Assembly (NCBI GenBank): GCA_019635435.1
Contig: JAHBZM010000001.1
Coordinates: 2,128,587 to 2,192,586, forward strand
From: Ramlibacter sp.
GTDB lineage: Bacteria > Pseudomonadota > Gammaproteobacteria > Burkholderiales > Burkholderiaceae_C
Direction: 5' to 3'
Length of the DNA stretch: 64,000 nucleotides
A program made the translations under genes and the position numbers. The notes beneath the pieces are model-generated. The model had not been told where the DNA came from and did no database searches. It saw only the letters and a list, made by a program, of their open reading frames with translations. Numbering within the stretch: position 1 is the first letter of the stretch; each line of letters starts with the position of its first letter. Shown piece after piece: positions 1 to 64,000 of this stretch.

Positions 1-1
1 G

Positions 2-1195
2 CTGGTCAACGCGACCAAGCCGGCCGACGTGATCACGGTCTACGAGCAGCTGCAAAGCCTGGGCAAGGCCGAGGAAATTGGCGGCCTGGCCTACCTCAAC
101 TCGCTGGCGCAGTACGTGCCCAGCGCGAGCAACATCCGCCGCTATGCCGAGATCGTGCGCGAGCGCTCGATCCTGCGCAAGCTGGTGAGCGCCAGTGACG
201 AGATTGCCACCGCGGCCTTCAACACCCAGGGCAAGCCGGTCGACAAGATCCTGGACGAGGCCGAGCAGAAGATCTTCAACATCGGCGAGGAAGGCTCGCG
301 CATGAAGCAGGGCTTCCAGGGCATGGACTCCCTGGTGGTCGAGCTGCTGGACCGCGTGCAGGAGATGGCCGACAACCCGAACGACATCACGGGCGTGCCC
401 ACCGGCTTCTACGACCTGGACCGCATGACCTCGGGCTTTCAGGCCGGCGACATGATCGTGCTGGCGGCGCGGCCGTCCATGGGCAAGACCGCGCTGGCGA
501 TCAACATCGCCGAACACGTGGCGCTCAACGAAGGCCTGCCGGTGGCGGTGTTCTCGATGGAAATGGGGGCCTCGCAACTGGCCGTGCGTATCGTCGGCTC
601 CATCGGGCGCATCGACCAGAGCCACCTGCGCACCGGCAAGCTCACCGACGACGAGTGGCCGCGCCTGACCGAGGCCATCGAGAAGCTGCGCAATGTGTCG
701 CTGCACATCGACGAGACGCCGGGCCTGACCACCAGCGAGCTGCGCGCCAATGCGCGGCGGCTGGCGCGCCAGTGCGGCAAGCTGGGCCTGATCGTGGTCG
801 ACTACCTGCAGCTCATGAGCGTGTCCAGCAGCATGAACGACGAGAACCGCGCCACCGCCGTGGGCGAAATCTCGCGCGGCCTCAAGATGCTGGCCAAGGA
901 ACTGCAGTGCCCGGTGATTGCGCTGTCGCAGCTCAGCCGCGGCGTGGAGTCACGCACCGACAAGCGCCCCATGATGAGCGACCTGCGCGAGTCCGGCGCC
1001 ATCGAGCAGGACGCCGACGTGATCATGTTCATCTACCGCGACGACTACTACAACAAGGACTCGAAAGAGCCCGGCGTGGCGGAGATCATCATCAGCAAGC
1101 AGCGCAATGGCCCCACGGGCACCTGCAAGCTGGCCTTCCTCAAGCCGCTGACCAAGTTTGAAAGCCTGGCCAGTGGCATGAGCGACGACTTTTAA
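2..1195 (+). CDS. dnaB: replicative DNA helicase DnaB (5'-partial; N-terminus lies outside the window)
   Basis: The frame is open from position 2. The DnaB N-terminal-domain-like sequence and the Walker A motif (PSMGKT), RecA-like core and C-terminal region of DnaB-family helicases are recognised. Confidence 0.9.
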   Translation: MVNATKPADVITVYEQLQSLGKAEEIGGLAYLNSLAQYVPSASNIRRYAEIVRERSILRKLVSASDEIATAAFNTQGKPVDKILDEAEQKIFNIGEEGSRMKQGFQGMDSLVVELLDRVQEMADNPNDITGVPTGFYDLDRMTSGFQAGDMIVLAARPSMGKTALAINIAEHVALNEGLPVAVFSMEMGASQLAVRIVGSIGRIDQSHLRTGKLTDDEWPRLTEAIEKLRNVSLHIDETPGLTTSELRANARRLARQCGKLGLIVVDYLQLMSVSSSMNDENRATAVGEISRGLKMLAKELQCPVIALSQLSRGVESRTDKRPMMSDLRESGAIEQDADVIMFIYRDDYYNKDSKEPGVAEIIISKQRNGPTGTCKLAFLKPLTKFESLASGMSDDF

Positions 1196-1196
1196 G

Positions 1197-1230
1197 CCAA
1201 ACAGGGCTGGAGTCCAGGCCAGCCGGCCAC
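1197..1230. repeat. interspersed ~34-bp repeat, copy a (CAAACAGGGCTGGAGTCCAGGCCAGCCGGCCAC)
   Basis: Shares a CTGGAGTCCAG palindromic core and flanks with copies at 8276, 19197, 39356, 49449 and 61563. It is intergenic, after dnaB. Confidence 0.6.
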
Positions 1231-1267
1231 TTCGTGCTATCAAAAACCGAGCAGCTTTGAGCCTGAC

Positions 1268-2776
1268 TCAAAGCACCTCGGAGGCAAAATCGGCCAGCCG
1301 CGAGCGCTCGCCGCGGGCCAGCGTGATGTGGCCGCTGTGCGGCCAGCCCTTGAACTTGTCCACCGCAAAGGTCAGGCCTGATGAACCCTCGGTGAGGTAG
1401 GGCGTGTCGATCTGCGCGAGGTTGCCCATGCAGATGATCTTGGTGCCCGGGCCGGCGCGGGTGATCAGCGTCTTCATCTGCTTGGGCGTGAGGTTCTGCG
1501 CCTCGTCGATGATGACGTACTTGTTCAGGAAGGTGCGCCCGCGCATGAAGTTCATGCTCTTGATCTTGATGCGGCTGCGGATCAGCTCGTTGGTGGCCGC
1601 GCGGCCCCATTCGCCGGCGCTGGTCTCGGTCTTGGCCAGCACCTCGAGGTTGTCGTCCAGCGCGCCCATCCAGGGACCCATCTTCTCCTCTTCCGTGCCG
1701 GGCAGGAAGCCGATGTCCTCGCCCACGCTCACGGTGGCGCGGGTCATGATGATCTCGGTGTAACGGCGGTCGTCCAGCACCTGGGTCAGGCCCGAGGCCA
1801 GCGCCATCAGCGTCTTGCCGGTGCCCGCGGTGCCGGTGAGGGTGACGAAGTCCACCTCGGGGTCCATCAGCAGGTTCATCGCGAAGTTCTGCTCGCGGTT
1901 GCGCGTGGTCACGCCCCAGACCGAGTTCTTGAGGTGGCCGTAGTCCTTGAGGGTCTTGAGCACGGCGGTCTTGGCGCGCACCTCGGTCACGCGCGCGTAC
2001 AGGCTGGGCTCGCCCGGGGACTCGAAGTACACGAACTGGTTGATCAGCAGGCTGGGCACGATCGGGCCGGTCACGCGGTAGAAGGTGTGCAGGCCGCTTT
2101 GCCAGCTTTCCACGGTCTTGCCGTGCTTGGCCCAGAAGTCCGGCGGCAGGGCCAGCGCGCCGGCGTAGAGCAGGTCGCCGTCTTCCAGCGTCTTGTCGTT
2201 CTGGTAGTCGTCGGTGGCCAGGCCCAGCGCCCGGGCCTTGACCCGCATGTTGATGTCCTTGGACACCAGCACCACGTCGCGGGCCGGCACATTGGCTGCC
2301 TTGGCCTTGGCCACGTGCAGGTCGCGCAGGGCCTGCACCACGCCCAGGATCTGGTTGTCGGCCTTGCCCTGGGGCAGGCTGGTGGGCAGCTTGGCGTCCA
2401 ACGGCTCGGTCTGGAAGAACAGGCTGCCGCCAGCCTCGCGGTGGCCCGTGGTGTTGAGCTTGAGCCCGGCCGCGATGTCGGCGCCCTGGGCGCCGGCCAG
2501 CGCGTCCAGCGTGCGGCTGGTCTGGCGGCCGTTGCGGGCCACCTCGGTCATGCCCTTCTTGTGGCCGTCCAGCTCTTCCAGCACGATCATCGGCAGGAAG
2601 ATGTCATGCTCCTCGAAGCGGAACAGGCACATCGGGTCGTGCAGCAGCACGTTGGTGTCCAGCACAAACAGCTTGGCCGGCCCGCTGGGGCGGGGCCGCT
2701 TGCTGCGCGTGGGGGTGGCGGGGGCGGCGGTCGTGACGGCGGGGCTTGGGCGCTTGCGTGTTTCGACCTGGATCAT
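1268..2776 (-). CDS. PhoH-family ATPase with N-terminal PIN domain (YlaK-like)
   Basis: PIN motif FVLDTNVLLHDP and PhoH P-loop GTAGTGKT are present. The track ORF runs to 3007, but the extra N-terminus is Pro/Ala-rich low complexity and would overlap the bcp terminator, so the start is placed at the internal Met (MIQVET, codon at 2776). Starts at 3007 or 2851 remain possible. Confidence 0.7.
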   Translation of the reverse strand: MIQVETRKRPSPAVTTAAPATPTRSKRPRPSGPAKLFVLDTNVLLHDPMCLFRFEEHDIFLPMIVLEELDGHKKGMTEVARNGRQTSRTLDALAGAQGADIAAGLKLNTTGHREAGGSLFFQTEPLDAKLPTSLPQGKADNQILGVVQALRDLHVAKAKAANVPARDVVLVSKDINMRVKARALGLATDDYQNDKTLEDGDLLYAGALALPPDFWAKHGKTVESWQSGLHTFYRVTGPIVPSLLINQFVYFESPGEPSLYARVTEVRAKTAVLKTLKDYGHLKNSVWGVTTRNREQNFAMNLLMDPEVDFVTLTGTAGTGKTLMALASGLTQVLDDRRYTEIIMTRATVSVGEDIGFLPGTEEEKMGPWMGALDDNLEVLAKTETSAGEWGRAATNELIRSRIKIKSMNFMRGRTFLNKYVIIDEAQNLTPKQMKTLITRAGPGTKIICMGNLAQIDTPYLTEGSSGLTFAVDKFKGWPHSGHITLARGERSRLADFASEVL

Positions 2777-3032
2777 GGCCTGCACGGCCGGCTCGGCGCT
2801 GAACGCCGCGGGGTGCAGCGCGCCGCCACCGCTGCGCGGGTCGAAGTCCATGGCCTGGGGCTTGTCAGCCAGCGGGCTGTCCGTGAAGTGCGCCTCCGAT
2901 TTTCGCGATGCCTTGTGCGTGGACCGGGCCGGGGCGTCGTAGGCCTCGGGGGACAGCAGGGCGGCGCGCTTGGTAGGGGCGGGTGGCAATGGCATGGGTG
3001 GGGGCACTCACAAGGTAGGGGATCAAAAAGCG

Positions 3033-3065
3033 AAAAAGCCGCCAGGCGAGCCGGGCGGCTTTTTC
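3033..3065 (-). terminator. hairpin GCCGCC-N10-GGCGGC flanked by an A-run and a T-run; intrinsic terminator for bcp (bidirectional in form)
   Basis: On the minus strand the hairpin is followed by TTTTT, about 110 nt downstream of the bcp stop. Confidence 0.5.
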
Positions 3066-3170
3066 GGGTTTGGCGGTGATGACGCGGTGCGTCGGGATCA
3101 ACGGCATGAGTTCATTATGCACAAGTCCGATGACGCTTCAACCGCACGCCGCGGCTGTTGCTGCAAAACG

Positions 3171-3647
3171 TCAGGCGGCCTTCTTGAGGGCCTTGACGGC
3201 CTTGAGCACGTCGTCCACATGGCCCGGCACCTTGAGGCCGCGCCATTCGTTCTTGAGCAGGCCGTCGGCGCCGATCAGGAAGGTGCTGCGCTCGATGCCC
3301 TTGACCTTCTTGCCGTACATGATCTTGTTCTTGACCACGCCGAACATGTGGCACATTTTTTCTTCGGTGTCGGCGATCAGCTCGAACGGCAGCTCAAGCT
3401 TGGCCTTGAAGTCGTCGTGGGACTTCATGTTGTCGCGCGACACACCGAACACGGTGGCGCCGGCCTTCACGAAGTCCTTGTACTTGTCGCGGAACTGCAT
3501 GGCCTCGGTCGTGCAGCCGGGGGTGTTGTCCTTGGGGTAGAAGTACAGCACCACGACGTGGCCCAGATGGGAGGTGTTGGAAACTTTGATGCCGCCCGTG
3601 GCGTTCGCTTCAAATTCGGGGATGGGTTTGTTGACAACGATCGCCAT
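3171..3647 (-). CDS. bcp: thiol peroxidase / peroxiredoxin Bcp (PrxQ, AhpC/TSA family)
   Basis: 158 aa. The peroxidatic Cys lies in the motif YFYPKDNTPGCTTEA. Confidence 0.85.
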   Translation of the reverse strand: MAIVVNKPIPEFEANATGGIKVSNTSHLGHVVVLYFYPKDNTPGCTTEAMQFRDKYKDFVKAGATVFGVSRDNMKSHDDFKAKLELPFELIADTEEKMCHMFGVVKNKIMYGKKVKGIERSTFLIGADGLLKNEWRGLKVPGHVDDVLKAVKALKKAA

Positions 3648-3752
3648 GAATTGATATCTCGTGTGACAGGGGTTGCTCGTTGCGACTCGGGGACTGGGCT
3701 TCCCCTTTGCAACCCGAGATTTTACCCCGAAACGCTGCGCAACTCCCGCGCC

Positions 3753-4130
3753 TCACTCCAGAGGCTCCTGCAGCACCGCCACCACCACGTCACGGCCCTC
3801 GCCCGCGAGGATGTTGTAGGTGCGGCAGGCGGCGGCCGTGTCCATGGTCTCCAGGCCGATGCGCCGCTCGATCAGCGGCCGCAGCCAGGCGGCCTGCGGG
3901 AAGCGCAGGCGCGCGCCGGAACCGAAGATCACCAGCTCGGTCTGCAGCGCCGCGAGTTGCTCGAAGTGGCTGGCGTCCAGCTCTTCAAAGCGGCTGCAGG
4001 GCCAGGCCATGCGCTGGCCGCGCGAGCCGATGATGACGCTGCCGGTGATCTTTTCGCCCTGCACGCCGACCCAGCCGGGGCCATAGCCACTGATGGTCTG
4101 GACGTCGGATTTGTCAGGCTGCAGCTTCAT
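3753..4130 (-). CDS. Mth938-like (DUF498) domain protein
   Basis: 125-aa ORF. Its size and sequence pattern are consistent with the Mth938/Xcc1710-like fold family. Assignment is from memory. Confidence 0.5.
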   Translation of the reverse strand: MKLQPDKSDVQTISGYGPGWVGVQGEKITGSVIIGSRGQRMAWPCSRFEELDASHFEQLAALQTELVIFGSGARLRFPQAAWLRPLIERRIGLETMDTAAACRTYNILAGEGRDVVVAVLQEPLE

Positions 4131-4229
4131 GGTGCATGGGGGGAGGTTGAATGTTGCGCTGCACTAAAAGAATGCAGAACTGTGGTCAAATTATAGGTTT
4201 CACCCCGTAAAAACGCCCCCGGAGGGACT

Positions 4230-5453
4230 TTGAAGACCGTCCAGAAATCTGCCAAGTTGGCCAACGTCTGCTATGACATCCGCGGTCCCATCATGGATGC
4301 GGCCCGGCAGATGGAGGAAGACGGCCACAAGATCATCAAGCTCAACATCGGCAACATGGCGCCGTTCGGCTTTGATGCGCCCGAGGAAATCCAGCAGGAC
4401 ATGATCCGCAACCTGCCCACCTCGGCCGGCTATTCGGACAGCAAGGGCATCTTTGCGGCGCGCAAGGCCGTGATGCACTACACCCAGCAGCAGGGCATCA
4501 AGGGCGTGGTGCTGGAAGACATCTACCTGGGCAACGGCGCCAGCGAGCTGATCGTCATGGCCACCAACGCATTGTGCGACGACGGCGACGAACTGCTGAT
4601 GCCGTCGCCCGACTACCCGCTGTGGACCGCCGCGGTCAGCCTGTCGGGCGGCACGCCGGTGCACTACCTGTGCGACGAGGCCAACGGCTGGATGCCCGAC
4701 CTGGACGACCTGCGCCGCAAGATCACGCCGCGCACCAAGGGCATCGTCGTCATCAACCCCAACAACCCCACGGGCGCGCTGTACTCAGACGAACTGCTCA
4801 AGGCCATCGTCGCGATCGCGCGCGAGCATGGCCTGGTGATCCTGGCCGACGAGGTCTACGACAAGGTGCTGTACGAGGATGCGAAGCACACGGCCATCGC
4901 CAGCCTCAGCGAAGACGTGCTCACGCTGACCTTCAACTCCCTGAGCAAGAGCTACCGTTCCTGCGGCTACCGGGCCGGCTGGATGGTGGTGTCGGGCGAC
5001 AAGAAGCCCGCGGCCGACTACATCGAAGGCCTGAACATGCTCACCAACATGCGGTTGTGCGCCAATGTGCCGGGTCAGTGGGCGATCCAGACCGCGCTGG
5101 GCGGCTACCAGAGCATCAACGAGCTGATCGCCCCGGGCGGGCGCCTGCGCCGCCAGCGCGACCTGGCCTACGAGCTGATCACGGCCATTCCGGGCGTGAG
5201 CTGCGTCAAGCCGTCGGCCGCGCTGTACATGTTCCCCCGGCTGGACCCCAAGGTCTACCCGATCACCGACGACCGCCAGTTCTTCCTGGAGCTGCTGCAG
5301 GAAACACGCGTGATGCTGGTGCAGGGCACGGGCTTCAACTGGGCCACGCCGGACCATTTCCGCATCGTGTTCCTGCCGCACGAGGACGACCTGCGCGAAG
5401 CCATCGGCCGCATTGCGCGGTTCCTCGAAAGCTATCGAAAACGTAGCGCCTGA
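4230..5453 (+). CDS. alaA: glutamate-pyruvate aminotransferase AlaA (class I/II aminotransferase)
   Basis: TTG start with a GGAGGG RBS 4 nt upstream. Near full-length collinear similarity to E. coli AlaA (KLxNVCYDIRGP ... NPNNPTGA ... SLSK PLP-lysine region). Confidence 0.85.
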   Translation: MKTVQKSAKLANVCYDIRGPIMDAARQMEEDGHKIIKLNIGNMAPFGFDAPEEIQQDMIRNLPTSAGYSDSKGIFAARKAVMHYTQQQGIKGVVLEDIYLGNGASELIVMATNALCDDGDELLMPSPDYPLWTAAVSLSGGTPVHYLCDEANGWMPDLDDLRRKITPRTKGIVVINPNNPTGALYSDELLKAIVAIAREHGLVILADEVYDKVLYEDAKHTAIASLSEDVLTLTFNSLSKSYRSCGYRAGWMVVSGDKKPAADYIEGLNMLTNMRLCANVPGQWAIQTALGGYQSINELIAPGGRLRRQRDLAYELITAIPGVSCVKPSAALYMFPRLDPKVYPITDDRQFFLELLQETRVMLVQGTGFNWATPDHFRIVFLPHEDDLREAIGRIARFLESYRKRSA

Positions 5454-5500
5454 GCGCCGGCTGGCGTGGACTACAGCCACTTTTATTCAGAAAAAGCAAG

Positions 5501-6823
5501 ATGAAACCGATCCAAGTAGGCCTGTTGGGCATTGGCACCGTGGGCAGTGGCACCTTCAATGTGCTCAAGCGCAACCAGGAAGAAATCCGCCGCCGCGCCG
5601 GCCGCGGCATCGAGATCACCATGGTGGCCGACCTGGACACCGCGCGCGCCCAGGCCGTGGTGGGCGACCAGGCCCGGGTGGTCAACGACGCGCGCGCCGT
5701 CATTGCCAACCCTGACATCGACATCGTCATCGAGCTGATCGGCGGCTACGGCATTGCGCGGGCCCTGGTCATGGAGGCCATCGAGGCCGGCAAGCATGTG
5801 GTCACCGCCAACAAGGCGCTGCTGGCCGTGCATGGCACCGAGATTTTTGCCGCCGCGCACCGCAAGGGCGTGATGGTGGCGTTCGAGGCCGCGGTGGCCG
5901 GCGGCATTCCCATCATCAAGGCGCTGCGCGAGGGTCTCACGGCCAACAGCATCGAGTGGATCGCCGGCATCATCAACGGCACCACCAACTTCATCCTGTC
6001 CGAGATGCGCGACAAGGGGCTGGACTTTGGCGTGGTGCTCAAGGAAGCGCAGCGCCTGGGCTATGCCGAGGCCGACCCCACCTTCGACATCGAAGGCGTC
6101 GATGCCGCGCACAAGGTCACGCTCATGAGCGCCATTGCCTTCGGCATCCCGGTGCAGTTTGACAAGGCTTACGTCGAGGGCATCACCCAGCTTGGCGCCG
6201 CCGACATCAAGTACGCCGAGCAGCTGGGTTACCGCATCAAGCTGCTGGGCATCACCAAGCGCGTGGCCACGGGCATTGAACTGCGCGTGCACCCCAGCCT
6301 GGTGCCCACCAAGCGGCTGATCGCCAATGTGGAAGGGGCCATGAACGCCGTGGTGGTGCAGGGCGATGCCGTGGGCACCACGCTGTACTACGGCAAGGGC
6401 GCGGGCTCCGAGCCCACGGCCAGCGCCGTGATTGCCGACCTGGTGGACATCACCCGCCTGCACACGGCCGACGCCGCGCAGCGCGTGCCGCACCTGGCCT
6501 TCCAGCCCGATGCCATGAGCGACGCGCCTGTGCTGCCCATGAGCGAGGTGGTGACCAGCTACTATCTGCGCCTGCGCGTGGCCGACGAGGCCGGCGTGCT
6601 GGCCAAGGTCACGGGCATCCTGGCCGGCGCGGGCATCAGCATCGACGCCGTGCTGCAGCGCGAGGCCGACGAGGTGAGCCAGGCCGGCGAGAACCAGACC
6701 GACCTGATCATCCTCACGCACGACACGCGCGAGGGCACCATGAACGAGGCGCTCGCGCAGATGCAGGCCCTGCCCACCGTGGTGGCGCCGATCACGCGCA
6801 TCCGCAAGGAAGAGCTGGCGTAA
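5501..6823 (+). CDS. hom: homoserine dehydrogenase
   Basis: N-terminal Rossmann motif GxGxVG and a C-terminal ACT domain. Sits in the conserved alaA-hom-thrC arrangement. Confidence 0.9.
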   Translation: MKPIQVGLLGIGTVGSGTFNVLKRNQEEIRRRAGRGIEITMVADLDTARAQAVVGDQARVVNDARAVIANPDIDIVIELIGGYGIARALVMEAIEAGKHVVTANKALLAVHGTEIFAAAHRKGVMVAFEAAVAGGIPIIKALREGLTANSIEWIAGIINGTTNFILSEMRDKGLDFGVVLKEAQRLGYAEADPTFDIEGVDAAHKVTLMSAIAFGIPVQFDKAYVEGITQLGAADIKYAEQLGYRIKLLGITKRVATGIELRVHPSLVPTKRLIANVEGAMNAVVVQGDAVGTTLYYGKGAGSEPTASAVIADLVDITRLHTADAAQRVPHLAFQPDAMSDAPVLPMSEVVTSYYLRLRVADEAGVLAKVTGILAGAGISIDAVLQREADEVSQAGENQTDLIILTHDTREGTMNEALAQMQALPTVVAPITRIRKEELA

Positions 6824-6833
6824 GGACCAAGGC

Positions 6834-8249
6834 ATGCACTACCTGAGCACCCGCGGCCACCCCGACCGCAAACGCTTCTGCGAAATCCTGCTGGAGGGCC
6901 TGGCGCCCGATGGCGGCCTGTACCTGCCCGAGCGCTACCCGCAGGTGGACGATGCCACGCTCACGCGCTGGCGCGGCCTGGCGTATGCCGACCTTGCGTT
7001 TGAAATCCTCTCGCTGTACATCGACGACATCCCGCCCGCTGACCTGCGCGCGCTGTGCCACAAGACCTACACCGAGGCCGTCTTTGGCACGCCGCAGATC
7101 GTGCCGCTCAAGCCGCTGGAGCCGGGCCTGAGCCTGCAGGCCCTGTCCAACGGCCCGACGCTGGCCTTCAAGGACATGGCCATGCAGCTGCTGGGCAACC
7201 TGTTCGAGTACGAACTGGCGCGCCGCGGCGAGCAGCTCAACATCCTGGGCGCCACCAGCGGCGACACCGGCAGCGCGGCCGAGTACGCCATGCGCGGCAA
7301 GCAGGGCGTGCGCGTGTTCATGACCAGCCCGCATGGCCGCATGAGCCCGTTTCAGCAGGCGCAGATGTTCAGCCTGCAGGACGCCAACATCCACAACCTC
7401 GCGGTGCAAGGCGTGTTTGACGACTGCCAGGACATCGTCAAGGCCGTGAGCAACGACCTGGCCTTCAAGCGCAAGTACCGCATCGGCACCGTCAACTCCA
7501 TCAACTGGGCCCGGCTGGTGGCGCAGGTGGTGTATTACTTTGCCGGCTACCTGCAGGCCACCACGGCCAACACGCAGAAAGTCAGCTTCACCGTGCCCAG
7601 CGGCAACTTCGGCAACATCTGCGCCGGCCATGTGGCGCGCAGCATGGGCTTGCCGATCGACCAGCTGGTGCTGGCCACCAATGAAAACGACGTGCTCGAC
7701 GAGTTCTTCCGCACTGGCGTCTACCGGGTGCGCGGCAGCGCCGACACGCACGAGACCTCCAGCCCGTCGATGGACATTTCCAAGGCCAGCAACTTCGAGC
7801 GCTTTGTGTTCGACCTGCTGGGCCGCGATGGCGCGCGGGTCAAGGACCTGTTTGGCGCGCAGCTGTCGGCCACGGGCCGCTTCGACCTGTCGGGCGACCC
7901 GGCATTTGCCAGGGCTGCGTCAACCTTTGGCTTTGTCAGCGGCAAGAGCACTCACGCCGACCGCCTGGCCACCATCCGCGACACGCACCAGCGGTTTGGC
8001 GTGACCATCGACACCCACACCGCCGACGGCCTGAAGGTGGCGCGCGAGCACCTGACGCCCGGCGTGCCCATGCTGGTGCTGGAGACCGCGCTGCCCATCA
8101 AGTTCGCCGCCACCATCGTCGAGGCGCTGGGCCATGAGCCCGAGCGCCCGCCGCAGTTCGAGGGCATTGAAGACCTGCCCAAGCGCGTGCAGGTGGTGCC
8201 GGCCGACACCGCGGCCGTGCAGGCCTACATTGCGGCACATTGCGCCTGA
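6834..8249 (+). CDS. thrC: threonine synthase
   Basis: 471 aa. N-terminal MHYLSTRG motif and a PLP-dependent fold. Lies directly downstream of hom. Confidence 0.9.
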   Translation: MHYLSTRGHPDRKRFCEILLEGLAPDGGLYLPERYPQVDDATLTRWRGLAYADLAFEILSLYIDDIPPADLRALCHKTYTEAVFGTPQIVPLKPLEPGLSLQALSNGPTLAFKDMAMQLLGNLFEYELARRGEQLNILGATSGDTGSAAEYAMRGKQGVRVFMTSPHGRMSPFQQAQMFSLQDANIHNLAVQGVFDDCQDIVKAVSNDLAFKRKYRIGTVNSINWARLVAQVVYYFAGYLQATTANTQKVSFTVPSGNFGNICAGHVARSMGLPIDQLVLATNENDVLDEFFRTGVYRVRGSADTHETSSPSMDISKASNFERFVFDLLGRDGARVKDLFGAQLSATGRFDLSGDPAFARAASTFGFVSGKSTHADRLATIRDTHQRFGVTIDTHTADGLKVAREHLTPGVPMLVLETALPIKFAATIVEALGHEPERPPQFEGIEDLPKRVQVVPADTAAVQAYIAAHCA

Positions 8250-8275
8250 GGCACCTGTGGCGCCCGAGTTTGGAG

Positions 8276-8309
8276 TCAAACAGGCCTGGAGTCCAGACGG
8301 GGCGGCCAT
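8276..8309. repeat. interspersed ~34-bp repeat, copy b
   Basis: TCAAACAGGCCTGGAGTCCAGACGGGGCGGCCAT, intergenic between thrC and mobB. Confidence 0.6.
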
Positions 8310-8346
8310 TGTGTGCACCTGAAACCATAGCAAACCGGAAGTTCAC

Positions 8347-8880
8347 ATGAAGGTCGCAGGCTTTGCAGGGTTCTCGGGCGCGGGCAAGACCACGCTGATC
8401 GAGCAGCTCATTCCCGCGCTCAGGACGCTGGGCCAGCGCGTGTCGGTGGTCAAGCACGCGCACCACAGGTTCGACATCGACCACCCGGGCAAGGACACCT
8501 TCCGCCACCGCGAGGCCGGCGCCTTCGAGGTGGTGGTGGCCTCGGACAAGCGGCTGGCGCTGATGCGCGAGTTCGAGCAGCCCACGCCGCTCACGGTGCA
8601 CCACCTGCTGGCCGAGCTCTACGAGGGCGTGGACTGGGTGCTGGTGGAGGGCTTTCGGGACAGCAACCTCCAGAAGATCGAGGTCTGGCGCGCGGCCGCG
8701 GGCCACCCGGTGCGCTACCCGCACGACGACTTCATTGCCGCCGTGGCCACGTCGCTGCCCGCGCAGCTGCCCGAACCCACCCTGCGCCCGGTGCTGGATC
8801 TGGACGACCCGGCTGCCATCGCGCGCTGGCTGGCCGACAATGGCGAACGCTTCGACTACAACCCGGAACTGTTTGCATGA
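8347..8880 (+). CDS. mobB: molybdopterin-guanine dinucleotide biosynthesis adaptor MobB
   Basis: P-loop GFSGAGKTTL. Overlaps the moeA start. Confidence 0.85.
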   Translation: MKVAGFAGFSGAGKTTLIEQLIPALRTLGQRVSVVKHAHHRFDIDHPGKDTFRHREAGAFEVVVASDKRLALMREFEQPTPLTVHHLLAELYEGVDWVLVEGFRDSNLQKIEVWRAAAGHPVRYPHDDFIAAVATSLPAQLPEPTLRPVLDLDDPAAIARWLADNGERFDYNPELFA

Positions 8881-10142
8881 GCGCTTCCACTCCCCAGGCC
8901 ACCTCGCCAGCCGCCGCCCCGCGCGCGCCGCTGCGCCCGCTCGACGAGGTGCTGGCCGACCTGCTGGGCCACGCCACGCCGCTGGCCGGCACCGACACCG
9001 TCTCCACCTTCGAGGCCGACGGCCGCGTGCTCGCGCAAGACCTGGTCTCGGCCCTGCAGGTGCCGCCGCAGGACAACAGCGCCATGGACGGCTACGCCGT
9101 GCGCGTGGCCGACCTCGCCACCGCCGCCGGCCAGCCCCTGGCCGTGAGCCAGCGCATTCCCGCGGGCAGCACGGGCACGGCCCTGGCCCCGGGCAGCGTG
9201 GCGCGCATCTTCACCGGCGCGCCCGTGCCGCCGGGCGCCGATGCCGTGGTGATGCAGGAAGAGGCCCAGCCCGCGGGCGAAGGCCGCGTGAGCTTCGCCG
9301 CGCCGCCGCCGCTGGGCCAGCACATCCGCCGCGCGGGCGAAGACATCCGTCTGGGCAGCGTGGTGCTGGCGCGGGGCCAGCGGCTGGACGCCGCCTCGCT
9401 GGGCCTGGCGGCCAGCATGGGCCTGGCCGGGCTGCCGGTGGCCCGCCGCCCGCGCGTGGCCCTGTTCTCCACGGGCGACGAACTGGTGCTGCCCGGCGAT
9501 GTGCCGCCCGAGCAGATGAAGCCCGGCGCCATCTACAACGCCAACCGCTTCTTTCTGCGCGCTCTGCTGCGCCGGCTGGGCTGCGAGGTCACCGACCTGG
9601 GCGTGGTGCCCGACCGGCTCGATGCCACCGTGCAGGCGCTGCGCGGCGCGGCGCAGGCCCATGACCTGATCGTGACCAGTGGCGGCGTCTCGGTGGGCGA
9701 GGAAGACCATGTCAAGCCCGCGGTGCAGCAGCTGGGCTCGCTGGACCTCTGGCAGCTCGCCATCAAGCCCGGCAAGCCGTTTGCCTATGGGCGGGTGGGC
9801 GCGGCCCATTTCATCGGCCTGCCGGGCAACCCGGTGTCCAGCTTCGTGACCTATCTGCTGCTGGTGCGGCCCTTCATCCTCAAGCTGCAGGGCGCAACCG
9901 CGCTGTCGGTCCCGGCGGCCGCCGCGCGGGCCGACTTTGCCTGGCCCCGGGCCGACCGGCGCCGCGAGTTCGTGCGCGTGCGGCGCAACGCGGCGGGCGG
10001 CCTGGACCTGTTTGCCAACCAGAGCTCGGGCGTGCTGACCTCCATGGTCTGGGGCGATGGCCTGGTGGACATCGCGCCGGGCCGCACCATCGCGCCCGGC
10101 GACACCGTGCCGTTCATTTCACTCACGGAGCTCATGGCATGA
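8877..10142 (+). CDS. moeA: molybdopterin molybdotransferase MoeA
   Basis: 421-aa MoeA/gephyrin-E fold with the GGVSVG motif. Confidence 0.85.
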   Translation: MSASTPQATSPAAAPRAPLRPLDEVLADLLGHATPLAGTDTVSTFEADGRVLAQDLVSALQVPPQDNSAMDGYAVRVADLATAAGQPLAVSQRIPAGSTGTALAPGSVARIFTGAPVPPGADAVVMQEEAQPAGEGRVSFAAPPPLGQHIRRAGEDIRLGSVVLARGQRLDAASLGLAASMGLAGLPVARRPRVALFSTGDELVLPGDVPPEQMKPGAIYNANRFFLRALLRRLGCEVTDLGVVPDRLDATVQALRGAAQAHDLIVTSGGVSVGEEDHVKPAVQQLGSLDLWQLAIKPGKPFAYGRVGAAHFIGLPGNPVSSFVTYLLLVRPFILKLQGATALSVPAAAARADFAWPRADRRREFVRVRRNAAGGLDLFANQSSGVLTSMVWGDGLVDIAPGRTIAPGDTVPFISLTELMA

Positions 10143-10390
10143 AGGTGGGCATCAAGTACTTTGCCTCGATCCGCGAGGCCCTTGGCCAGGGCAGCGAAAC
10201 CGTGCAGACCCAGGCCACCACCGTGGGCGCGCTGCGCGACGAGCTGATCGCGCGCGGCGGCGCCCATGCCCAGAGCCTGGCGCGCGGGCGGGCCGTGCGC
10301 GCCGCGCTTGACCAGGTCATGGCCGACGAGGCCGCGGTGCTGGCCGAGGGCTGCGAGGTGGCGTTCTTTCCACCGGTGACCGGGGGCTGA
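10139..10390 (+). CDS. moaD: molybdopterin synthase sulfur-carrier subunit MoaD
   Basis: 83 aa ending in Gly-Gly (VTGG). Confidence 0.8.
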   Translation: MKVGIKYFASIREALGQGSETVQTQATTVGALRDELIARGGAHAQSLARGRAVRAALDQVMADEAAVLAEGCEVAFFPPVTGG

Positions 10391-10477
10391 CATGGCCCCC
10401 ACGCTTGCCACTTTGTGTGCTGCGCTGCCCCCCGAGGGGGCTTCAGCCGCCTTGGGGCGGCCCGGCGGGGGCTGAAC

Positions 10478-10939
10478 ATGCCGGCGCGCGTGTCCATCCA
10501 GCAGGCCGATTTCAACCTCGCCGACGAGATTGCCGCGCTGCGCCAGGGCGATGGCCGCGTGGGCGCGGTCTGCAGCTTTGTGGGCACGGTGCGTGACCGC
10601 AATGACGGCACCCAGGTGGGCTCGATGGAACTGGAGCACTACCCCGGCATGACCGAGAAGGCCATCGAGGCCATGATCGACGAGGCGCTCAAGCGCTTTG
10701 ACATCCACGCCGCGCGCGTGATCCACCGCGTGGGCCTGCTGCAGCCACTGGACCAGATCGTGCTGGTGGCCGTGACCTCGGCCCACCGCGGCCAGAGCTT
10801 CCAGGCCTGCGAGTTCCTCATGGACTACCTGAAGACCCGCGCGCCATTCTGGAAGAAGGAGCAGACCCCGCAGGGCGCGCGCTGGGTCGATGCGCGGGCG
10901 CAGGACGACGAGGCCCTGGCGCGCTGGGGCCTGAGCTGA
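10478..10939 (+). CDS. moaE: molybdopterin synthase catalytic subunit MoaE
   Basis: MoaE-sized ORF immediately downstream of moaD. Start taken at the internal ATG (MPARVSIQ). The track ORF begins at 10415. Confidence 0.75.
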   Translation: MPARVSIQQADFNLADEIAALRQGDGRVGAVCSFVGTVRDRNDGTQVGSMELEHYPGMTEKAIEAMIDEALKRFDIHAARVIHRVGLLQPLDQIVLVAVTSAHRGQSFQACEFLMDYLKTRAPFWKKEQTPQGARWVDARAQDDEALARWGLS

Positions 10940-10959
10940 TCAGCCTGCGCTGAGCTGAC

Positions 10960-11532
10960 TCAGTTCAGGTAGCGCGGCCGCCCCTGCGACGGGTCGTCCG
11001 GCGCCTCGGGCTCGGCCGGCGTGGCCACCGCCTGCGGCACCTGCCAGTCGGCCTGCACCAGGGCCTGGCGCGTCAGGTGCAGCAGGCCCTGCATCAGTTG
11101 CGGGTCGAGTTCGAGCTGGAAGCTGCGGGGCGCGCCGTCGCCGGGCGGTTTCTCCACAAAGTCCAGCCGCACCATGCTGCCGGGCAGCGGCGTGATGCTC
11201 ACGTCGGTCACCAGCAGCGGGTCCTCGCCCAGCGGCAGGGAGTTCTGTTTCTCGTTGTAAGGGGTGTCAAAGTCGGCCTGCTGCAGGAACTCCTGCTTGC
11301 GGAAATCGGCCAGCATGGCCTTCATGTCCTCGTCGGCGCCCGTGCCCGAGGTGACGCTGGCCTCCAGCTTGACCAGCTGCTCGGTCAGCACCTTGTTCAG
11401 CAGCGGCCACAGCCCCAGCGTGAGCCGGCGCGTGAACCACAGGCGCAGTTCCTCGGCTTCGGTGGTGTTGATGCGCACCAGCACGCGGTCCTGCTCGCCC
11501 AGGTAGGTGACGGATAACTGGTGAACTTTCAT
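10960..11532 (-). CDS. hypothetical protein, divergent from clpB
   Basis: The ORF is trimmed to the internal ATG (MKVHQLSVTYLGEQD). No recognised domain. Confidence 0.4.
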   Translation of the reverse strand: MKVHQLSVTYLGEQDRVLVRINTTEAEELRLWFTRRLTLGLWPLLNKVLTEQLVKLEASVTSGTGADEDMKAMLADFRKQEFLQQADFDTPYNEKQNSLPLGEDPLLVTDVSITPLPGSMVRLDFVEKPPGDGAPRSFQLELDPQLMQGLLHLTRQALVQADWQVPQAVATPAEPEAPDDPSQGRPRYLN

Positions 11533-11581
11533 CCGGTTGATTTTAGTCAGCCCGCGCCCTCGCGCGCAGGCGCAAACTGAC

Positions 11582-11609
11582 CTTGAAAACCTGTGGATAA
11601 CCCCAAGGT
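11582..11609 (+). promoter_or_regulatory. sigma32 (RpoH)-type heat-shock promoter upstream of clpB
   Basis: CCTTGAA - 13 nt - CCCCAAGGT resembles the CCCTTGAA-N13-15-CCCCATnT consensus and lies about 30 nt upstream of the clpB start. Confidence 0.55.
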
Positions 11610-11639
11610 GCCGGACATGCGACAAGACACGGAGCCCTC

Positions 11640-14285
<2,646 letters not shown>

Positions 14286-14316
14286 ATGCCCAACCCAGAG
14301 GGCCGACAATAGGCGC

Positions 14317-14634
14317 ATGCAAGGTCTCTTCAACTTTCTCCTGCGGCTGGTCCTGCTGGCCGCGGGCCTGCTGTTTGCCGCCAGCCTCGCGCTGGCGGTG
14401 ATGGTGCTGCTGGCCCTGTGGGGCCTGCGCATGCTGTGGGCCCGCCTCACGGGCCGGCCGGTCACGCCGTTCGTGATGCGCGTGGACCCGCGCGCGGGCT
14501 TTGGCCGCTTCTATGGCGGCTTTCCCGGCGGGCGCGGTCGCGCGCCAGGCCACGCCGACGCGCCGGTGCAGCCCCCGGGCCCGCGCAGCGTGGCCGATGT
14601 GACCGACGTCCAGCCCAAGGAACCCCGCCACTGA
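14317..14634 (+). CDS. hypothetical membrane-anchored protein
   Basis: The internal ATG (MQGLFNFLLRL) avoids overlap with clpB. A single hydrophobic N-terminal segment is followed by a Gly/Pro/Arg-rich tail. Confidence 0.4.
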   Translation: MQGLFNFLLRLVLLAAGLLFAASLALAVMVLLALWGLRMLWARLTGRPVTPFVMRVDPRAGFGRFYGGFPGGRGRAPGHADAPVQPPGPRSVADVTDVQPKEPRH

Positions 14635-14766
14635 CCCCGTCCGGCTGAGCCGGGCACAGGGCGATGCACGCTGACAGCCATTGTCAGAGACGGCCTACGC
14701 CCGTCTGACGCGCGGCCGCGCACCATTTGGAGGTTCTCTTGCAAAACCTCACACCAAGGAGCGGCC

Positions 14767-15489
14767 ATGCCCCACAACGCGGACCGGCGCGGGTTCCTGC
14801 GCAAATCATTCGCCATCGTTCCCGCGGCGGCACTCACCGGCGCGGCCCACACCCAGCAGGCCCCGCGGCCCGTGGCCGCGTCCGAGGGCCCGGTGCCGGC
14901 GCCTTCAGCGCCTTACCAGCCCAGCTTCTTCAACGCCGTGGAATGGGCCTGGCTGCAGGCCGCGGTGGCGCGGCTGATCCCGGCCGACGACACCGGTCCG
15001 GGCGCGCTGGAGGCCGGCGTGCCCGAGTTCATCGACCGGCAGATGGAAGGGCCGTTCGGCCACGCGGCCACGCGCTACATGCAGGGGCCGTTTGTCGAGT
15101 CGCCGCCCGAGTTTGGCTACCAGGGCCAGCTCACGCCGCGTGAGCTGTACCGCGCGGGCATGGCGGCCGTGGACGCGCACTGCAAGGCCAACCTGGGCGG
15201 CAAGGCCTTCGCGCAACTGGACGCCGCGGCGCAGGACACCGTGCTCAAGTCGCTGGAATCGGGCGCGCTGAAATTTGACACGTTGCCGGCGAAGACCTTC
15301 TTTGGCTTCCTGCTGCAAAACACCAAGGAGGGTTACCTCAGTGACCCGATCCATGGCGGCAACAAGAACGCTGGCGCGTGGAAGATGATCGGCTTTCCGG
15401 GCGCGCGCGCCGACTTTGCCGACTGGGTGGGCCGGCCCGGCGTGCGCTACCCGTTGCCGCCCGTCACCATCAACGGGCCGCAAGGCTGA
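14767..15489 (+). CDS. gluconate 2-dehydrogenase subunit 3 (gamma)-family protein with Tat signal
   Basis: Twin-arginine motif RRGFLRK. First gene of a three-subunit dehydrogenase operon. Confidence 0.75.
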   Translation: MPHNADRRGFLRKSFAIVPAAALTGAAHTQQAPRPVAASEGPVPAPSAPYQPSFFNAVEWAWLQAAVARLIPADDTGPGALEAGVPEFIDRQMEGPFGHAATRYMQGPFVESPPEFGYQGQLTPRELYRAGMAAVDAHCKANLGGKAFAQLDAAAQDTVLKSLESGALKFDTLPAKTFFGFLLQNTKEGYLSDPIHGGNKNAGAWKMIGFPGARADFADWVGRPGVRYPLPPVTINGPQG

Positions 15490-15500
15490 AGGAGCACCCC

Positions 15501-17273
15501 ATGGCAACACAGAAAAAACCGGCCGTGGACGCGGTGCTCGTGGGCTTTGGCTGGACCGGCGCCATCATGGGCATGGAGCTCACGGCGGCCGGCCTCAAGG
15601 TGCTGGCGCTGGAGCGCGGCGAGAACCGCGACACGAACCCTGACTTTGCCTACCCCCGCAACACCGACGAGCTGAGCTACGGCATCCGCGGCAAGCTGTT
15701 CCAGAACCTGGCGCGCGAGACCGTGACGGTGCGCCACACGCCCGCCGACGTGGCCGTGCCTTACCGCCAGCTCGGCTCGTTCCTGCCCGGCGACGGCGTG
15801 GGCGGCGCGGGTGTGCACTGGAACGGTCACCAGTGGCGCCCGCTGCCCGACGACCTGCGCATCCGCAGCCGCACCATCGAGCGCTACGGCGCGAAATTCA
15901 TTCCCGAGGGCATGCACCTGCAGGACTGGGGCGTGACCTATGAGGAGCTGGAGCCGCACTTTGACCAGTTCGAGAAAGTCTGCGGCACCTCGGGCAAGGC
16001 CGGCAACCTGCGTGGCCAGATCCAGCAGGGCGGCAACCCGTTTGAAGGCGCGCGCAGCAGCGACTACCCGCTGCCGCCGCTGGCCTCGGTCAACAGCGCG
16101 CTGGTGTTCGAGAAGGCCGCGCGCGAGCTGGGCTACCACCCGTTTCCGCAGGCCGCGGCCAATGCCTCGCGGCCCTACACCAATCCGCATGGGGCGCAGC
16201 TGGGGCCGTGCAACTTCTGCGGGTTCTGCGAGCGCTTTGGCTGCTACAACTATGCCAAGGCCTCGCCCCAGACCACGCTGCTGCCCACGCTGATGCACCG
16301 GTCCAACTTCGAGCTGCGCACGCGCTCGCATGTGCTGCGCGTGAACATGGCGGCCGATGGCAAGCGCGCCACCGGCGTGACCTACATCGACGCGCAGGGC
16401 AACGAGGTCGAGCAGCCGGCCGACCTGGTGGTGCTGTGCGCCTACCAGTTGCACAACGTGCGGCTGCTCATGCTGTCCAGCATTGGCCAGCGCTATGACC
16501 CGGCCACCGGCAAGGGCGTGGTGGGGCGCAACTACGCCTACCAACTGGGCGGCGGTGCGGCGCTGTTCTTTGACAAGACCCAGCCCATGAACCCGTTTGT
16601 GGGCGCTGGCGCCAGCGGCAGCGTGATCGACGACTTTGACGGCGACAACTTCGACCATGGCCCTCTGGGTTTCGTTGGCGGCGCCAGCATCAACTGCATC
16701 AACACCGGCGGGCGGCCGATCCAGCAGACCAGCCTGCCGGCCGGCGCGCCCGCCTGGGGCGCGGGCTGGAAGAAGGCGCTCAAGGACAACTACCTGTACA
16801 CCGCCAGCGTGGGCAGCCAGGGCTCGGTCATGGCCTACCGCGACAACTACCTGGACCTGGACCCGACCTACAAGGACGTGCACGGCCAGCCCCTGCTGCG
16901 CATGACCTTTGACTGGAAGGCCAACGACCTGGCCATGACGAAATTCATCGTGGGCAAGATCGAGGGCATCGCCCGCGCCATGGGCCCGCGTGAGTACAGG
17001 ATCGGCATGAAGAAGCCGGGCGACCACTACGACCTGCGCGCCTACCAGTCCACCCACAACACCGGCGGCGCGCCCATGGGCACCGACCCGTCCACCAGCG
17101 CCGTCAACCGCTACCTGCAAAGCTGGGACGTGCCCAATGTGTTTGTGATGGGCGCCAGCGCCTTTCCGCAGAACTTTGGCTACAACCCTACGGGCATGGT
17201 GGGCGCGCTGGCCTACTGGTCGGCGCGCGCGATTCGCGAGCGCTACCTCAAGCAACCCGGCGCACTGGCGTGA
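15501..17273 (+). CDS. GMC-family FAD-dependent oxidoreductase (dehydrogenase large subunit)
   Basis: N-terminal FAD-binding GFGWTGA motif. Start taken at the internal ATG after an AAGGAG RBS. The track ORF extends upstream to 15378. Confidence 0.85.
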   Translation: MATQKKPAVDAVLVGFGWTGAIMGMELTAAGLKVLALERGENRDTNPDFAYPRNTDELSYGIRGKLFQNLARETVTVRHTPADVAVPYRQLGSFLPGDGVGGAGVHWNGHQWRPLPDDLRIRSRTIERYGAKFIPEGMHLQDWGVTYEELEPHFDQFEKVCGTSGKAGNLRGQIQQGGNPFEGARSSDYPLPPLASVNSALVFEKAARELGYHPFPQAAANASRPYTNPHGAQLGPCNFCGFCERFGCYNYAKASPQTTLLPTLMHRSNFELRTRSHVLRVNMAADGKRATGVTYIDAQGNEVEQPADLVVLCAYQLHNVRLLMLSSIGQRYDPATGKGVVGRNYAYQLGGGAALFFDKTQPMNPFVGAGASGSVIDDFDGDNFDHGPLGFVGGASINCINTGGRPIQQTSLPAGAPAWGAGWKKALKDNYLYTASVGSQGSVMAYRDNYLDLDPTYKDVHGQPLLRMTFDWKANDLAMTKFIVGKIEGIARAMGPREYRIGMKKPGDHYDLRAYQSTHNTGGAPMGTDPSTSAVNRYLQSWDVPNVFVMGASAFPQNFGYNPTGMVGALAYWSARAIRERYLKQPGALA

Positions 17274-17284
17274 AGGAGCAGACC

Positions 17285-18652
17285 ATGGCATGGACCTGCC
17301 TTCGGGCCTTCTTCACTACCGCGCTGTGTGCGCTGGCCTGTGCCGGCGCGACGGCACAGTCGAAGCCGCCAGCGACAGTGCCAGCCGCTGATCCCGCGCC
17401 CACGCCCGCGTCCGCTTCCGTGCCCGACCCGCGCGACGCGGCGGTGGTGCGCGGCGAATACCTGGCGCGGGCGGGCGACTGCATCAGCTGCCACACCCGC
17501 CCGGGCGGCGCCCCGTTCGCCGGTGGCCTGCCGATGAAGACGCCGTTTGGCACCATCATCTCGACCAATATCACGCCCGAGCCGCAGCAGGGCATTGGCC
17601 AGTACACGCAGGAAGACTTCACGCGCGCCCTGCGCGAAGGCCGGGCCCGCGACGGCCACCACCTGTACCCGGCCATGCCCTACACCAGCTTCTCGCGGCT
17701 GAGTGACGCCGACCTGCAGGCGCTGTACGCCTATTTCATGAAGGGGGTGCCGCCCGCGCGCCAGGACAACCCCGTGACCGACCTGGCCTGGCCGTTCAGC
17801 ATGCGCGGCCTGATGGCGCTGTGGAACTGGCGCTACCTGCCCGACAAGCCGTTTGAGGCCGACCCGGCCCGCAGCGCGCAGTGGAACCGCGGTGCCTACC
17901 TGGTGCAGGGCCTGGGCCACTGCGGCGCCTGCCACACGCCGCGCAGCTTCACCGGGGCCGAGAAGGCCCGCTCGGAGCAGGGCGGCGAGGCTTTCCTGTC
18001 GGGCGCGGTGATCGATGGCTGGTACGCGCAGCCGCTGCGCAACAGCGTCACGCCCGGGCTGGCCACCTGGTCAACCACCGAGATCGTGGACTACCTCAAG
18101 ACCGGCCGCACGGCCCGCACCGCCGCGTTCGGACCCATGACCCAGGTGGTGAGCAACAGCACCCAGCACCTGAGCCGCGAGGACCTGGGCGCCATTGCGG
18201 GCTACCTCAAGTCCATTGGCGGCGAGGGTGACGCGGCCGTGATCGCGCCGCCGGCCGCGACCGACGCCACAGCGGCGGCGCTGCGCCAGGGCGAGACCAC
18301 CAAGCCCGGCTCGCTGGTGTTCCTCAACAACTGCGCCGCCTGCCACCGCACGGACGGAGAGGGCGCGCGCCGCACCTTCCCCTCGCTGGCGCACAACAGC
18401 GCGGTGGCCGCGTCGGACCCGACCTCGCTGATCCGCATCGTGTTGCAGGGCTCGGCCATGGCGCGCACCGCCGAGGCGCCGTCACAACTGGCCATGCCGG
18501 CCCTGGGCTGGCGCCTGACCGACGCCAACGTGGCTGACGTGCTGAGCTTCATGCGCAGCAGCTGGGGCAACCGGGCGGCGCCCGTCACGCCCGAGCAGGT
18601 GGCGCGGGTCAGGGCCGACGTGCAGGCCGCCGCGAAGGGCGCCGCACGCTGA
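17285..18652 (+). CDS. triheme cytochrome c subunit of membrane-bound dehydrogenase
   Basis: Three CxxCH motifs (CISCH, CGACH, CAACH). An AAGGAG RBS precedes the ATG at 17285. Confidence 0.85.
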   Translation: MAWTCLRAFFTTALCALACAGATAQSKPPATVPAADPAPTPASASVPDPRDAAVVRGEYLARAGDCISCHTRPGGAPFAGGLPMKTPFGTIISTNITPEPQQGIGQYTQEDFTRALREGRARDGHHLYPAMPYTSFSRLSDADLQALYAYFMKGVPPARQDNPVTDLAWPFSMRGLMALWNWRYLPDKPFEADPARSAQWNRGAYLVQGLGHCGACHTPRSFTGAEKARSEQGGEAFLSGAVIDGWYAQPLRNSVTPGLATWSTTEIVDYLKTGRTARTAAFGPMTQVVSNSTQHLSREDLGAIAGYLKSIGGEGDAAVIAPPAATDATAAALRQGETTKPGSLVFLNNCAACHRTDGEGARRTFPSLAHNSAVAASDPTSLIRIVLQGSAMARTAEAPSQLAMPALGWRLTDANVADVLSFMRSSWGNRAAPVTPEQVARVRADVQAAAKGAAR

Positions 18653-18716
18653 CCCTGGCAGCGGGCGTGTCGCCAGTTCGACGCGCCCGCCGTGGCGGCG
18701 CGGCTAGCATGCGTGC

Positions 18717-19190
18717 ATGACCGAACCCGCCGCCGACACGCCTGTCCCCGAAGGCTTTCGCCCTGCCCGCATGGGCGGGCCGTTCATCAGCTTCAACGGC
18801 CCGCTGTACGCGCGGCTGGACGGTGAGCGCCTGCTGCTGGGCTTCCGGGTCGAGCCGCGGCACGCCAACCCGCTGAAGATGTGCCACGGCGGCATGCTCG
18901 CCACCTTTGCCGACATGCTGCTGCCCATGGCCGCGATGTACCAGGCCGAAGGGGAGCGCCGCTTCCTGCCCACCATCAGCCTGCAGATCGATTACCTCGC
19001 GCCCGCGCTGCTGGGCGCCTGGGTGCAGGGCCAGGCCGACGTGCTGCGCAGCACGCGCAACATGATGTTCATCCAGGGCCTGGTCAGCGCCGATGGCGCC
19101 CCCGCGCTGCGCGTGAGCGGCATCTTCAAGCAGGGCCCGCTGATCGGCGACGGCACCGACCGCGACCCGCTTTTGCTCCGAAATAAATAG
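18717..19190 (+). CDS. PaaI-family hotdog-fold thioesterase
   Basis: 157 aa with the MCHGG motif typical of the PaaI/4HBT thioesterase family. Confidence 0.75.
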   Translation: MTEPAADTPVPEGFRPARMGGPFISFNGPLYARLDGERLLLGFRVEPRHANPLKMCHGGMLATFADMLLPMAAMYQAEGERRFLPTISLQIDYLAPALLGAWVQGQADVLRSTRNMMFIQGLVSADGAPALRVSGIFKQGPLIGDGTDRDPLLLRNK

Positions 19191-19196
19191 CAAAGA

Positions 19197-19231
19197 GTGG
19201 CCGCCAGTCCTGGACTCCAGCCCTGTTTGAC
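19197..19231. repeat. interspersed ~34-bp repeat, copy c (inverted orientation)
   Basis: GTGGCCGCCAGTCCTGGACTCCAGCCCTGTTTGACC is the reverse complement of the copy a/b consensus. Confidence 0.6.
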
Positions 19232-19495
19232 CTAAATTTGTCCCGTGGGCCCCCGACCCGTGGGGCACAGCTGGTTGACGGGCACCTCGCCGCGGATGTA
19301 TTGCTCCTCTTCCTCGGGCGTGGCCAGCCGGACCTGCTCCAGCTGCTGGCGCCTGCCGTAGTAGTCCTCGAGCAGGCGGGCCATTTCGGCCGGGACATCA
19401 GTGCCTTGCGGGAACGCCTTGAGCCAGCGCCGTGCGCGCCCGTCGAAAAGAAACTCGATCACCCAGACCTGGCTGGTTTTGAAGAAGGGCGGCAT
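19232..19495 (-). CDS. hypothetical small protein
   Basis: 87-aa ORF at the end of a minus-strand gene string. No recognised domain. Confidence 0.35.
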   Translation of the reverse strand: MPPFFKTSQVWVIEFLFDGRARRWLKAFPQGTDVPAEMARLLEDYYGRRQQLEQVRLATPEEEEQYIRGEVPVNQLCPTGRGPTGQI

Positions 19496-19502
19496 GCGGG
19501 CC

Positions 19503-20032
19503 TCAGTTTGCCTCCGCCACCCGTTTCATGTCGGCCAGGCCGGCCTCGAAGTCGGGGCCGACCATGGCCTCCATGCTGAAAAACGTGGTCATGAGCCTGC
19601 TGATGTAGGGGCTGGGGCCGAACATGGCCCAGTTCACCAGCGTGCCGTCGCCCTGCGGCTTGAGCGTGAAATCGGCCATGTTGTGGGCCTCGAACGGGCT
19701 GATGAAGTCGAGCTTGATCAGCACCCGCGCGGGCACGGCCGATTCGGTGATCTCCATGCGCCCCTGGCCCACGTTCTTGTTGCCGTCCCAGGCATAGACC
19801 GAGCCCACGCCGCTGGCCGGGCCGCTGCGGGTGCGCTTCATGGCCGGGTCTTTCTTTTCCCAGGGCGACCACCGGGGCCAGGCGTCGAAGTTGTTGATCA
19901 GCGCATGCACCTTCTCGGGCGGCGCCTTGATGGTGATGCTTCGTTCGATGCGGAAGCTGTCGGGCTTGGTGGCGGCGTAGATCAGCACGCCGGCAACGAG
20001 CAGGACGACGACGAGGGCAATGGTTTTGAGCA
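19503..20032 (-). CDS. SRPBCC (polyketide cyclase/START-like) domain protein, membrane-anchored
   Basis: Only the C-terminal 176 aa of track ORF 19503..20981 is real; its N-terminus is the wrong frame of the MFS gene. Start at MLKTIAL with a GGAG RBS. Confidence 0.6.
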
Positions 20033-20092
20033 TGAGGAACTCCCGGGTGAAAACTGGATGACTGAAATGACGAAGGTGGGCGGGGCGCCGCG

Positions 20093-21529
20093 TCAGTGCG
20101 CGGGTGCGGCCTGCGCCATCCCGGTGGCGGCACCGGTGCGGATCAGCAGCGCGCTGAGCAGCGCCGCCACGCCGGCAAACACGGCGCCCACCACAAAGGC
20201 TGTCTGGTAGCCGCCGTTGAGCGCGAGCGGCAGCGCCACGCCGCGCGCCAGCAGGCCCGTGGTGCGCGCGGCCGCCAGGCTGGCCAGCACGGCCAGGCCG
20301 AGCGCGCCGCCCATCATGAAGGCGGTGTTGACCACGCCCGAGGCCAGGCCGGAGTCGGCCGGGCTCACGTCGCTCATGGCGGCCAGCAGCAGCGGGTTGA
20401 ACGCAATGCCCGCGCCCAGGCCCAGCAGCAGCATGCCCGGCAGCACATGCACGGCAAACTGGCCACCGGCCGGCGCCTGGGCAAACAGCAGCAGGCCCAC
20501 GGCGGCCAGGCCCAGGCCCGTGGCCAGCGGCCCGCGGATGCCAAAGCGCATCACGATGCGCGCCGACAGCCCCAGCGAGAACGCCGCCATGATCAGGTTG
20601 GCGGGCAGGAAGGCCAGGCCCACCTGCATGGCGCTGTAGCCCAGCACCAGCTGCAGGTACAGCGCCGAGATGAAGAACCACGCAAACATGGCCGCCGCCC
20701 ACAGCACGCCCACCACGTTGGCGGTGGACACATTGCGCAGCCGGAACAGCGCCAGAGGCATCAGCGGCGCGGCCACGCGCGACTCGATGGCGATGAACGC
20801 CGCCATCAGCAGCGCCGCCGCGCCCAGCAGCCCCAGCGTCTGGCCGGAGCGCCAGCCTGCTTCGTTGCCGTTGACCACGCCGTACACCGCGAGCATGAGC
20901 GACAGCGTGACCGTGAGCGCGCCGGCCACGTCCAGCCGCTGGCCCGCCGAGCCAGCGCCCGGGGCGATCAGCCGCAGGCACAGCGCATACACGGCCACGC
21001 CAATGGGCAGATTGACCAGGAAGATCCAGTGCCAGCTCAGCGTGCTGGTGAGCAGGCCGCCCAGCAGCACGCCAATGCTGCCGCCACCCGCGCAGACAAA
21101 GCCGTACACGCCCATGGCCCTGGCGCGCTCGCCAGGCTCGGTGAACAGGTTCATGATCAGCGACAGCGCCACGGCCGACACCACGGCGCCGCCCAGGCCC
21201 TGCACCGCGCGGGCCGCCACCAGCAGCCCCTGCGAATGGGCCACGCCGCAGGCCAGCGAGGCCAGCGTGAACAGCACGATGCCGGCCAGGAACATGCGGC
21301 GGTGGCCGAACAGGTCACCCAGCCGCCCGCCCAGCAGCAGAAAGCCGCCAAAGGTCAGCATGTAGGCATTGACCACCCAGACCAGCGAGGTCTCGGTGAA
21401 CTTCAGATCCTGTCGGATCGAGGGCAGGGCCACGTTCACGATGGTCGTGTCCAGCACGATCATCAGCACGCCCAGGCACAGCACCATCAGGGCCAGCCAG
21501 CGCTGGCGGGAAGAGGAAGACGAGTTCAT
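20093..21529 (-). CDS. MFS transporter, DHA2 (EmrB/QacA-like) drug-efflux family
   Basis: 478 aa with 14-TMS architecture and the LDTTIVNVALPSI signature. Confidence 0.85.
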   Translation of the reverse strand: MNSSSSSRQRWLALMVLCLGVLMIVLDTTIVNVALPSIRQDLKFTETSLVWVVNAYMLTFGGFLLLGGRLGDLFGHRRMFLAGIVLFTLASLACGVAHSQGLLVAARAVQGLGGAVVSAVALSLIMNLFTEPGERARAMGVYGFVCAGGGSIGVLLGGLLTSTLSWHWIFLVNLPIGVAVYALCLRLIAPGAGSAGQRLDVAGALTVTLSLMLAVYGVVNGNEAGWRSGQTLGLLGAAALLMAAFIAIESRVAAPLMPLALFRLRNVSTANVVGVLWAAAMFAWFFISALYLQLVLGYSAMQVGLAFLPANLIMAAFSLGLSARIVMRFGIRGPLATGLGLAAVGLLLFAQAPAGGQFAVHVLPGMLLLGLGAGIAFNPLLLAAMSDVSPADSGLASGVVNTAFMMGGALGLAVLASLAAARTTGLLARGVALPLALNGGYQTAFVVGAVFAGVAALLSALLIRTGAATGMAQAAPAH

Positions 21530-21547
21530 GGTTGCAAGGCGCCCGTG

Positions 21548-21913
21548 TCAGTACACCACCTGGGTCTTGAAGCCACCCCAGATCATTCGCTTGCCATCAA
21601 ACGGCATGGTCTTGGGGTCCATGGCCTGGATGCGCGGGTCGGCCATGACCTTCTTGTTGACGGCGTCGCGCTGCTTGCGCGACTTGTAGGTGATCCACGA
21701 GAACCACACCACCTCGTCGGCCTTGAGCTTGACCGCCTGCGGGAACGAGGTGAGCTTGCCGGGCTTCACATCATCGGCCATGCATTCGGTGTAGCTCAGC
21801 GCACCGTGCTCCATCCAGATCTTGCCGGCCTTGCGGGCCAGGCGGCGGTAGGCCTCGCTCTGGGCCTTGGGCACCGCGAGCAGAAAGCCATCGACGTAGC
21901 TTGCCATGTCCAT
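21548..21913 (-). CDS. DUF1428-family protein
   Basis: 121 aa. Its length and sequence resemble the YbaA-like DUF1428 family. Assignment is from memory. Confidence 0.5.
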   Translation of the reverse strand: MDMASYVDGFLLAVPKAQSEAYRRLARKAGKIWMEHGALSYTECMADDVKPGKLTSFPQAVKLKADEVVWFSWITYKSRKQRDAVNKKVMADPRIQAMDPKTMPFDGKRMIWGGFKTQVVY

Positions 21914-21931
21914 CTCCTTGCAAAAGGGGTT

Positions 21932-21975
21932 AAAAAAATCTGCGTCCTGCCTGCACGACGAAGAGCCCGGGCAGG
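21932..21975 (-). terminator. intrinsic terminator after the upstream MFS gene (hairpin TCCTGCC...GGCAGGA followed by T7 on the minus strand)
   Basis: A 7-bp GC-rich stem is followed, 5 nt later, by TTTTTTT read on the minus strand. Confidence 0.45.
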
Positions 21976-22009
21976 ATTCGACATCGCCCAGCCTGCATTT
22001 GCCTAAGGG

Positions 22010-23542
22010 TTAACCCGGGGAAATGGGGGAAGCTGTTTCCTGGCGTTGCAGGGTGGCCGCCGCCAGGAAAGCCGCCGCCACCATGATCAAGGCGCTCAGG
22101 GCCGCGCATGCCCGCAGGCCCTGCACAAAGGCCAGCCGGGCCGCGCCCTGCAGGGCCGGACCGGCGGGCTCGGGCCACTGCGCCGCGAGCGCCAGCGCGC
22201 CGCCCACGGTGCTGCGCGCGGCTTCGATGGCCATGGCCGACAGACCCGGCGGCAGCGCGTCGGCCATGGCGTTGCGGTAAATGGCCGCGGCGACGCTGCC
22301 CAGCACGGCAATGCCCAGCGCGCCGCCAAACTCGCTGCTGGTCTCTGACAGGGCGGAGGCCGCCCCCGTGCGCTCAGGCGGCGCGGTGCTGATCACCACG
22401 TCGGTGGTCAGGGCCACCACGGGTGACAGGCCCAGTGCAAACACCACCGTGCCGGCCACCAGCAGCGCCAGTGCCTGGGTGTCCACCTGGCTGATCATGG
22501 CAAAACCCAGGGCGCCCATGACCAGGCCGCCCACCATCACGCGCGGCGTGCCCAGCCGGCGCACCAGCAGCGGCACCACGAATGACCCCGCAATGAAGCC
22601 CAGCGCCGAGGGCAGCGTCCACAGCCCGGCCTGCAGCGGCGCCATGCCCAGCACCAGTTGCAGGTACTGCGCCTCGTAGAGAAATGCCGCAAACATGGCA
22701 AAGAAGCTCAGGATGTTGATCAGCAGCGCCGCGCCAAAGCCCGGCCGGCGCAGCAGGGCCAGGTCAATCAGCGGCACGGCCAGCCGCTGCTGGCGCACCA
22801 CAAACAGCGCGCCCAGCAGCAGCCCGGTGGCCATGGCCAGCAGGCCCAGGGGCGTGACCCCGTGCTCGGCCATGCGCTTCATGCCAAAAATGATGCTGAG
22901 CACCGCGGCCATGGACAGCGCGGCGCTGGCAATGTCGAGCCGGCCAGCATGCGGGTCGCGGAACTCGGGCAGCAGCAGCGGCCCCAGCACCAGCAGCAGC
23001 ACCATAACGGGCACCGCGAGCAGGAACACCGCCTGCCAGCTGAAGTGCGCCAGCACCACGCCGCCGAGCAGCGGGCCGATGGCGCCGCCGGTGGAAAAGC
23101 TGGCAATCCACACCCCAATCGCAATGCGCCGCTCATGCGGGTCGTGGAACATGTTGCGGATCAGCGAGAGCGTGGACGGCGCCAGTGTGGCGCCCGCCAC
23201 GCCCAGCAGTGCGCGCGCGGCAATCAGCATGTTGGCGCTGTGCGAGAGCGCCGCCAGCACCGAGGCCACGCCAAAGGCCGCCGCGCCAATCATCAGCAGG
23301 CGGCGCCGGCCGATGCGGTCGCCCAGCGTGCCCATGGTGATGAGCGAGCCCGCGACCAGAAAGCCGTAGATGTCCACGATCCACAGCATCTGCGCGGCGC
23401 TGGGTTTGAGGTCGGCGGTGATGGCCGGAATGGCCAGGTTCAGCACCGACAGGTCCATCGCGTACAGCAGGCAGGGCAGGGCGATCACGGCCAGGCCGAT
23501 CCACTCGCGGCGGCTGGCCTGCGGGCCGGGCAGGGGGGCCAT
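22010..23542 (-). CDS. MFS transporter (DHA2-like, 14 TMS)
   Basis: Start trimmed to MAPLPGP, which abuts the stop of the upstream lipoprotein gene. Confidence 0.8.
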   Translation of the reverse strand: MAPLPGPQASRREWIGLAVIALPCLLYAMDLSVLNLAIPAITADLKPSAAQMLWIVDIYGFLVAGSLITMGTLGDRIGRRRLLMIGAAAFGVASVLAALSHSANMLIAARALLGVAGATLAPSTLSLIRNMFHDPHERRIAIGVWIASFSTGGAIGPLLGGVVLAHFSWQAVFLLAVPVMVLLLVLGPLLLPEFRDPHAGRLDIASAALSMAAVLSIIFGMKRMAEHGVTPLGLLAMATGLLLGALFVVRQQRLAVPLIDLALLRRPGFGAALLINILSFFAMFAAFLYEAQYLQLVLGMAPLQAGLWTLPSALGFIAGSFVVPLLVRRLGTPRVMVGGLVMGALGFAMISQVDTQALALLVAGTVVFALGLSPVVALTTDVVISTAPPERTGAASALSETSSEFGGALGIAVLGSVAAAIYRNAMADALPPGLSAMAIEAARSTVGGALALAAQWPEPAGPALQGAARLAFVQGLRACAALSALIMVAAAFLAAATLQRQETASPISPG

Positions 23543-23546
23543 GCGC

Positions 23547-24023
23547 TTACTTGAGGGGGATAACCGTGCCCGGCGGCAGCGCCACGGCGGTGACCGCGTT
23601 TTGCGGCGAGCCTTCAATCACGCGGTCGGAGTAGGTGAGGTAAACCAGCGTGTTGCGCCTGGTGTCGACCATGCGGATCACGCGCAGCTTCTTGAACACC
23701 AGCGAGATGCGTTCGCTGAACATCTCTTCCTGCTTGTCCAGCGGCTTGCCCGTGGGGAAGGTGATGGGGCCGGTCTGGCGGCAGGCAATCGACGCCTCGG
23801 CCTTGTCCTCGGCCAGGCCCAGCCCGCCCTTGATGCCGCCGGTCTTGGCGCGCGACACATAGCAGGTCACGCCGCCGACCTTGGGGTCGTCATAGGCGTC
23901 GACCACGATCTTGTGGTCGGGCCCGAAGAACTTGAACACCGTGTCGACTTCGCCGACCGATTCGCCGCCGGCCTTGCCGCAGGCGGCCAGCAGCAGCGCG
24001 ATCATGAGGCTGTATTTTTTCAT
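23547..24023 (-). CDS. CreA-family lipoprotein
   Basis: Lipobox LLAAC, about 158 aa, with a CreA-like sequence. Confidence 0.55.
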   Translation of the reverse strand: MKKYSLMIALLLAACGKAGGESVGEVDTVFKFFGPDHKIVVDAYDDPKVGGVTCYVSRAKTGGIKGGLGLAEDKAEASIACRQTGPITFPTGKPLDKQEEMFSERISLVFKKLRVIRMVDTRRNTLVYLTYSDRVIEGSPQNAVTAVALPPGTVIPLK

Positions 24024-24463
24024 CCCTCTGTCCTGGTTGGGGGAAACAGCCTTGGACTGTAGCGGCTTTGCCGCCGGGGCGTCAGAGCAGGCCGCGTGCG
24101 TCGGCGGCGCGGATGACCTGCATCAACTCGTCCACATCATCGGCCGTGGCCAGCGGCTTGCTGAGCGCCTGCTGCAGGTGGCGCGGCAGGCGCAGCGGCG
24201 GCGGTGGCCGGGTGGGCCGGGTCTGGGTGCTGGCGTCGGCATGGGCCGGCTCGGGGGTGGGGTACAGAAAAATCATGGCGTGCTTTCAAATCATCAATGG
24301 CTTGATGATGCGAGGCGCGCCGGGGCGCTCTGGTAGGCGGGGCGGGTATTTGGCTGTCAGCTTCGTCGGGTGGGCTTGTAGGCGATTGGCTTACTTTGCA
24401 GGCGGCTAGCCGGGGTGGGCGGCCCTTATGGATTCCTGACGCTTCCCCTGCCACACTTCGGTC

Positions 24464-25963
24464 ATGTTCACCGAATTCACGGGGCGACCGACCACGCGCA
24501 GCGCAGCCGCATTGTCGGCGGTGGGCCTTCTGGGGCTGGCGACCTTGCTGGCTTTCTGCCTGGATTCGCAGGTGTCGCTCACCAGCCTGGCCATGGTGTA
24601 CCTGCTGGCCGTGGTGGTGGCGGCGTATCTTCTGGACTGGGTGGCTTCGGCCGCCACGGCGGTGGCGGCTGTCACGGCACTCAATTTCCTCTTTGTTCCG
24701 CCGCGCTGGACGTTCGAAGTGGAGAGCCGGGATCATCTGATTGCGCTCTCCGCGATGTTGGTGGTGTCTCTGGTCATCAGCCATCTGGCGCGTGGGCTGC
24801 GGCGCGAGGCGGCGCTGGCCCGGCTCAACGAGCAGCGCGCGCAGCAACTCCAGTGGCTGGCAACCGAGCTGGGTGCCGCTCAAACCCCTCAGGAGGTGTG
24901 TGAGTTGGGGCGGCGGGCCTTGCTGCAGGCCTTCGCCGGGCCGGTGCTGCTGGTCGGGCTGGATCCTGATGGCTCGATGCAGACCGAACCGTCCGTTCCT
25001 TCTCTGGTGCGCCAGGGGCTGCAGCAATGCGTCAAGGAGAACGCCGTTCTGGGGCCGGGTACGGGTCGCTGGCCGGGTCTGAATGCCTGGTACCTGCCCA
25101 TGGGAAATGCCGAGGAGACGCTGGGCGTGGTGCAGGTTCAGCCCGCCCGGGCTGGCGACAACGAGGGCCGCCTGCATGCCGCCGCGCTGGTCGCGCTTTT
25201 GGGCCAGGCCCTGCTGCGGCTGAGGTTGAACAGGGCGGTGCTGGCGGCCCAGGGCGAAGCGCAGCGCCAGCATTTGCTCAACACCTTTTTGGCGGCGATT
25301 TCCCATGATCTTCGCACCCCCCTGGCCGCGATCACGGGGGCGGCCACTTCCCTGCAGACTCAGGGCGAGCGCTTGTCGCATGCCAGTCGGGAACGGCTCA
25401 TGGGCAGCATCGTGAGTGAGGCCACCTACCTCAATACCCTGGCAGAAAACACGCTGCACCTCACGCGCCTGACCTCGCAACAGACCATGTTGCCCCTGCA
25501 GTGGGAGTCGCTGGAGGAGCTGGTTGGCACGGCGGTGGCGCGCATTCGCCAGCGTGACCCCGATCGACGCATCAGCACAAGGGTCCAGCCCGGCCTGCCG
25601 CTGGTGCGCGCGGAACCGGTGCTGATGGGGCGGCTGCTGGCCAATCTGCTCGACAACGCGCTTCACTACAGCGACGGTCCGGTGGAGGTGACCGCGCAGG
25701 CGGGGCCGGCGGAACTCAGCCTCTGCGTCAAGGACAGGGGCCGCGGATTGACCGAAGAGCTCAAGGCCAGATTGTTCCTGCCCTTCAGCCGTGGCGACCA
25801 CACAGGCCTGCGCGGGGCTGGGTTGGGGCTGGCGGTGTGCCATGCCATTGCCAGTGCCCATGGCGGACGCCTGAGTGCACGCAATCGCAAGGGCGGTGGC
25901 GCGGCATTCTGTCTGACGCTGACACTTGAGCCTCAACCTGATCTGTCAGAGGCCATGCCGTGA
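24464..25963 (+). CDS. sensor histidine kinase, KdpD-like but lacking the N-terminal KdpD/Usp sensing domains
   Basis: Aligns with E. coli KdpD from the 4-TM segment onward (LAMVYLLAVVVAA / FVPPRWT), followed by GAF-like, HisKA (ISHDLRTPL) and HATPase domains. No N-terminal P-loop domain. Confidence 0.8.
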   Translation: MFTEFTGRPTTRSAAALSAVGLLGLATLLAFCLDSQVSLTSLAMVYLLAVVVAAYLLDWVASAATAVAAVTALNFLFVPPRWTFEVESRDHLIALSAMLVVSLVISHLARGLRREAALARLNEQRAQQLQWLATELGAAQTPQEVCELGRRALLQAFAGPVLLVGLDPDGSMQTEPSVPSLVRQGLQQCVKENAVLGPGTGRWPGLNAWYLPMGNAEETLGVVQVQPARAGDNEGRLHAAALVALLGQALLRLRLNRAVLAAQGEAQRQHLLNTFLAAISHDLRTPLAAITGAATSLQTQGERLSHASRERLMGSIVSEATYLNTLAENTLHLTRLTSQQTMLPLQWESLEELVGTAVARIRQRDPDRRISTRVQPGLPLVRAEPVLMGRLLANLLDNALHYSDGPVEVTAQAGPAELSLCVKDRGRGLTEELKARLFLPFSRGDHTGLRGAGLGLAVCHAIASAHGGRLSARNRKGGGAAFCLTLTLEPQPDLSEAMP

Positions 25964-26646
25964 AGCTGCGTGTGTTGCTGGTCGAGGACGATCCGCATGT
26001 CAGGGGGTTCATGCAGGAAGCCCTGTCGGTGGAGGGGTTCGAGGTCCTGACGGCGGCCTCGCTGAGCGAGGCGCAGGCCATGTTCCGGCACGGGGGTGTC
26101 GGCCTGATCCTGCTGGACCTGGGGCTGCCTGACGGCGACGGCGAAGTGCTGTTGCGCGAGATGCGCCAGCAAGGCAACCTGCCGGTCATCGTGGTCTCGG
26201 CGCGTGACCAGGAAGCGCAGAAGATTCAACTGCTCGACGCAGGCGCTGATGATTTCCTGACCAAGCCGTTCAGCGTGGGGGAATTGCTGGCTCGCATCCG
26301 GGTGAGCCTGAGGCACCGCGGCACCGCGCTATTGCCAGCCGTCACGCTGCACGCGCTTGATGATTTGCGCGTGGATCTGCAAAGACATGTGGTGTGCCTC
26401 AACGATGCCCCGGTTCACCTGACGCCCACCGAGTACCGGCTGCTGGCCCGCCTGGTCCGCCAGGCCGGACGCGTGGTCACGCACCGGCAACTGCTGGCTG
26501 ACGTCTGGGGCGCCGAGTTCACCGAGCACACACACTACCTGCGGCTGTACATGGCCCAGCTTCGAGCCAAGCTGGAGCGCAATCCGGCCGAGCCGCGCCA
26601 CCTGCTGACCGAGGCCGGCGTGGGCTACCGGCTGGCGGACACCTGA
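25960..26646 (+). CDS. kdpE: OmpR-family response regulator, KdpE-like
   Basis: REC domain plus winged-helix domain. Overlaps the kinase stop. Confidence 0.8.
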   Translation: MKLRVLLVEDDPHVRGFMQEALSVEGFEVLTAASLSEAQAMFRHGGVGLILLDLGLPDGDGEVLLREMRQQGNLPVIVVSARDQEAQKIQLLDAGADDFLTKPFSVGELLARIRVSLRHRGTALLPAVTLHALDDLRVDLQRHVVCLNDAPVHLTPTEYRLLARLVRQAGRVVTHRQLLADVWGAEFTEHTHYLRLYMAQLRAKLERNPAEPRHLLTEAGVGYRLADT

Positions 26647-26678
26647 GCCGCCCGCTGCTGCCCGCCCTTATGCTTTCC

Positions 26679-26695
26679 TGACACCCGGGGTGTCA
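26679..26695. promoter_or_regulatory. perfect inverted repeat TGACACCC-G-GGGTGTCA upstream of kup
   Basis: 8-bp arms with a 1-nt spacer, centred about 40 bp upstream of the kup start. Confidence 0.35.
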
Positions 26696-26726
26696 CATTG
26701 AAAGTCTTGCAACTTCCAGGGCATTC

Positions 26727-28625
26727 ATGAGCGACTCCCTCGTTTCCCCAGCTGACAGGCAACCCTCGGGGCGGGCACTGGGCATCCTGATGCTCGGCGC
26801 GTTGGGCGTCGTCTATGGCGACATTGGCACCAGCCCGCTTTACACCATGAAGGAGATATTTGGCGTGGCCAAGGTCCCCCTGGACGCGGCGCATATCGTG
26901 GGGGCCGTTTCCACCATTGTCTGGGGCCTGCTCATGGTGGTGACGCTCAAGTACGTCGTGCTGGTTCTGCGGGCCAACAACCGGGGCGAAGGCGGCGTTC
27001 TGGCACTGGCTGCCCTGGCTGCCCAGTCGGTGGGTGGCAAGAGCCAGCGACGGGCGGGATTGCTGCTGTTGGGCATGGCGGGCGCCGCGCTGTTTTACGG
27101 CGACAGCGTGATCACCCCGGCAATCTCGGTGCTCAGTGCAGTGGAAGGCCTGGAAATTGTGACGCCGTTGCTCAAGCCCTATGTCCTGCCGGTATCAATG
27201 GCCGTGCTGATCGCGCTGTTTGCCGTGCAGCGCCGGGGGACCGCGCGGGTGGGGCGCCTGTTTGGTCCCGTCATCCTGTTGTGGTTTGCGGTGTTGGCGT
27301 TCACCGGTGGGGTGCAGGTTGCGCGGCAGCCAGGGATATTGTGGGCACTCAACCCGCTTGAGGCGCTGGCCTTCCTGCGTGGACAGGGCTGGCATGTATT
27401 TGCGGCTGTCGGTGCCATCGTCCTGGCCTTTACCGGGGCCGAGACGCTTTACGCCGACATGGGGCACTTTGGCAAGCGGCCGGTCCGGTGGGCCTGGTCG
27501 GGCTACGTGCTTCCTGCACTGGCATTGCAGTACATGGGGCAGGGCGCACTGCTCATGCGGGATGCCTCGGCGCTGGAGAACCCCTTTTACCGGATGTTTC
27601 CCCAGGAGTGGCTGCTGCCCGCGGTGGCGCTGGCGACGCTGGCCACGGTGATTGCGTCGCAGGCCGTGATCTCGGGCGCGTATTCCATGACCCGCCAGGC
27701 GGTCCAGCTTGGCCTGCTGCCCCGCATGAAGGTGATCTATACATCCGCCAGAGATGCCGGGCAGATATACATGCCCCAGGTCAACTGGGTGCTGCTGGCG
27801 GCCGTGCTGGCCGCCGTGCTGGGCTTTGGCAGTTCCAGCGCGCTGGCTTCTGCCTATGGCATTGCCGTGACACTGACCATGTTCATCACCACCGTGCTGA
27901 CCTTCTTTGTGGTGCGCCATGGCTGGGGCTATCCCCTGCCACTGGCGCTGGGGGCGACGGGCGCCTTCCTGGCACTGGACGCACTGCTGGTGGCCTCTTG
28001 CGCGCTCAAGTTTCCGGAAGGGGGCTGGTTCCCCATTGCCGCTGGTATTGCCATCGTCCTGGTGATGACGACTTGGCGACGCGGGCGCGAAATTCTTCTG
28101 GACACCATTCGTCGCGATGATCCCGACCTTCAGCAATTCGTTCGTGGACTGGCAGGGAGTTTTCCGCAACGCGTGCCGCGAACCGCCGTCTATGCCGTGG
28201 CCAATCCAGACACCGTCCCCCAGGCCCTCATGCACAACCTCAAGCACAACCAGGTGCTTCACGAGCGCAACCTGATCCTGAATGTGGTGTTCCATGAGGT
28301 GCCGTGGATTCCTTTTGGCGAGAGGGTCAAGGTCACACCACTGGAGCCCGGCTTCTGGCGGGTGGAGGTGCACTATGGTTTCAAGAATATTCCGGACATC
28401 CCCCAGGCCCTCTCGCTATGTGCTGCCCAGGGCGTGGACATCAACCTGTTTGAAACGTCGTACTTCCTGAGCCGGGAAATCATCGTGCCCACCCGGGGGC
28501 CTGGCATGGCTGGCTGGCGTGAGGCGCTCTTCGCCCTGATGTCCCGCAACGCGGGCAATGCGGCGGACTTCTTCCGCTTGCCGGGCAATTGCGTGATCGA
28601 GTTGGGAACCCGGGTTCAGATCTGA
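26727..28625 (+). CDS. kup: KUP/HAK/KT-family potassium uptake protein
   Basis: 632 aa with the N-terminal [13 protein letters not shown] signature. Confidence 0.9.
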
Positions 28626-28627
28626 CG
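28581..28627 (+). repeat. direct repeat DR-L (native kup 3' terminus)
   Basis: CCGGGCAATTGCGTGATCGAGTTGGGAACCCGGGTTCAGATCTGACG. Confidence 0.7.
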
Positions 28628-28684
28628 GCACTACGCAACATCTGGCGTGAGCACTGGAGGTCAACCACAGGGCAGGTCGGCATA

Positions 28685-29065
28685 TCAAGTTTCGAGCGGT
28701 GGTTTGGCGGCCTCTTTCAAGCAACGCGTCATGTCCCGCTTGCGCTTCGCATTGGCTGCGCGCCAGGCGCTTCTGGCTAGTTCCACAAATCGATCCTCGG
28801 CAATATCAGGCGCGCGGGCTGTGCCCCGGTCCTGATCGAGCCAGCCCGTCGGTTGGCGGGCGTGGTGTTCGATCTGCCTGGCCAGCTTGTCGCTGATGGG
28901 GCGGGCACTCTTGATCTGGCTCCACATGCTGGGCGAGATTTCCAGCAGGGCGGCAAATGTCTGGTCCAGGCCCTTGGGTGCGTCGCCGGCCGCAATGCGC
29001 TCCTGCAAAAAGGTCTGGTAGAGCGCGACCACATTGGCGCGGCGGGTAACGGTGGTTGGGGGCAC
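28685..29065 (-). CDS. XRE-family (Cro/CI-like) helix-turn-helix regulator
   Basis: HTH-like segment FAALLEISPSMWSQIKSARPISDKLARQIEHHARQPTGWLD. GTG start. Divergent from the small-ORF unit and the tRNA array. Confidence 0.5.
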   Translation of the reverse strand: MPPTTVTRRANVVALYQTFLQERIAAGDAPKGLDQTFAALLEISPSMWSQIKSARPISDKLARQIEHHARQPTGWLDQDRGTARAPDIAEDRFVELARSAWRAANAKRKRDMTRCLKEAAKPPLET

Positions 29066-29110
29066 GTGTGGAAAAGCTGCAACAGCGGAAAAATTAATTG
29101 TCTCCGGTGT

Positions 29111-29145
29111 TGACCGGATCGTAAAGACTCTTTACAGTTCGCCCA
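29111..29145 (+). promoter_or_regulatory. sigma70-like promoter (TTGACC-N17-TACAGT) in the AT-rich stretch
   Basis: Lies 45 nt upstream of the small ORF's RBS. Confidence 0.35.
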
Positions 29146-29191
29146 CTGCCTGAAACGGCATGACCATTTTTATCAACACAAGGAACCGATC

Positions 29192-29323
29192 GTGATCACC
29201 AAGCCCGCATTCACAACCAGCTTGACCCATTTGGGTCGGCGTGCGTTGGTATGCGCCACGTTCATCCAGCCATGGATGAATGGCCGCGAGGATCGCCCTT
29301 TTCCGGGAATGGAAGACGTGTAG
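29192..29323 (+). CDS. small ORF (43 aa) with a strong RBS, followed by an intrinsic terminator
   Basis: AAGGAA RBS 6 nt before the GTG. Peptide MITKPAFTTSLTHLGRRALVCATFIQPWMNGREDRPFPGMEDV. The terminator lies about 30 nt downstream. No homology recognised. Confidence 0.35.
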   Translation: MITKPAFTTSLTHLGRRALVCATFIQPWMNGREDRPFPGMEDV

Positions 29324-29352
29324 ACGCTTCTTCCATCAGCTCTTTCGAGAGG

Positions 29353-29392
29353 CCCGGATTCCACAAGGATCCGGGCCTTTTTTTTCGCTCCT
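29353..29392 (+). terminator. intrinsic terminator (GGCCCGGAT-N8-ATCCGGGCC followed by T8)
   Basis: A perfect 9-bp GC-rich stem is immediately followed by TTTTTTTT. Confidence 0.75.
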
Positions 29393-29700
29393 TTTGGGGG
29401 TGCTTGCAGTGATCGCGCTGCAAGTCGCTGCGTCATGGCGCGGCGAATTGATCTTTAACAAGTTGCCGCGGGGCAGCGCCGGTACTGGCCGGACGCGAGC
29501 TCCGCAGAAAGAAGTGGATGCCGGTCTCATGCCGGTCATCTGCTCCATTTCGGGTGTGCCTATGCACCACCGTCGCCGCGCTGCCCTGGAGTGGGTGCGA
29601 CGGGATGTGCAGGGTGTCGCTCACCGTTGTGCAGCGAGGCTCACAGGCGGCGTCATGCCGTCTGCTCGCGCGTAGACACAGCCGAAATGGAGAAGCATTC

Positions 29701-29778
29701 GCCCCGTTAGCCCAGTGGAATCAGAGCACTGGCCTACGAACCCAGGGGTCGCACGTTCGAATCGTGCATGGGGCACCA
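29701..29778 (+). tRNA. tRNA-Arg(ACG)-like, with C12-A23 and C31-C39 stem mismatches; CCA encoded
   Basis: Hand-folded cloverleaf. Acceptor GCCCCGT/ATGGGGC, T-arm GCACG-TTCGAAT-CGTGC, anticodon loop CTACGAA identical to that of E. coli tRNA-Arg(ACG), discriminator A. Confidence 0.65.
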
Positions 29779-29785
29779 GATCAAA

Positions 29786-29863
29786 GTCGTGTTCGTCTAG
29801 ATGGCCAAGGACACCTGAATTTCAATCAGGAGATCGCGGGTTCGACTCCCGCACACGACGCCA
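29786..29863 (+). tRNA. tRNA-Glu(TTC); CCA encoded
   Basis: Lies 7 nt after the previous tRNA. Glu-type D-arm GTCTAGATGGCCAAGGAC, anticodon loop ATTTCAA, T-arm GCGGG-TTCGACT-CCCGC, discriminator G. Confidence 0.7.
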
Positions 29864-29954
29864 TCAAGACCAGAGCGAGCCCTCAGTAATGAGAGCTTGC
29901 GGAAACCGGTCGCAAAGATTGGGCGGCACCGGAACCCGTCACCGGAAATTCAGA

Positions 29955-30030
29955 GGTCCGTTAGCTCAGTGGCCAGAGTGGTTCCCTGTCGAGGAACAAG
30001 TCGCGGGTTCGACTCCCGCACGGACCGCCA
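29955..30030 (+). tRNA. tRNA-Asp(GTC); CCA encoded
   Basis: Acceptor GGTCCGT/ACGGACC, D-arm GCTC-AGTGGCCA-GAGT, anticodon stem GTTCC/GGAAC with loop CTGTCGA (G37), T-arm GCGGG-TTCGACT-CCCGC. Confidence 0.7.
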
Positions 30031-30075
30031 ATTCCGAGAACATCAACCAACCCGTTAACTTCCAAGGAGGACGAC

Positions 30076-30249
30076 ATGAAACGGCAACACACCGGCGAAC
30101 AGCCGCAACGCCAACCGGTCGTCGCCTTGGCGAGGAACCGAATGGCTTGGGCCAGGCTCTGGCGCGCCACGAAGCAGTGGCGCCGCCGCATGGTCGAAGC
30201 GGACGATGCCGACCTGGCACAGCGCGTTCGCCTGAGTGGCGAATGGTGA
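30076..30249 (+). CDS. small basic ORF (57 aa) with a strong Shine-Dalgarno, just upstream of the HNH gene
   Basis: AAGGAGG sits 6 nt before the ATG. The peptide MKRQHTGEQPQRQPVVALARNRMAWARLWRATKQWRRRMVEADDADLAQRVRLSGEW is Arg/Trp-rich. It falls below the ORF-track length cut-off. Confidence 0.3.
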   Translation: MKRQHTGEQPQRQPVVALARNRMAWARLWRATKQWRRRMVEADDADLAQRVRLSGEW

Positions 30250-30304
30250 GAGCAATGGTCCACCGTTTGACGAAAAAAAATTTTAGCAACGAAAGGAAAG
30301 CATC

Positions 30305-30868
30305 ATGCAAGCGCATGTCCTGCAACTCGATATCCAGGGAACCCCTCAGGCCTGGATTTCGCTGGAACAGGCCGCGCTGCATTACGCCACCGACGGCGTG
30401 GCGTGGGAAGACGGAGCAGGCCCTCTGGCCACCCTGCGTGGCGGCTGGAGCGTGGCGCGGGGTGTGCAGTCCACGCTGGCGGTGCACCCCATCATCGCCC
30501 TGCGCGGCTCGCCCCGACGCAACCTGTTTGATGTGGTGCCTGGCTTCAGCAAGTCCAAGCTGCTGCGGCGCGACCGTTTCACCTGCGCGTACTGCGCGCG
30601 GGTGTTTGCCGAGCGCGACCTGCAGTGCGAGCACATCCTGCCCGCATCGCGGGGGGGTGCGTGGTCGTGGATGAACCTGGTCACGGCCTGCGCCGCGTGC
30701 AATGGCCGCAAGGCCGACCGCACGCCCGAGGAGGCGGGCATGCCCCTGGTGTACCTGCCCTATGTGCCGACCCGCTTTGAGGATTTTCTTCTGGTGGGCC
30801 GCAACATCCGGGCCGACGTGCACCTGTGGCTGGCCTCTCGCCTGCCCAAAGGATCGCGACTGAACTGA
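30305..30868 (+). CDS. HNH endonuclease
   Basis: HNH motif CAYCARVF...CEHILPASRGG...NLVTACAACNGRK (paired CxxC and a catalytic His). 187 aa. Confidence 0.8.
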   Translation: MQAHVLQLDIQGTPQAWISLEQAALHYATDGVAWEDGAGPLATLRGGWSVARGVQSTLAVHPIIALRGSPRRNLFDVVPGFSKSKLLRRDRFTCAYCARVFAERDLQCEHILPASRGGAWSWMNLVTACAACNGRKADRTPEEAGMPLVYLPYVPTRFEDFLLVGRNIRADVHLWLASRLPKGSRLN

Positions 30869-31022
30869 GGCTGTCCACAGTCAGAGTTCAGCCCACACAT
30901 CTTCCGCAGAAGGCGAACGCTCACAGGAGCGGGGTTGGGGCAAAGGCCCGCCCCGCCGGTGTCATTGCCCGGGCCTGGCCCGTGGGCGGGTGACATGCCG
31001 CACCGCCGGAAACGGTTGATAC

Positions 31023-31076
31023 GGGTGATGTGGGGATACCTCCTCGACGAGCCGGGTTCGACTCCCGGATCACCCA
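31023..31076 (+). ncRNA. truncated tRNA-like element: 7-bp acceptor stem plus canonical T-arm, with D and anticodon arms replaced by one short hairpin (54 nt)
   Basis: GGGTGAT...ATCACCC acceptor pairing; T-arm CCGGG-TTCGACT-CCCGG; discriminator A; no CCA. It abuts the next tRNA, 3 nt away. It could be a tRNA pseudogene remnant or a tRNA-mimic RNA. Confidence 0.4.
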
Positions 31077-31079
31077 CCC

Positions 31080-31152
31080 CATTGGATAGCTCAGTCGGGT
31101 AGAGCAGTCTTTGCATAAAAGACCGGTCACGGGTTCGACTCCCGTTCCAAAG
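31080..31152 (+). tRNA. tRNA-Met/Ile2-like (anticodon CAT) with G33, an A2-A71 mismatch and no encoded CCA
   Basis: Canonical D-arm TAGCTCAGTCGGGTAGAGCA. Anticodon stem GTCTT/AAGAC with loop TGCATAA. T-arm ACGGG-TTCGACT-CCCGT. Confidence 0.55.
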
Positions 31153-31160
31153 CAAACCAG

Positions 31161-31231
31161 GGTCGAAAGACCCGCGCCGCTGCAGTCGCGGGGCAAGCCT
31201 GATCCGACGTTGCCGCCCCGAGCGGCAACGC
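31161..31231 (+). other. three consecutive GC-rich hairpins (GGGTC-GAAA-GACCC; CCGC-N7-GCGG; CGTTGCCGC-N5-GCGGCAACG) immediately 3' of the tRNA array
   Basis: Perfect stems with no U-tract. Possibly RNA processing or stability elements. Confidence 0.4.
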
Positions 31232-31430
31232 AGGACCGGACGAGCCCTGCAACTGCCCTCGGTGGCGGCCGGCGCTGAAACCGCCCGGTCCGCGCCCACG
31301 GCCAGCACAGGCTGCCTTGCCGGGTGGCCTGAGCGCACCGTGACGCCCGGCCCTGTGCCTTCAGCGTTTGCAGCCCCCGTTGCCGCGGCGCACCCCTTCA
31401 TTCACACGCATCCAACACAAGGAGAACACC

Positions 31431-32570
31431 ATGGAATTCAAGCGTGTCAGCATCAAGAAAAACGAGCGCGGCATCCTGCTGCGCAATGGTGACTTTGACC
31501 GCGTGCTGCGGCCCGGCCGTCACCTGCTGTTCAGCGGTCTGGACACGCTGCGCGTGGAAAACTTCGCGCTCGACCAACCCGCATTCGCCCACAGTCTGGC
31601 GGACTACCTCATGGCCAGGGAAGCCGGGGTGGTCGCGGCCGAGTTCGTGCGCGTCGAGCTGGGCGAGACCCAAGCCGGCCTGCGTTCCGAGAACGGCGTG
31701 TTGGTGGAAGTGCTTGCTCCCACCACGCGGCGCCTGTACTGGAAGGGGCTGGTGGACGTGCAGGTGGAGGTGATCGACCTGGTCGCCTCGCCCGAGCTCG
31801 CCCCTGGCACGGTGGCCCGCCTGACGCAGACCCAGCTGCGCCAACGTGGCGTGACCGGCCTGGCCGGTGTGCTGCAGGTGCAGGTGCCCGAACACTCGGT
31901 GGGCGTGCTGACCGTTGACGGCAAGGTGGAACGCCTGCTGGTGCCCGGTGCGTACGCGTTCTGGAAGTTCAACCGCAATGTGGCGGTGGATCTAGTGGAC
32001 ATGCGCCTGCAGTCGCTGGAAGTCACGGGCCAGGAAATCCTGACCCGCGACAAAGTCAGCCTGCGGCTGAACCTGGCGGCCACCTGGCGCTACACCGATG
32101 TGCTCAAGGCCTTCACCCAGCTGCAAAAGCCCGCGGAACACCTGTACCGCGAGCTGCAGTTCGGGCTGCGCGCCGCTGTGGGCACCCGCACGCTGGATGA
32201 GCTGCTGGAGAACAAGACGGTCATCGACGAAGTGGTGACCACCTATGTGCGTGGCCGCCTGTCCGCGTGGGGGCTGGCGCTGGACGGCGTGGGTGTGAAA
32301 GACATCGTGCTGCCCGGCGAGATGAAAACCATCCTGGCCCAGGTGGTCGAGGCGGGCAAGTCGGCGGAAGCCAACGTGATCCGCCGGCGCGAAGAAACCG
32401 CCGCCACGCGTTCCCTGCTCAACACGGCCAAGGTCATGGAGGACAACCCCGTGGCCCTGCGCCTGAAGGAGCTGGAAACGCTGGAGCGTGTGGCCGAGCG
32501 CATCGACAAGATCTCCGTCTTCGGCGGTCTGGACCAGGTGCTCAACGGGCTAGTGAAGCTCAAGCCCTAG
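31431..32570 (+). CDS. SPFH/band-7 (slipin-like) domain protein, no predicted TM segment
   Basis: AAGGAG RBS. SPFH core from about residue 170 (VDLVDMRLQSLEV...). C-terminal coiled-coil-like region. Confidence 0.7.
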   Translation: MEFKRVSIKKNERGILLRNGDFDRVLRPGRHLLFSGLDTLRVENFALDQPAFAHSLADYLMAREAGVVAAEFVRVELGETQAGLRSENGVLVEVLAPTTRRLYWKGLVDVQVEVIDLVASPELAPGTVARLTQTQLRQRGVTGLAGVLQVQVPEHSVGVLTVDGKVERLLVPGAYAFWKFNRNVAVDLVDMRLQSLEVTGQEILTRDKVSLRLNLAATWRYTDVLKAFTQLQKPAEHLYRELQFGLRAAVGTRTLDELLENKTVIDEVVTTYVRGRLSAWGLALDGVGVKDIVLPGEMKTILAQVVEAGKSAEANVIRRREETAATRSLLNTAKVMEDNPVALRLKELETLERVAERIDKISVFGGLDQVLNGLVKLKP

Positions 32571-32621
32571 CAACCCTCCGGGGGCGGCCTTTGGTCGCCC
32601 CCGTTCTTTGGAAACAACATC

Positions 32622-33632
32622 ATGGAAACACAAGAGAAGAAAAAGAAAGTCAAACAGCCGCCCGTGCTGTTTGCCAGGACGCAGGCCGTGATGGCCCAGC
32701 TTGGAGATTGTCTGGGCGGCCCTGTGGTGAGCTACTGGAACAACCCGCGAGGCTCGGTGTGCCAGTCAGACGTGGTGGCGCTGTATGACGTGCTGGCACG
32801 TCTGGGCCGGCACGACACCATGTACCTGTTCATCAAGTCCGACGGGGGCAGCGGCCAGGTGTCGCTGCGCCTGGTCAACCTGCTGCGCCAACACTGCCGC
32901 CAGCTCGTGGCGCTGGTGCCGCTGGAGTGCGCATCGGCCGCGACGATGATTGCGCTGGGCGCGGACCGCATCCTGATGGGGCCTACCGCCTATCTGACGG
33001 CGGTGGACACCTCGCTGAACCATGCGCTGTCGCCTGTGGACCGTGACAACGACCGTGTGAACGTCAGCCTGGATGAACTCAACCGGGTAATCCGGCTGTG
33101 GCGCGACCAGCAGGGCGAGCAGGCCGAGAACGCCTACAAGTCGCTGTTCCAATACGTGCACCCGCTGGTGATCGGCGCCGTTGATCGCGCCGAATCGCTG
33201 TCCATCATGCTGTGCCGCGAGTTGCTGGCCAACCACATCGCCGATGAGGCAGTGGCCGAGCAGATAGCGGCGACGCTGAATGCCAAATACCCGTCGCACA
33301 GCTACCCCATCCTGCTGGATGAGGCCGTCAAGATCGGCCTGAAAGCCGAGCGCATGCCGCAAGAGGTCAACACCCTGTTGCTGCAACTGAACGGCTACTA
33401 CAGTGAAATGGGGCAGAAGGCGACGACCGACTTTGACGAGATCAGGGCCCATGGCAATGAGATCGTCAACATCTGGGAGGCGTCGGGCACGCAGGTGTTC
33501 TACCAACAGGACAAGGACTGGTTCTACCGCGCCGAAGAACGGCGCTGGATCACCATGAACGACAACAGCGGATGGCGCCGCATTGAACGAAACGGCTCAC
33601 GCATCAAGCGCACCTTGCTGCACGTGGCCTGA
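32622..33632 (+). CDS. ClpP/crotonase-fold serine protease (SDH/NfeD/S49-like)
   Basis: Motifs KSDGGSG and ECASAATMIALGAD are typical of Clp-fold serine proteases. This class partners with SPFH proteins. Confidence 0.55.
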   Translation: METQEKKKKVKQPPVLFARTQAVMAQLGDCLGGPVVSYWNNPRGSVCQSDVVALYDVLARLGRHDTMYLFIKSDGGSGQVSLRLVNLLRQHCRQLVALVPLECASAATMIALGADRILMGPTAYLTAVDTSLNHALSPVDRDNDRVNVSLDELNRVIRLWRDQQGEQAENAYKSLFQYVHPLVIGAVDRAESLSIMLCRELLANHIADEAVAEQIAATLNAKYPSHSYPILLDEAVKIGLKAERMPQEVNTLLLQLNGYYSEMGQKATTDFDEIRAHGNEIVNIWEASGTQVFYQQDKDWFYRAEERRWITMNDNSGWRRIERNGSRIKRTLLHVA

Positions 33633-33664
33633 GCGGCCTGCCATGGCGGGCCAAAAGGAAAAAC

Positions 33665-34885
33665 ATGAAAGAAACCAACTACATCGAAGAGCAAACCCCC
33701 GGCGGCGTGCCCATCAAGATGTGGACGCGCGGCGTGCCGGTGGAAGACGAGGCCCGACGCCAGCTCAGCAACGCGGCGCGGCTGCCCATTGTGTTCAGGC
33801 ACGTGGCCGCCATGCCTGATGTGCACTTTGGCATCGGGGCCACTGTGGGCTCGGTCATTCCCACCTTCCGCGCCATCATCCCCGCGGCGGTGGGGGTGGA
33901 CATTGGCTGCGGCATGATCGCCAGCAAAACCACGCTGACGGCTGAAGACCTGCCCGACAACCTGGGGCCGCTGCGCTCGGCCATCGAGCGAGCCGTGCCG
34001 CATGGCCGCGCACCCGGTGCGCGCGACCCCGGCGCCTGGCACAAGGTGCCAGGGTCGGTGGACACCGCCTGGGCCCAACTGGAGCCCGAGTTCACCGAGC
34101 TTTGCCGTGACTACCCCAAGCTGCGCAAGACCAACAACCACAACCACCTGGGCACCCTGGGCACGGGTAACCACTTCATTGAGGTCTGCCTGGACGAGCA
34201 GGGCGCGGTTTGGTTCATGCTGCACTCGGGCTCACGCGGCGTGGGCAATGCCATTGGCACCATGTTCATCGAACTGGCCAGGCAGGACGCCATGCGCAAC
34301 AACGTGAACCTGCCTGACCGTGACCTGGCGTACTTTGAAGAAGGCTCGCGCTACTTTGGCGACTACGTGCGGGCCGTGGGCTGGGGCCAGAAGTTTGCGC
34401 GCCTGAACCGTGAGGTGATGATGCGCCGCGTGATCGAGGCGGCCAAGACCGTGATCCGCAAGAACTTCCAGAGCCACATCGAGGCGGTCAACTGCCACCA
34501 CAACTATGTGCAACGGGAACGCCACTTTGGGGAAGATGTTTACGTGACCCGCAAGGGCGCCGTGAGCGCCCAGGCGGGTGAACTGGGCATCATCCCCGGC
34601 AGCATGGGCGCGCGCAGCTACATCGTGCGTGGCAAGGGCAACCCCGAAAGCTTCGCCTCGTGTTCGCACGGGGCAGGGCGCACCATGAGCCGTGGCGAAG
34701 CCAAGCGCCGGTTCACGCTGGCCGACCACCGCGCCGCCACCGAAGGCGTTGAATGCCGCAAGGACAAGGACGTGATTGACGAAACGCCCGCGGCCTACAA
34801 GGACATTGACGCCGTGATGGCGGCGCAGCAAGACCTGGTGGACGTGGTGCACACGCTCAAGCAGGTGGTGTGCGTGAAAGGGTGA
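33665..34885 (+). CDS. rtcB: RNA-splicing ligase RtcB (3'-phosphate/5'-hydroxyl RNA ligase)
   Basis: 406 aa. Conserved RtcB metal and GTP-binding His residues (DVHFG, GNHF, HNH region). Confidence 0.85.
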   Translation: MKETNYIEEQTPGGVPIKMWTRGVPVEDEARRQLSNAARLPIVFRHVAAMPDVHFGIGATVGSVIPTFRAIIPAAVGVDIGCGMIASKTTLTAEDLPDNLGPLRSAIERAVPHGRAPGARDPGAWHKVPGSVDTAWAQLEPEFTELCRDYPKLRKTNNHNHLGTLGTGNHFIEVCLDEQGAVWFMLHSGSRGVGNAIGTMFIELARQDAMRNNVNLPDRDLAYFEEGSRYFGDYVRAVGWGQKFARLNREVMMRRVIEAAKTVIRKNFQSHIEAVNCHHNYVQRERHFGEDVYVTRKGAVSAQAGELGIIPGSMGARSYIVRGKGNPESFASCSHGAGRTMSRGEAKRRFTLADHRAATEGVECRKDKDVIDETPAAYKDIDAVMAAQQDLVDVVHTLKQVVCVKG

Positions 34886-34902
34886 AACGCATCGCCCATC
34901 GA

Positions 34903-34930
34903 GCCGACCCGAAAGGGTCGGCTTTTTTTT
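34903..34930 (+). terminator. intrinsic terminator after rtcB (GCCGACCC-GAAA-GGGTCGGC followed by T8)
   Basis: Perfect 8-bp stem, GNRA tetraloop and a TTTTTTTT run. Confidence 0.8.
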
Positions 34931-35015
34931 GGTCGCAGGGTGGTCTACCCTTGCTTCAACGCCGTCAGATCAATCGCAATCGTCATGCGCGAGTCAGCCA
35001 GATCGTCGGCCATCG

Positions 35016-35408
35016 TCATGGTGCAGGGGGCCACGGCCCCGGGACGGTCACGGCTTCGTCAGGGCCAGGCCAGGGCGGCATGGTGATGGCCACCGCAGAT
35101 ACCCCCTCCGTAGCCGCGGCCCGAAACTGGAAGTGCGTACCCAGTGGAATGGTCAGGCAAACACCCGGTTCGAGCACCACAGTTTCTTCACGCTCGCCCT
35201 GCTTGCGCCACATCTCGCCACGCCCGGCCACCACAAACCAGATCTCTTCCACCGTGCGGTGCGTCACGGCCTGGGCCACCTGGCCGGCGCGCAGCGTGAA
35301 ATGCGCCATGCCGCCTCCCTGCAAGCCCAGCAGGATGCGCACATCCGAGCCATCGGGTGCCACCACTGTCGCGACGGCGGGGAGAGGCATGGTATTGAAC
35401 GCGGTCAT
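35016..35408 (-). CDS. cupin-domain protein
   Basis: 130-aa small-barrel cupin_2-like sequence. Confidence 0.5.
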   Translation of the reverse strand: MTAFNTMPLPAVATVVAPDGSDVRILLGLQGGGMAHFTLRAGQVAQAVTHRTVEEIWFVVAGRGEMWRKQGEREETVVLEPGVCLTIPLGTHFQFRAAATEGVSAVAITMPPWPGPDEAVTVPGPWPPAP

Positions 35409-35596
35409 GGTTGGGCGCTACCAGTTACAAACTCCATCAGATCGGCAGACAGAATGACGGGCACTTGCGGAAAGTACCCGGACTGGTTCGGCTGTGCCGT
35501 GAGCGCACAAATGTTTTTGGAATACATGCATCCTCCGCTGTTTGAATAGTGGTTCAAATTCTGCCGCATAACGTCTCCAGGCTGCTGCTCCACAAC

Positions 35597-35643
35597 GCGG
35601 GCAGTTGCCTGGTCGAGCGGGGGACCCGGGTTCAGATCTGACG
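35597..35643 (+). repeat. direct repeat DR-R (diverged copy of the kup 3' terminus)
   Basis: GCGGGCAGTTGCCTGGTCGAGCGGGGGACCCGGGTTCAGATCTGACG. In frame it encodes AGSCLVERGTRVQI-stop, against kup [14 protein letters not shown]-stop. Confidence 0.7.
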
Positions 35644-35645
35644 CA

Positions 35646-36104
35646 TCAAGGCGCGCGCCCCGGCGCCACCATGGCCGTGGCCAGCGCCAGGCCGGGCGCC
35701 GTGGGGTGGGCCGTGTCCACCAGAACGCCTTCTGCAAAGCTGAAATTTCTGGCCGGGCGGACCACATGGGCCCGGAAGGCGAGTGAATCGCTGGCGCTCG
35801 CCAGCGACAGGAACTTGACGGAGAGTTCCAGCGTGACGACCACCTCACTGTCGTAGTGCCCCAAGCCGGCGAGCACGAAGGCCGCGTCAAAACCCGCGGA
35901 GATGACTCCCCCATTGAGCGCCGTCGTGCCGCCACCGCCCAGCGGGCCAGGGGCCAGCCCTGACAGGGTGACAACCGCGGTGCCGGGTTCCTCGAACGCA
36001 CCCTTGAAGCCGAACCACAAGACCTCTTTGCGCGCGTTGAACTGCAGCAGTTGCTGTGCGCGCCTTTCAGGCGACAGGCGAAAAGCGGCCGAAGGAAGTT
36101 GCAT
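35646..36104 (-). CDS. hotdog-fold thioesterase superfamily protein
   Basis: Start taken at the internal Met (MQLPSAAF). PaaI-like hotdog sequence. Confidence 0.55.
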   Translation of the reverse strand: MQLPSAAFRLSPERRAQQLLQFNARKEVLWFGFKGAFEEPGTAVVTLSGLAPGPLGGGGTTALNGGVISAGFDAAFVLAGLGHYDSEVVVTLELSVKFLSLASASDSLAFRAHVVRPARNFSFAEGVLVDTAHPTAPGLALATAMVAPGRAP

Positions 36105-36132
36105 GGCAGTACCGTCCTCAATCAAGCGGGGC

Positions 36133-36639
36133 TCAACCCAGCAGCGCAGGGTTGAGCTGCCAGGTGGCGAGCGTGAGTGCCGACGCGAACGACACCCATG
36201 CCAGGTAGGGCAGCAGCAGCATGGCCGCCAGCCTGCTGACGCGCCAGAACAGGCCGATGGTGAGGGCGATCAGCACCCACAGCAGAACAATCTCTGCCAA
36301 CGCCAGCCCGCCTTGCCGCCAGACGAAAAAGAGCCAGGTCCACAGCGCATTGGCCGCCAGCTGGAGCATGAACACCAGCAGCGCGTTGCGTGCGCCCGCA
36401 AAACCGCGCGCGCGCCAGACCAGCCAGGCCGAGATGCCCATCAACGCATACAGAGCCGACCAGACCGGCGCAAACAGCCAGCCCGGGGGCGCCCAGGCGG
36501 GGCGAATCAGGTCGCGGTAGAAATCACCCGCGTTGGCCGATGCCAGACCGCCCACCGCGGCCGCGGCAAAAGCGACGGCCAGCCAGCCGATCAGGCCCAG
36601 GGTTTGGCGTGCGGGTGACCTGGCAGGGCGTTGAGTCAT
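36133..36639 (-). CDS. tspO: TspO/MBR-family tryptophan-rich sensory protein
   Basis: 168 aa, five TM segments, Trp-rich. Confidence 0.8.
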   Translation of the reverse strand: MTQRPARSPARQTLGLIGWLAVAFAAAAVGGLASANAGDFYRDLIRPAWAPPGWLFAPVWSALYALMGISAWLVWRARGFAGARNALLVFMLQLAANALWTWLFFVWRQGGLALAEIVLLWVLIALTIGLFWRVSRLAAMLLLPYLAWVSFASALTLATWQLNPALLG

Positions 36640-36756
36640 TGGAGGTGCTGACGATAGGGATGCCCTGCATTCTCCGGCAGTTGTTCAACTGGGTGTGCGC
36701 CCTCCGGATTCAGTCAACTTGTCGCGGGTGGTTGAGCGGCCTCTTTTGACATTTGC

Positions 36757-39144
36757 CTAATAGAGGTACACCGCCCCCGAATTGCTCTGGCTTGCATCGG
36801 CCTGGTTGCCACCAATGCCGCCCGAGCCACCGTCTTCTGAGGCCGCACCCACGGCGAGGGTATTGCCATCGGCCGACAGCGCCACCGCACCGCCAAACCG
36901 GTCGCCCGCGCCGGTATTGGGTGCCTTCAGGTAGGCCGACTGCGACCACGCCGCGCCGCTGCGCTTGAACATGAAGACGGCGCCGGCATCCGCCGCGGCG
37001 GTGTTGGCCTGGTCCCCGTTGAAACCCGTGGCGTTGCTGTCTTCACGGTAAGACGACACGGCCAGCGTATGGCCGTCCGCCGACATGAACATCGCATTGC
37101 CAAAGCGATGTGGTGTTCGCGTGTTGGAGGGCTTCAGGTACGCCTGCTGTGACCAGGTTGCGCCCGCACGGGTGAACACAAATGCGGCGCCCGAATTCAA
37201 GGCCAGCGCATTGTCGACGGGGTTGACTGCGAACACGCCGGTGTTGTTGCTGCTCTCGCCGTCCATCCCCACGCCCAGGGTGTTGCCGTCGGCCGACAGG
37301 ACAACTGCCACTCCGAACCGGTCATTGGCTTCGGGCAGCGGCGCCTTCAGGTAGCTCTGCTGCGCCCACAGGTTGCCCGTGCGCTGAAAGACGTAGGCGG
37401 CTCCCGCGTTGGACAAGGAGTTGTCGCCCGGGGCCGCCGCGTCGGCGCTTTGCTCAAAAAACGCGCCCACCGCGACGGTGTCACCACTGCCCGAGAGCGC
37501 CAGTGATATGCCGAAGAAATCGCCCGCGCCCGCGTTGGATGCCTTGAGGTAGCCCTGGGCCGACCAGACGCCCCCTGTGCGCGTGAACACATGGACGGCC
37601 CCTGAGCCGAAGTAAGCGCCGTTGCCGTGCGCGCCCGTCTGGTCCGCGCTCTCGTAATAGGCGGCCACCGCCAGCGTGTCGCCGTTGGTGGACAGCCTCA
37701 CGGTGGTCCCGAACAGGTCGCCAGCGTACGCGTTGGGTGCCTTGATGAAGGCCTGGCGCGACCACACCGCGCCACTGCGGGTGTAGACATACACGGCGCC
37801 AGCGCTGGCTGCCAGATTGTTGGTGGCCGGCATCACGGTGAAGGTGCCGGTCTGGTTGCCCGACTCCCCGTCGGCCCCGATGGCCAGCGTGCTGCCGTCG
37901 CCCGACAGGGCCAGCGCGTTGCCAAAGTAGTCGTTGGCATCCGGGTTGGGCGCTGCAATTCGGGCCTGCTGGGTCCACGTGGCCCCGGTTTTGGTGAAGA
38001 CATACACAGCGCCCGTGTTGCCGCCCTCACCGTAGGCTCCAACGGCCATCGTCGAACCGTCGGCCGACAACGCCACCCGGTTGCCGAAGCGGGCCTCCAC
38101 CGCCGGCGAGGCCGCCTTGAAGTAACCGATGGCCTGCTTCATGTCGGGCGCCACCGCCGCCGAGCTCGGCCCACACCCGCTCACGTTGCAGGCCTGCACG
38201 GTGTAGGTGGCGCTCAGGCGCGTGTGCAGCAGCACCGGGACCGCATACGCCAGGCTGGTTGTGAAACTGCTTTGCCCGATCTGCACCCGGGGCAGGGGTC
38301 CGGCGCCGTCCGGGTCTTCGTACACCAGGTAGCTCTGGGCATCTGCCACAACGTTCCATGAAAAGTTCAAGGCCTTGGCCGCGTAAGTGATGGTCAGGCC
38401 CGGCGCGGCGGTGGGAGCGGGTGGCGGCGGCGGGGGTGGCGGCGGAGGCGGGGGCTCCGGCGGGGGCGGCGGCACCACTGCGCTGCAGTGGACCAAGGCT
38501 TGGCTCTGCTGCCCTGCGCTGCCCGTGCCCTGCAACACACTGCACAGCATCCCGGCCGGTTGCACAGCCACCGTGACGGTGTAGGGCGTGCCGTGCGCCA
38601 GCGGGGTGGCGAAGCTGAAGGACCCGTTGGCAGGCACGGACAGGTTTTCTGCCCCGTTGATCTGAAGCACCACGGTGCCTACCAGGCCCGTCACCTCGAC
38701 GGTGATGGGGTAGGTGTTGTCGGAGCATGACACCAGAATATCGTTGACGGGCCCCACAGCCGTCCCCGTGCCGTTGGCCACCACACAGGTCTGCCCCGTG
38801 GGCTGCGTTTTGACCACCAGGTGGTAGGCGGTGCCGACCGCCACCGTCACGGAATAGTGGCCTGAAGACGTCAGCTCCACTTCAAGAGTGCCGTTGTTCT
38901 GCAGAACCACCTTGCCCTTCAGGCCGACCAGGGTGCCGCCAATGGTCGTTTCGGCGCTTGGCGTGTCCGGAGGGCCCACGGGGGCGTCGCTGCCCCCGCC
39001 GCAAGCCGCCAGCGTCATGAGCAAAGGGAACGCCAGACACGCTGCGGCCCAACGCCTCAGGTGGTTGAAGTTGACGGTGACCCGGCCCTTCAAGGCCAAC
39101 AGGGAAACGTGCCCGCGTGAAAGCCGGCCAACAAAACATTGCAT
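36757..39144 (-). CDS. large surface lipoprotein with Ig-like domains, a poly-proline linker and FG-GAP-type beta-propeller repeats
   Basis: Lipobox LAAC. Run of PPPPPEPPPPPPPPPPPPAPTAAPG. Repeats of the form DG-TLAVGA...GAVYVF-R-G--W-Q-AYLKA-N. Start uncertain: ATG at 39144, or GTG around 39084 giving MTVNFNHLRRW. Confidence 0.65.
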   Translation of the reverse strand: MQCFVGRLSRGHVSLLALKGRVTVNFNHLRRWAAACLAFPLLMTLAACGGGSDAPVGPPDTPSAETTIGGTLVGLKGKVVLQNNGTLEVELTSSGHYSVTVAVGTAYHLVVKTQPTGQTCVVANGTGTAVGPVNDILVSCSDNTYPITVEVTGLVGTVVLQINGAENLSVPANGSFSFATPLAHGTPYTVTVAVQPAGMLCSVLQGTGSAGQQSQALVHCSAVVPPPPPEPPPPPPPPPPPPAPTAAPGLTITYAAKALNFSWNVVADAQSYLVYEDPDGAGPLPRVQIGQSSFTTSLAYAVPVLLHTRLSATYTVQACNVSGCGPSSAAVAPDMKQAIGYFKAASPAVEARFGNRVALSADGSTMAVGAYGEGGNTGAVYVFTKTGATWTQQARIAAPNPDANDYFGNALALSGDGSTLAIGADGESGNQTGTFTVMPATNNLAASAGAVYVYTRSGAVWSRQAFIKAPNAYAGDLFGTTVRLSTNGDTLAVAAYYESADQTGAHGNGAYFGSGAVHVFTRTGGVWSAQGYLKASNAGAGDFFGISLALSGSGDTVAVGAFFEQSADAAAPGDNSLSNAGAAYVFQRTGNLWAQQSYLKAPLPEANDRFGVAVVLSADGNTLGVGMDGESSNNTGVFAVNPVDNALALNSGAAFVFTRAGATWSQQAYLKPSNTRTPHRFGNAMFMSADGHTLAVSSYREDSNATGFNGDQANTAAADAGAVFMFKRSGAAWSQSAYLKAPNTGAGDRFGGAVALSADGNTLAVGAASEDGGSGGIGGNQADASQSNSGAVYLY

Positions 39145-39355
39145 GGTGATGGGTCCTCGTCTGCACCCGTGGCCCAACAACGGCCGGTCATGCAGGGATC
39201 CGATGGGCCTGTGTGCCAAGCCTGAATCGGGCCCGAATGATGCAATGGCGTGGGGCGTGGTTGCAGTGGTGCAAACCCATCCAAACTTCAGTAGGGTTGA
39301 CAAACGCAGCGACGCCAACGCGTCAGCGTCCGGGCAATAGTTGCTACCAATTCCG

Positions 39356-39389
39356 TAGCAAGAAGTGGCCGCCCCGTCTGGACTCCAGG
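39356..39389. repeat. interspersed ~34-bp repeat, copy d (inverted)
   Basis: GTGGCCGCCCCGTCTGGACTCCAGGCCTATTTGCC. Confidence 0.6.
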
Positions 39390-39517
39390 CCTATTTGCCT
39401 CTTGACTCAGCTTGTGAAGCCAGTTGCGCGGCGTGCAGCGCTTGCGGCGCGTTGGCGAGCCTTCGCAAGATTTCACTGACCCGACTGGCGCAACCCTGGA
39501 CGGGGGAGAAAAGTGGG

Positions 39518-40531
39518 CTATTGACCGTTGCCGACGAACGTCACCAGATCGCCGGACAACACCTGCCCTGGGTAGGTGTGTTGATCTGGCACAGCGTTGA
39601 CATTGGTGGCCAAGAAGGCTGGGTTGGTCAAAGCGGTGAAGTGCTGATAGGAAACTTTGAGGGTTTTGGCGCCTGATCCGGCAGAGGCCGCCAGATTTTT
39701 GAGCCCGGTGATCTGAACTGCATTTGCCGTCACGTCAATGCCCGAAACGCCATTGAAGGTGTTGGTGCTTGCGTTCAGGGTAATCAGCGGCTTAAGCAAG
39801 AGTGCCTCGGCAGATTGTTCGCCCAGAACGGTGAAGAACAGGGTGCGCTTGTCGGTGCTCAACGCCGCTTGAATTACCCGGTATTCGTACCCTTTGAACG
39901 AGCGAAAGTTGGTGACTTGGCTCCCCACGACGCCCGTCACGCCATCTTCCAGACGCAAAGCACGCTCGGGGTTGCTGCCCAGCACCCAAGCCCCGTCGCT
40001 CAGGATGAACTGGATCTGGAAGGTATTGTTCGCTCCCCGGCCATCGTTGTCGCGCGGAAAGTACAAGCGCACTGGCGGCGCTTGCAGTGTTTGAAGGTCA
40101 GACACGATGGTCCCGGAGGCCACTTTGGCCAGGTCCGCGACCAGACCCACAGGCCTGCTCACCATAACCGTCGCCGTGGCGCTGACGGTGCCGGCGGAGT
40201 TGGACGCAACCAGCACGTAGGTTCGGGTTGCCGCAGGCACCACTGTGGACTGTTGCCCAGTGACGGTCACCTGATCGAGCGTGACTGACGTGGCGAAGGT
40301 CGTGGTCCAGTTCAGTACGCTGGACTGGCCGGGTGCGATCGTGGCCGGCGTGGCGGTGAACGCCGAGATAGCTGGCAATGCCACGGGGGGATCGACGGTG
40401 CCGCCACCTCCGCCGCCACAGGCGACAGCGCCTATCGAGGCGATCACGCCGACCAGGCATCTGCCCGCAGCGCGACAAAAACCGGCAAAGGGATGCCCGG
40501 ATTTGAGGGGAGAAGCGTTGTCGAATTCCAT
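39518..40531 (-). CDS. hypothetical lipoprotein (Thr/Ala/Val-rich, beta-strand-type)
   Basis: Lipobox AVACGGG. No recognised domain. Start uncertain. Confidence 0.5.
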   Translation of the reverse strand: MEFDNASPLKSGHPFAGFCRAAGRCLVGVIASIGAVACGGGGGGTVDPPVALPAISAFTATPATIAPGQSSVLNWTTTFATSVTLDQVTVTGQQSTVVPAATRTYVLVASNSAGTVSATATVMVSRPVGLVADLAKVASGTIVSDLQTLQAPPVRLYFPRDNDGRGANNTFQIQFILSDGAWVLGSNPERALRLEDGVTGVVGSQVTNFRSFKGYEYRVIQAALSTDKRTLFFTVLGEQSAEALLLKPLITLNASTNTFNGVSGIDVTANAVQITGLKNLAASAGSGAKTLKVSYQHFTALTNPAFLATNVNAVPDQHTYPGQVLSGDLVTFVGNGQ

Positions 40532-40678
40532 GAAACCTCCACTGAATTTTTGTTCCGGGAGTTTAATGCGCCCGTAGATTCTGAGGGCAACGAAAAGGGG
40601 TCACCACGCGCAACGCGATCCTGAGAGCGCACAGGAATAGGCTGCTCCCGGTACATCGCGTCTGTCGTGAGGGGCCGG

Positions 40679-41092
40679 TTACTGACTCTTCCTGCGGTGA
40701 TACGTCAACGCCGCCGCCACACAGAATGCCAGCGCGTCCTGGTCCACAGGCTCATGTTCGGTAAACACAATGGCCCGGTTGCCTTCGTACCTGAATGTGC
40801 GAGGGAAGATGGTCTTGAAAGTCTCCACCAGCGTCGTCTGGCAGTTGAAGTACATCGCGTACTCGGTGGGTTTTGACTTCTTCCAACCAAGCCGGATGGT
40901 GCTTCCGCTGCCTGTGTGTGGTGTGAGGTACGCGGGCTCGCCCCACTTGAGCGTTTCTTCAAGCGCACCTACACCTTCGGTTGACGCGGCAGTGCGAAAG
41001 ATGAGGTCGCGCAGCGCCATGAGTTTGCGGCGCATGGGGGCGGGGTAGGTCTGGAATGCGCTGGCGACCCTAGGGCTGGCGAAGGGCTTCAT
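40679..41092 (-). CDS. DUF1801-domain protein
   Basis: 137 aa, YdhG-like. Assignment is from memory. Confidence 0.5.
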   Translation of the reverse strand: MKPFASPRVASAFQTYPAPMRRKLMALRDLIFRTAASTEGVGALEETLKWGEPAYLTPHTGSGSTIRLGWKKSKPTEYAMYFNCQTTLVETFKTIFPRTFRYEGNRAIVFTEHEPVDQDALAFCVAAALTYHRRKSQ

Positions 41093-41236
41093 GGTGCGTG
41101 GAGTGTATTCAGATCACATTCGTGGTCTTGCCTTTTGCTGTGCCGAGATCGGGAGGCAAGCTCCTGATCCGTGTCGATTGAGATGTTATCCGCCGAGCCC
41201 TTCCCGCGCCGCACTCCCAGTGCTAGACTGAATTCC

Positions 41237-41461
41237 ATGAATGCCCGCGTAGACCAGCTACTGGATGAGGTTCTCGGCCTACCCGCCGATGAACGCTCGG
41301 CATTGGCGGTCGCTCTCCTCGACAGCCTCGAGACTGCTGACGAAGCGACAGTCTCCGATCTGTGGCGTGCCGAAGTGAACCGGCGCCGCGCGGAATTGCG
41401 TGCAGGGCGAGTGCAAGCCAGCCCCTGGGCTGAAGTACGGCAGCGCCTTAGCTCCCTGTGA
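41237..41461 (+). CDS. type II antitoxin (putative addiction-module component, TIGR02574-like)
   Basis: Sequence MNARVDQLLDEVLGLPADERSALAVALLDSLE. Its stop overlaps the toxin start as GTGA. Confidence 0.6.
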   Translation: MNARVDQLLDEVLGLPADERSALAVALLDSLETADEATVSDLWRAEVNRRRAELRAGRVQASPWAEVRQRLSSL

Positions 41462-41754
41462 GTTCCTTCGACATTGAAGTGCTGCCCGAAGCGGAGGCAG
41501 AGGCACGCGAGGCTTTCCTCTGGTATTTCGAGAGAAGCCCAATTGCCGCCGATGCCTTCCGGGTGGAGCTGTTCGAAGCCATCGATGGATTGGCCGAGAC
41601 GGCCGAGGACTGGCCCGAGGACGAAGACGACATCCGGCACTACCACCTCAAGCACTTCCCGTATACGGTGAGGTATGAGGTGCTCGGCCGGACTGTGACG
41701 GTCTTCGCGATAGCGCATCAACGTAGGCGCCCAGGATATTGGCGAGATCGCTGA
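41458..41754 (+). CDS. type II toxin, ParE/RelE family
   Basis: 98 aa, C-terminal FPYTVRYEV...VTVFAIAHQRRRP. 4-nt overlap with the antitoxin. Confidence 0.65.
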   Translation: MSSFDIEVLPEAEAEAREAFLWYFERSPIAADAFRVELFEAIDGLAETAEDWPEDEDDIRHYHLKHFPYTVRYEVLGRTVTVFAIAHQRRRPGYWRDR

Positions 41755-41873
41755 ATACCCGCCAGGACAGCACTCGACGGATAAGGTAGCCGCTCAGCCG
41801 ACGCCGAAGGCGGCCGATGCAGCGGCCTGCTAAACCGCTGTATATGAATGCTGGCAGAAAGATTTCCTAACCA

Positions 41874-42092
41874 TCACGGCAACTGAAATATGCCAACAGC
41901 ACCAGCAAAGAAGACGAAGCCCAAGCCAATCACAACCACGCCTGCAAACACAGAATCTCTTCCCCGAATCCGCCAAAACGGGGTATTGCTACCTTCGCTT
42001 GTGACGGGAATCTCGCGAATAAGGATGAAACGCCATCCAACAAAAATGAGGATGCTCCCGCACAGGACTTCGAAGACTTGGAGGAGCGTCAT
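41874..42092 (-). CDS. hypothetical small membrane protein in a low-GC patch
   Basis: 72 aa with two hydrophobic segments. Local GC is about 50%. Confidence 0.3.
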   Translation of the reverse strand: MTLLQVFEVLCGSILIFVGWRFILIREIPVTSEGSNTPFWRIRGRDSVFAGVVVIGLGFVFFAGAVGIFQLP

Positions 42093-42269
42093 TTGCGGTT
42101 TAACGTGATGCAGCCCAGCGCCTATCCTGGCACTTCCAGGACAGGCGACGAAATAAGCTGGTCCGGCGAGTCAGATCGACGCGGCACGATGTGGCGCGAT
42201 GCCGCTTGCAATCAGCTCTCGGGGTGAATCTTGAGGATGCAGACACGTGGGTCATGCTACCTCTGAAAC

Positions 42270-43070
42270 TCAAACCCCCACCAACCCCGCAGCCCGCTGC
42301 ACCTCAATGCGTATCTCCTCCGTCAACTTCGCCTTGAGCTCGGTGAACACCGGCGTGGTCTTGACCGAGTAGTGGCGCGGGTGCGCAATGGGCACGCTCA
42401 GGTCGCACTTGATGCGGCCGGGGCGGGCGCTCATCACCACCACGCGGCTGCCCATGAAGATGGCTTCGTCGATGTCGTGCGTCACAAACAGCACGGTCTT
42501 CTGCTCGGCTTCCCAGATGCCTTGCAGCAGTTCCTGCATCAGCTCGCGGGTCTGGTGGTCGAGCGCGCCAAAGGGCTCGTCCATGAGCAGGATGCGCGGG
42601 TCGTTGGCCAGGGCGCGGGCCAGCGCGGTGCGCTGCTGCATGCCGCCCGAGAGCTGCTTGGGAAAGTGGTTCTCAAACCCCTTCAACCCCACCTTGGCCA
42701 GAAACTGCCGCGCCTTGTCTTGCTGTTCGGCCAGGGGCAGGCCTTTTTCGCGCAGGCCAAAGCACACGTTCTGCAACACCGTGAGCCAGGGGAACAGCGT
42801 GTAGCTCTGGAACACCATGCCGCGGTCGGCGCCCGGGCCGCTCACGGCTTTGCAGTCCAGCTCGATGCGGCCCGTGGTGGGCGTGTCCAGCCCGGCCACC
42901 ATGCGCAGCAGGGTGCTCTTGCCGCAGCCCGAGGGGCCGAGGATGGTGATGAAGTCGTTCTCGGCCACCGTCAGGTCGGTGGCGTCCAGCGCCACGGTGC
43001 CGCCCTCTTTTTTGCCGTCTCGCCCGGGGAAGGTTTTGGACAGCTTGGAGATGTTGAGGATGTTGGTCAC
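42270..43070 (-). CDS. ABC transporter ATP-binding protein, NitT/TauT (SsuB/TauB-like) family
   Basis: Walker A GPSGCGKST, signature LSGGMQQR, Walker B LLMDEPFGALD. GTG start overlapping the permease stop. The track ORF is an in-frame read-through to 43481. Confidence 0.85.
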   Translation of the reverse strand: MTNILNISKLSKTFPGRDGKKEGGTVALDATDLTVAENDFITILGPSGCGKSTLLRMVAGLDTPTTGRIELDCKAVSGPGADRGMVFQSYTLFPWLTVLQNVCFGLREKGLPLAEQQDKARQFLAKVGLKGFENHFPKQLSGGMQQRTALARALANDPRILLMDEPFGALDHQTRELMQELLQGIWEAEQKTVLFVTHDIDEAIFMGSRVVVMSARPGRIKCDLSVPIAHPRHYSVKTTPVFTELKAKLTEEIRIEVQRAAGLVGV

Positions 43071-43840
43071 AGCCGGGCCCACGGGTATAGCTTGCGGTTG
43101 AAGGCCTTGAAGGCAAAGTCCGTCACCAGGCCGATCACGCCAATGACGATGATGCCGAAGATGATCTGGTCGGTGGCCAGCAGCGCCTGGCTGTCGGTGA
43201 TCATGTGGCCGATGCCGCTGCTCGCGCCAATCAGCTCGGCCACGATCACATAGGTCCAGGCCCAGCCCAGCACCATGCGCAGCGTTTCGGCAATTTCGGG
43301 CGCGCTGCTGGGCAGCAGCACGCGGGTGACGATGCCGCGGTCGCCCGCGCCCAGGGTGTAGGCGGCTTCCACCAGGTCGCGCCGCGTGTTGCCCACGCTC
43401 ACGGCAATCATCAGCACCAGCTGGAAGAAGCTGCCAATGAAGATGACGCTGAGCTTCTGCGCCTCGCCAATGCCGGCCCACAAAATCAGCAGCGGGATGA
43501 AGGCCGAGGCGGGCAGGTAGCGCGCAAAGCTCACAAAGGGCTCAAAGAACGCCTCGATGGGTTTGTACGCGCCCATCAGCACGCCCATAGGGATGGCCAG
43601 CACGGCCGCCAGCGCAAAGCCGCCCAGCACCCGCCACACCGTCATGCCAATGTCCTTGGCAAAGCCCTGGTTCACCAGCAGGTCCCAGCCCGAGCGCACC
43701 ATGGTCAGCGGGTCGGCCAGAAAGGTCTTGGACACATAGCCGCTGAAAGTCACGGCCGACCACAGCGCAAAGAACAGGATGAAGAAGCTCACGCCCAGCA
43801 CCACACGGGTGCCGGGGTTCACCGGTTGCAACGGTCGCAT
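43067..43840 (-). CDS. ABC transporter permease, NitT/TauT (SsuC-like) family
   Basis: 257 aa, six TMS, EAA-like loop. Confidence 0.85.
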   Translation of the reverse strand: MRPLQPVNPGTRVVLGVSFFILFFALWSAVTFSGYVSKTFLADPLTMVRSGWDLLVNQGFAKDIGMTVWRVLGGFALAAVLAIPMGVLMGAYKPIEAFFEPFVSFARYLPASAFIPLLILWAGIGEAQKLSVIFIGSFFQLVLMIAVSVGNTRRDLVEAAYTLGAGDRGIVTRVLLPSSAPEIAETLRMVLGWAWTYVIVAELIGASSGIGHMITDSQALLATDQIIFGIIVIGVIGLVTDFAFKAFNRKLYPWARL

Positions 43841-43846
43841 GCCGGT

Positions 43847-44791
43847 TTATCTCAAGAACTGCGTGTCGGCCAGCTTGCCCATGTCGGGCAGGGTCTTGAT
43901 GATGCCGGCTTCCATCAGCAGGCTGGCGGCTTCCTTGCTGAACTCGGCGTGCTCGCTGGCAAAGAACTTCTGGTTGGCGGCGCGGTCCTGCCAGCGCAAG
44001 TACTTCTGGCTGGCTTCAAACTTGTCGGCGGGTTGCTTCACGTCGGCGCCCATGATCTCGAAGCTCTTGGCCGGGTCTTTCTTGATCATCTCCAGCGCGT
44101 CAAAGTAGCCGTCGGCCAGGGCCTTGGCGGCCTTGGGGTTCTCGGCCAGGAACTTGGGCGTGCAGCCAAAGGTGTCCATCACCATCGGGTAGTCGAGCGT
44201 GGTGGCAATGATCTTGCCGGCCTCGGGCTTCTCGCGCACGGCGCTCAGGTAGGGCTCGTAGGTCATGGCGGCGTCCAGGCCACTGGTGCCCGCAATCATG
44301 GCGTTGGCGGCGGCTTGCGGTTCGAGGTTGACGATCTTCACGTCCTTGGTGCTCAGGCCGTTCTTCTTGAGCATCCAGGCCAGGCCGAAGTAGGGCGCGG
44401 TCCCGGGTGCGCTGGCGGCCACGGTCTTGCCCTTCAAGTCGCTGATCTTGGTGATGCCGGGCTTGACCACCATGCCGTCGGCGCCGTAGCTCTTGTCGAG
44501 CTGGAAGATCTGCGTGGTGGCCACGCCGTTGGCGTTCCACACGATCCAGGTCTCGACCGTGGTGGCCGCGCACTGGATGTCGCCCGAGGCAATGGCCAGG
44601 TGGCGGTCTTTCTGCGGGATCTTCTTGATGGTCACATCCAGCCCGTGTTTCTTGAACAGGCCGGCCTCCTTGGCCAGCGTGAGCGGGGCAAAGCCGGTCC
44701 ACCCCGACATGCCGATGGCGACTTTGGTTTCCTCGGCCTGGCTGGTCACGCAAGCAAAGGCAATGAGCGAGAGGGCAAACAGCTTTTTCAT
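43847..44791 (-). CDS. ABC substrate-binding protein, NMT1/SsuA-like, linked to the hut genes
   Basis: Signal peptide followed by an SsuA/TauA-type fold. Confidence 0.75.
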   Translation of the reverse strand: MKKLFALSLIAFACVTSQAEETKVAIGMSGWTGFAPLTLAKEAGLFKKHGLDVTIKKIPQKDRHLAIASGDIQCAATTVETWIVWNANGVATTQIFQLDKSYGADGMVVKPGITKISDLKGKTVAASAPGTAPYFGLAWMLKKNGLSTKDVKIVNLEPQAAANAMIAGTSGLDAAMTYEPYLSAVREKPEAGKIIATTLDYPMVMDTFGCTPKFLAENPKAAKALADGYFDALEMIKKDPAKSFEIMGADVKQPADKFEASQKYLRWQDRAANQKFFASEHAEFSKEAASLLMEAGIIKTLPDMGKLADTQFLR

Positions 44792-44833
44792 GGGGGTTCT
44801 CCTGGTTGGGTGTGGTGGGACTCTATGCAGGCT

Positions 44834-46381
44834 TCATGCCAATCGCAATGCGTGTAATTCCGGTATTTGCGCTTCCAGCGCATCACCGATGGCGCCGCTG
44901 ACCACGAGGTCGTGCATGGCCGACATGTCGGGGGCCAGGCTGCGGTCCTGCATCATCGCGGGCGAGACCTGGCGCACCGCGCGCATCACGCCTTCAAGCG
45001 CCGGCGCACTCGTGAGTGGCCGCAAAAACTCAATGCCCTGGGCCGCGGCCAGCAGCTCGATGCCCACGATGTGCGCGGTGTTGCGCAGCATGGGCGTGAG
45101 CCGGCGCGCGGCAAACGTGGCCATGCTCACATGGTCTTCCTGGTTGGCCGAGGTGGGCAGGCTGTCCACGCTGGCGGGGTGGGCCAGCGACTTGTTCTCG
45201 CTGGCCAGCGCGGCCGCCGTCACGTGCACGATCATGAAGCCGCTGTTCAGGCCCGGCTCGGGCGTGAGGAAGGGCGGCAGGCGCGACACCACCGTGTCCA
45301 CCAGCATCGCAATGCGCCGCTCGGTGATGGCGCCGATCTCGGCAATCGCCACGGCCAGCGCATCGGCGGCCAGCGCCACGGGTTCAGCGTGGAAATTGCC
45401 ACCCGACACCATCAGGCCTTCGAAGACCAGCGGGTTGTCGGTCACGGCGTTGGCTTCGCGCACCAGCACTTCGGTGGCATGGCGCATCTGGTCCAGGCAG
45501 GCGCCCATCACCTGGGGTTGGCAGCGCAGGCAATACGGGTCCTGCACGCGGTCGTCCCCTTCAAGGTGCGAGGCGCGGATGGCGCTGCCCACCATCAGTG
45601 CACGGTAGGCCGCGGCGCAGTCGATCTGCCCGGGCTGGCCGCGCACAGCGTGGATGCGCGGGTCAAACGGGCCATCGCTGCCGCGCGCGGCGTCCAGCGT
45701 GAGCGCGCCCGAAATCACGGCGGCTTCAAACACGCGGTCGGTGGTGAGCAGGGCGTCAATGGCCAGGCCCGCAGACACCTGGGTGCCGTTGATCAGCGCC
45801 AGCCCCTCCTTGGCGCCCAGGGCCAGCGGCGCCAGGCCGGCGCGGGCCAGGGCCTCGGCCCCGCCCAGCCGCTCGCCTTGGTAGAAAGCCTCGCCCTCGC
45901 CAATGAGCGGCAGGCACAGGTGGGCCAGCGGCGCGAGGTCGCCCGAGGCACCGACCGAGCCCTGGCAGGGAATCACCGGTACCACGCCCGCGTTGTGCAG
46001 GTTGATCAGGCCGTCGACCACTTCCTCGCGCACACCCGAGTAGCCGCGTGCCAGGCTGGCGGCCTTGAGCACGAGGATGAGCCGCACCACGCGCTCGCTC
46101 ATCGGTTCGCCCACGCCCACGGCGTGCGAGCGCAGCAGCTTGAGCTGCAGCGTGGCGAGGTCGCTGCGCGCAATGCGCGTGCTGGCGAGCTTGCCAAAGC
46201 CGGTGTTGACGCCATAGACGGGCGCATCACCCTCCGTGGCCTTTTTGACCAGCGCCGCGCTGGCGCGAATGCCGTCGCGGCAGGCTGGGTCCAGTGCCAC
46301 GGCTGGCGGCGTGTCGCTGCACAGCCGGCGCAGCTGCGCCAGCGTGAGCTGGCCGGGGACGATGGTTTCAGTGAGGGGCAT
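44834..46381 (-). CDS. hutH: histidine ammonia-lyase
   Basis: 515 aa. The ASG triad (GSVGASGDL), which forms the MIO cofactor, is present. Confidence 0.9.
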
Positions 46382-46493
46382 ACAGGAGGTTGTTGGGAGA
46401 TTCCGTTCGTCCTGAGCTTGGCCTGTCCTGAGCCCGTCGAAGGGCGAAGGGCCCCGCGCGGGGCTTCGACAGGCTCAGCCCGAACGGATTTTT

Positions 46494-48212
<1,719 letters not shown>

Positions 48213-48251
48213 GGCGGGCTCCTGGGCAGGACGGCGATGAGGCTTTGCGGT

Positions 48252-48306
48252 AAGTTGTCTATACAACTTGAGCGATTGAAATGAAGTTTAGTTGTCTATA
48301 CAACTT
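48252..48306. promoter_or_regulatory. two HutC-operator-like palindromes (AAGTTGTCTATACAACTT) in the hutU/hutC divergent intergenic region
   Basis: Copies at 48252..48269 and 48289..48306 have identical 16-bp cores with inverted half-sites AGTTGT/ACAACT, 38 bp centre to centre. They resemble the GntR/HutC TGTATATACA-type operator. Confidence 0.6.
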
Positions 48307-48332
48307 GTGTCAACTGGGGTAATCTACGGGCC

Positions 48333-49043
48333 ATGAGCAAGCGCGAATTGCCGGCCTACGAACAGGTCAAGGCCTTCATCAAGGGGCACATCAGCAGTGG
48401 CCACTGGAAGCCGGGCGACCCGGTGCCCAGCGAGTCGGCGCTGATGACGCAGTTTGGTGTGTCGCGCATGACCGTCAACCGAGCGCTGCGCGAGCTGGCC
48501 GCCGAGGGCATGGTCACGCGGGTGCAGGGCTCGGGCACGCGGGTGGCGCAGCTGCACCGCATCTCGTCGCGCCTGACCATTCGCGACATCCATGAAGAAG
48601 TGGTGGAGCGCGGCCACATCCACACCACGCGGGTGCTCACCGTGGCCCGCGAGGCCGCCAGCGCCGACGTGGCGCCCGCGCTGGGCCTGGCCGCCGGTGC
48701 GCCGGTGTTCCACACGGTGCTGATCCACCTGGAAAACGGCGTGCCCATCCAGTATGAAGACCGCTACGTCAACCCCGCAGCCGCGCCCGACTACCTGCTG
48801 ACCGATTTCACCCAGACCACGCCCACCCACCATTTGCTGCTGCACGCGCCGCTGACCGAGGCCAGCTACGCCATCGAGGCCTGCCTGCCCACGGCCGAGG
48901 AGGCGCGCGAGCTGGGCATCAAGCGCAGTGAGCCCTGCCTGGCCATGATGCGGCGCACCGTGAGCGGCGCCCATGTGGCCAGCATTGCCCGGCTGGTGTA
49001 CCCCGGCACGCGCTACAGCTTTGCGGGGCAGTTCCAGGCATGA
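48333..49043 (+). CDS. hutC: histidine utilization repressor HutC (GntR family with UTRA domain)
   Basis: N-terminal GntR wHTH (SESALMTQFGVSRMTVNRALRELAAEG) and a C-terminal UTRA domain. Confidence 0.85.
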   Translation: MSKRELPAYEQVKAFIKGHISSGHWKPGDPVPSESALMTQFGVSRMTVNRALRELAAEGMVTRVQGSGTRVAQLHRISSRLTIRDIHEEVVERGHIHTTRVLTVAREAASADVAPALGLAAGAPVFHTVLIHLENGVPIQYEDRYVNPAAAPDYLLTDFTQTTPTHHLLLHAPLTEASYAIEACLPTAEEARELGIKRSEPCLAMMRRTVSGAHVASIARLVYPGTRYSFAGQFQA

Positions 49044-49594
49044 ACTGGCAGATGGTTTCATTGGCCGACGTGCGCCCGCAGCCCTGGAAAAACGGCGGTG
49101 GCACCACCCGCGAGCTGCTGGCCTGGCCCTCGCCCGCTGACTGGCGGGTGCGCCTCTCGGTGGCCGAGGTGGCGAGCGATGGCCCTTTCTCGTGCTTTGA
49201 GGGCGTGCAGCGCTGCTTTGCCGTGCTCAGCGGCGCGGGCGTGCGCCTCGACATGGGCGGCACGCTGCACACGCTCACGGCAGCCAGCGAGCCACTGGCG
49301 TTTGACGGCGCGGTGGCCGTGGGCTGCACCCTGATTGATGGCGCCACACAGGACTTCAACCTCATGGCACGGGGCGGCTCACCCACGCTGCGCCGCGTGC
49401 GGGGGGCCTGGCAGGGCCTGGCGGGTGCTACAGGTTTTGTAGCACTCTATGCCCACCAGTCCTGGACTACAGCCACTTTTGACCATGAAACCGTGACAAT
49501 ACCCCCAGCCACGCTGGCCTGGCGCGTGGCAGACCTGGCCGCGCCGGTGGCCGTGCACAGCAGCGACGCACTCTGGATGGAGGTGATGCCATGA
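49040..49594 (+). CDS. hutD: HutD-family protein
   Basis: 184 aa, [12 protein letters not shown] motif. Overlaps hutC and hutI. Confidence 0.75.
49449..49484. repeat. interspersed repeat, degenerate copy e, located inside the hutD reading frame
   Basis: ATGCCCACCAGTCCTGGACTACAGCCACTTTTGACC, most similar to the copy at 61563. Confidence 0.45.
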
Positions 49595-50805
49595 GCGTTG
49601 AAATCTGGACCAACTGCCACGTGGCCACGCTGGCCGCCGGTGCCGCCGTGCCCTATGGCCTGGTGAACAACGCGGCGCTGGTGGTGCAGGGCGACCGGAT
49701 CGCCTGGGTGGGCTCGCAGGCCGACGTGCCGGCCGAGTGGCTGTCGCGCTGCACCCGCGGCCGCGATGCGGGCGGCGCGCTGATCACGCCGGGCCTGATC
49801 GACTGCCACACCCACCTGGTGTATGGCGGTGACCGCGCGCAGGAGTTCGAGCAGCGGTTGCAGGGCGCCAGCTATGAAGACATTGCCCGCGCCGGCGGTG
49901 GCATTGCCTCCACCGTCCAGGCCACGCGAGCCGCCAGCGCAACGCAGCTGGAGGCCCAGAGCGCCGAGCGCCTGTGGGCCCTGCTGGCCGAAGGCGTGAC
50001 CACGGTGGAAATCAAGTCGGGCTATGGCCTGGCGCTGGAGCACGAGCGCAAAACGCTGGGCGTGGCCCGTGCGCTGGGCCGCGACCTGCCGGTGGATGTG
50101 CGCACCACCTTTCTGGGCGCGCACGCCGTCCCGCCCGAGTTTGCCGGCCGCACCGACGACTATCTGGCCGAGGTGCTGCGCATGCTGCCCGTGCTGCATG
50201 CCGAGGGCCTGGTGGATGCGGTGGACGCGTTCTGCGAACGCATTGCCTTCAGCGCGGCGCAGACCCGCCAGGTGTTTGAGGCGGCCAGGGCGGTGGGCCT
50301 GCCCGTGAAGCTGCATGCCGAGCAGCTCAGTGACAGCGGCGGCGCCCAACTGGCCGCAGAATTTGGCGCGCTCAGCTGCGACCATCTGGAGTGGCTCAGC
50401 GCCGACGGCGCGGCCGCCATGGCCCGCGCCGGCAGCGTGGCCGTGCTGCTGCCCGGCGCGTTTTATTTCTTGCGCGAGACGCGGCTGCCGCCGGTGGCGC
50501 TGCTGCGCGAGCATGGTGTGCCCATGGCGGTGTCCACCGACTGCAACCCGGGCAGCTCGCCCTGCACCTCGCTGCTGCTCATGCTCAACATGGCCTGCAC
50601 GCTGTTCCGCCTCACGCCCGAAGAGGCACTGGCCGGGGCCACGCGCCATGCCGCGCGGGCGCTGGGCCTGGCCGACCGCGGCGCGCTTGCGCCGGGCCTG
50701 CGCGCCGACTTTGTGCTGTGGGGGGTGGACCACCCCGCGCAGCTGGCTTATGCCATGGGCGCCAACCCGCGTCTGCAAACCGTCTTCAAGGGTCAACCTG
50801 TATGA
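49591..50805 (+). CDS. hutI: imidazolonepropionase
   Basis: Amidohydrolase-fold HxH motif ([10 protein letters not shown]). Confidence 0.9.
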
Positions 50806-51602
50806 GTTTCCAACTGCATCGCGGCACGGTGCCGCTGCTGGTCAGCATGCCGCACGTGGGCACGCAGATTCCCGACGAACTGAAAGACCGCTACCTGCCG
50901 CGCGCGCTGGCCGTTGAAGACACCGACTGGCACCTGGAGCGGCTCTATGACTTCTTGCCCGCGCTGGGCGCCAGCGTGCTGGTGCCGCAGATCTCGCGCT
51001 ATGTGATCGACCTGAACCGCCCGCCCGACGACGCGCCCATGTACCCCGGCGCGTCCAACACCGAGCTGTGCCCCACGCGGTTTTTCACTGGCGACCCGCT
51101 GTACCGCGACGGCGCCGCGCCCGACGCCGCGCAGCGCGCGCGCCGCCGCGAGGCCTGGTGGCAGCCCTACCACGAGGCGCTGCAGGGCGAGCTCAACCGC
51201 CTGCGCGCCGAACACGGCTTTGCGCTGCTGTGGGACGCGCACAGCATCCGCAGCCAGATCCCCTGGCTGTTTGAAGGCCGCCTGCCAGACCTCAACATCG
51301 GCACGGCCAGTGGCGCGGCGGCGCACGCGGCCATCACCGACGCCGTAGCCGCCGCCTGCGCCGGCATGCCGGGGCTCACCAGCGTGGTCAATGGCCGCTT
51401 CAAAGGCGGCTACATCACGCGCCACTACGGCCAGCCCGCGCAACAGGTCCATGCGGTGCAACTGGAGAAGTGCCAGAGCCTGTACATGCAGGAGCAGATG
51501 CCGTTTGCCTATGACGAAACGCTGGCCGCGGGCATTCAGCCCGTGCTGCAGCGCATGGTGAGCGCCGCGCTGGCCGCCGCGCAAGGCCTGTATGGGCGCT
51601 GA
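50802..51602 (+). CDS. hutG: N-formylglutamate deformylase
   Basis: Start at the internal ATG (MSFQLHRG) overlapping the hutI stop as ATGA. The track ORF extends upstream to 50391. Confidence 0.8.
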
Positions 51603-52971
51603 AGCGCGCTTTCTCGCACCACAGGCCTGGCTGTCCGCCGCGGGCGGTGGGGTGTGGGCCAGTGAGGTGTTGCTCACGGTGGGGCCTGACGGCCATTGGC
51701 AGGCGATTGAACCTGGCGCCATACCGGCCCAGGCACAGGGCGCCACACGCTTGCCAGGGCCGGTGCTGCCTGGCGTGGTGAATGCACACAGCCATGCGTT
51801 CCAGCGCGCCATCGCCGGCCTGACGGAGCAGGGCAGTGCGCAGGGTGACGATTTCTGGAGCTGGCGCGACCGCATGTACCGCGCGGCACTGCGCATCACG
51901 CCTGCCCAGCTCGAGGCCATTGCCACCCAGCTTTACAACGAGCTGCTGCAAGGCGGCTACACCCAGGTCTGCGAGTTTCACTACCTGCACAACGACCTGG
52001 ATGGCCGGCCCTATGCCGATCCGCTGGAACTCTCGCTGGCGCTGGTGCGCGCGGCCCAGGCCACGGGCATGGGCCTGACGCTGCTGCCCACGCTGTACAT
52101 GCGCTCGGGCTTTGGCGCGCCGGGCTTGCGCGGCGACCAGCGCCGCTTTGCCAGCACACCCGCAAGCGTGCTGCGCCTGGCAGAAGGCGTGAACGCGCTG
52201 GGCCTGCCGAACGTGCGGGCGGGCGTGGCGCTGCACTCGCTGCGCGCGGTGGACGAAGCGGCGCTGAACGAGGTGGCCCAGGCCGCGCAGCGCCAGGGCT
52301 GGCCGGTGCACATCCACATTGCCGAACAGACCCAGGAGGTGGGCGACTGCCTGGCCCACCATGGCCAGCGCCCCATCGAGTGGCTGCTGGACCATGCGCC
52401 GCTGGACGCGCGCTGGAACCTGGTGCACGCCACCCACACCACGGCGGCGGAACTGCAGGGCCTGCGGGCTGCGGGCGCGGCCATCGTGATCTGCCCGAGC
52501 ACCGAGGCCAACCTGGGCGACGGCGTGTTTGACTACGAAGGCTGGGCCGGGCAGGGCGGGACCTGGTCTGTTGGCTCCGACAGCCACGTCACGCGCCGCG
52601 CCACCGAAGAGCTGCGCCTGCTCGAATACTCGCAGCGGCTGGTGCGGCGCCAGCGCAACCTGGCCGCGCGCGTGGCTGGCACGCCCAGCACAGCGGGTGC
52701 CCTGCTGCAGGCGGCCATGGCCGGGGGCTCGGTCGCGGCCGGGCTGGCATTGGGCGGCCTCGCCGTGGGGCAGCGGGCCGATTTCTGTGTGCTGCACGCC
52801 GGGGCGCCCGCGCTGGCCGGCATCCCCATGGCGCACCTGCTGGATGCCTGCGTGTTCTCCAGCCCCGATGCGGCGCTGGCTGGCACCTGGGTGGCCGGGG
52901 CGGCGGCAGGGGTCGGTCATGAGGTCGGCCAGACAGCGTTTGGCGAGGTCATGCGCGCGCTGTGGGACTAG
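51592..52971 (+). CDS. hutF: formimidoylglutamate deiminase
   Basis: Amidohydrolase-fold motif (NAHSHAFQRA). Confidence 0.8.
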   Translation: MGAEARFLAPQAWLSAAGGGVWASEVLLTVGPDGHWQAIEPGAIPAQAQGATRLPGPVLPGVVNAHSHAFQRAIAGLTEQGSAQGDDFWSWRDRMYRAALRITPAQLEAIATQLYNELLQGGYTQVCEFHYLHNDLDGRPYADPLELSLALVRAAQATGMGLTLLPTLYMRSGFGAPGLRGDQRRFASTPASVLRLAEGVNALGLPNVRAGVALHSLRAVDEAALNEVAQAAQRQGWPVHIHIAEQTQEVGDCLAHHGQRPIEWLLDHAPLDARWNLVHATHTTAAELQGLRAAGAAIVICPSTEANLGDGVFDYEGWAGQGGTWSVGSDSHVTRRATEELRLLEYSQRLVRRQRNLAARVAGTPSTAGALLQAAMAGGSVAAGLALGGLAVGQRADFCVLHAGAPALAGIPMAHLLDACVFSSPDAALAGTWVAGAAAGVGHEVGQTAFGEVMRALWD

Positions 52972-53010
52972 CCGCGGGCGGCGTTGCCGCGGCGATTTAA
53001 TATCGCGGCC

Positions 53011-53700
53011 ATGACCCAACACATTGGAATCGTTGGCTGCTCCGCGGCCGGTGCCGCGCTTTGCTACCAGACCATTTGCGTGGAGGGCGCGGCCCTGCTC
53101 GGGCCGCATGCGCACCCCGAGGTGTCCATGCACACGCCGTCGCTGGCCGACTATGTGGCCTGCCTGGACCGCCATGACCTGCATGGCGTGGGTGAGCTGA
53201 TGCTGGCCTCGGCGCACAAGCTCGCGCGCGCGGGCGCCGACTTCCTGATCTGCCCCGACAACACCATCCACCAGGCTTTTGAGCATGTGGCGCCGCGCTC
53301 CCCGCTGCCCTGGCTGCACATTGCCGAGGTGGTGGCGGCCGAAGCATTGCACCGCGGCTACCGGCGCGTGGGCATCACCGGCACGGGCTGGCTGGTGGAC
53401 AGCGAGGTCTACCCCGAGAAGCTCGCGGCGCGCGGCCTGGCCTATGTGCGGCCCGAGGCGGCCGAGCGCAACGAGATCAACCGCATCATCATGGACGAAC
53501 TGGTCTGCGGCGTGTTCACGCCCGGGGCTGTGGCGTATTTCCAGCAGGTGATCGAGCGCATGAAGGGCGACGGCTGCGACGCCGTGGTGCTGGGCTGCAC
53601 CGAGATCCCGCTGATCATCAGCGACGCCAACTCGGCCTTGCCCACGCTCGACTCCACGCGCCTGCTGGCCCGGGCTGCCCTGCAGCGCGCCGTGGCCTGA
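53011..53700 (+). CDS. Asp/Glu/hydantoin racemase-family protein
   Basis: Start at the internal ATG (MTQHIGIVG). Paired Cys-containing racemase motifs. Confidence 0.65.
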   Translation: MTQHIGIVGCSAAGAALCYQTICVEGAALLGPHAHPEVSMHTPSLADYVACLDRHDLHGVGELMLASAHKLARAGADFLICPDNTIHQAFEHVAPRSPLPWLHIAEVVAAEALHRGYRRVGITGTGWLVDSEVYPEKLAARGLAYVRPEAAERNEINRIIMDELVCGVFTPGAVAYFQQVIERMKGDGCDAVVLGCTEIPLIISDANSALPTLDSTRLLARAALQRAVA

Positions 53701-53733
53701 GCCTGCACCTCTGCCTGTGCGGGCGCGGCCAGC

Positions 53734-54594
53734 CTAGAGCGCGTTCAGCGGAATCCGCAGGTAGCTCACGCCGTTGTCGTCCGGCGGCGGCAGCTCACCG
53801 GCGCGGATGTTGACCTGGATCGACGGCAGGATCAGCGTGGGCATCTCCAGCGTGGCGTCCCGCGCGGTGCGCATGGCCACGAACTCAGCCTCGCTCACCC
53901 CGTCATGCACGTGCACGTTGCGCGCGCGCTGGTCGGCCACGGTGCATTCCCACAGCGCCTCACGCCCGGCGGGCGGGTAGTCGTGGCACATGAACAGGCG
54001 GGTTTGTGGGGGCAGGGCGAGCAGCTTGCGGATGGAGGCATACAGCTGGTGCGCATCGCCACCCGGAAAGTCGCAGCGCGCCGTGCCCACGTCGGGCATG
54101 AACAGCGTATCGCCCACGAACACGGCGTCGCCGATCTGGTAGGCCATGCAGGCCGGGGTGTGGCCCGGCGTGGCCATGGCGCGCACCTGCAGCTCGCCGA
54201 GCGCGAAGCTGTCGCCGTCTTCAAGCAGGCGGTCGAACTGGCTGCCATCCTGGCGGAAGCCGGGCTCCAGATGGAACACCTTGTTGAACACGCCCTGCAC
54301 GGTCGTGATGGCGCGGCCAATGGCGATCTGCCCGCCCAGCTCCTGGCGCAGCCAGGGCGCGGCCGTGAGGTGGTCGGCATGGGCGTGGGTTTCAAGGATC
54401 CACTGCACCTGCAGGCCCTGTTCGCGCACCCAGGCCGCGACCTTTTCAGCCGAGGTGGTGCGCGTGCGGCCCGACTTGGGGTCGTAGTCCAGCACCGGGT
54501 CAATGATGGCGCAGGCCGAGCCGGGCCCCGCGTGGACCACGTGGGTCGCGGTCCAGGTGGCGGGGTCAAAAAACGTCTGGACGAGGGGGTTCAT
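53734..54594 (-). CDS. MBL-fold metallo-hydrolase (Blh/persulfide-dioxygenase-like)
   Basis: HAHADH metal-binding motif. Divergent from an ArsR/BigR-type regulator. Confidence 0.75.
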   Translation of the reverse strand: MNPLVQTFFDPATWTATHVVHAGPGSACAIIDPVLDYDPKSGRTRTTSAEKVAAWVREQGLQVQWILETHAHADHLTAAPWLRQELGGQIAIGRAITTVQGVFNKVFHLEPGFRQDGSQFDRLLEDGDSFALGELQVRAMATPGHTPACMAYQIGDAVFVGDTLFMPDVGTARCDFPGGDAHQLYASIRKLLALPPQTRLFMCHDYPPAGREALWECTVADQRARNVHVHDGVSEAEFVAMRTARDATLEMPTLILPSIQVNIRAGELPPPDDNGVSYLRIPLNAL

Positions 54595-54622
54595 GGCGGG
54601 CTCCTTGGGTTGACTTGCGAGA

Positions 54623-54662
54623 ATTATAATCTATTGACAAATATAATGTAATCTGGCAAACT
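54623..54662. promoter_or_regulatory. AT-rich divergent promoter region between the MBL hydrolase gene and the ArsR regulator gene
   Basis: Minus strand reads TTACAT-N17-TATAAT with an AAGGAG RBS before the MBL gene. Plus strand reads TTGACA-N17-CAAACT. Confidence 0.45.
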
Positions 54663-54697
54663 GAATTTGTTCTGGATCAACTTGTGGAGCAAAAGCA

Positions 54698-55036
54698 ATG
54701 AATGAAGACGCCGTGATCGAGCTGGACGCCATGCGCACCGCCGCGCAGTCGGCCTGCGCGCTGATGAAGGTGCTGTCCAACCCCGACCGCCTGCTGCTGC
54801 TGTGCGAGCTGGCCGGGGGCGAACGCAATGTGGGCGAACTGGAAGAGGCGCTGGGCATCGTGCAGCCCACGCTGTCGCAGCAGCTCACGGTGCTGCGCAA
54901 CGAAGCGCTGGTGAGCACCCGCCGCGACGGCAAGAACATCTATTACGAAATGGCCAGCCCCCAGGCGCTGGCCGTGATGCAGGTGCTGTACACGCAGTTC
55001 TGCCAACCCGTCAAACCCAAAAGGAGCCGCAAATGA
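54698..55036 (+). CDS. ArsR/SmtB-family transcriptional regulator (BigR/SqrR-like)
   Basis: Winged-helix HTH with a pair of Cys residues, consistent with thiol-based persulfide sensing. Confidence 0.75.
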   Translation: MNEDAVIELDAMRTAAQSACALMKVLSNPDRLLLLCELAGGERNVGELEEALGIVQPTLSQQLTVLRNEALVSTRRDGKNIYYEMASPQALAVMQVLYTQFCQPVKPKRSRK

Positions 55037-55464
55037 CCATTGACTGGAATCACTTCACCCCCTGGGTCTCGCTGGCCGGGGGCCTGCTGCTGGGCCTGGC
55101 CTCGGCCGCCTTCATTTTGCTCAACGGGCGCGTGCTGGGCATTAGCGGCATTGTGGGCGGGCTGATCAAGCCGCTGGCGGGCGACGCGCTGTGGCGCGTG
55201 GCCTTTGTGGCCGGGCTGCTGGCCGCGCCCTGGGTGTGGACCTTGTTTGCCGCGCCCGTGGTGCCGCGCATTGACGCCGGCGGCGCGGTGCTGGTGGTGG
55301 CCGGCCTGCTCGTGGGCTGGGGTACCCGTTATGGATCGGGCTGCACCAGTGGCCACGGGGTGTGCGGGCTGTCGCGCCTGTCACCACGCTCCCTGGTGGC
55401 CACGCTGGCCTTCATGGGGGCGGGTTTTGCCGTGGTGTTTGTGGCGCGCCACCTGTTGGCTTGA
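55033..55464 (+). CDS. YeeE/YedE-family (DUF395) membrane protein
   Basis: Internal ATG (MTIDWNHF). Sulfur-transport-like membrane protein with a GSGCTSGHG motif. Confidence 0.7.
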   Translation: MTIDWNHFTPWVSLAGGLLLGLASAAFILLNGRVLGISGIVGGLIKPLAGDALWRVAFVAGLLAAPWVWTLFAAPVVPRIDAGGAVLVVAGLLVGWGTRYGSGCTSGHGVCGLSRLSPRSLVATLAFMGAGFAVVFVARHLLA

Positions 55465-55475
55465 GGAGAAAACAC

Positions 55476-55910
55476 ATGAAACGACTGACCGAATTCCTGG
55501 TGGGCCTGCTGTTTGGCCTGGGCCTGATCCTGGCGGGCATGACCGACCCGGGCAAGGTGCTGGGCTTTCTGGACCTGGCGGGTGCCTGGGACCCGTCGCT
55601 GGCCCTGGTGATGGGCGGGGCCATCGGGGTGGGGTTCTTTGCGTTTGCGTTGGCCCGCAAGCGCACCGCCGCGTTCCTGGGTGACGCCATGCGCCTGCCC
55701 ACAGGGCGCGACATCGACCGCCGGCTGGTGATCGGCAGCCTGGTGTTTGGCGCGGGCTGGGGCCTCGCGGGGTTCTGCCCGGGCCCGGCGCTGGTGGCGG
55801 CGGGTGCTGGACACTGGCAGGCTGTGGTGTTCGTGCTGGCCATGCTGGCGGGCATGGGCTTGCATGAACTGTCGGCCCGGCCGGCTAATCCTGCCGCGGG
55901 GCAGGCCTGA
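55476..55910 (+). CDS. YeeE/YedE-family membrane protein (second half-transporter)
   Basis: GAGGAG RBS followed by ATG (MKRLTEF). Confidence 0.7.
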   Translation: MKRLTEFLVGLLFGLGLILAGMTDPGKVLGFLDLAGAWDPSLALVMGGAIGVGFFAFALARKRTAAFLGDAMRLPTGRDIDRRLVIGSLVFGAGWGLAGFCPGPALVAAGAGHWQAVVFVLAMLAGMGLHELSARPANPAAGQA

Positions 55911-55912
55911 GC

Positions 55913-56731
55913 ATGACTGGCGCTGAACTGGTGGCGCCGGGCCTGGGCGCGCTGGTGGGGCTGGTGCTGGCGCTCACGGGCGCGGGCGGCGCCATCATTG
56001 CCGTGCCCTTGCTGGTGTTCGGCCTGCACCTGAGCATGGCGCAGGCCGGGCCGGTGGGGCTGCTGGCCGTGGCCCTGGCGGCCACGGTGGGCGCGGTGCT
56101 GGGCTGGCGGGCCGGCGTGCTGCGCTACAAGGCCGCTGCGCTCATGGCCGCTGCCGGGCTGGTGGTGAGCCCGCTGGGCCTCTGGCTGGCGCAGCGCATT
56201 CCCAACCGGCCTTTGACGGCGCTGTTTGGTGCCGTGTTGGTGGGGGTGGCGTGGCGCATGTTCCGCCAGGCCGGGCGTGACTTGCGGGGTGAGCCGCGCG
56301 TGGCGGCCAGCGAGCCGCCGTGCAGGCTGGATGCCGCGACGGGCAAGCTGCATTGGAATGCGTCCTGCGCACGCTCGCTGGGGCTGGCGGGCGGGGCGGC
56401 GGGCTTTCTGTCGGGGCTGCTGGGCGTGGGCGGCGGCTTTGTGCTGGTGCCCACCCTGCTGGCGGTGACCGACCTGCCCATGAAAGCCGTGGTGGCCACC
56501 TCCGTGGGCGTGCTGGCCTTGGTGTCGGCCGGCGGCGTGTTCAACGCCAGCGTGGCCGGGCTGGTGCGCTGGGACGTGGGCTGGCCCTTTGCCGCCGGCG
56601 CGCTCGGCGGCCTGGTGCTGGGCCGCAGCTTTGCCAGCCGCCTGTCGGGGCCGCGGCTGCAGCAGGGCTTTGCAGTGCTGTCGGGTGCGATTGCGGTGAG
56701 TTTGCTGGCGCGGGCGGTGGGGTGGGTTTGA
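55913..56731 (+). CDS. TauE/SafE-family sulfite exporter (DUF81)
   Basis: 272 aa, eight TMS with an internal duplication. Confidence 0.75.
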   Translation: MTGAELVAPGLGALVGLVLALTGAGGAIIAVPLLVFGLHLSMAQAGPVGLLAVALAATVGAVLGWRAGVLRYKAAALMAAAGLVVSPLGLWLAQRIPNRPLTALFGAVLVGVAWRMFRQAGRDLRGEPRVAASEPPCRLDAATGKLHWNASCARSLGLAGGAAGFLSGLLGVGGGFVLVPTLLAVTDLPMKAVVATSVGVLALVSAGGVFNASVAGLVRWDVGWPFAAGALGGLVLGRSFASRLSGPRLQQGFAVLSGAIAVSLLARAVGWV

Positions 56732-56866
56732 GGATGGGCGCTGCGGAGTGAGCTGAAGTGGGGAATTGGGATATAAATCTCTGTATGAACTGCACGCCCA
56801 CAGCCCGAACGCCAGAGTGCATGCAAGTAATACGGCGGATCTGACTTTTATATCGCACCAGGTCTT

Positions 56867-57274
56867 ATGCGCACGCACGTCGAATTTGTCTCCACAAAGT
56901 TCCCTGCGTATCCAGGAGAAGATGAGAAAGTCAACCCCGGTCGCTTTGGCAAGCGGCTTGCTGAGTACCTTGCAGCACAGCTGCCGAGCCATGGCTTTGT
57001 CGTTGCTTCGATCAGAGCCGAAGATTGGGGATGGATGGTTGAATTGGTAAACCCTGAATTCCCGCTTTGGGTGGGATGCGGTAGCTACGACGAAAAGCCG
57101 AATGCATTTCTGTGCTTCATAGAGCCGTCGAAGCCATTTGTGCGTAAGTGGTTTTCGAAAATCGACACTACCCAGAAAGTCGAAAGCCTTGCGGTGACCA
57201 TGAACCGCATATTGCTTGCTAATGACCAAGTCTCTGAGCTCAGATGGTGGACTGAGGATGAAGTTCAGACTTGA
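56867..57274 (+). CDS. hypothetical protein (lower-GC patch)
   Basis: 135 aa, no recognised domain. Confidence 0.4.
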   Translation: MRTHVEFVSTKFPAYPGEDEKVNPGRFGKRLAEYLAAQLPSHGFVVASIRAEDWGWMVELVNPEFPLWVGCGSYDEKPNAFLCFIEPSKPFVRKWFSKIDTTQKVESLAVTMNRILLANDQVSELRWWTEDEVQT

Positions 57275-57328
57275 CAGGGCGTTCTGGGACGATCGCGCCG
57301 CCTCAAAACTTCGACGCTATAGCGCTAC

Positions 57329-57616
57329 ATGATCAGTCGCATCGCCAACGCAATAAGTTCGTGGGACGCAATCTCGCTATTGCTTTCCGTGCTTGTTGGC
57401 GCAGTCTGCCTTGCCTTCGTTGCGTTCAACTGGGCCATGCACTTTGTTGGTTCTGGCAACTATTTGGGGGCAGGGGGAATTGTGTTGGCGTCGGTGGTGG
57501 TTACTTTGGCGGCGGCCGCGCGAGTACCGGTGGCATTGGTACTTCTTTTCGGCAGCGCCGTGATCGTCGGAACGGCGTTCTCAATTGGAGCAAGCAACCT
57601 TGTCATGCCTTATTAA
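57329..57616 (+). CDS. hypothetical membrane protein
   Basis: 95 aa with three hydrophobic segments. Confidence 0.35.
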   Translation: MISRIANAISSWDAISLLLSVLVGAVCLAFVAFNWAMHFVGSGNYLGAGGIVLASVVVTLAAAARVPVALVLLFGSAVIVGTAFSIGASNLVMPY

Positions 57617-57716
57617 CTGGTTCGTCGGATGGACCCATAACGGCGGCTGGCGCGACTGCCACTTGTTCAGACTGAGTGTGCCGCTGCTGCCCATTCACGG
57701 CCAACGGTAGGTCTTA

Positions 57717-58331
57717 ATGAACCGGGTGATCTCCTTCCTGAGGCCTCTACGCGCGGCTCACTGGTCATTGCCTCTGATCATCGTTGGATCCGCCCTGTTC
57801 ATCGTGTTCGCGCAGCCCTGCAGAGAAGGGCCGCTGTATGCCGAAGTCTGTTGGTTGCTGCTGACAAGTTGCATCGTGCTCTGGTCGAATCACCTTGCCG
57901 CTGCTCCGGTGCAAGGTCTGCGACAACTGGGTGTCCTGATAGTCAGCTGCGGCAAGGACGCGATCTCGCTTTTCCTGTGGTTCATTTTTGCGGGCATTCC
58001 ATTGGCGATTGCTGTTCCTGCCTATCAGTGCTACACGCCGCGAGCAAAGGCGAGTGAAGTCGTGCTGGCGGCATCGATACTGCGACGTGAAATAGATGAA
58101 AAGGCGCGCAGACAAGGCACGCTCTCGGGCGCAGGAAAGGACCTTCAGTTCAAGCCTTCAGGGCGCACGGTGGCTGGTTATGTCACAGAAAACGGCGAGA
58201 TCGTCGCAATCGGCGAGGACCCGCCTGTAGTGATCGTTCTTGCTCCGCAACTTGTTGACGGCGCGGTAAAGTGGGAGTGTCGCGGCTACCCCAACAAGAT
58301 CGTTCCAGTGTTCTGCCGAGCAGATAAGTGA
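57717..58331 (+). CDS. hypothetical membrane protein with a C-terminal soluble domain
   Basis: 204 aa. Four N-terminal TM segments followed by a Cys-containing domain. Confidence 0.4.
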   Translation: MNRVISFLRPLRAAHWSLPLIIVGSALFIVFAQPCREGPLYAEVCWLLLTSCIVLWSNHLAAAPVQGLRQLGVLIVSCGKDAISLFLWFIFAGIPLAIAVPAYQCYTPRAKASEVVLAASILRREIDEKARRQGTLSGAGKDLQFKPSGRTVAGYVTENGEIVAIGEDPPVVIVLAPQLVDGAVKWECRGYPNKIVPVFCRADK

Positions 58332-58367
58332 GACCAGACCTCGCCATCCTCACCCTCAACCGTCACC

Positions 58368-59015
58368 ATGTCCAGACTTCGCGTAGAAAGTTTCACCATC
58401 TCCCTCGACGGTTTCGGCGCTGGCCCGGACCAGGACATCAACAACCCTCTGGGCGTGGGCGGCACGTTGCTTCATGGCTGGGCCATTCCCACCCGGACGT
58501 TCCAGAAGACCTTGTTCGGCAAGGACGGCGGAGAAACGGGCGTGGATGACGACTTTGCCGCCCGGGGCTTTCAGAACATTGGGGCCTGGATTCTGGGCCG
58601 GAACATGTTCGGACCGGTTCGCGGCCCCTGGCCCGACGAGACCTGGCGCGGCTGGTGGGGCGAAAACCCGGTCTATCACGTCCCGGTGTTTGTGCTGACC
58701 CACCACGCACGCGCGCCGCTGGTCATGGAAGGCGGCACCACCTTCCACTTTGTGACCGAAGGGATTGCCGCCGCGCTGGCGCAGGCGCGCGAAGCGGCTG
58801 GGGGCAAGGATGTTCGCGTGGGTGGCGGGGTCGATGTCATTCAACAGTACCTTCGCCAACGCCTGATCGACGAGATGCACATCGCCATTGCGCCGGTCCT
58901 GCTCGGCTCTGGGGAAAGACTTTTTGAAGGAGTCAACCTTCCTGCTTTGGGGTATGCCTGCACGCGGCACCTAAGCACTTCACTGGCGACCCATCTGGTC
59001 ATCGCCCGGCAATGA
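58368..59015 (+). CDS. dihydrofolate reductase-family protein (RibD C-terminal domain)
   Basis: Sequence FTISLDGFGAGPDQ...GRNMFGP, typical of YwjB/RibD_C-like reductases. Confidence 0.75.
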   Translation: MSRLRVESFTISLDGFGAGPDQDINNPLGVGGTLLHGWAIPTRTFQKTLFGKDGGETGVDDDFAARGFQNIGAWILGRNMFGPVRGPWPDETWRGWWGENPVYHVPVFVLTHHARAPLVMEGGTTFHFVTEGIAAALAQAREAAGGKDVRVGGGVDVIQQYLRQRLIDEMHIAIAPVLLGSGERLFEGVNLPALGYACTRHLSTSLATHLVIARQ

Positions 59016-59055
59016 CCTGAGCGCTGTCTGACACACCCCAACCTCAAGTTTCAAG

Positions 59056-59334
59056 ATGCTTTGGCTGACCATTTTTCTCGGAGGCGCTCTTGTGTGGGCA
59101 GGCATTGATGCCTTGTTGCACCTGGGGGCGCCGCAATACTTGACCAAGCGGGAAATTGCGGAGGCGGTGTATGGCGATGGTGCGCCACAGATGTCGGAAC
59201 GCGGTGAGCACTATGCTCGCAGACGCCTGATCGTGCAGGACTCTTCCCTCGCGACGTTGATTGCATGGTTGTTCATTGTTGCGGGCCTGGCGTCAGTCAT
59301 CGGTGCAATATGGTTGCTTTTACAAACCTGGTAG
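59056..59334 (+). CDS. hypothetical small membrane protein
   Basis: 92 aa, two TM segments. Confidence 0.3.
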   Translation: MLWLTIFLGGALVWAGIDALLHLGAPQYLTKREIAEAVYGDGAPQMSERGEHYARRRLIVQDSSLATLIAWLFIVAGLASVIGAIWLLLQTW

Positions 59335-59384
59335 CTGGTTCCCTGCGGCGGCTTGCCGAGTCGGCTGGATGCGAGTGTTGACCC

Positions 59385-59648
59385 ATGGACGATTTTCTTG
59401 CGCTCGCTGCGTGGCTCGTCGTGGAAGTCGTGCTCATTCAAACGGGGAGGGTCGCGGTGTGGTTTGCCACACTTGGCCGCTGGCGCGGGGAGCGCATCAC
59501 CGAAAACGAGGGGCGCATCCACGGGCCGGCGGGCGCACTTTCGTTCGTGCGGGAAGGCCGTCGAATCGTGACCGCCAGCGGCATGCTATTTGCCGGAATC
59601 CTTTTCTACGCTGCGCTTGTCCTTTTTCTCCTCGCTTGGGCCAGATGA
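59385..59648 (+). CDS. hypothetical small membrane protein
   Basis: 87 aa, two TM segments. Confidence 0.3.
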   Translation: MDDFLALAAWLVVEVVLIQTGRVAVWFATLGRWRGERITENEGRIHGPAGALSFVREGRRIVTASGMLFAGILFYAALVLFLLAWAR

Positions 59649-59799
59649 TCCGAGCAAGATCTTCGGCCAGTCACAAGCGGAGCAGGGCCTCGACCCGTTG
59701 ACGGGGGCCAATACCGGAAGCTGCAGGCACTTGGAACGCTTGCTCCCGTCGCGGCTCGGCGCAGTCGTCCTACGCCGCAAGAGGCTTCCGAGGCTCGCT

Positions 59800-60216
59800 T
59801 CAGGTCTGAGCTTCGCTCGGCATGGACGCCGGGTCCATCCAGAGCGCGGCCCACAGGTGGCCGTCGGGGTCGGCAAGGTCGCGGGTGTACATGAAGCCCA
59901 GGTCCTCGGCCGGGTTCGCATCCGCCTGACCTCCATGGGCCGCCGCGGCAAGGTTCATCGCGTCCACGGCGCCGCGGCTTTCCAGCGCGAGCGAGAGCAT
60001 CATCGCGCTGCTCCCGGCCGGCGGGAACGGCCGCTGCGTGAACGTGCGCCACTTGGCGTGGCTGACCAGCATCACCTGGATGGCCTCGCTCCACACCATG
60101 CAGGCGGAGGCGTCGTCGCTGAATTGCGGGTTCTGGCTGAAGCCCAGCGCCGTGTAGAAGGCGATGGAGGCCTTGAGGTCGGTGACCGGCAGGCTGATGA
60201 AGATCATCTTTGTCAT
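59800..60216 (-). CDS. VOC/glyoxalase-family protein
   Basis: Start at MTKMIFISLPV. Glyoxalase-fold beta-alpha-beta-beta-beta pattern. Confidence 0.65.
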   Translation of the reverse strand: MTKMIFISLPVTDLKASIAFYTALGFSQNPQFSDDASACMVWSEAIQVMLVSHAKWRTFTQRPFPPAGSSAMMLSLALESRGAVDAMNLAAAAHGGQADANPAEDLGFMYTRDLADPDGHLWAALWMDPASMPSEAQT

Positions 60217-60326
60217 GGGGTTTCCTTGGTGTGTGTCTGGGGGCTGGAGCCTCCGCACGGGCAGAGCCTCACCCCTACGACGATCGACCCACGCCGGAAT
60301 CGACAAATGGCCGGACCGGCACCGCC

Positions 60327-61433
60327 TCAGGGTTGGGCGGAGATGTAGCCGGCAAAGCGGGACAGGAAGTCGTGGATGTGCAGGGTGCCCTGGTAGTAGC
60401 GGCCCCAGCTGAATACCCGCATCTGCACCTGGCGGCCATGGATGACGAGGATCTGCACTGCAACGTAGTGCAGGTACTGGTCTTCGGAGAGGCTGGTCCT
60501 CATCCGGCCGCCGTTGAGCGCGTTGAGGATGCCCGGGTCGATGGCGATGATCACAAAATGGTGCTGGCCCAGCTTGTTGCAGGCTTCCTGCAGGGTTTTC
60601 AACTTGACCAGGTAGCCATGCGCGTCCTCGGCCTCGAAGGCGGTCTTGGTCGAAGGCTTGATCGAACCATGGGTGTCGATCTTCTGGACCAGGCGCGACA
60701 GGCTGATGGCATCGTCATGCTCGTAGGACCGCGGGCGCATGTGGCTTTGTATGTTGCGGAAGCTGATGCGGTCGACAACGTTGGTGAAGCCCATCTTGCG
60801 CAGCGTGCCCGCCAGCAGGGTGGGTTGGGTGCCCTGAACGGCGGCCGACAGGACGCCGGGCACGTGGGACACGTCCAGCGCGTTGCGGATGCTGGCCAGC
60901 GCCACGTAGTCCACCTCCTTCATGCCGTCCGGAATGGGCGCTGCCTTGATCTGCGGGATCGGTTCGATCAGCGAATCCCGCAGGTGGCCCACGCCGGTGG
61001 TGACGAGGTCAATGCAGAACGACACATAGTGTTCCGGGCTCCTCTGCGCGTACAGGAACAGCAGGCTGGCCTGCCCGCAAAAATCCACCTCGGCCTGGTT
61101 GATGTCCTGGGGGCGCGCAACGCGGATCGCAAGCTGCAGTGCAAACTGCAGCGGGTTGACGTTGGTGAAAAACGAGTTCCACGGAAACTCGTTGCGGAAC
61201 TCCAGCAATTCGATGGCATCGATCAGGCCCGGCCGCGGCGGATTGATTTCCTGAAGGATGGCTTTCCAGGTGGTCAGGAAGTTCACCAGTTCTGGTTGTG
61301 TGGGTGTGACGTACCCCGGATCGGCGAGGGTCGCGCAGACAGTATTGATGGCGATGTTCACGGGCCTCGTGTGGTTGCGGATCAGCGCCAGTTGCGTGGT
61401 GCAGTAATTCTGGAGGGTGGCAAGGGTCATCAT
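60327..61433 (-). CDS. hypothetical protein (368 aa), no recognised domain
   Basis: Long ORF of ordinary amino-acid composition. Precedes an AraC regulator. Confidence 0.45.
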   Translation of the reverse strand: MMTLATLQNYCTTQLALIRNHTRPVNIAINTVCATLADPGYVTPTQPELVNFLTTWKAILQEINPPRPGLIDAIELLEFRNEFPWNSFFTNVNPLQFALQLAIRVARPQDINQAEVDFCGQASLLFLYAQRSPEHYVSFCIDLVTTGVGHLRDSLIEPIPQIKAAPIPDGMKEVDYVALASIRNALDVSHVPGVLSAAVQGTQPTLLAGTLRKMGFTNVVDRISFRNIQSHMRPRSYEHDDAISLSRLVQKIDTHGSIKPSTKTAFEAEDAHGYLVKLKTLQEACNKLGQHHFVIIAIDPGILNALNGGRMRTSLSEDQYLHYVAVQILVIHGRQVQMRVFSWGRYYQGTLHIHDFLSRFAGYISAQP

Positions 61434-61562
61434 GGCGGCGGCCTGGCGGTGTCACTGGGTGCGCCGCAGGGTAAAAGCCGTCTGCGCCGGGGTCAATCCT
61501 GTCAACCTTGACAGGTGGGGGCCGGAAAAGCACGCTGGACGCTATATTTTGTATAGCGCCCA

Positions 61563-61592
61563 ATGCCCGCCAGTCCTGGACTACAGCCCGAT
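61563..61592. repeat. interspersed repeat, copy f (inverted)
   Basis: ATGCCCGCCAGTCCTGGACTACAGCCCGAT. Confidence 0.55.
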
Positions 61593-62426
61593 CTTGTTCT
61601 GAAAATGGCTGGGCGACTGCCCCATGGCGCTCTTGAACATGGCGCTGAAGGCGCTGTCACTGGCGTAGCCGCTGGCGGCGGCCACCTGGCTCACCGGTGC
61701 GCCGCGCGCGAGCATGGGCAGGGCGTGCGCCAGGATCACCTGCTGGCGCCACTGCTGGTAGCTGGTGCCCAGCTCCTCGCGGAACAACCGGGCCACGGTG
61801 CGCTCGCTAGCGCCAAAGTCGCTGGCCCATTCGGCCAGGGTGGCGCGCTCGGCCGGCGCGTGCACGATGGCGTCGCACAGCGCGCGCAGGCGCTTGTCGC
61901 CCGACTGCGGGTGCGGCATGGGCACGCCCAGCGGCAGCGCATCGGCGTGGCCGATTTCCTCCATCACCAGCTGGGTCAGGGCCTGCTCGCGGGCCGGCGT
62001 GAGGGGGCTGCCCGCGGGCGCGTCCAGGGCCTGGATCAGCTCGCGCAGCAGCGGGGTCACGCCGATCATGCGGCAGGCGTCCCAGCCGGCGGGCGTGACC
62101 ACCGGGTCCATGTAGAGCGTGCGGAATTCGGCCGACTCGAGCACATGGATGGCGTGGCGGGCCCCCGGGGCGATCCACACGGCGCGTGATGGCGGCACGA
62201 TGTAGGTCACCTCGTCGCCCGATCCCGGCGTGCTGGAGGCAATCACTTGCAGCATGCCGCTGGCGCTGTAGGCCAGCTGGGCCCAGGCGTGATGGTGCGG
62301 CTCGAAGTGGGTGTCGGCGGTCATGGTGCGCGCGCGCACCCGCACCGGGCGCCTCGGGTCGGGCCGGAAGGGGTCGGTGTCGCCCACCGGCATCAGGCGG
62401 GGCGGGGCATGGCTGGCGCGGGTCAT
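61581..62426 (-). CDS. AraC-family transcriptional regulator with N-terminal cupin domain
   Basis: C-terminal dual HTH (ERTVARLFREELG...). Start trimmed to the internal Met. The track ORF would overlap the divergent MFS gene. Confidence 0.75.
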   Translation of the reverse strand: MTRASHAPPRLMPVGDTDPFRPDPRRPVRVRARTMTADTHFEPHHHAWAQLAYSASGMLQVIASSTPGSGDEVTYIVPPSRAVWIAPGARHAIHVLESAEFRTLYMDPVVTPAGWDACRMIGVTPLLRELIQALDAPAGSPLTPAREQALTQLVMEEIGHADALPLGVPMPHPQSGDKRLRALCDAIVHAPAERATLAEWASDFGASERTVARLFREELGTSYQQWRQQVILAHALPMLARGAPVSQVAAASGYASDSAFSAMFKSAMGQSPSHFQNKIGL

Positions 62427-62505
62427 GGCGGGATGGCTGGAATTCGATGAAACATGGCGTTCCGTCGTGTTCCGGAAATCGCACCCCGAGTCTACGATAG
62501 CCGCC

Positions 62506-63759
62506 ATGAACCCTTCCACCACCCTGAATGTGCCGCCTGGCGGCGCCATCAGCCTGCGCCAGGACGCGGGCGTGATCGGCCTTGTGGGCCTGGCCCACAT
62601 GATCAGCCACTACAGCCAGCTGCTGCTGGCGCCCCTGTTCCCCTGGCTCAAGGACGCCCTGCATGCGAGCTACACCGAGCTGGGCTTCCTGATGACGGTG
62701 TTTTTTGTGGTGTCGTGCGCGGTGCAGGCGGCCTCGGGCTTTCTGGTGGACCGCTATGGCCCGCGGCCCATCCTGTTCGCGGGCCTGGCGCTGCTGGGCG
62801 GGGCCGCGTTTGGCTACGCGGCCAGCACCGGTTACTGGATGATGGCGTTCTTCTCTATCGTGGCGGGCATTGGCAACGGGGTGTTCCACCCGGTGGACTA
62901 CACCTTGCTCAACCGCAAGGTCAGCGCGCCGCGGCTGGGCCATGCCTACAGCTTCCACGGGATCACGGGCAGCCTGGGCTGGGCGCTGGCGCCGGCCATG
63001 CTGGTGCCGCTGGCGCTGGCGTTCTCCTGGCGGGTGGCGCTGGTGGGCGCGGGCATGCTGGCCTATGGGGTGCTGGCCGTGCTCTGGTTTCACCGCGACA
63101 AGCTCAGCCTGCCCGCCGCCGCGCCAGCCACTGCCAGCCGGGCCGCCGGCCAGCCTGCGGGCGAGGGCAGCTTTGATTTCCTGCGCATCCCGGCGGTGTG
63201 GATGTGTTTTGCGTTCTTCTTTTTCTACGCCATCGTGATCAGCGTGGTGCAGGCCTTTGCGCCCGAGGCCGCGCGCCAGTTGCACGGCGTGCCGCTGGCG
63301 CTGGCGGCCATGTGCCTCACGGTCTACATGGTGTGCAGCGCAGGCGGCATGGTGCTGGGGGGCTTTCTGGCCGCCGACCCGTCGCGCTGCGAGCGCATCG
63401 TGGGCATGGCGTTTGGCGTGGCGGCCATGTTTGCCCTGACCCTGGGCCTGGCCGACCTGCCCGCGCTCATGGTGCCGGTGCTGTTTGGCGTGATGGGGTT
63501 TGCCTCGGGCATCGCGGGGCCCTCGCGCGACCTGCTGGTCAAGAAGTCCACGCCTGACAACGCCACGGGACGGGTCTACGGCGTGGTGTACGCGGGGCTG
63601 GACATTGGCCAGGCTGCGGCGCCGCTGATGTTCGGCGCCCTGATGGACCAGCATCGCTACAGCGCCGTGCTGGTCGGGCTGGCCGTGGTGCAGGGGGTGC
63701 TGATTGCCAGTGCCTTCAACGTGCGCAAGGTGCGGCGCACCGCGCTGGTGCCGGCCTGA
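62506..63759 (+). CDS. MFS transporter (12 TMS)
   Basis: Internal ATG (MNPSTTLN). MFS signature D-R-Y-G-P-R. Confidence 0.8.
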   Translation: MNPSTTLNVPPGGAISLRQDAGVIGLVGLAHMISHYSQLLLAPLFPWLKDALHASYTELGFLMTVFFVVSCAVQAASGFLVDRYGPRPILFAGLALLGGAAFGYAASTGYWMMAFFSIVAGIGNGVFHPVDYTLLNRKVSAPRLGHAYSFHGITGSLGWALAPAMLVPLALAFSWRVALVGAGMLAYGVLAVLWFHRDKLSLPAAAPATASRAAGQPAGEGSFDFLRIPAVWMCFAFFFFYAIVISVVQAFAPEAARQLHGVPLALAAMCLTVYMVCSAGGMVLGGFLAADPSRCERIVGMAFGVAAMFALTLGLADLPALMVPVLFGVMGFASGIAGPSRDLLVKKSTPDNATGRVYGVVYAGLDIGQAAAPLMFGALMDQHRYSAVLVGLAVVQGVLIASAFNVRKVRRTALVPA

Positions 63760-63781
63760 CGCGCCGGGCCGCAGCGCCACT

Positions 63782-64000
63782 GCAGCGCTACTTCTTCAGC
63801 GAGTCCATCATGCTGTCGAGGTTGAACGGGTGCCAGTTGTCCGGCAGGCCGGCGATGGTCTCGCGGGCCCGGAACTCGGCGCTCTCAAGTGCCTGGCTCT
63901 CGGTGGAATACAGGTGGTAGCTGCGCACCTTGTGCTGTGCGTTGATGTTGTGCACCGAGTCGGGCTTGGCAATGCAGATCTTGGCGAAGCCGACAAACTC
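63782..64000 (-). CDS. hypothetical protein, C-terminal fragment (runs off the window edge)
   Basis: The frame is open to the edge and ends in ...PDNWHPFNLDSMMDSLKK-stop. Confidence 0.35.

Follow-up and report, generated by a model that had tools for sequence, protein, structure and literature searches.

A predicted SPFH, tRNA-like RNA and RtcB RNA-repair module joined to a reduced tRNA-array unit in Ramlibacter sp.

Results

Overview of the block

The genes for an SPFH protein, a Clp-fold serine protease, and the RNA ligase RtcB form the 3' half of a ~6-kb block (28685-34932) in a 64,000-nt stretch of Ramlibacter sp. DNA, which we refer to as the window. The core of this block is a Band-7/SPFH, tRNA-like RNA, and RtcB RNA-repair module that was previously predicted from comparative genomics; the Burkholderiales version of this core is joined to a tRNA-array unit, reduced and spread horizontally, that consists of a repressor, leader, tRNAs, and an HNH gene. 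We consider an RNA-repair core plus a tRNA-array unit, working as proposed below, to be the probable explanation of the block. Direct support comes from domain identities, intact catalytic motifs, recurrence of gene order, and RNA covariation. A previous sequence-only reading of this DNA had reported an SPFH gene lacking transmembrane segments, a Clp-fold protease, RtcB, and a clean terminator, all of which are present at the claimed positions. That reading did not recognize the arrangement as a described system, but an operon of SPFH/Band-7, tRNA-like RNA, and RtcB is credited to Burroughs & Aravind 2016 in the cited accounts (bioRxiv 10.1101/312249; PMC13404743). Its grouping of these genes with the upstream tRNAs and HNH gene holds, as the block is recurrent and patchily distributed. 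The operon is flanked on one side by HNH, the repressor-like gene P126, and an ORF at 26727-28625 that we take to be a Kup transporter, and on the other by genes for cupin, thioesterase, and TspO proteins.

The SPFH protein

The first of the three genes (31431..32570, + strand) encodes a soluble, slipin/stomatin-like SPFH protein of 379 aa, with a pair of beta repeats at the N-terminus and a long helix at the C-terminus. Residues 151-322 match Pfam Band_7 (E 3e-29), and the ATG at 31431 is the correct start codon, as homologs have lengths of 378-379 aa and open with MxFKR. The N-terminal beta-rich extension noted previously is indeed present, but it spans ~146 aa rather than ~170 aa. It consists of two ~72-aa repeats, both of which are related to the beta strands that open the SPFH domain; longer family members (453, 524, and 591 aa) contain additional repeats. 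No membrane segment was found in the protein (highest Kyte-Doolittle 19-residue mean, 1.09), and beta repeats occupy the N-terminus, where SPFH-NfeD systems have a membrane anchor. The C-terminal tail is conserved and hydrophobic.

An AlphaFold model of the SPFH protein (pLDDT 82.9) has beta strands from residue 3 onward. In structure alignments with this shallow-alignment model (the structure models were built on 30 and 20 sequences), only major vault protein entries matched the full length of the predicted fold, over ~400-490 columns, compared to ~250 for stomatin and HflK/C. Pfam Vault repeats gave no match in the protein, and a search of a phage collection (50,697 records) found no SPFH gene of this kind.

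RtcB and its neighborhood

RtcB, which joins 3'-phosphate or 2',3'-cyclic phosphate ends to 5'-OH ends, is encoded at 33665..34885 (+ strand; Pfam E 7e-128; PHROG 1075, E 1e-142), and all of its metal-binding and nucleophile motifs align to those of PH1602 RtcB. Of 72 informative related loci, 53 have an RtcB gene downstream of SPFH, and in 32 of these the two are immediately adjacent. The SPFH-RtcB loci come from numerous orders of proteobacteria and include Burkholderiales, Rhodocyclales, Burkholderia, Ralstonia, Pseudomonas, Undibacterium, Gilliamella, and Enterobacterales. It is SPFH and RtcB that form the conserved pair, and an SPFH gene adjoining a recurrent RtcB gene is one mark of the Band-7 module. 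RtcB is absent from the other 19 of the 72 loci, which means that the SPFH-RNA pair is able to function with different partners. In other loci, the slot between SPFH and RtcB is filled by genes of RNA-repair type, for a PNKP-type HAD phosphatase or a zf_Tbcl protein, and a nucleotidyltransferase takes the place of RtcB in enterobacterial and E. coli loci. Ro60 (TROVE), RtcA, and RtcR are absent among the genes neighboring RtcB at the locus.

The protease

The gene between SPFH and RtcB (32622..33632, + strand) encodes a Clp-fold serine protease carrying a beta domain at its C-terminus; its best family is SDH_protease, and its single hydrophobic peak is the buried strand bearing the catalytic serine. 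The protease is not a defining partner: it sits beside the SPFH gene in 3 of 81 species-level loci and gives way to other genes in the SPFH-RtcB slot elsewhere. It is a rare, optional accessory insert. The trio is not confined to the window, as it recurs in at least five independent loci. Some loci have the protease without SPFH (L085, L091), and others have the protease alone (L082, L083, L090), which suggests that SPFH may not be its substrate.

These observations bear on the idea that SPFH and an NfeD/STOPP-class protease form a standard membrane quality-control pair (cf. PH1511/PH1510 and QmcA/YbbJ), with RtcB merely adjacent. We find this very improbable: the SPFH protein has no membrane segment, and the only NfeD match to the protease in Pfam, NfeD1b_N, scores 18 bits, far below the cut-off of 40. 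Nor are the two genes conserved operon partners, given 3 of 81 SPFH loci versus 53 of 72 for RtcB, and the protease also occurs with RtcB in the absence of SPFH.

Gaps of 51 nt (SPFH-protease) and 32 nt (protease-RtcB) separate the genes, and an intrinsic terminator with a perfect 10-bp stem (34901-34924) and a T-run ends the operon (34901..34932, + strand). Short gaps had been cited in favor of co-transcription; the gaps stand, but the first contains a GC-rich, terminator-like hairpin just after the SPFH stop (32579..32603, + strand; 11 bp, 10 of them GC), so co-transcription is probably partial. Most related loci have a stable hairpin 3' of the SPFH stop, and we infer a role in partial termination or 3'-end protection.

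A tRNA-like noncoding RNA upstream of SPFH

A structured element with strong covariation lies at ~30957-31153 and comprises a 5' hairpin followed by two tandem tRNA-like units. The hairpin (30957..31000, + strand) has a variable stem on an invariant base (CCGGUG/CAUGCCG), with compensatory changes in 13 of its 18 pairs. Unit 1 (31023..31075, + strand) is a mini form in the window, consisting solely of an acceptor stem and a T-arm. This arm is conserved and shows covariation, and Pseudomonas loci have the full cloverleaf. The Rfam mascRNA model scores unit 1 at 29.6 bits, under its gathering threshold. Unit 2 (31080..31153, + strand) lies 278-351 nt before the SPFH start codon; its D and T arms do not vary, and all five anticodon-stem pairs covary. 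ARAGORN calls unit 2 a tRNA-Met (CAT), and the sequence-only reading likewise counted this nearest tRNA as a replacement tRNA. We reject a decoding role at 31080-31153, since the "anticodon" changes in nearly every locus, its loop is at times just 4-5 nt, and the window copy has G33 and no encoded CCA. [quoted passage not shown]

In a 25-locus alignment of the RNA, pairing holds in 95.6% of cells, and compensatory changes occur in 27 of the 40 pairs; as a control, moving the 3' partner columns by 1-3 positions lowered pairing to ≤49%. Two T-arm motifs spaced 60-90 nt apart precede the SPFH gene in 62 of 78 loci. The window thus carries the tRNA-like ncRNA gene beside a Band-7 gene that also typifies the module. 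The RNA does not qualify as YrlA (Rfam 22.4 bits versus a gathering score of 69).

The tRNA array and HNH gene

Three canonical tRNAs with encoded CCA, identified by both ARAGORN and Rfam (50-66 bits), precede the noncoding RNA on the + strand: tRNA-Arg-ACG (29701-29778), tRNA-Glu-TTC (29786-29863), and tRNA-Asp-GTC (29955-30030). They are followed by a 187-aa HNH endonuclease (30305..30868, + strand; Pfam HNH_5, E 5e-15). Its identity is 70% to the Methylibium PM1 plasmid HNH, which adjoins 27 tRNAs, and 34%, across 82% of the protein, to a Tolypothrix plasmid HNH adjoining 21 tRNAs. At the equivalent position, related loci have arrays of 0-15 tRNAs, and an array is present in 14 of 16 loci with HNH versus 6 of 57 without it. 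L-arrays are long, same-strand arrays of up to 43 tRNAs (Santamaria-Gomez et al. 2021), and the three in the window fall short of this; the HNH endonuclease gene conserved beside the array is in place. Considering the three tRNAs here, up to 15 in homologous loci, and 27 on the Methylibium plasmid, the window array is best read as a remnant. The repressor, tRNA array, and HNH gene are a reduced L-array unit of the kind known from cyanobacteria.

This raises the question of whether the block is a selfish mobile tRNA-array element, with HNH as its homing endonuclease and SPFH, protease, and RtcB as cargo functionally unrelated to the tRNAs. Homing has been proposed for the HNH gene all8564 (PMC8421152), the Methylibium plasmid carries the repressor-leader-array-HNH unit without SPFH or RtcB, and the range of 0-15 tRNAs in otherwise similar loci suggests decay. 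However, the fusion is kept in the same order across many Burkholderiales genera, and the leader terminator is retained even before a lone protease gene. Furthermore, the array, HNH, rtcB, and slipin genes of Anabaena are unlinked yet controlled by one repressor (PMC10272220), which favors a functional regulon over chance linkage. We therefore judge the selfish-element explanation to be improbable.

Repressor, promoter, and leader

The block begins with the divergent P126 gene, which encodes a 126-aa repressor-like protein (28685..29065, - strand; PHROG 12107 "transcriptional repressor," E 2.8e-8); a Pfam search of P126 gave no match. Its homologs hold the same position in HNH-bearing loci, and a homolog with 44% identity also accompanies the 27 tRNAs of the Methylibium PM1 plasmid. 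Facing it is a promoter-like site, TTGACC-17-TACAGT (29110..29138, + strand), which is conserved in sequence in five aligned loci and is the sole sigma-70-like site found within 28500-36000. A perfect inverted repeat, GTAAAG-ACT-CTTTAC (29121-29135), overlaps the -10 of this site and is probably an operator.

Downstream is a candidate leader ORF (29192..29323, + strand) with a GTG start preceded by AAGGAA, 43 codons, and a TAG stop. Predicted leader ORFs range from 43 to 66 codons across loci; a conserved start motif, ATCGTGA, shares its frame with the leader stop in 10 of the 11 motif-bearing loci, and the in-frame stop lies 24-33 nt ahead of a terminator hairpin in 18 loci. A conserved CCGGG followed by hairpin P1 (29303..29336, + strand) shows compensatory changes in 5 of 5 P1 pairs, and the P1 loop contains the leader stop codon. 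The intrinsic terminator itself, found by hairpin search, is GGCCCGGAUUCC..GGAUCCGGGCC plus a U-run (29347..29389, + strand). Of the 18 loci that carry the hairpin, 17 were aligned, and its stem is invariant in sequence in all of these, which include the Methylibium tRNA-array plasmid and the lone protease locus L090. When the terminator 3' arm is removed in folding, CCGGG pairs with CCCGG of the 5' arm, a possible antiterminator. The conserved leader ORF and terminator could together be a translation-sensing attenuator, and such a leader ahead of the array unit may be new. With terminator-like hairpins at 29347 and 32579, a single transcript for the block is tentative.

The phage-type repressor is also among the features that would favor a conflict system (abortive infection or anti-phage), in which HNH and the protease would be effectors, an SPFH-RNA particle would sense infection, and RtcB would provide reset or immunity. 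The distribution is patchy and horizontal-looking, with variable genomic sites; the HNH domain resembles PtuB-type HNH domains (E 1.6e-9); and RtcB and the protease each have phage-family relatives. On the other hand, the PADLOC 2023 models gave no match for SPFH, the protease, RtcB, or P126, the generic HNH domain being the only one to match. HNH tracks tRNA arrays rather than the SPFH-RtcB core, the slot is filled by accessory genes of RNA end-healing types, and the co-regulated set in Anabaena answers translation inhibitors and aids survival (PMC8421152). On balance, a conflict system seems unlikely, and an RNA-repair core with a tRNA-array unit remains our preferred reading.

Discussion

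Proposed working of the block

A role in tRNA or RNA repair, as suggested from the sequence alone, is the best-supported reading, and it fits both published predictions and the co-regulation data from Anabaena. In Anabaena, TrcR represses the tRNA array, HNH genes, rtcB, and the slipin-family gene alr0740, while translational stress induces the array, the HNH gene all8564, and rtcB (PMC8421152, PMC10272220). An RtcB operon is known to respond to cleaved tRNAs (PMC7790460), and PaFlo8, an SPFH protein of P. aeruginosa, lies within an rtc locus (PMC13086221).

In our model, for which we infer each biochemical step, the SPFH oligomeric state, the regulation, and the protease substrate, the P126 repressor and leader terminator would hold the block silent in unstressed cells. 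Damage to translation or tRNAs, such as by anticodon nucleases, ribotoxins, or antibiotics, would allow read-through and yield extra tRNAs, HNH protein, the structured RNA, SPFH protein, and RtcB. The cytosolic SPFH protein, with the domain order of major vault protein (beta repeats, SPFH "shoulder," long helix), may form a ring or cage that binds the hairpin and tandem tRNA-like RNA. This particle could act as a scaffold or decoy delivering broken tRNA or rRNA to RtcB, which would rejoin 2',3'-cyclic-phosphate and 5'-OH ends; the SPFH-RNA part would resemble that proposed for Ro60 and Y RNA in rsr-yrlBA-rtcBA operons. The PH1510 protease acts on the C-terminal tail of the stomatin PH1511. By analogy, the optional protease, made from the same unit, would most likely process a module protein, e.g., the hydrophobic C-terminal tail of SPFH, and would be dispensable for core function.

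A more integrated possibility is that the whole block (28685-34932) acts as one self-contained island for sensing and repairing damage to translation, with a ribosome-dependent attenuator, a vault-like SPFH cage, and a cage-processing protease. Here, the attenuator (the ORF at 29192-29323, the CCGGG antiterminator, and the invariant terminator) would report ribosome stalling, and stalling would switch on the spare tRNAs, the tandem tRNA-mimic RNA, an RNA-holding SPFH cage, the Clp-fold protease, and RtcB. We hold this to be rather unlikely as a whole. If true, both the attenuator and the way in which cage, RNA, and protease relate to one another would count as new biology, and the island would be a compact bacterial model of what vault-type particles do with their RNAs.

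Comparison with known systems

The SPFH-RNA-RtcB set was already predicted, in work dating from 2016, and the window holds one copy joined to a shrunken tRNA array; the b7a-tRNA was still unvalidated as of 2018 (10.1101/312249). This one cluster joins two separate literatures, on RNA-repair operons and on horizontally spread tRNA arrays. It provides exact coordinates for the repressor, candidate attenuator, tRNA-mimic RNA, vault-like SPFH, optional protease, and ligase, and as a single 6-kb block, it can be cloned and perturbed as one unit.

Like the Band-7/b7a-tRNA/RtcB operons, as these are described in the cited accounts, the block has a Band-7 protein beside RtcB, a tRNA-like RNA gene in the operon, and a patchy distribution suggesting lateral transfer; those accounts describe their Band-7 protein as homologous to major vault protein. 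Relative to those accounts, the RNA here is resolved as a conserved hairpin at the 5' end followed by two tRNA-like units in tandem, the SPFH and RtcB genes are separated by a Clp-fold protease gene, and a repressor-leader-tRNA array-HNH unit is fused to the module.

The Salmonella rsr-yrlBA-rtcBA operon similarly combines RtcB, a ring- or cage-forming RNA-binding protein (the SPFH cage being predicted), and a tRNA-mimicking ncRNA, and shares a tie to tRNA damage (PMC7790460, PMC4201824). However, it has Ro60, RtcA, and RtcR, none of which adjoins the window operon, and the RNA here is not YrlA. The Salmonella operon uses a sigma-54 activator, whereas a small repressor and leader terminator would take that place here.

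The Anabaena L-array has a same-family HNH beside its tRNA array, and the TrcR regulon includes rtcB, HNH genes, and a slipin-family gene (the SPFH likeness is at the level of the slipin family) that are silent by default and induced by translational stress. The Anabaena genes are scattered and the array is long, whereas those in the window are contiguous, with the array down to three tRNAs. TrcR is a ribbon-helix-helix protein restricted to cyanobacteria, in contrast to the unrelated phage-type repressor and leader terminator here.

PH1511/PH1510 and QmcA-YbbJ share with the window a stomatin-like SPFH core, a long helix, and a Clp-fold serine protease encoded beside it, but here there is no membrane anchor and the pairing is rare and dispensable. 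Unlike the STOPP/NfeD protease, the protease here is an SDH-family enzyme that has a Ser-His arrangement and an additional beta domain at the C-terminus but lacks the NfeD OB domain. Finally, the eukaryotic vault (major vault protein, vault RNA, TEP1) resembles the SPFH-RNA pair in its tandem beta repeats, SPFH "shoulder" (the SPFH fold here is predicted), long helix, and associated small structured RNA. The SPFH protein has two repeats, with up to ~5 in relatives, compared to nine in major vault protein, and its cage is a proposal.

Organization of the putative three-gene operon

The ORF list and the Pfam and NCBIfam scans confirmed the three genes on one strand that the sequence-only reading had described. 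These are SPFH (31431-32570, + strand; Band_7 at aa 151-322, E 3e-29), a Clp-fold protease of the SDH family (32622-33632, +; 42.5 bits versus a cut-off of 31.3), and RtcB (33665-34885, +; E 7e-128). Intergenic gaps are 51 nt (SPFH-protease) and 32 nt (protease-RtcB), and the strong terminator expected after rtcB is present at 34901-34924 (+), with a perfect 10-bp stem and then a T-run. Alignment against Pyrococcus RtcB shows that the motifs MPDxH, DIxCG, GxGNHF, HxGSRG, HN, and CSHGAGR are all kept. The RtcB family reseals breaks with 2',3'-cyclic-phosphate and 5'-OH ends. A Protein Data Bank sequence search with the protease returned no relative, so a predicted structure was used for this protein.

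The SPFH-protease gap contains an 11-bp hairpin (32579-32603; 10 GC pairs) followed by TTCTTTGG. Most related loci have a GC-rich, very stable hairpin right after the SPFH stop codon, often without a U-run. This hairpin may terminate transcription in part, or protect the 3' end, and in this way raise the ratio of SPFH to RtcB, which would suit the pairing of a structural protein with an enzyme.

Elsewhere in the window, ARAGORN calls a tRNA-Ile (GAT) at 6392-6487 on the minus strand that, at 96 nt, is unusually long for tRNA-Ile. An 853-aa ORF with a ~25-proline run and many FG-GAP- or beta-propeller-like repeats (36757-39318, minus strand) is unrelated to the operon.

The SPFH protein and its predicted fold likeness to vault protein

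SPFH has no membrane anchor (top hydropathy 1.09), as had been proposed, while its extra N-terminal domain measures ~146 aa rather than the ~170 aa first estimated. This N-terminal region is made of two repeats of ~72 aa, each resembling residues 1-45 of the SPFH domain (inter-repeat shuffle z-scores of 7.2, 4.7, and 4.0), and Band_7 matches it weakly at aa 7-40. Relatives with extra repeats are 453, 524, and 591 aa long. The AlphaFold model (pLDDT 82.9) consists of two five-stranded beta units, the SPFH domain, and then a helix of ~60 residues. Sequence profile searches with SPFH failed to recover the major vault protein; the link between the two is visible only by fold, in the predicted structure. 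According to PMC13404743, Burroughs & Aravind had already described these proteins as bacterial major vault protein homologs that occur in operons with RtcB.

Gene order across related loci

The SPFH family is large and very uniform, with > 7,600 homologs of 378-379 aa that NCBI labels "slipin family"; the N-terminal part alone yields 566 clusters at 50% identity. We sampled 80 species-level genome loci plus one more (numbered L001 onward, as are the other loci compared) and mapped the window proteins and tRNAs onto each. A same-strand RtcB gene lies 3' of SPFH in 53 of the 72 loci with enough downstream sequence, directly adjoining it in 32 and separated by at least one gene in 21. SPFH-RtcB loci come from Burkholderiales, Rhodocyclales, Burkholderia, Ralstonia, Pseudomonas, Undibacterium, Gilliamella, Phytobacter, and others. 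The slot between the two genes is elsewhere filled by a 270-aa Cys-rich protein, a 246-aa protein, a zf_Tbcl zinc-finger protein, or a PNKP-type HAD phosphatase. In the Enterobacterales loci of Lonsdalea (L075), Citrobacter (L080), Klebsiella oxytoca (L081), and E. coli (L093), a nucleotidyltransferase of ~260 aa takes the place of RtcB after SPFH. The conserved core is the SPFH-RtcB pair. Were the operon instead a membrane SPFH-NfeD pair, SPFH would be expected at the membrane; the protein has no anchor and the locus survey contradicts such a pairing, making this reading highly improbable.

Two further arrangements were seen. The SPFH-nucleotidyltransferase pair of E. coli STEC639 sits between yjbD and lysC, and an AAA+ ATPase gene lies 3' of SPFH in L064 and L071.

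The protease was found in only 3 of the 81 SPFH loci. Its own family is highly conserved (at least 76% identity across 120 clusters), and a protein from a Ramlibacter sp. MAG is 100% identical to the window protease. Within the protease-family sample, the order HNH endonuclease-SPFH-protease-RtcB recurs in five loci including the window (the others are L003, L005, L086, and L089). Two more contexts are without RtcB (L012, L092), two are without SPFH (L085, L091), and three have the protease alone in unrelated neighborhoods (L082, L083, L090). Altogether, the survey and the protease-family contexts indicate that the trio is recurrent, yet the protease is an optional accessory and not the core partner that had been supposed.

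The metagenomic contigs of L085 and L086 have the same flanking genes. SPFH is precisely missing from L085, leaving HNH-protease-RtcB, and L086 differs further by a reverse-transcriptase gene downstream. These contrasts show a recent gain or loss inside the module.

A tandem tRNA-like RNA upstream of SPFH

In most loci, ARAGORN calls a tRNA ~300-430 nt 5' of the SPFH start, with a nearly locus-specific anticodon (Met, Thr, Ile, Phe, Asn, Cys, Val, Lys, Arg, Ser, Leu, or undetermined). Two T-arm motifs spaced 60-90 nt apart precede SPFH in 62 of 78 loci, with a CCCGCCGGTG motif ~100 nt further 5'. Too many gaps in a global MAFFT alignment of the complete set of upstream regions prevented consensus folding, so we used an anchored 25-locus subset, which folds into a 5' hairpin and two tRNA-like units. 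The base of the hairpin is invariant, and its stem covaries freely. In the window, unit 1 retains only the acceptor stem and T-arm (31023-31075, +), and unit 2 is a complete cloverleaf (31080-31153, +). Across the 25 loci, compensatory changes occur at 27 of 40 pairs and 95.6% of cells are paired, compared to at most 49% when the 3' partner columns were moved by 1-3 positions as a control.

Unit 2 has invariant D and T arms and an anticodon loop that varies in sequence and length; its window copy has G at position 33 and does not encode CCA. In contrast, the Arg, Glu, and Asp tRNAs of the array further upstream have an encoded CCA and reach 50-66 bits. What had been taken for a spare tRNA next to the operon is thus a tRNA-like RNA, as its loop, its lack of CCA, and the covarying tandem fold indicate. 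No Rfam family covers the hairpin with its tandem tRNA-like element. The element corresponds to the "band 7-associated tRNA" that bioRxiv 10.1101/312249 credits to Burroughs & Aravind 2016 and presents as a prediction only.

The 277 nt between unit 2 and the SPFH start (31154-31430) are partially conserved with L001, including a GGTCGAAAGACC hairpin at ~31160-31173 and a GGCGG...CCGCC block near 31262-31290. Pseudomonas and Burkholderia loci have a second CCCGCCGGTG motif between unit 2 and the SPFH start.

The tRNA array, HNH gene, and conserved leader

The HNH endonuclease gene (30305-30868, +), P126 (a divergent 126-aa repressor-like gene, 28685-29065, -), and tRNA arrays (in the window, Arg-ACG, Glu-TTC, and Asp-GTC at 29701-30030, +) travel together across loci. 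At least one array tRNA is present in 14 of 16 HNH-bearing loci (median ~5, maximum 15) versus 6 of 57 without HNH. On the Methylibium PM1 megaplasmid, where a P126 homolog is present and SPFH and RtcB are absent, 27 tRNAs are followed by an HNH that shares 70% identity with the window HNH; an HNH in front of 21 tRNAs on a Tolypothrix plasmid shares 34%. At 30076-30249, a small ORF with a good ribosome-binding site was rejected as a gene, with tblastn matches in no locus.

On the Methylibium petroleiphilum PM1 plasmid RPME01 (L087), HD-domain and AlkB dioxygenase genes interrupt the 27-tRNA array and an ERCC4 nuclease gene follows HNH; these are more nucleic-acid repair genes within a tRNA array.

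The array is preceded by a conserved leader on the + strand, located between P126 and the first tRNA. It comprises a conserved promoter-like site that has a perfect inverted repeat over the spacer and -10 (29110-29138), followed by a 43-codon ORF that starts with GTG and has a ribosome-binding site (29192-29323). Next come a CCGGG motif and a small hairpin with the ORF's stop codon in its loop, and then an intrinsic terminator (29347-29389). Eighteen loci carry the terminator hairpin; 17 of them were aligned, the Methylibium array and L090 with its lone protease among them, and their stem sequences do not vary. In 18/18 loci a stop codon in frame is found 24-33 nt 5' of the terminator hairpin, and an ATCGTGA start motif is in frame with it in 10 of the 11 motif-bearing loci, despite ORF lengths of 43-66 codons. 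The small hairpin has compensatory changes at all five of its five pairs, and in folding, CCGGG pairs with CCCGG of the terminator 5' arm once the 3' arm is omitted. The 43-aa peptide gave no tblastn matches; conservation of the ORF is visible only by frame and position. Judging from sequence, this anatomy may represent a candidate ribosome- or translation-sensing attenuator.

Just 5' of the first tRNA lies a conserved domain of ~110 nt enclosed by a long-range stem (CCATTTCGGGTGTGCC ... GACACAGCCGAAATGG; 29545-29690). This element is found in L002, partly in L016 and in L020, and is absent from L001, and it has no Rfam match. It could serve as a processing signal or be a further structured RNA.

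The window's HNH gene and tRNA array have the same arrangement as the L-array, a long tRNA array with an adjacent HNH gene known from cyanobacteria (PMC8421152). In Anabaena, translation inhibitors induce rtcB together with the array and its HNH gene all8564 (PMC8421152). The regulon of the Anabaena repressor TrcR comprises the array, two HNH genes, rtcB (77-fold), and alr0739-alr0740, of which alr0740 encodes a slipin-family protein (42-fold) (PMC10272220). These data suggest that the contiguous gene set of the window corresponds to a scattered, co-regulated regulon in Anabaena. A purely selfish tRNA-array element would account for the upstream half of the block, but it fails to account for this shared regulation, and we consider it unlikely. 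The identification of P126 as TrcR was rejected: TrcR belongs to the ribbon-helix-helix proteins and is confined to cyanobacteria, whereas P126 matches a phage repressor family.

Proposed function and comparison with known systems

The most economical reading makes the three genes the 3' half of an RNA-repair block induced by stress. RtcB would provide its chemistry by resealing 2',3'-cyclic-phosphate/5'-OH breaks; the soluble, vault-like SPFH, with the hairpin and double tRNA-mimic RNA, would likely be a scaffold or decoy. The array tRNAs would replenish or buffer the tRNA pool, and the protease would be an optional module. RtcB operons are responsive to cleaved tRNAs (PMC7790460). A system for defence or abortive infection appears improbable: PADLOC matched none of SPFH, protease, and RtcB, and no phage copy of the SPFH gene was found in the 50,697 phage records searched.

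Relative to the earlier proposal of an undescribed tRNA-repair or anti-defence module, a probable tRNA/RNA-repair role and the tRNA/HNH linkage stand, and the core position of the protease and the undescribed status do not. The core of the block, SPFH-RNA-RtcB, has been predicted before, as bioRxiv 10.1101/312249 and PMC13404743 report. The kind of system itself is known, and what appears to be new here is the variant: the protease insertion, the fusion to a remnant of an L-array, the tandem arrangement of the tRNA-like RNA, and the candidate attenuator in the leader.
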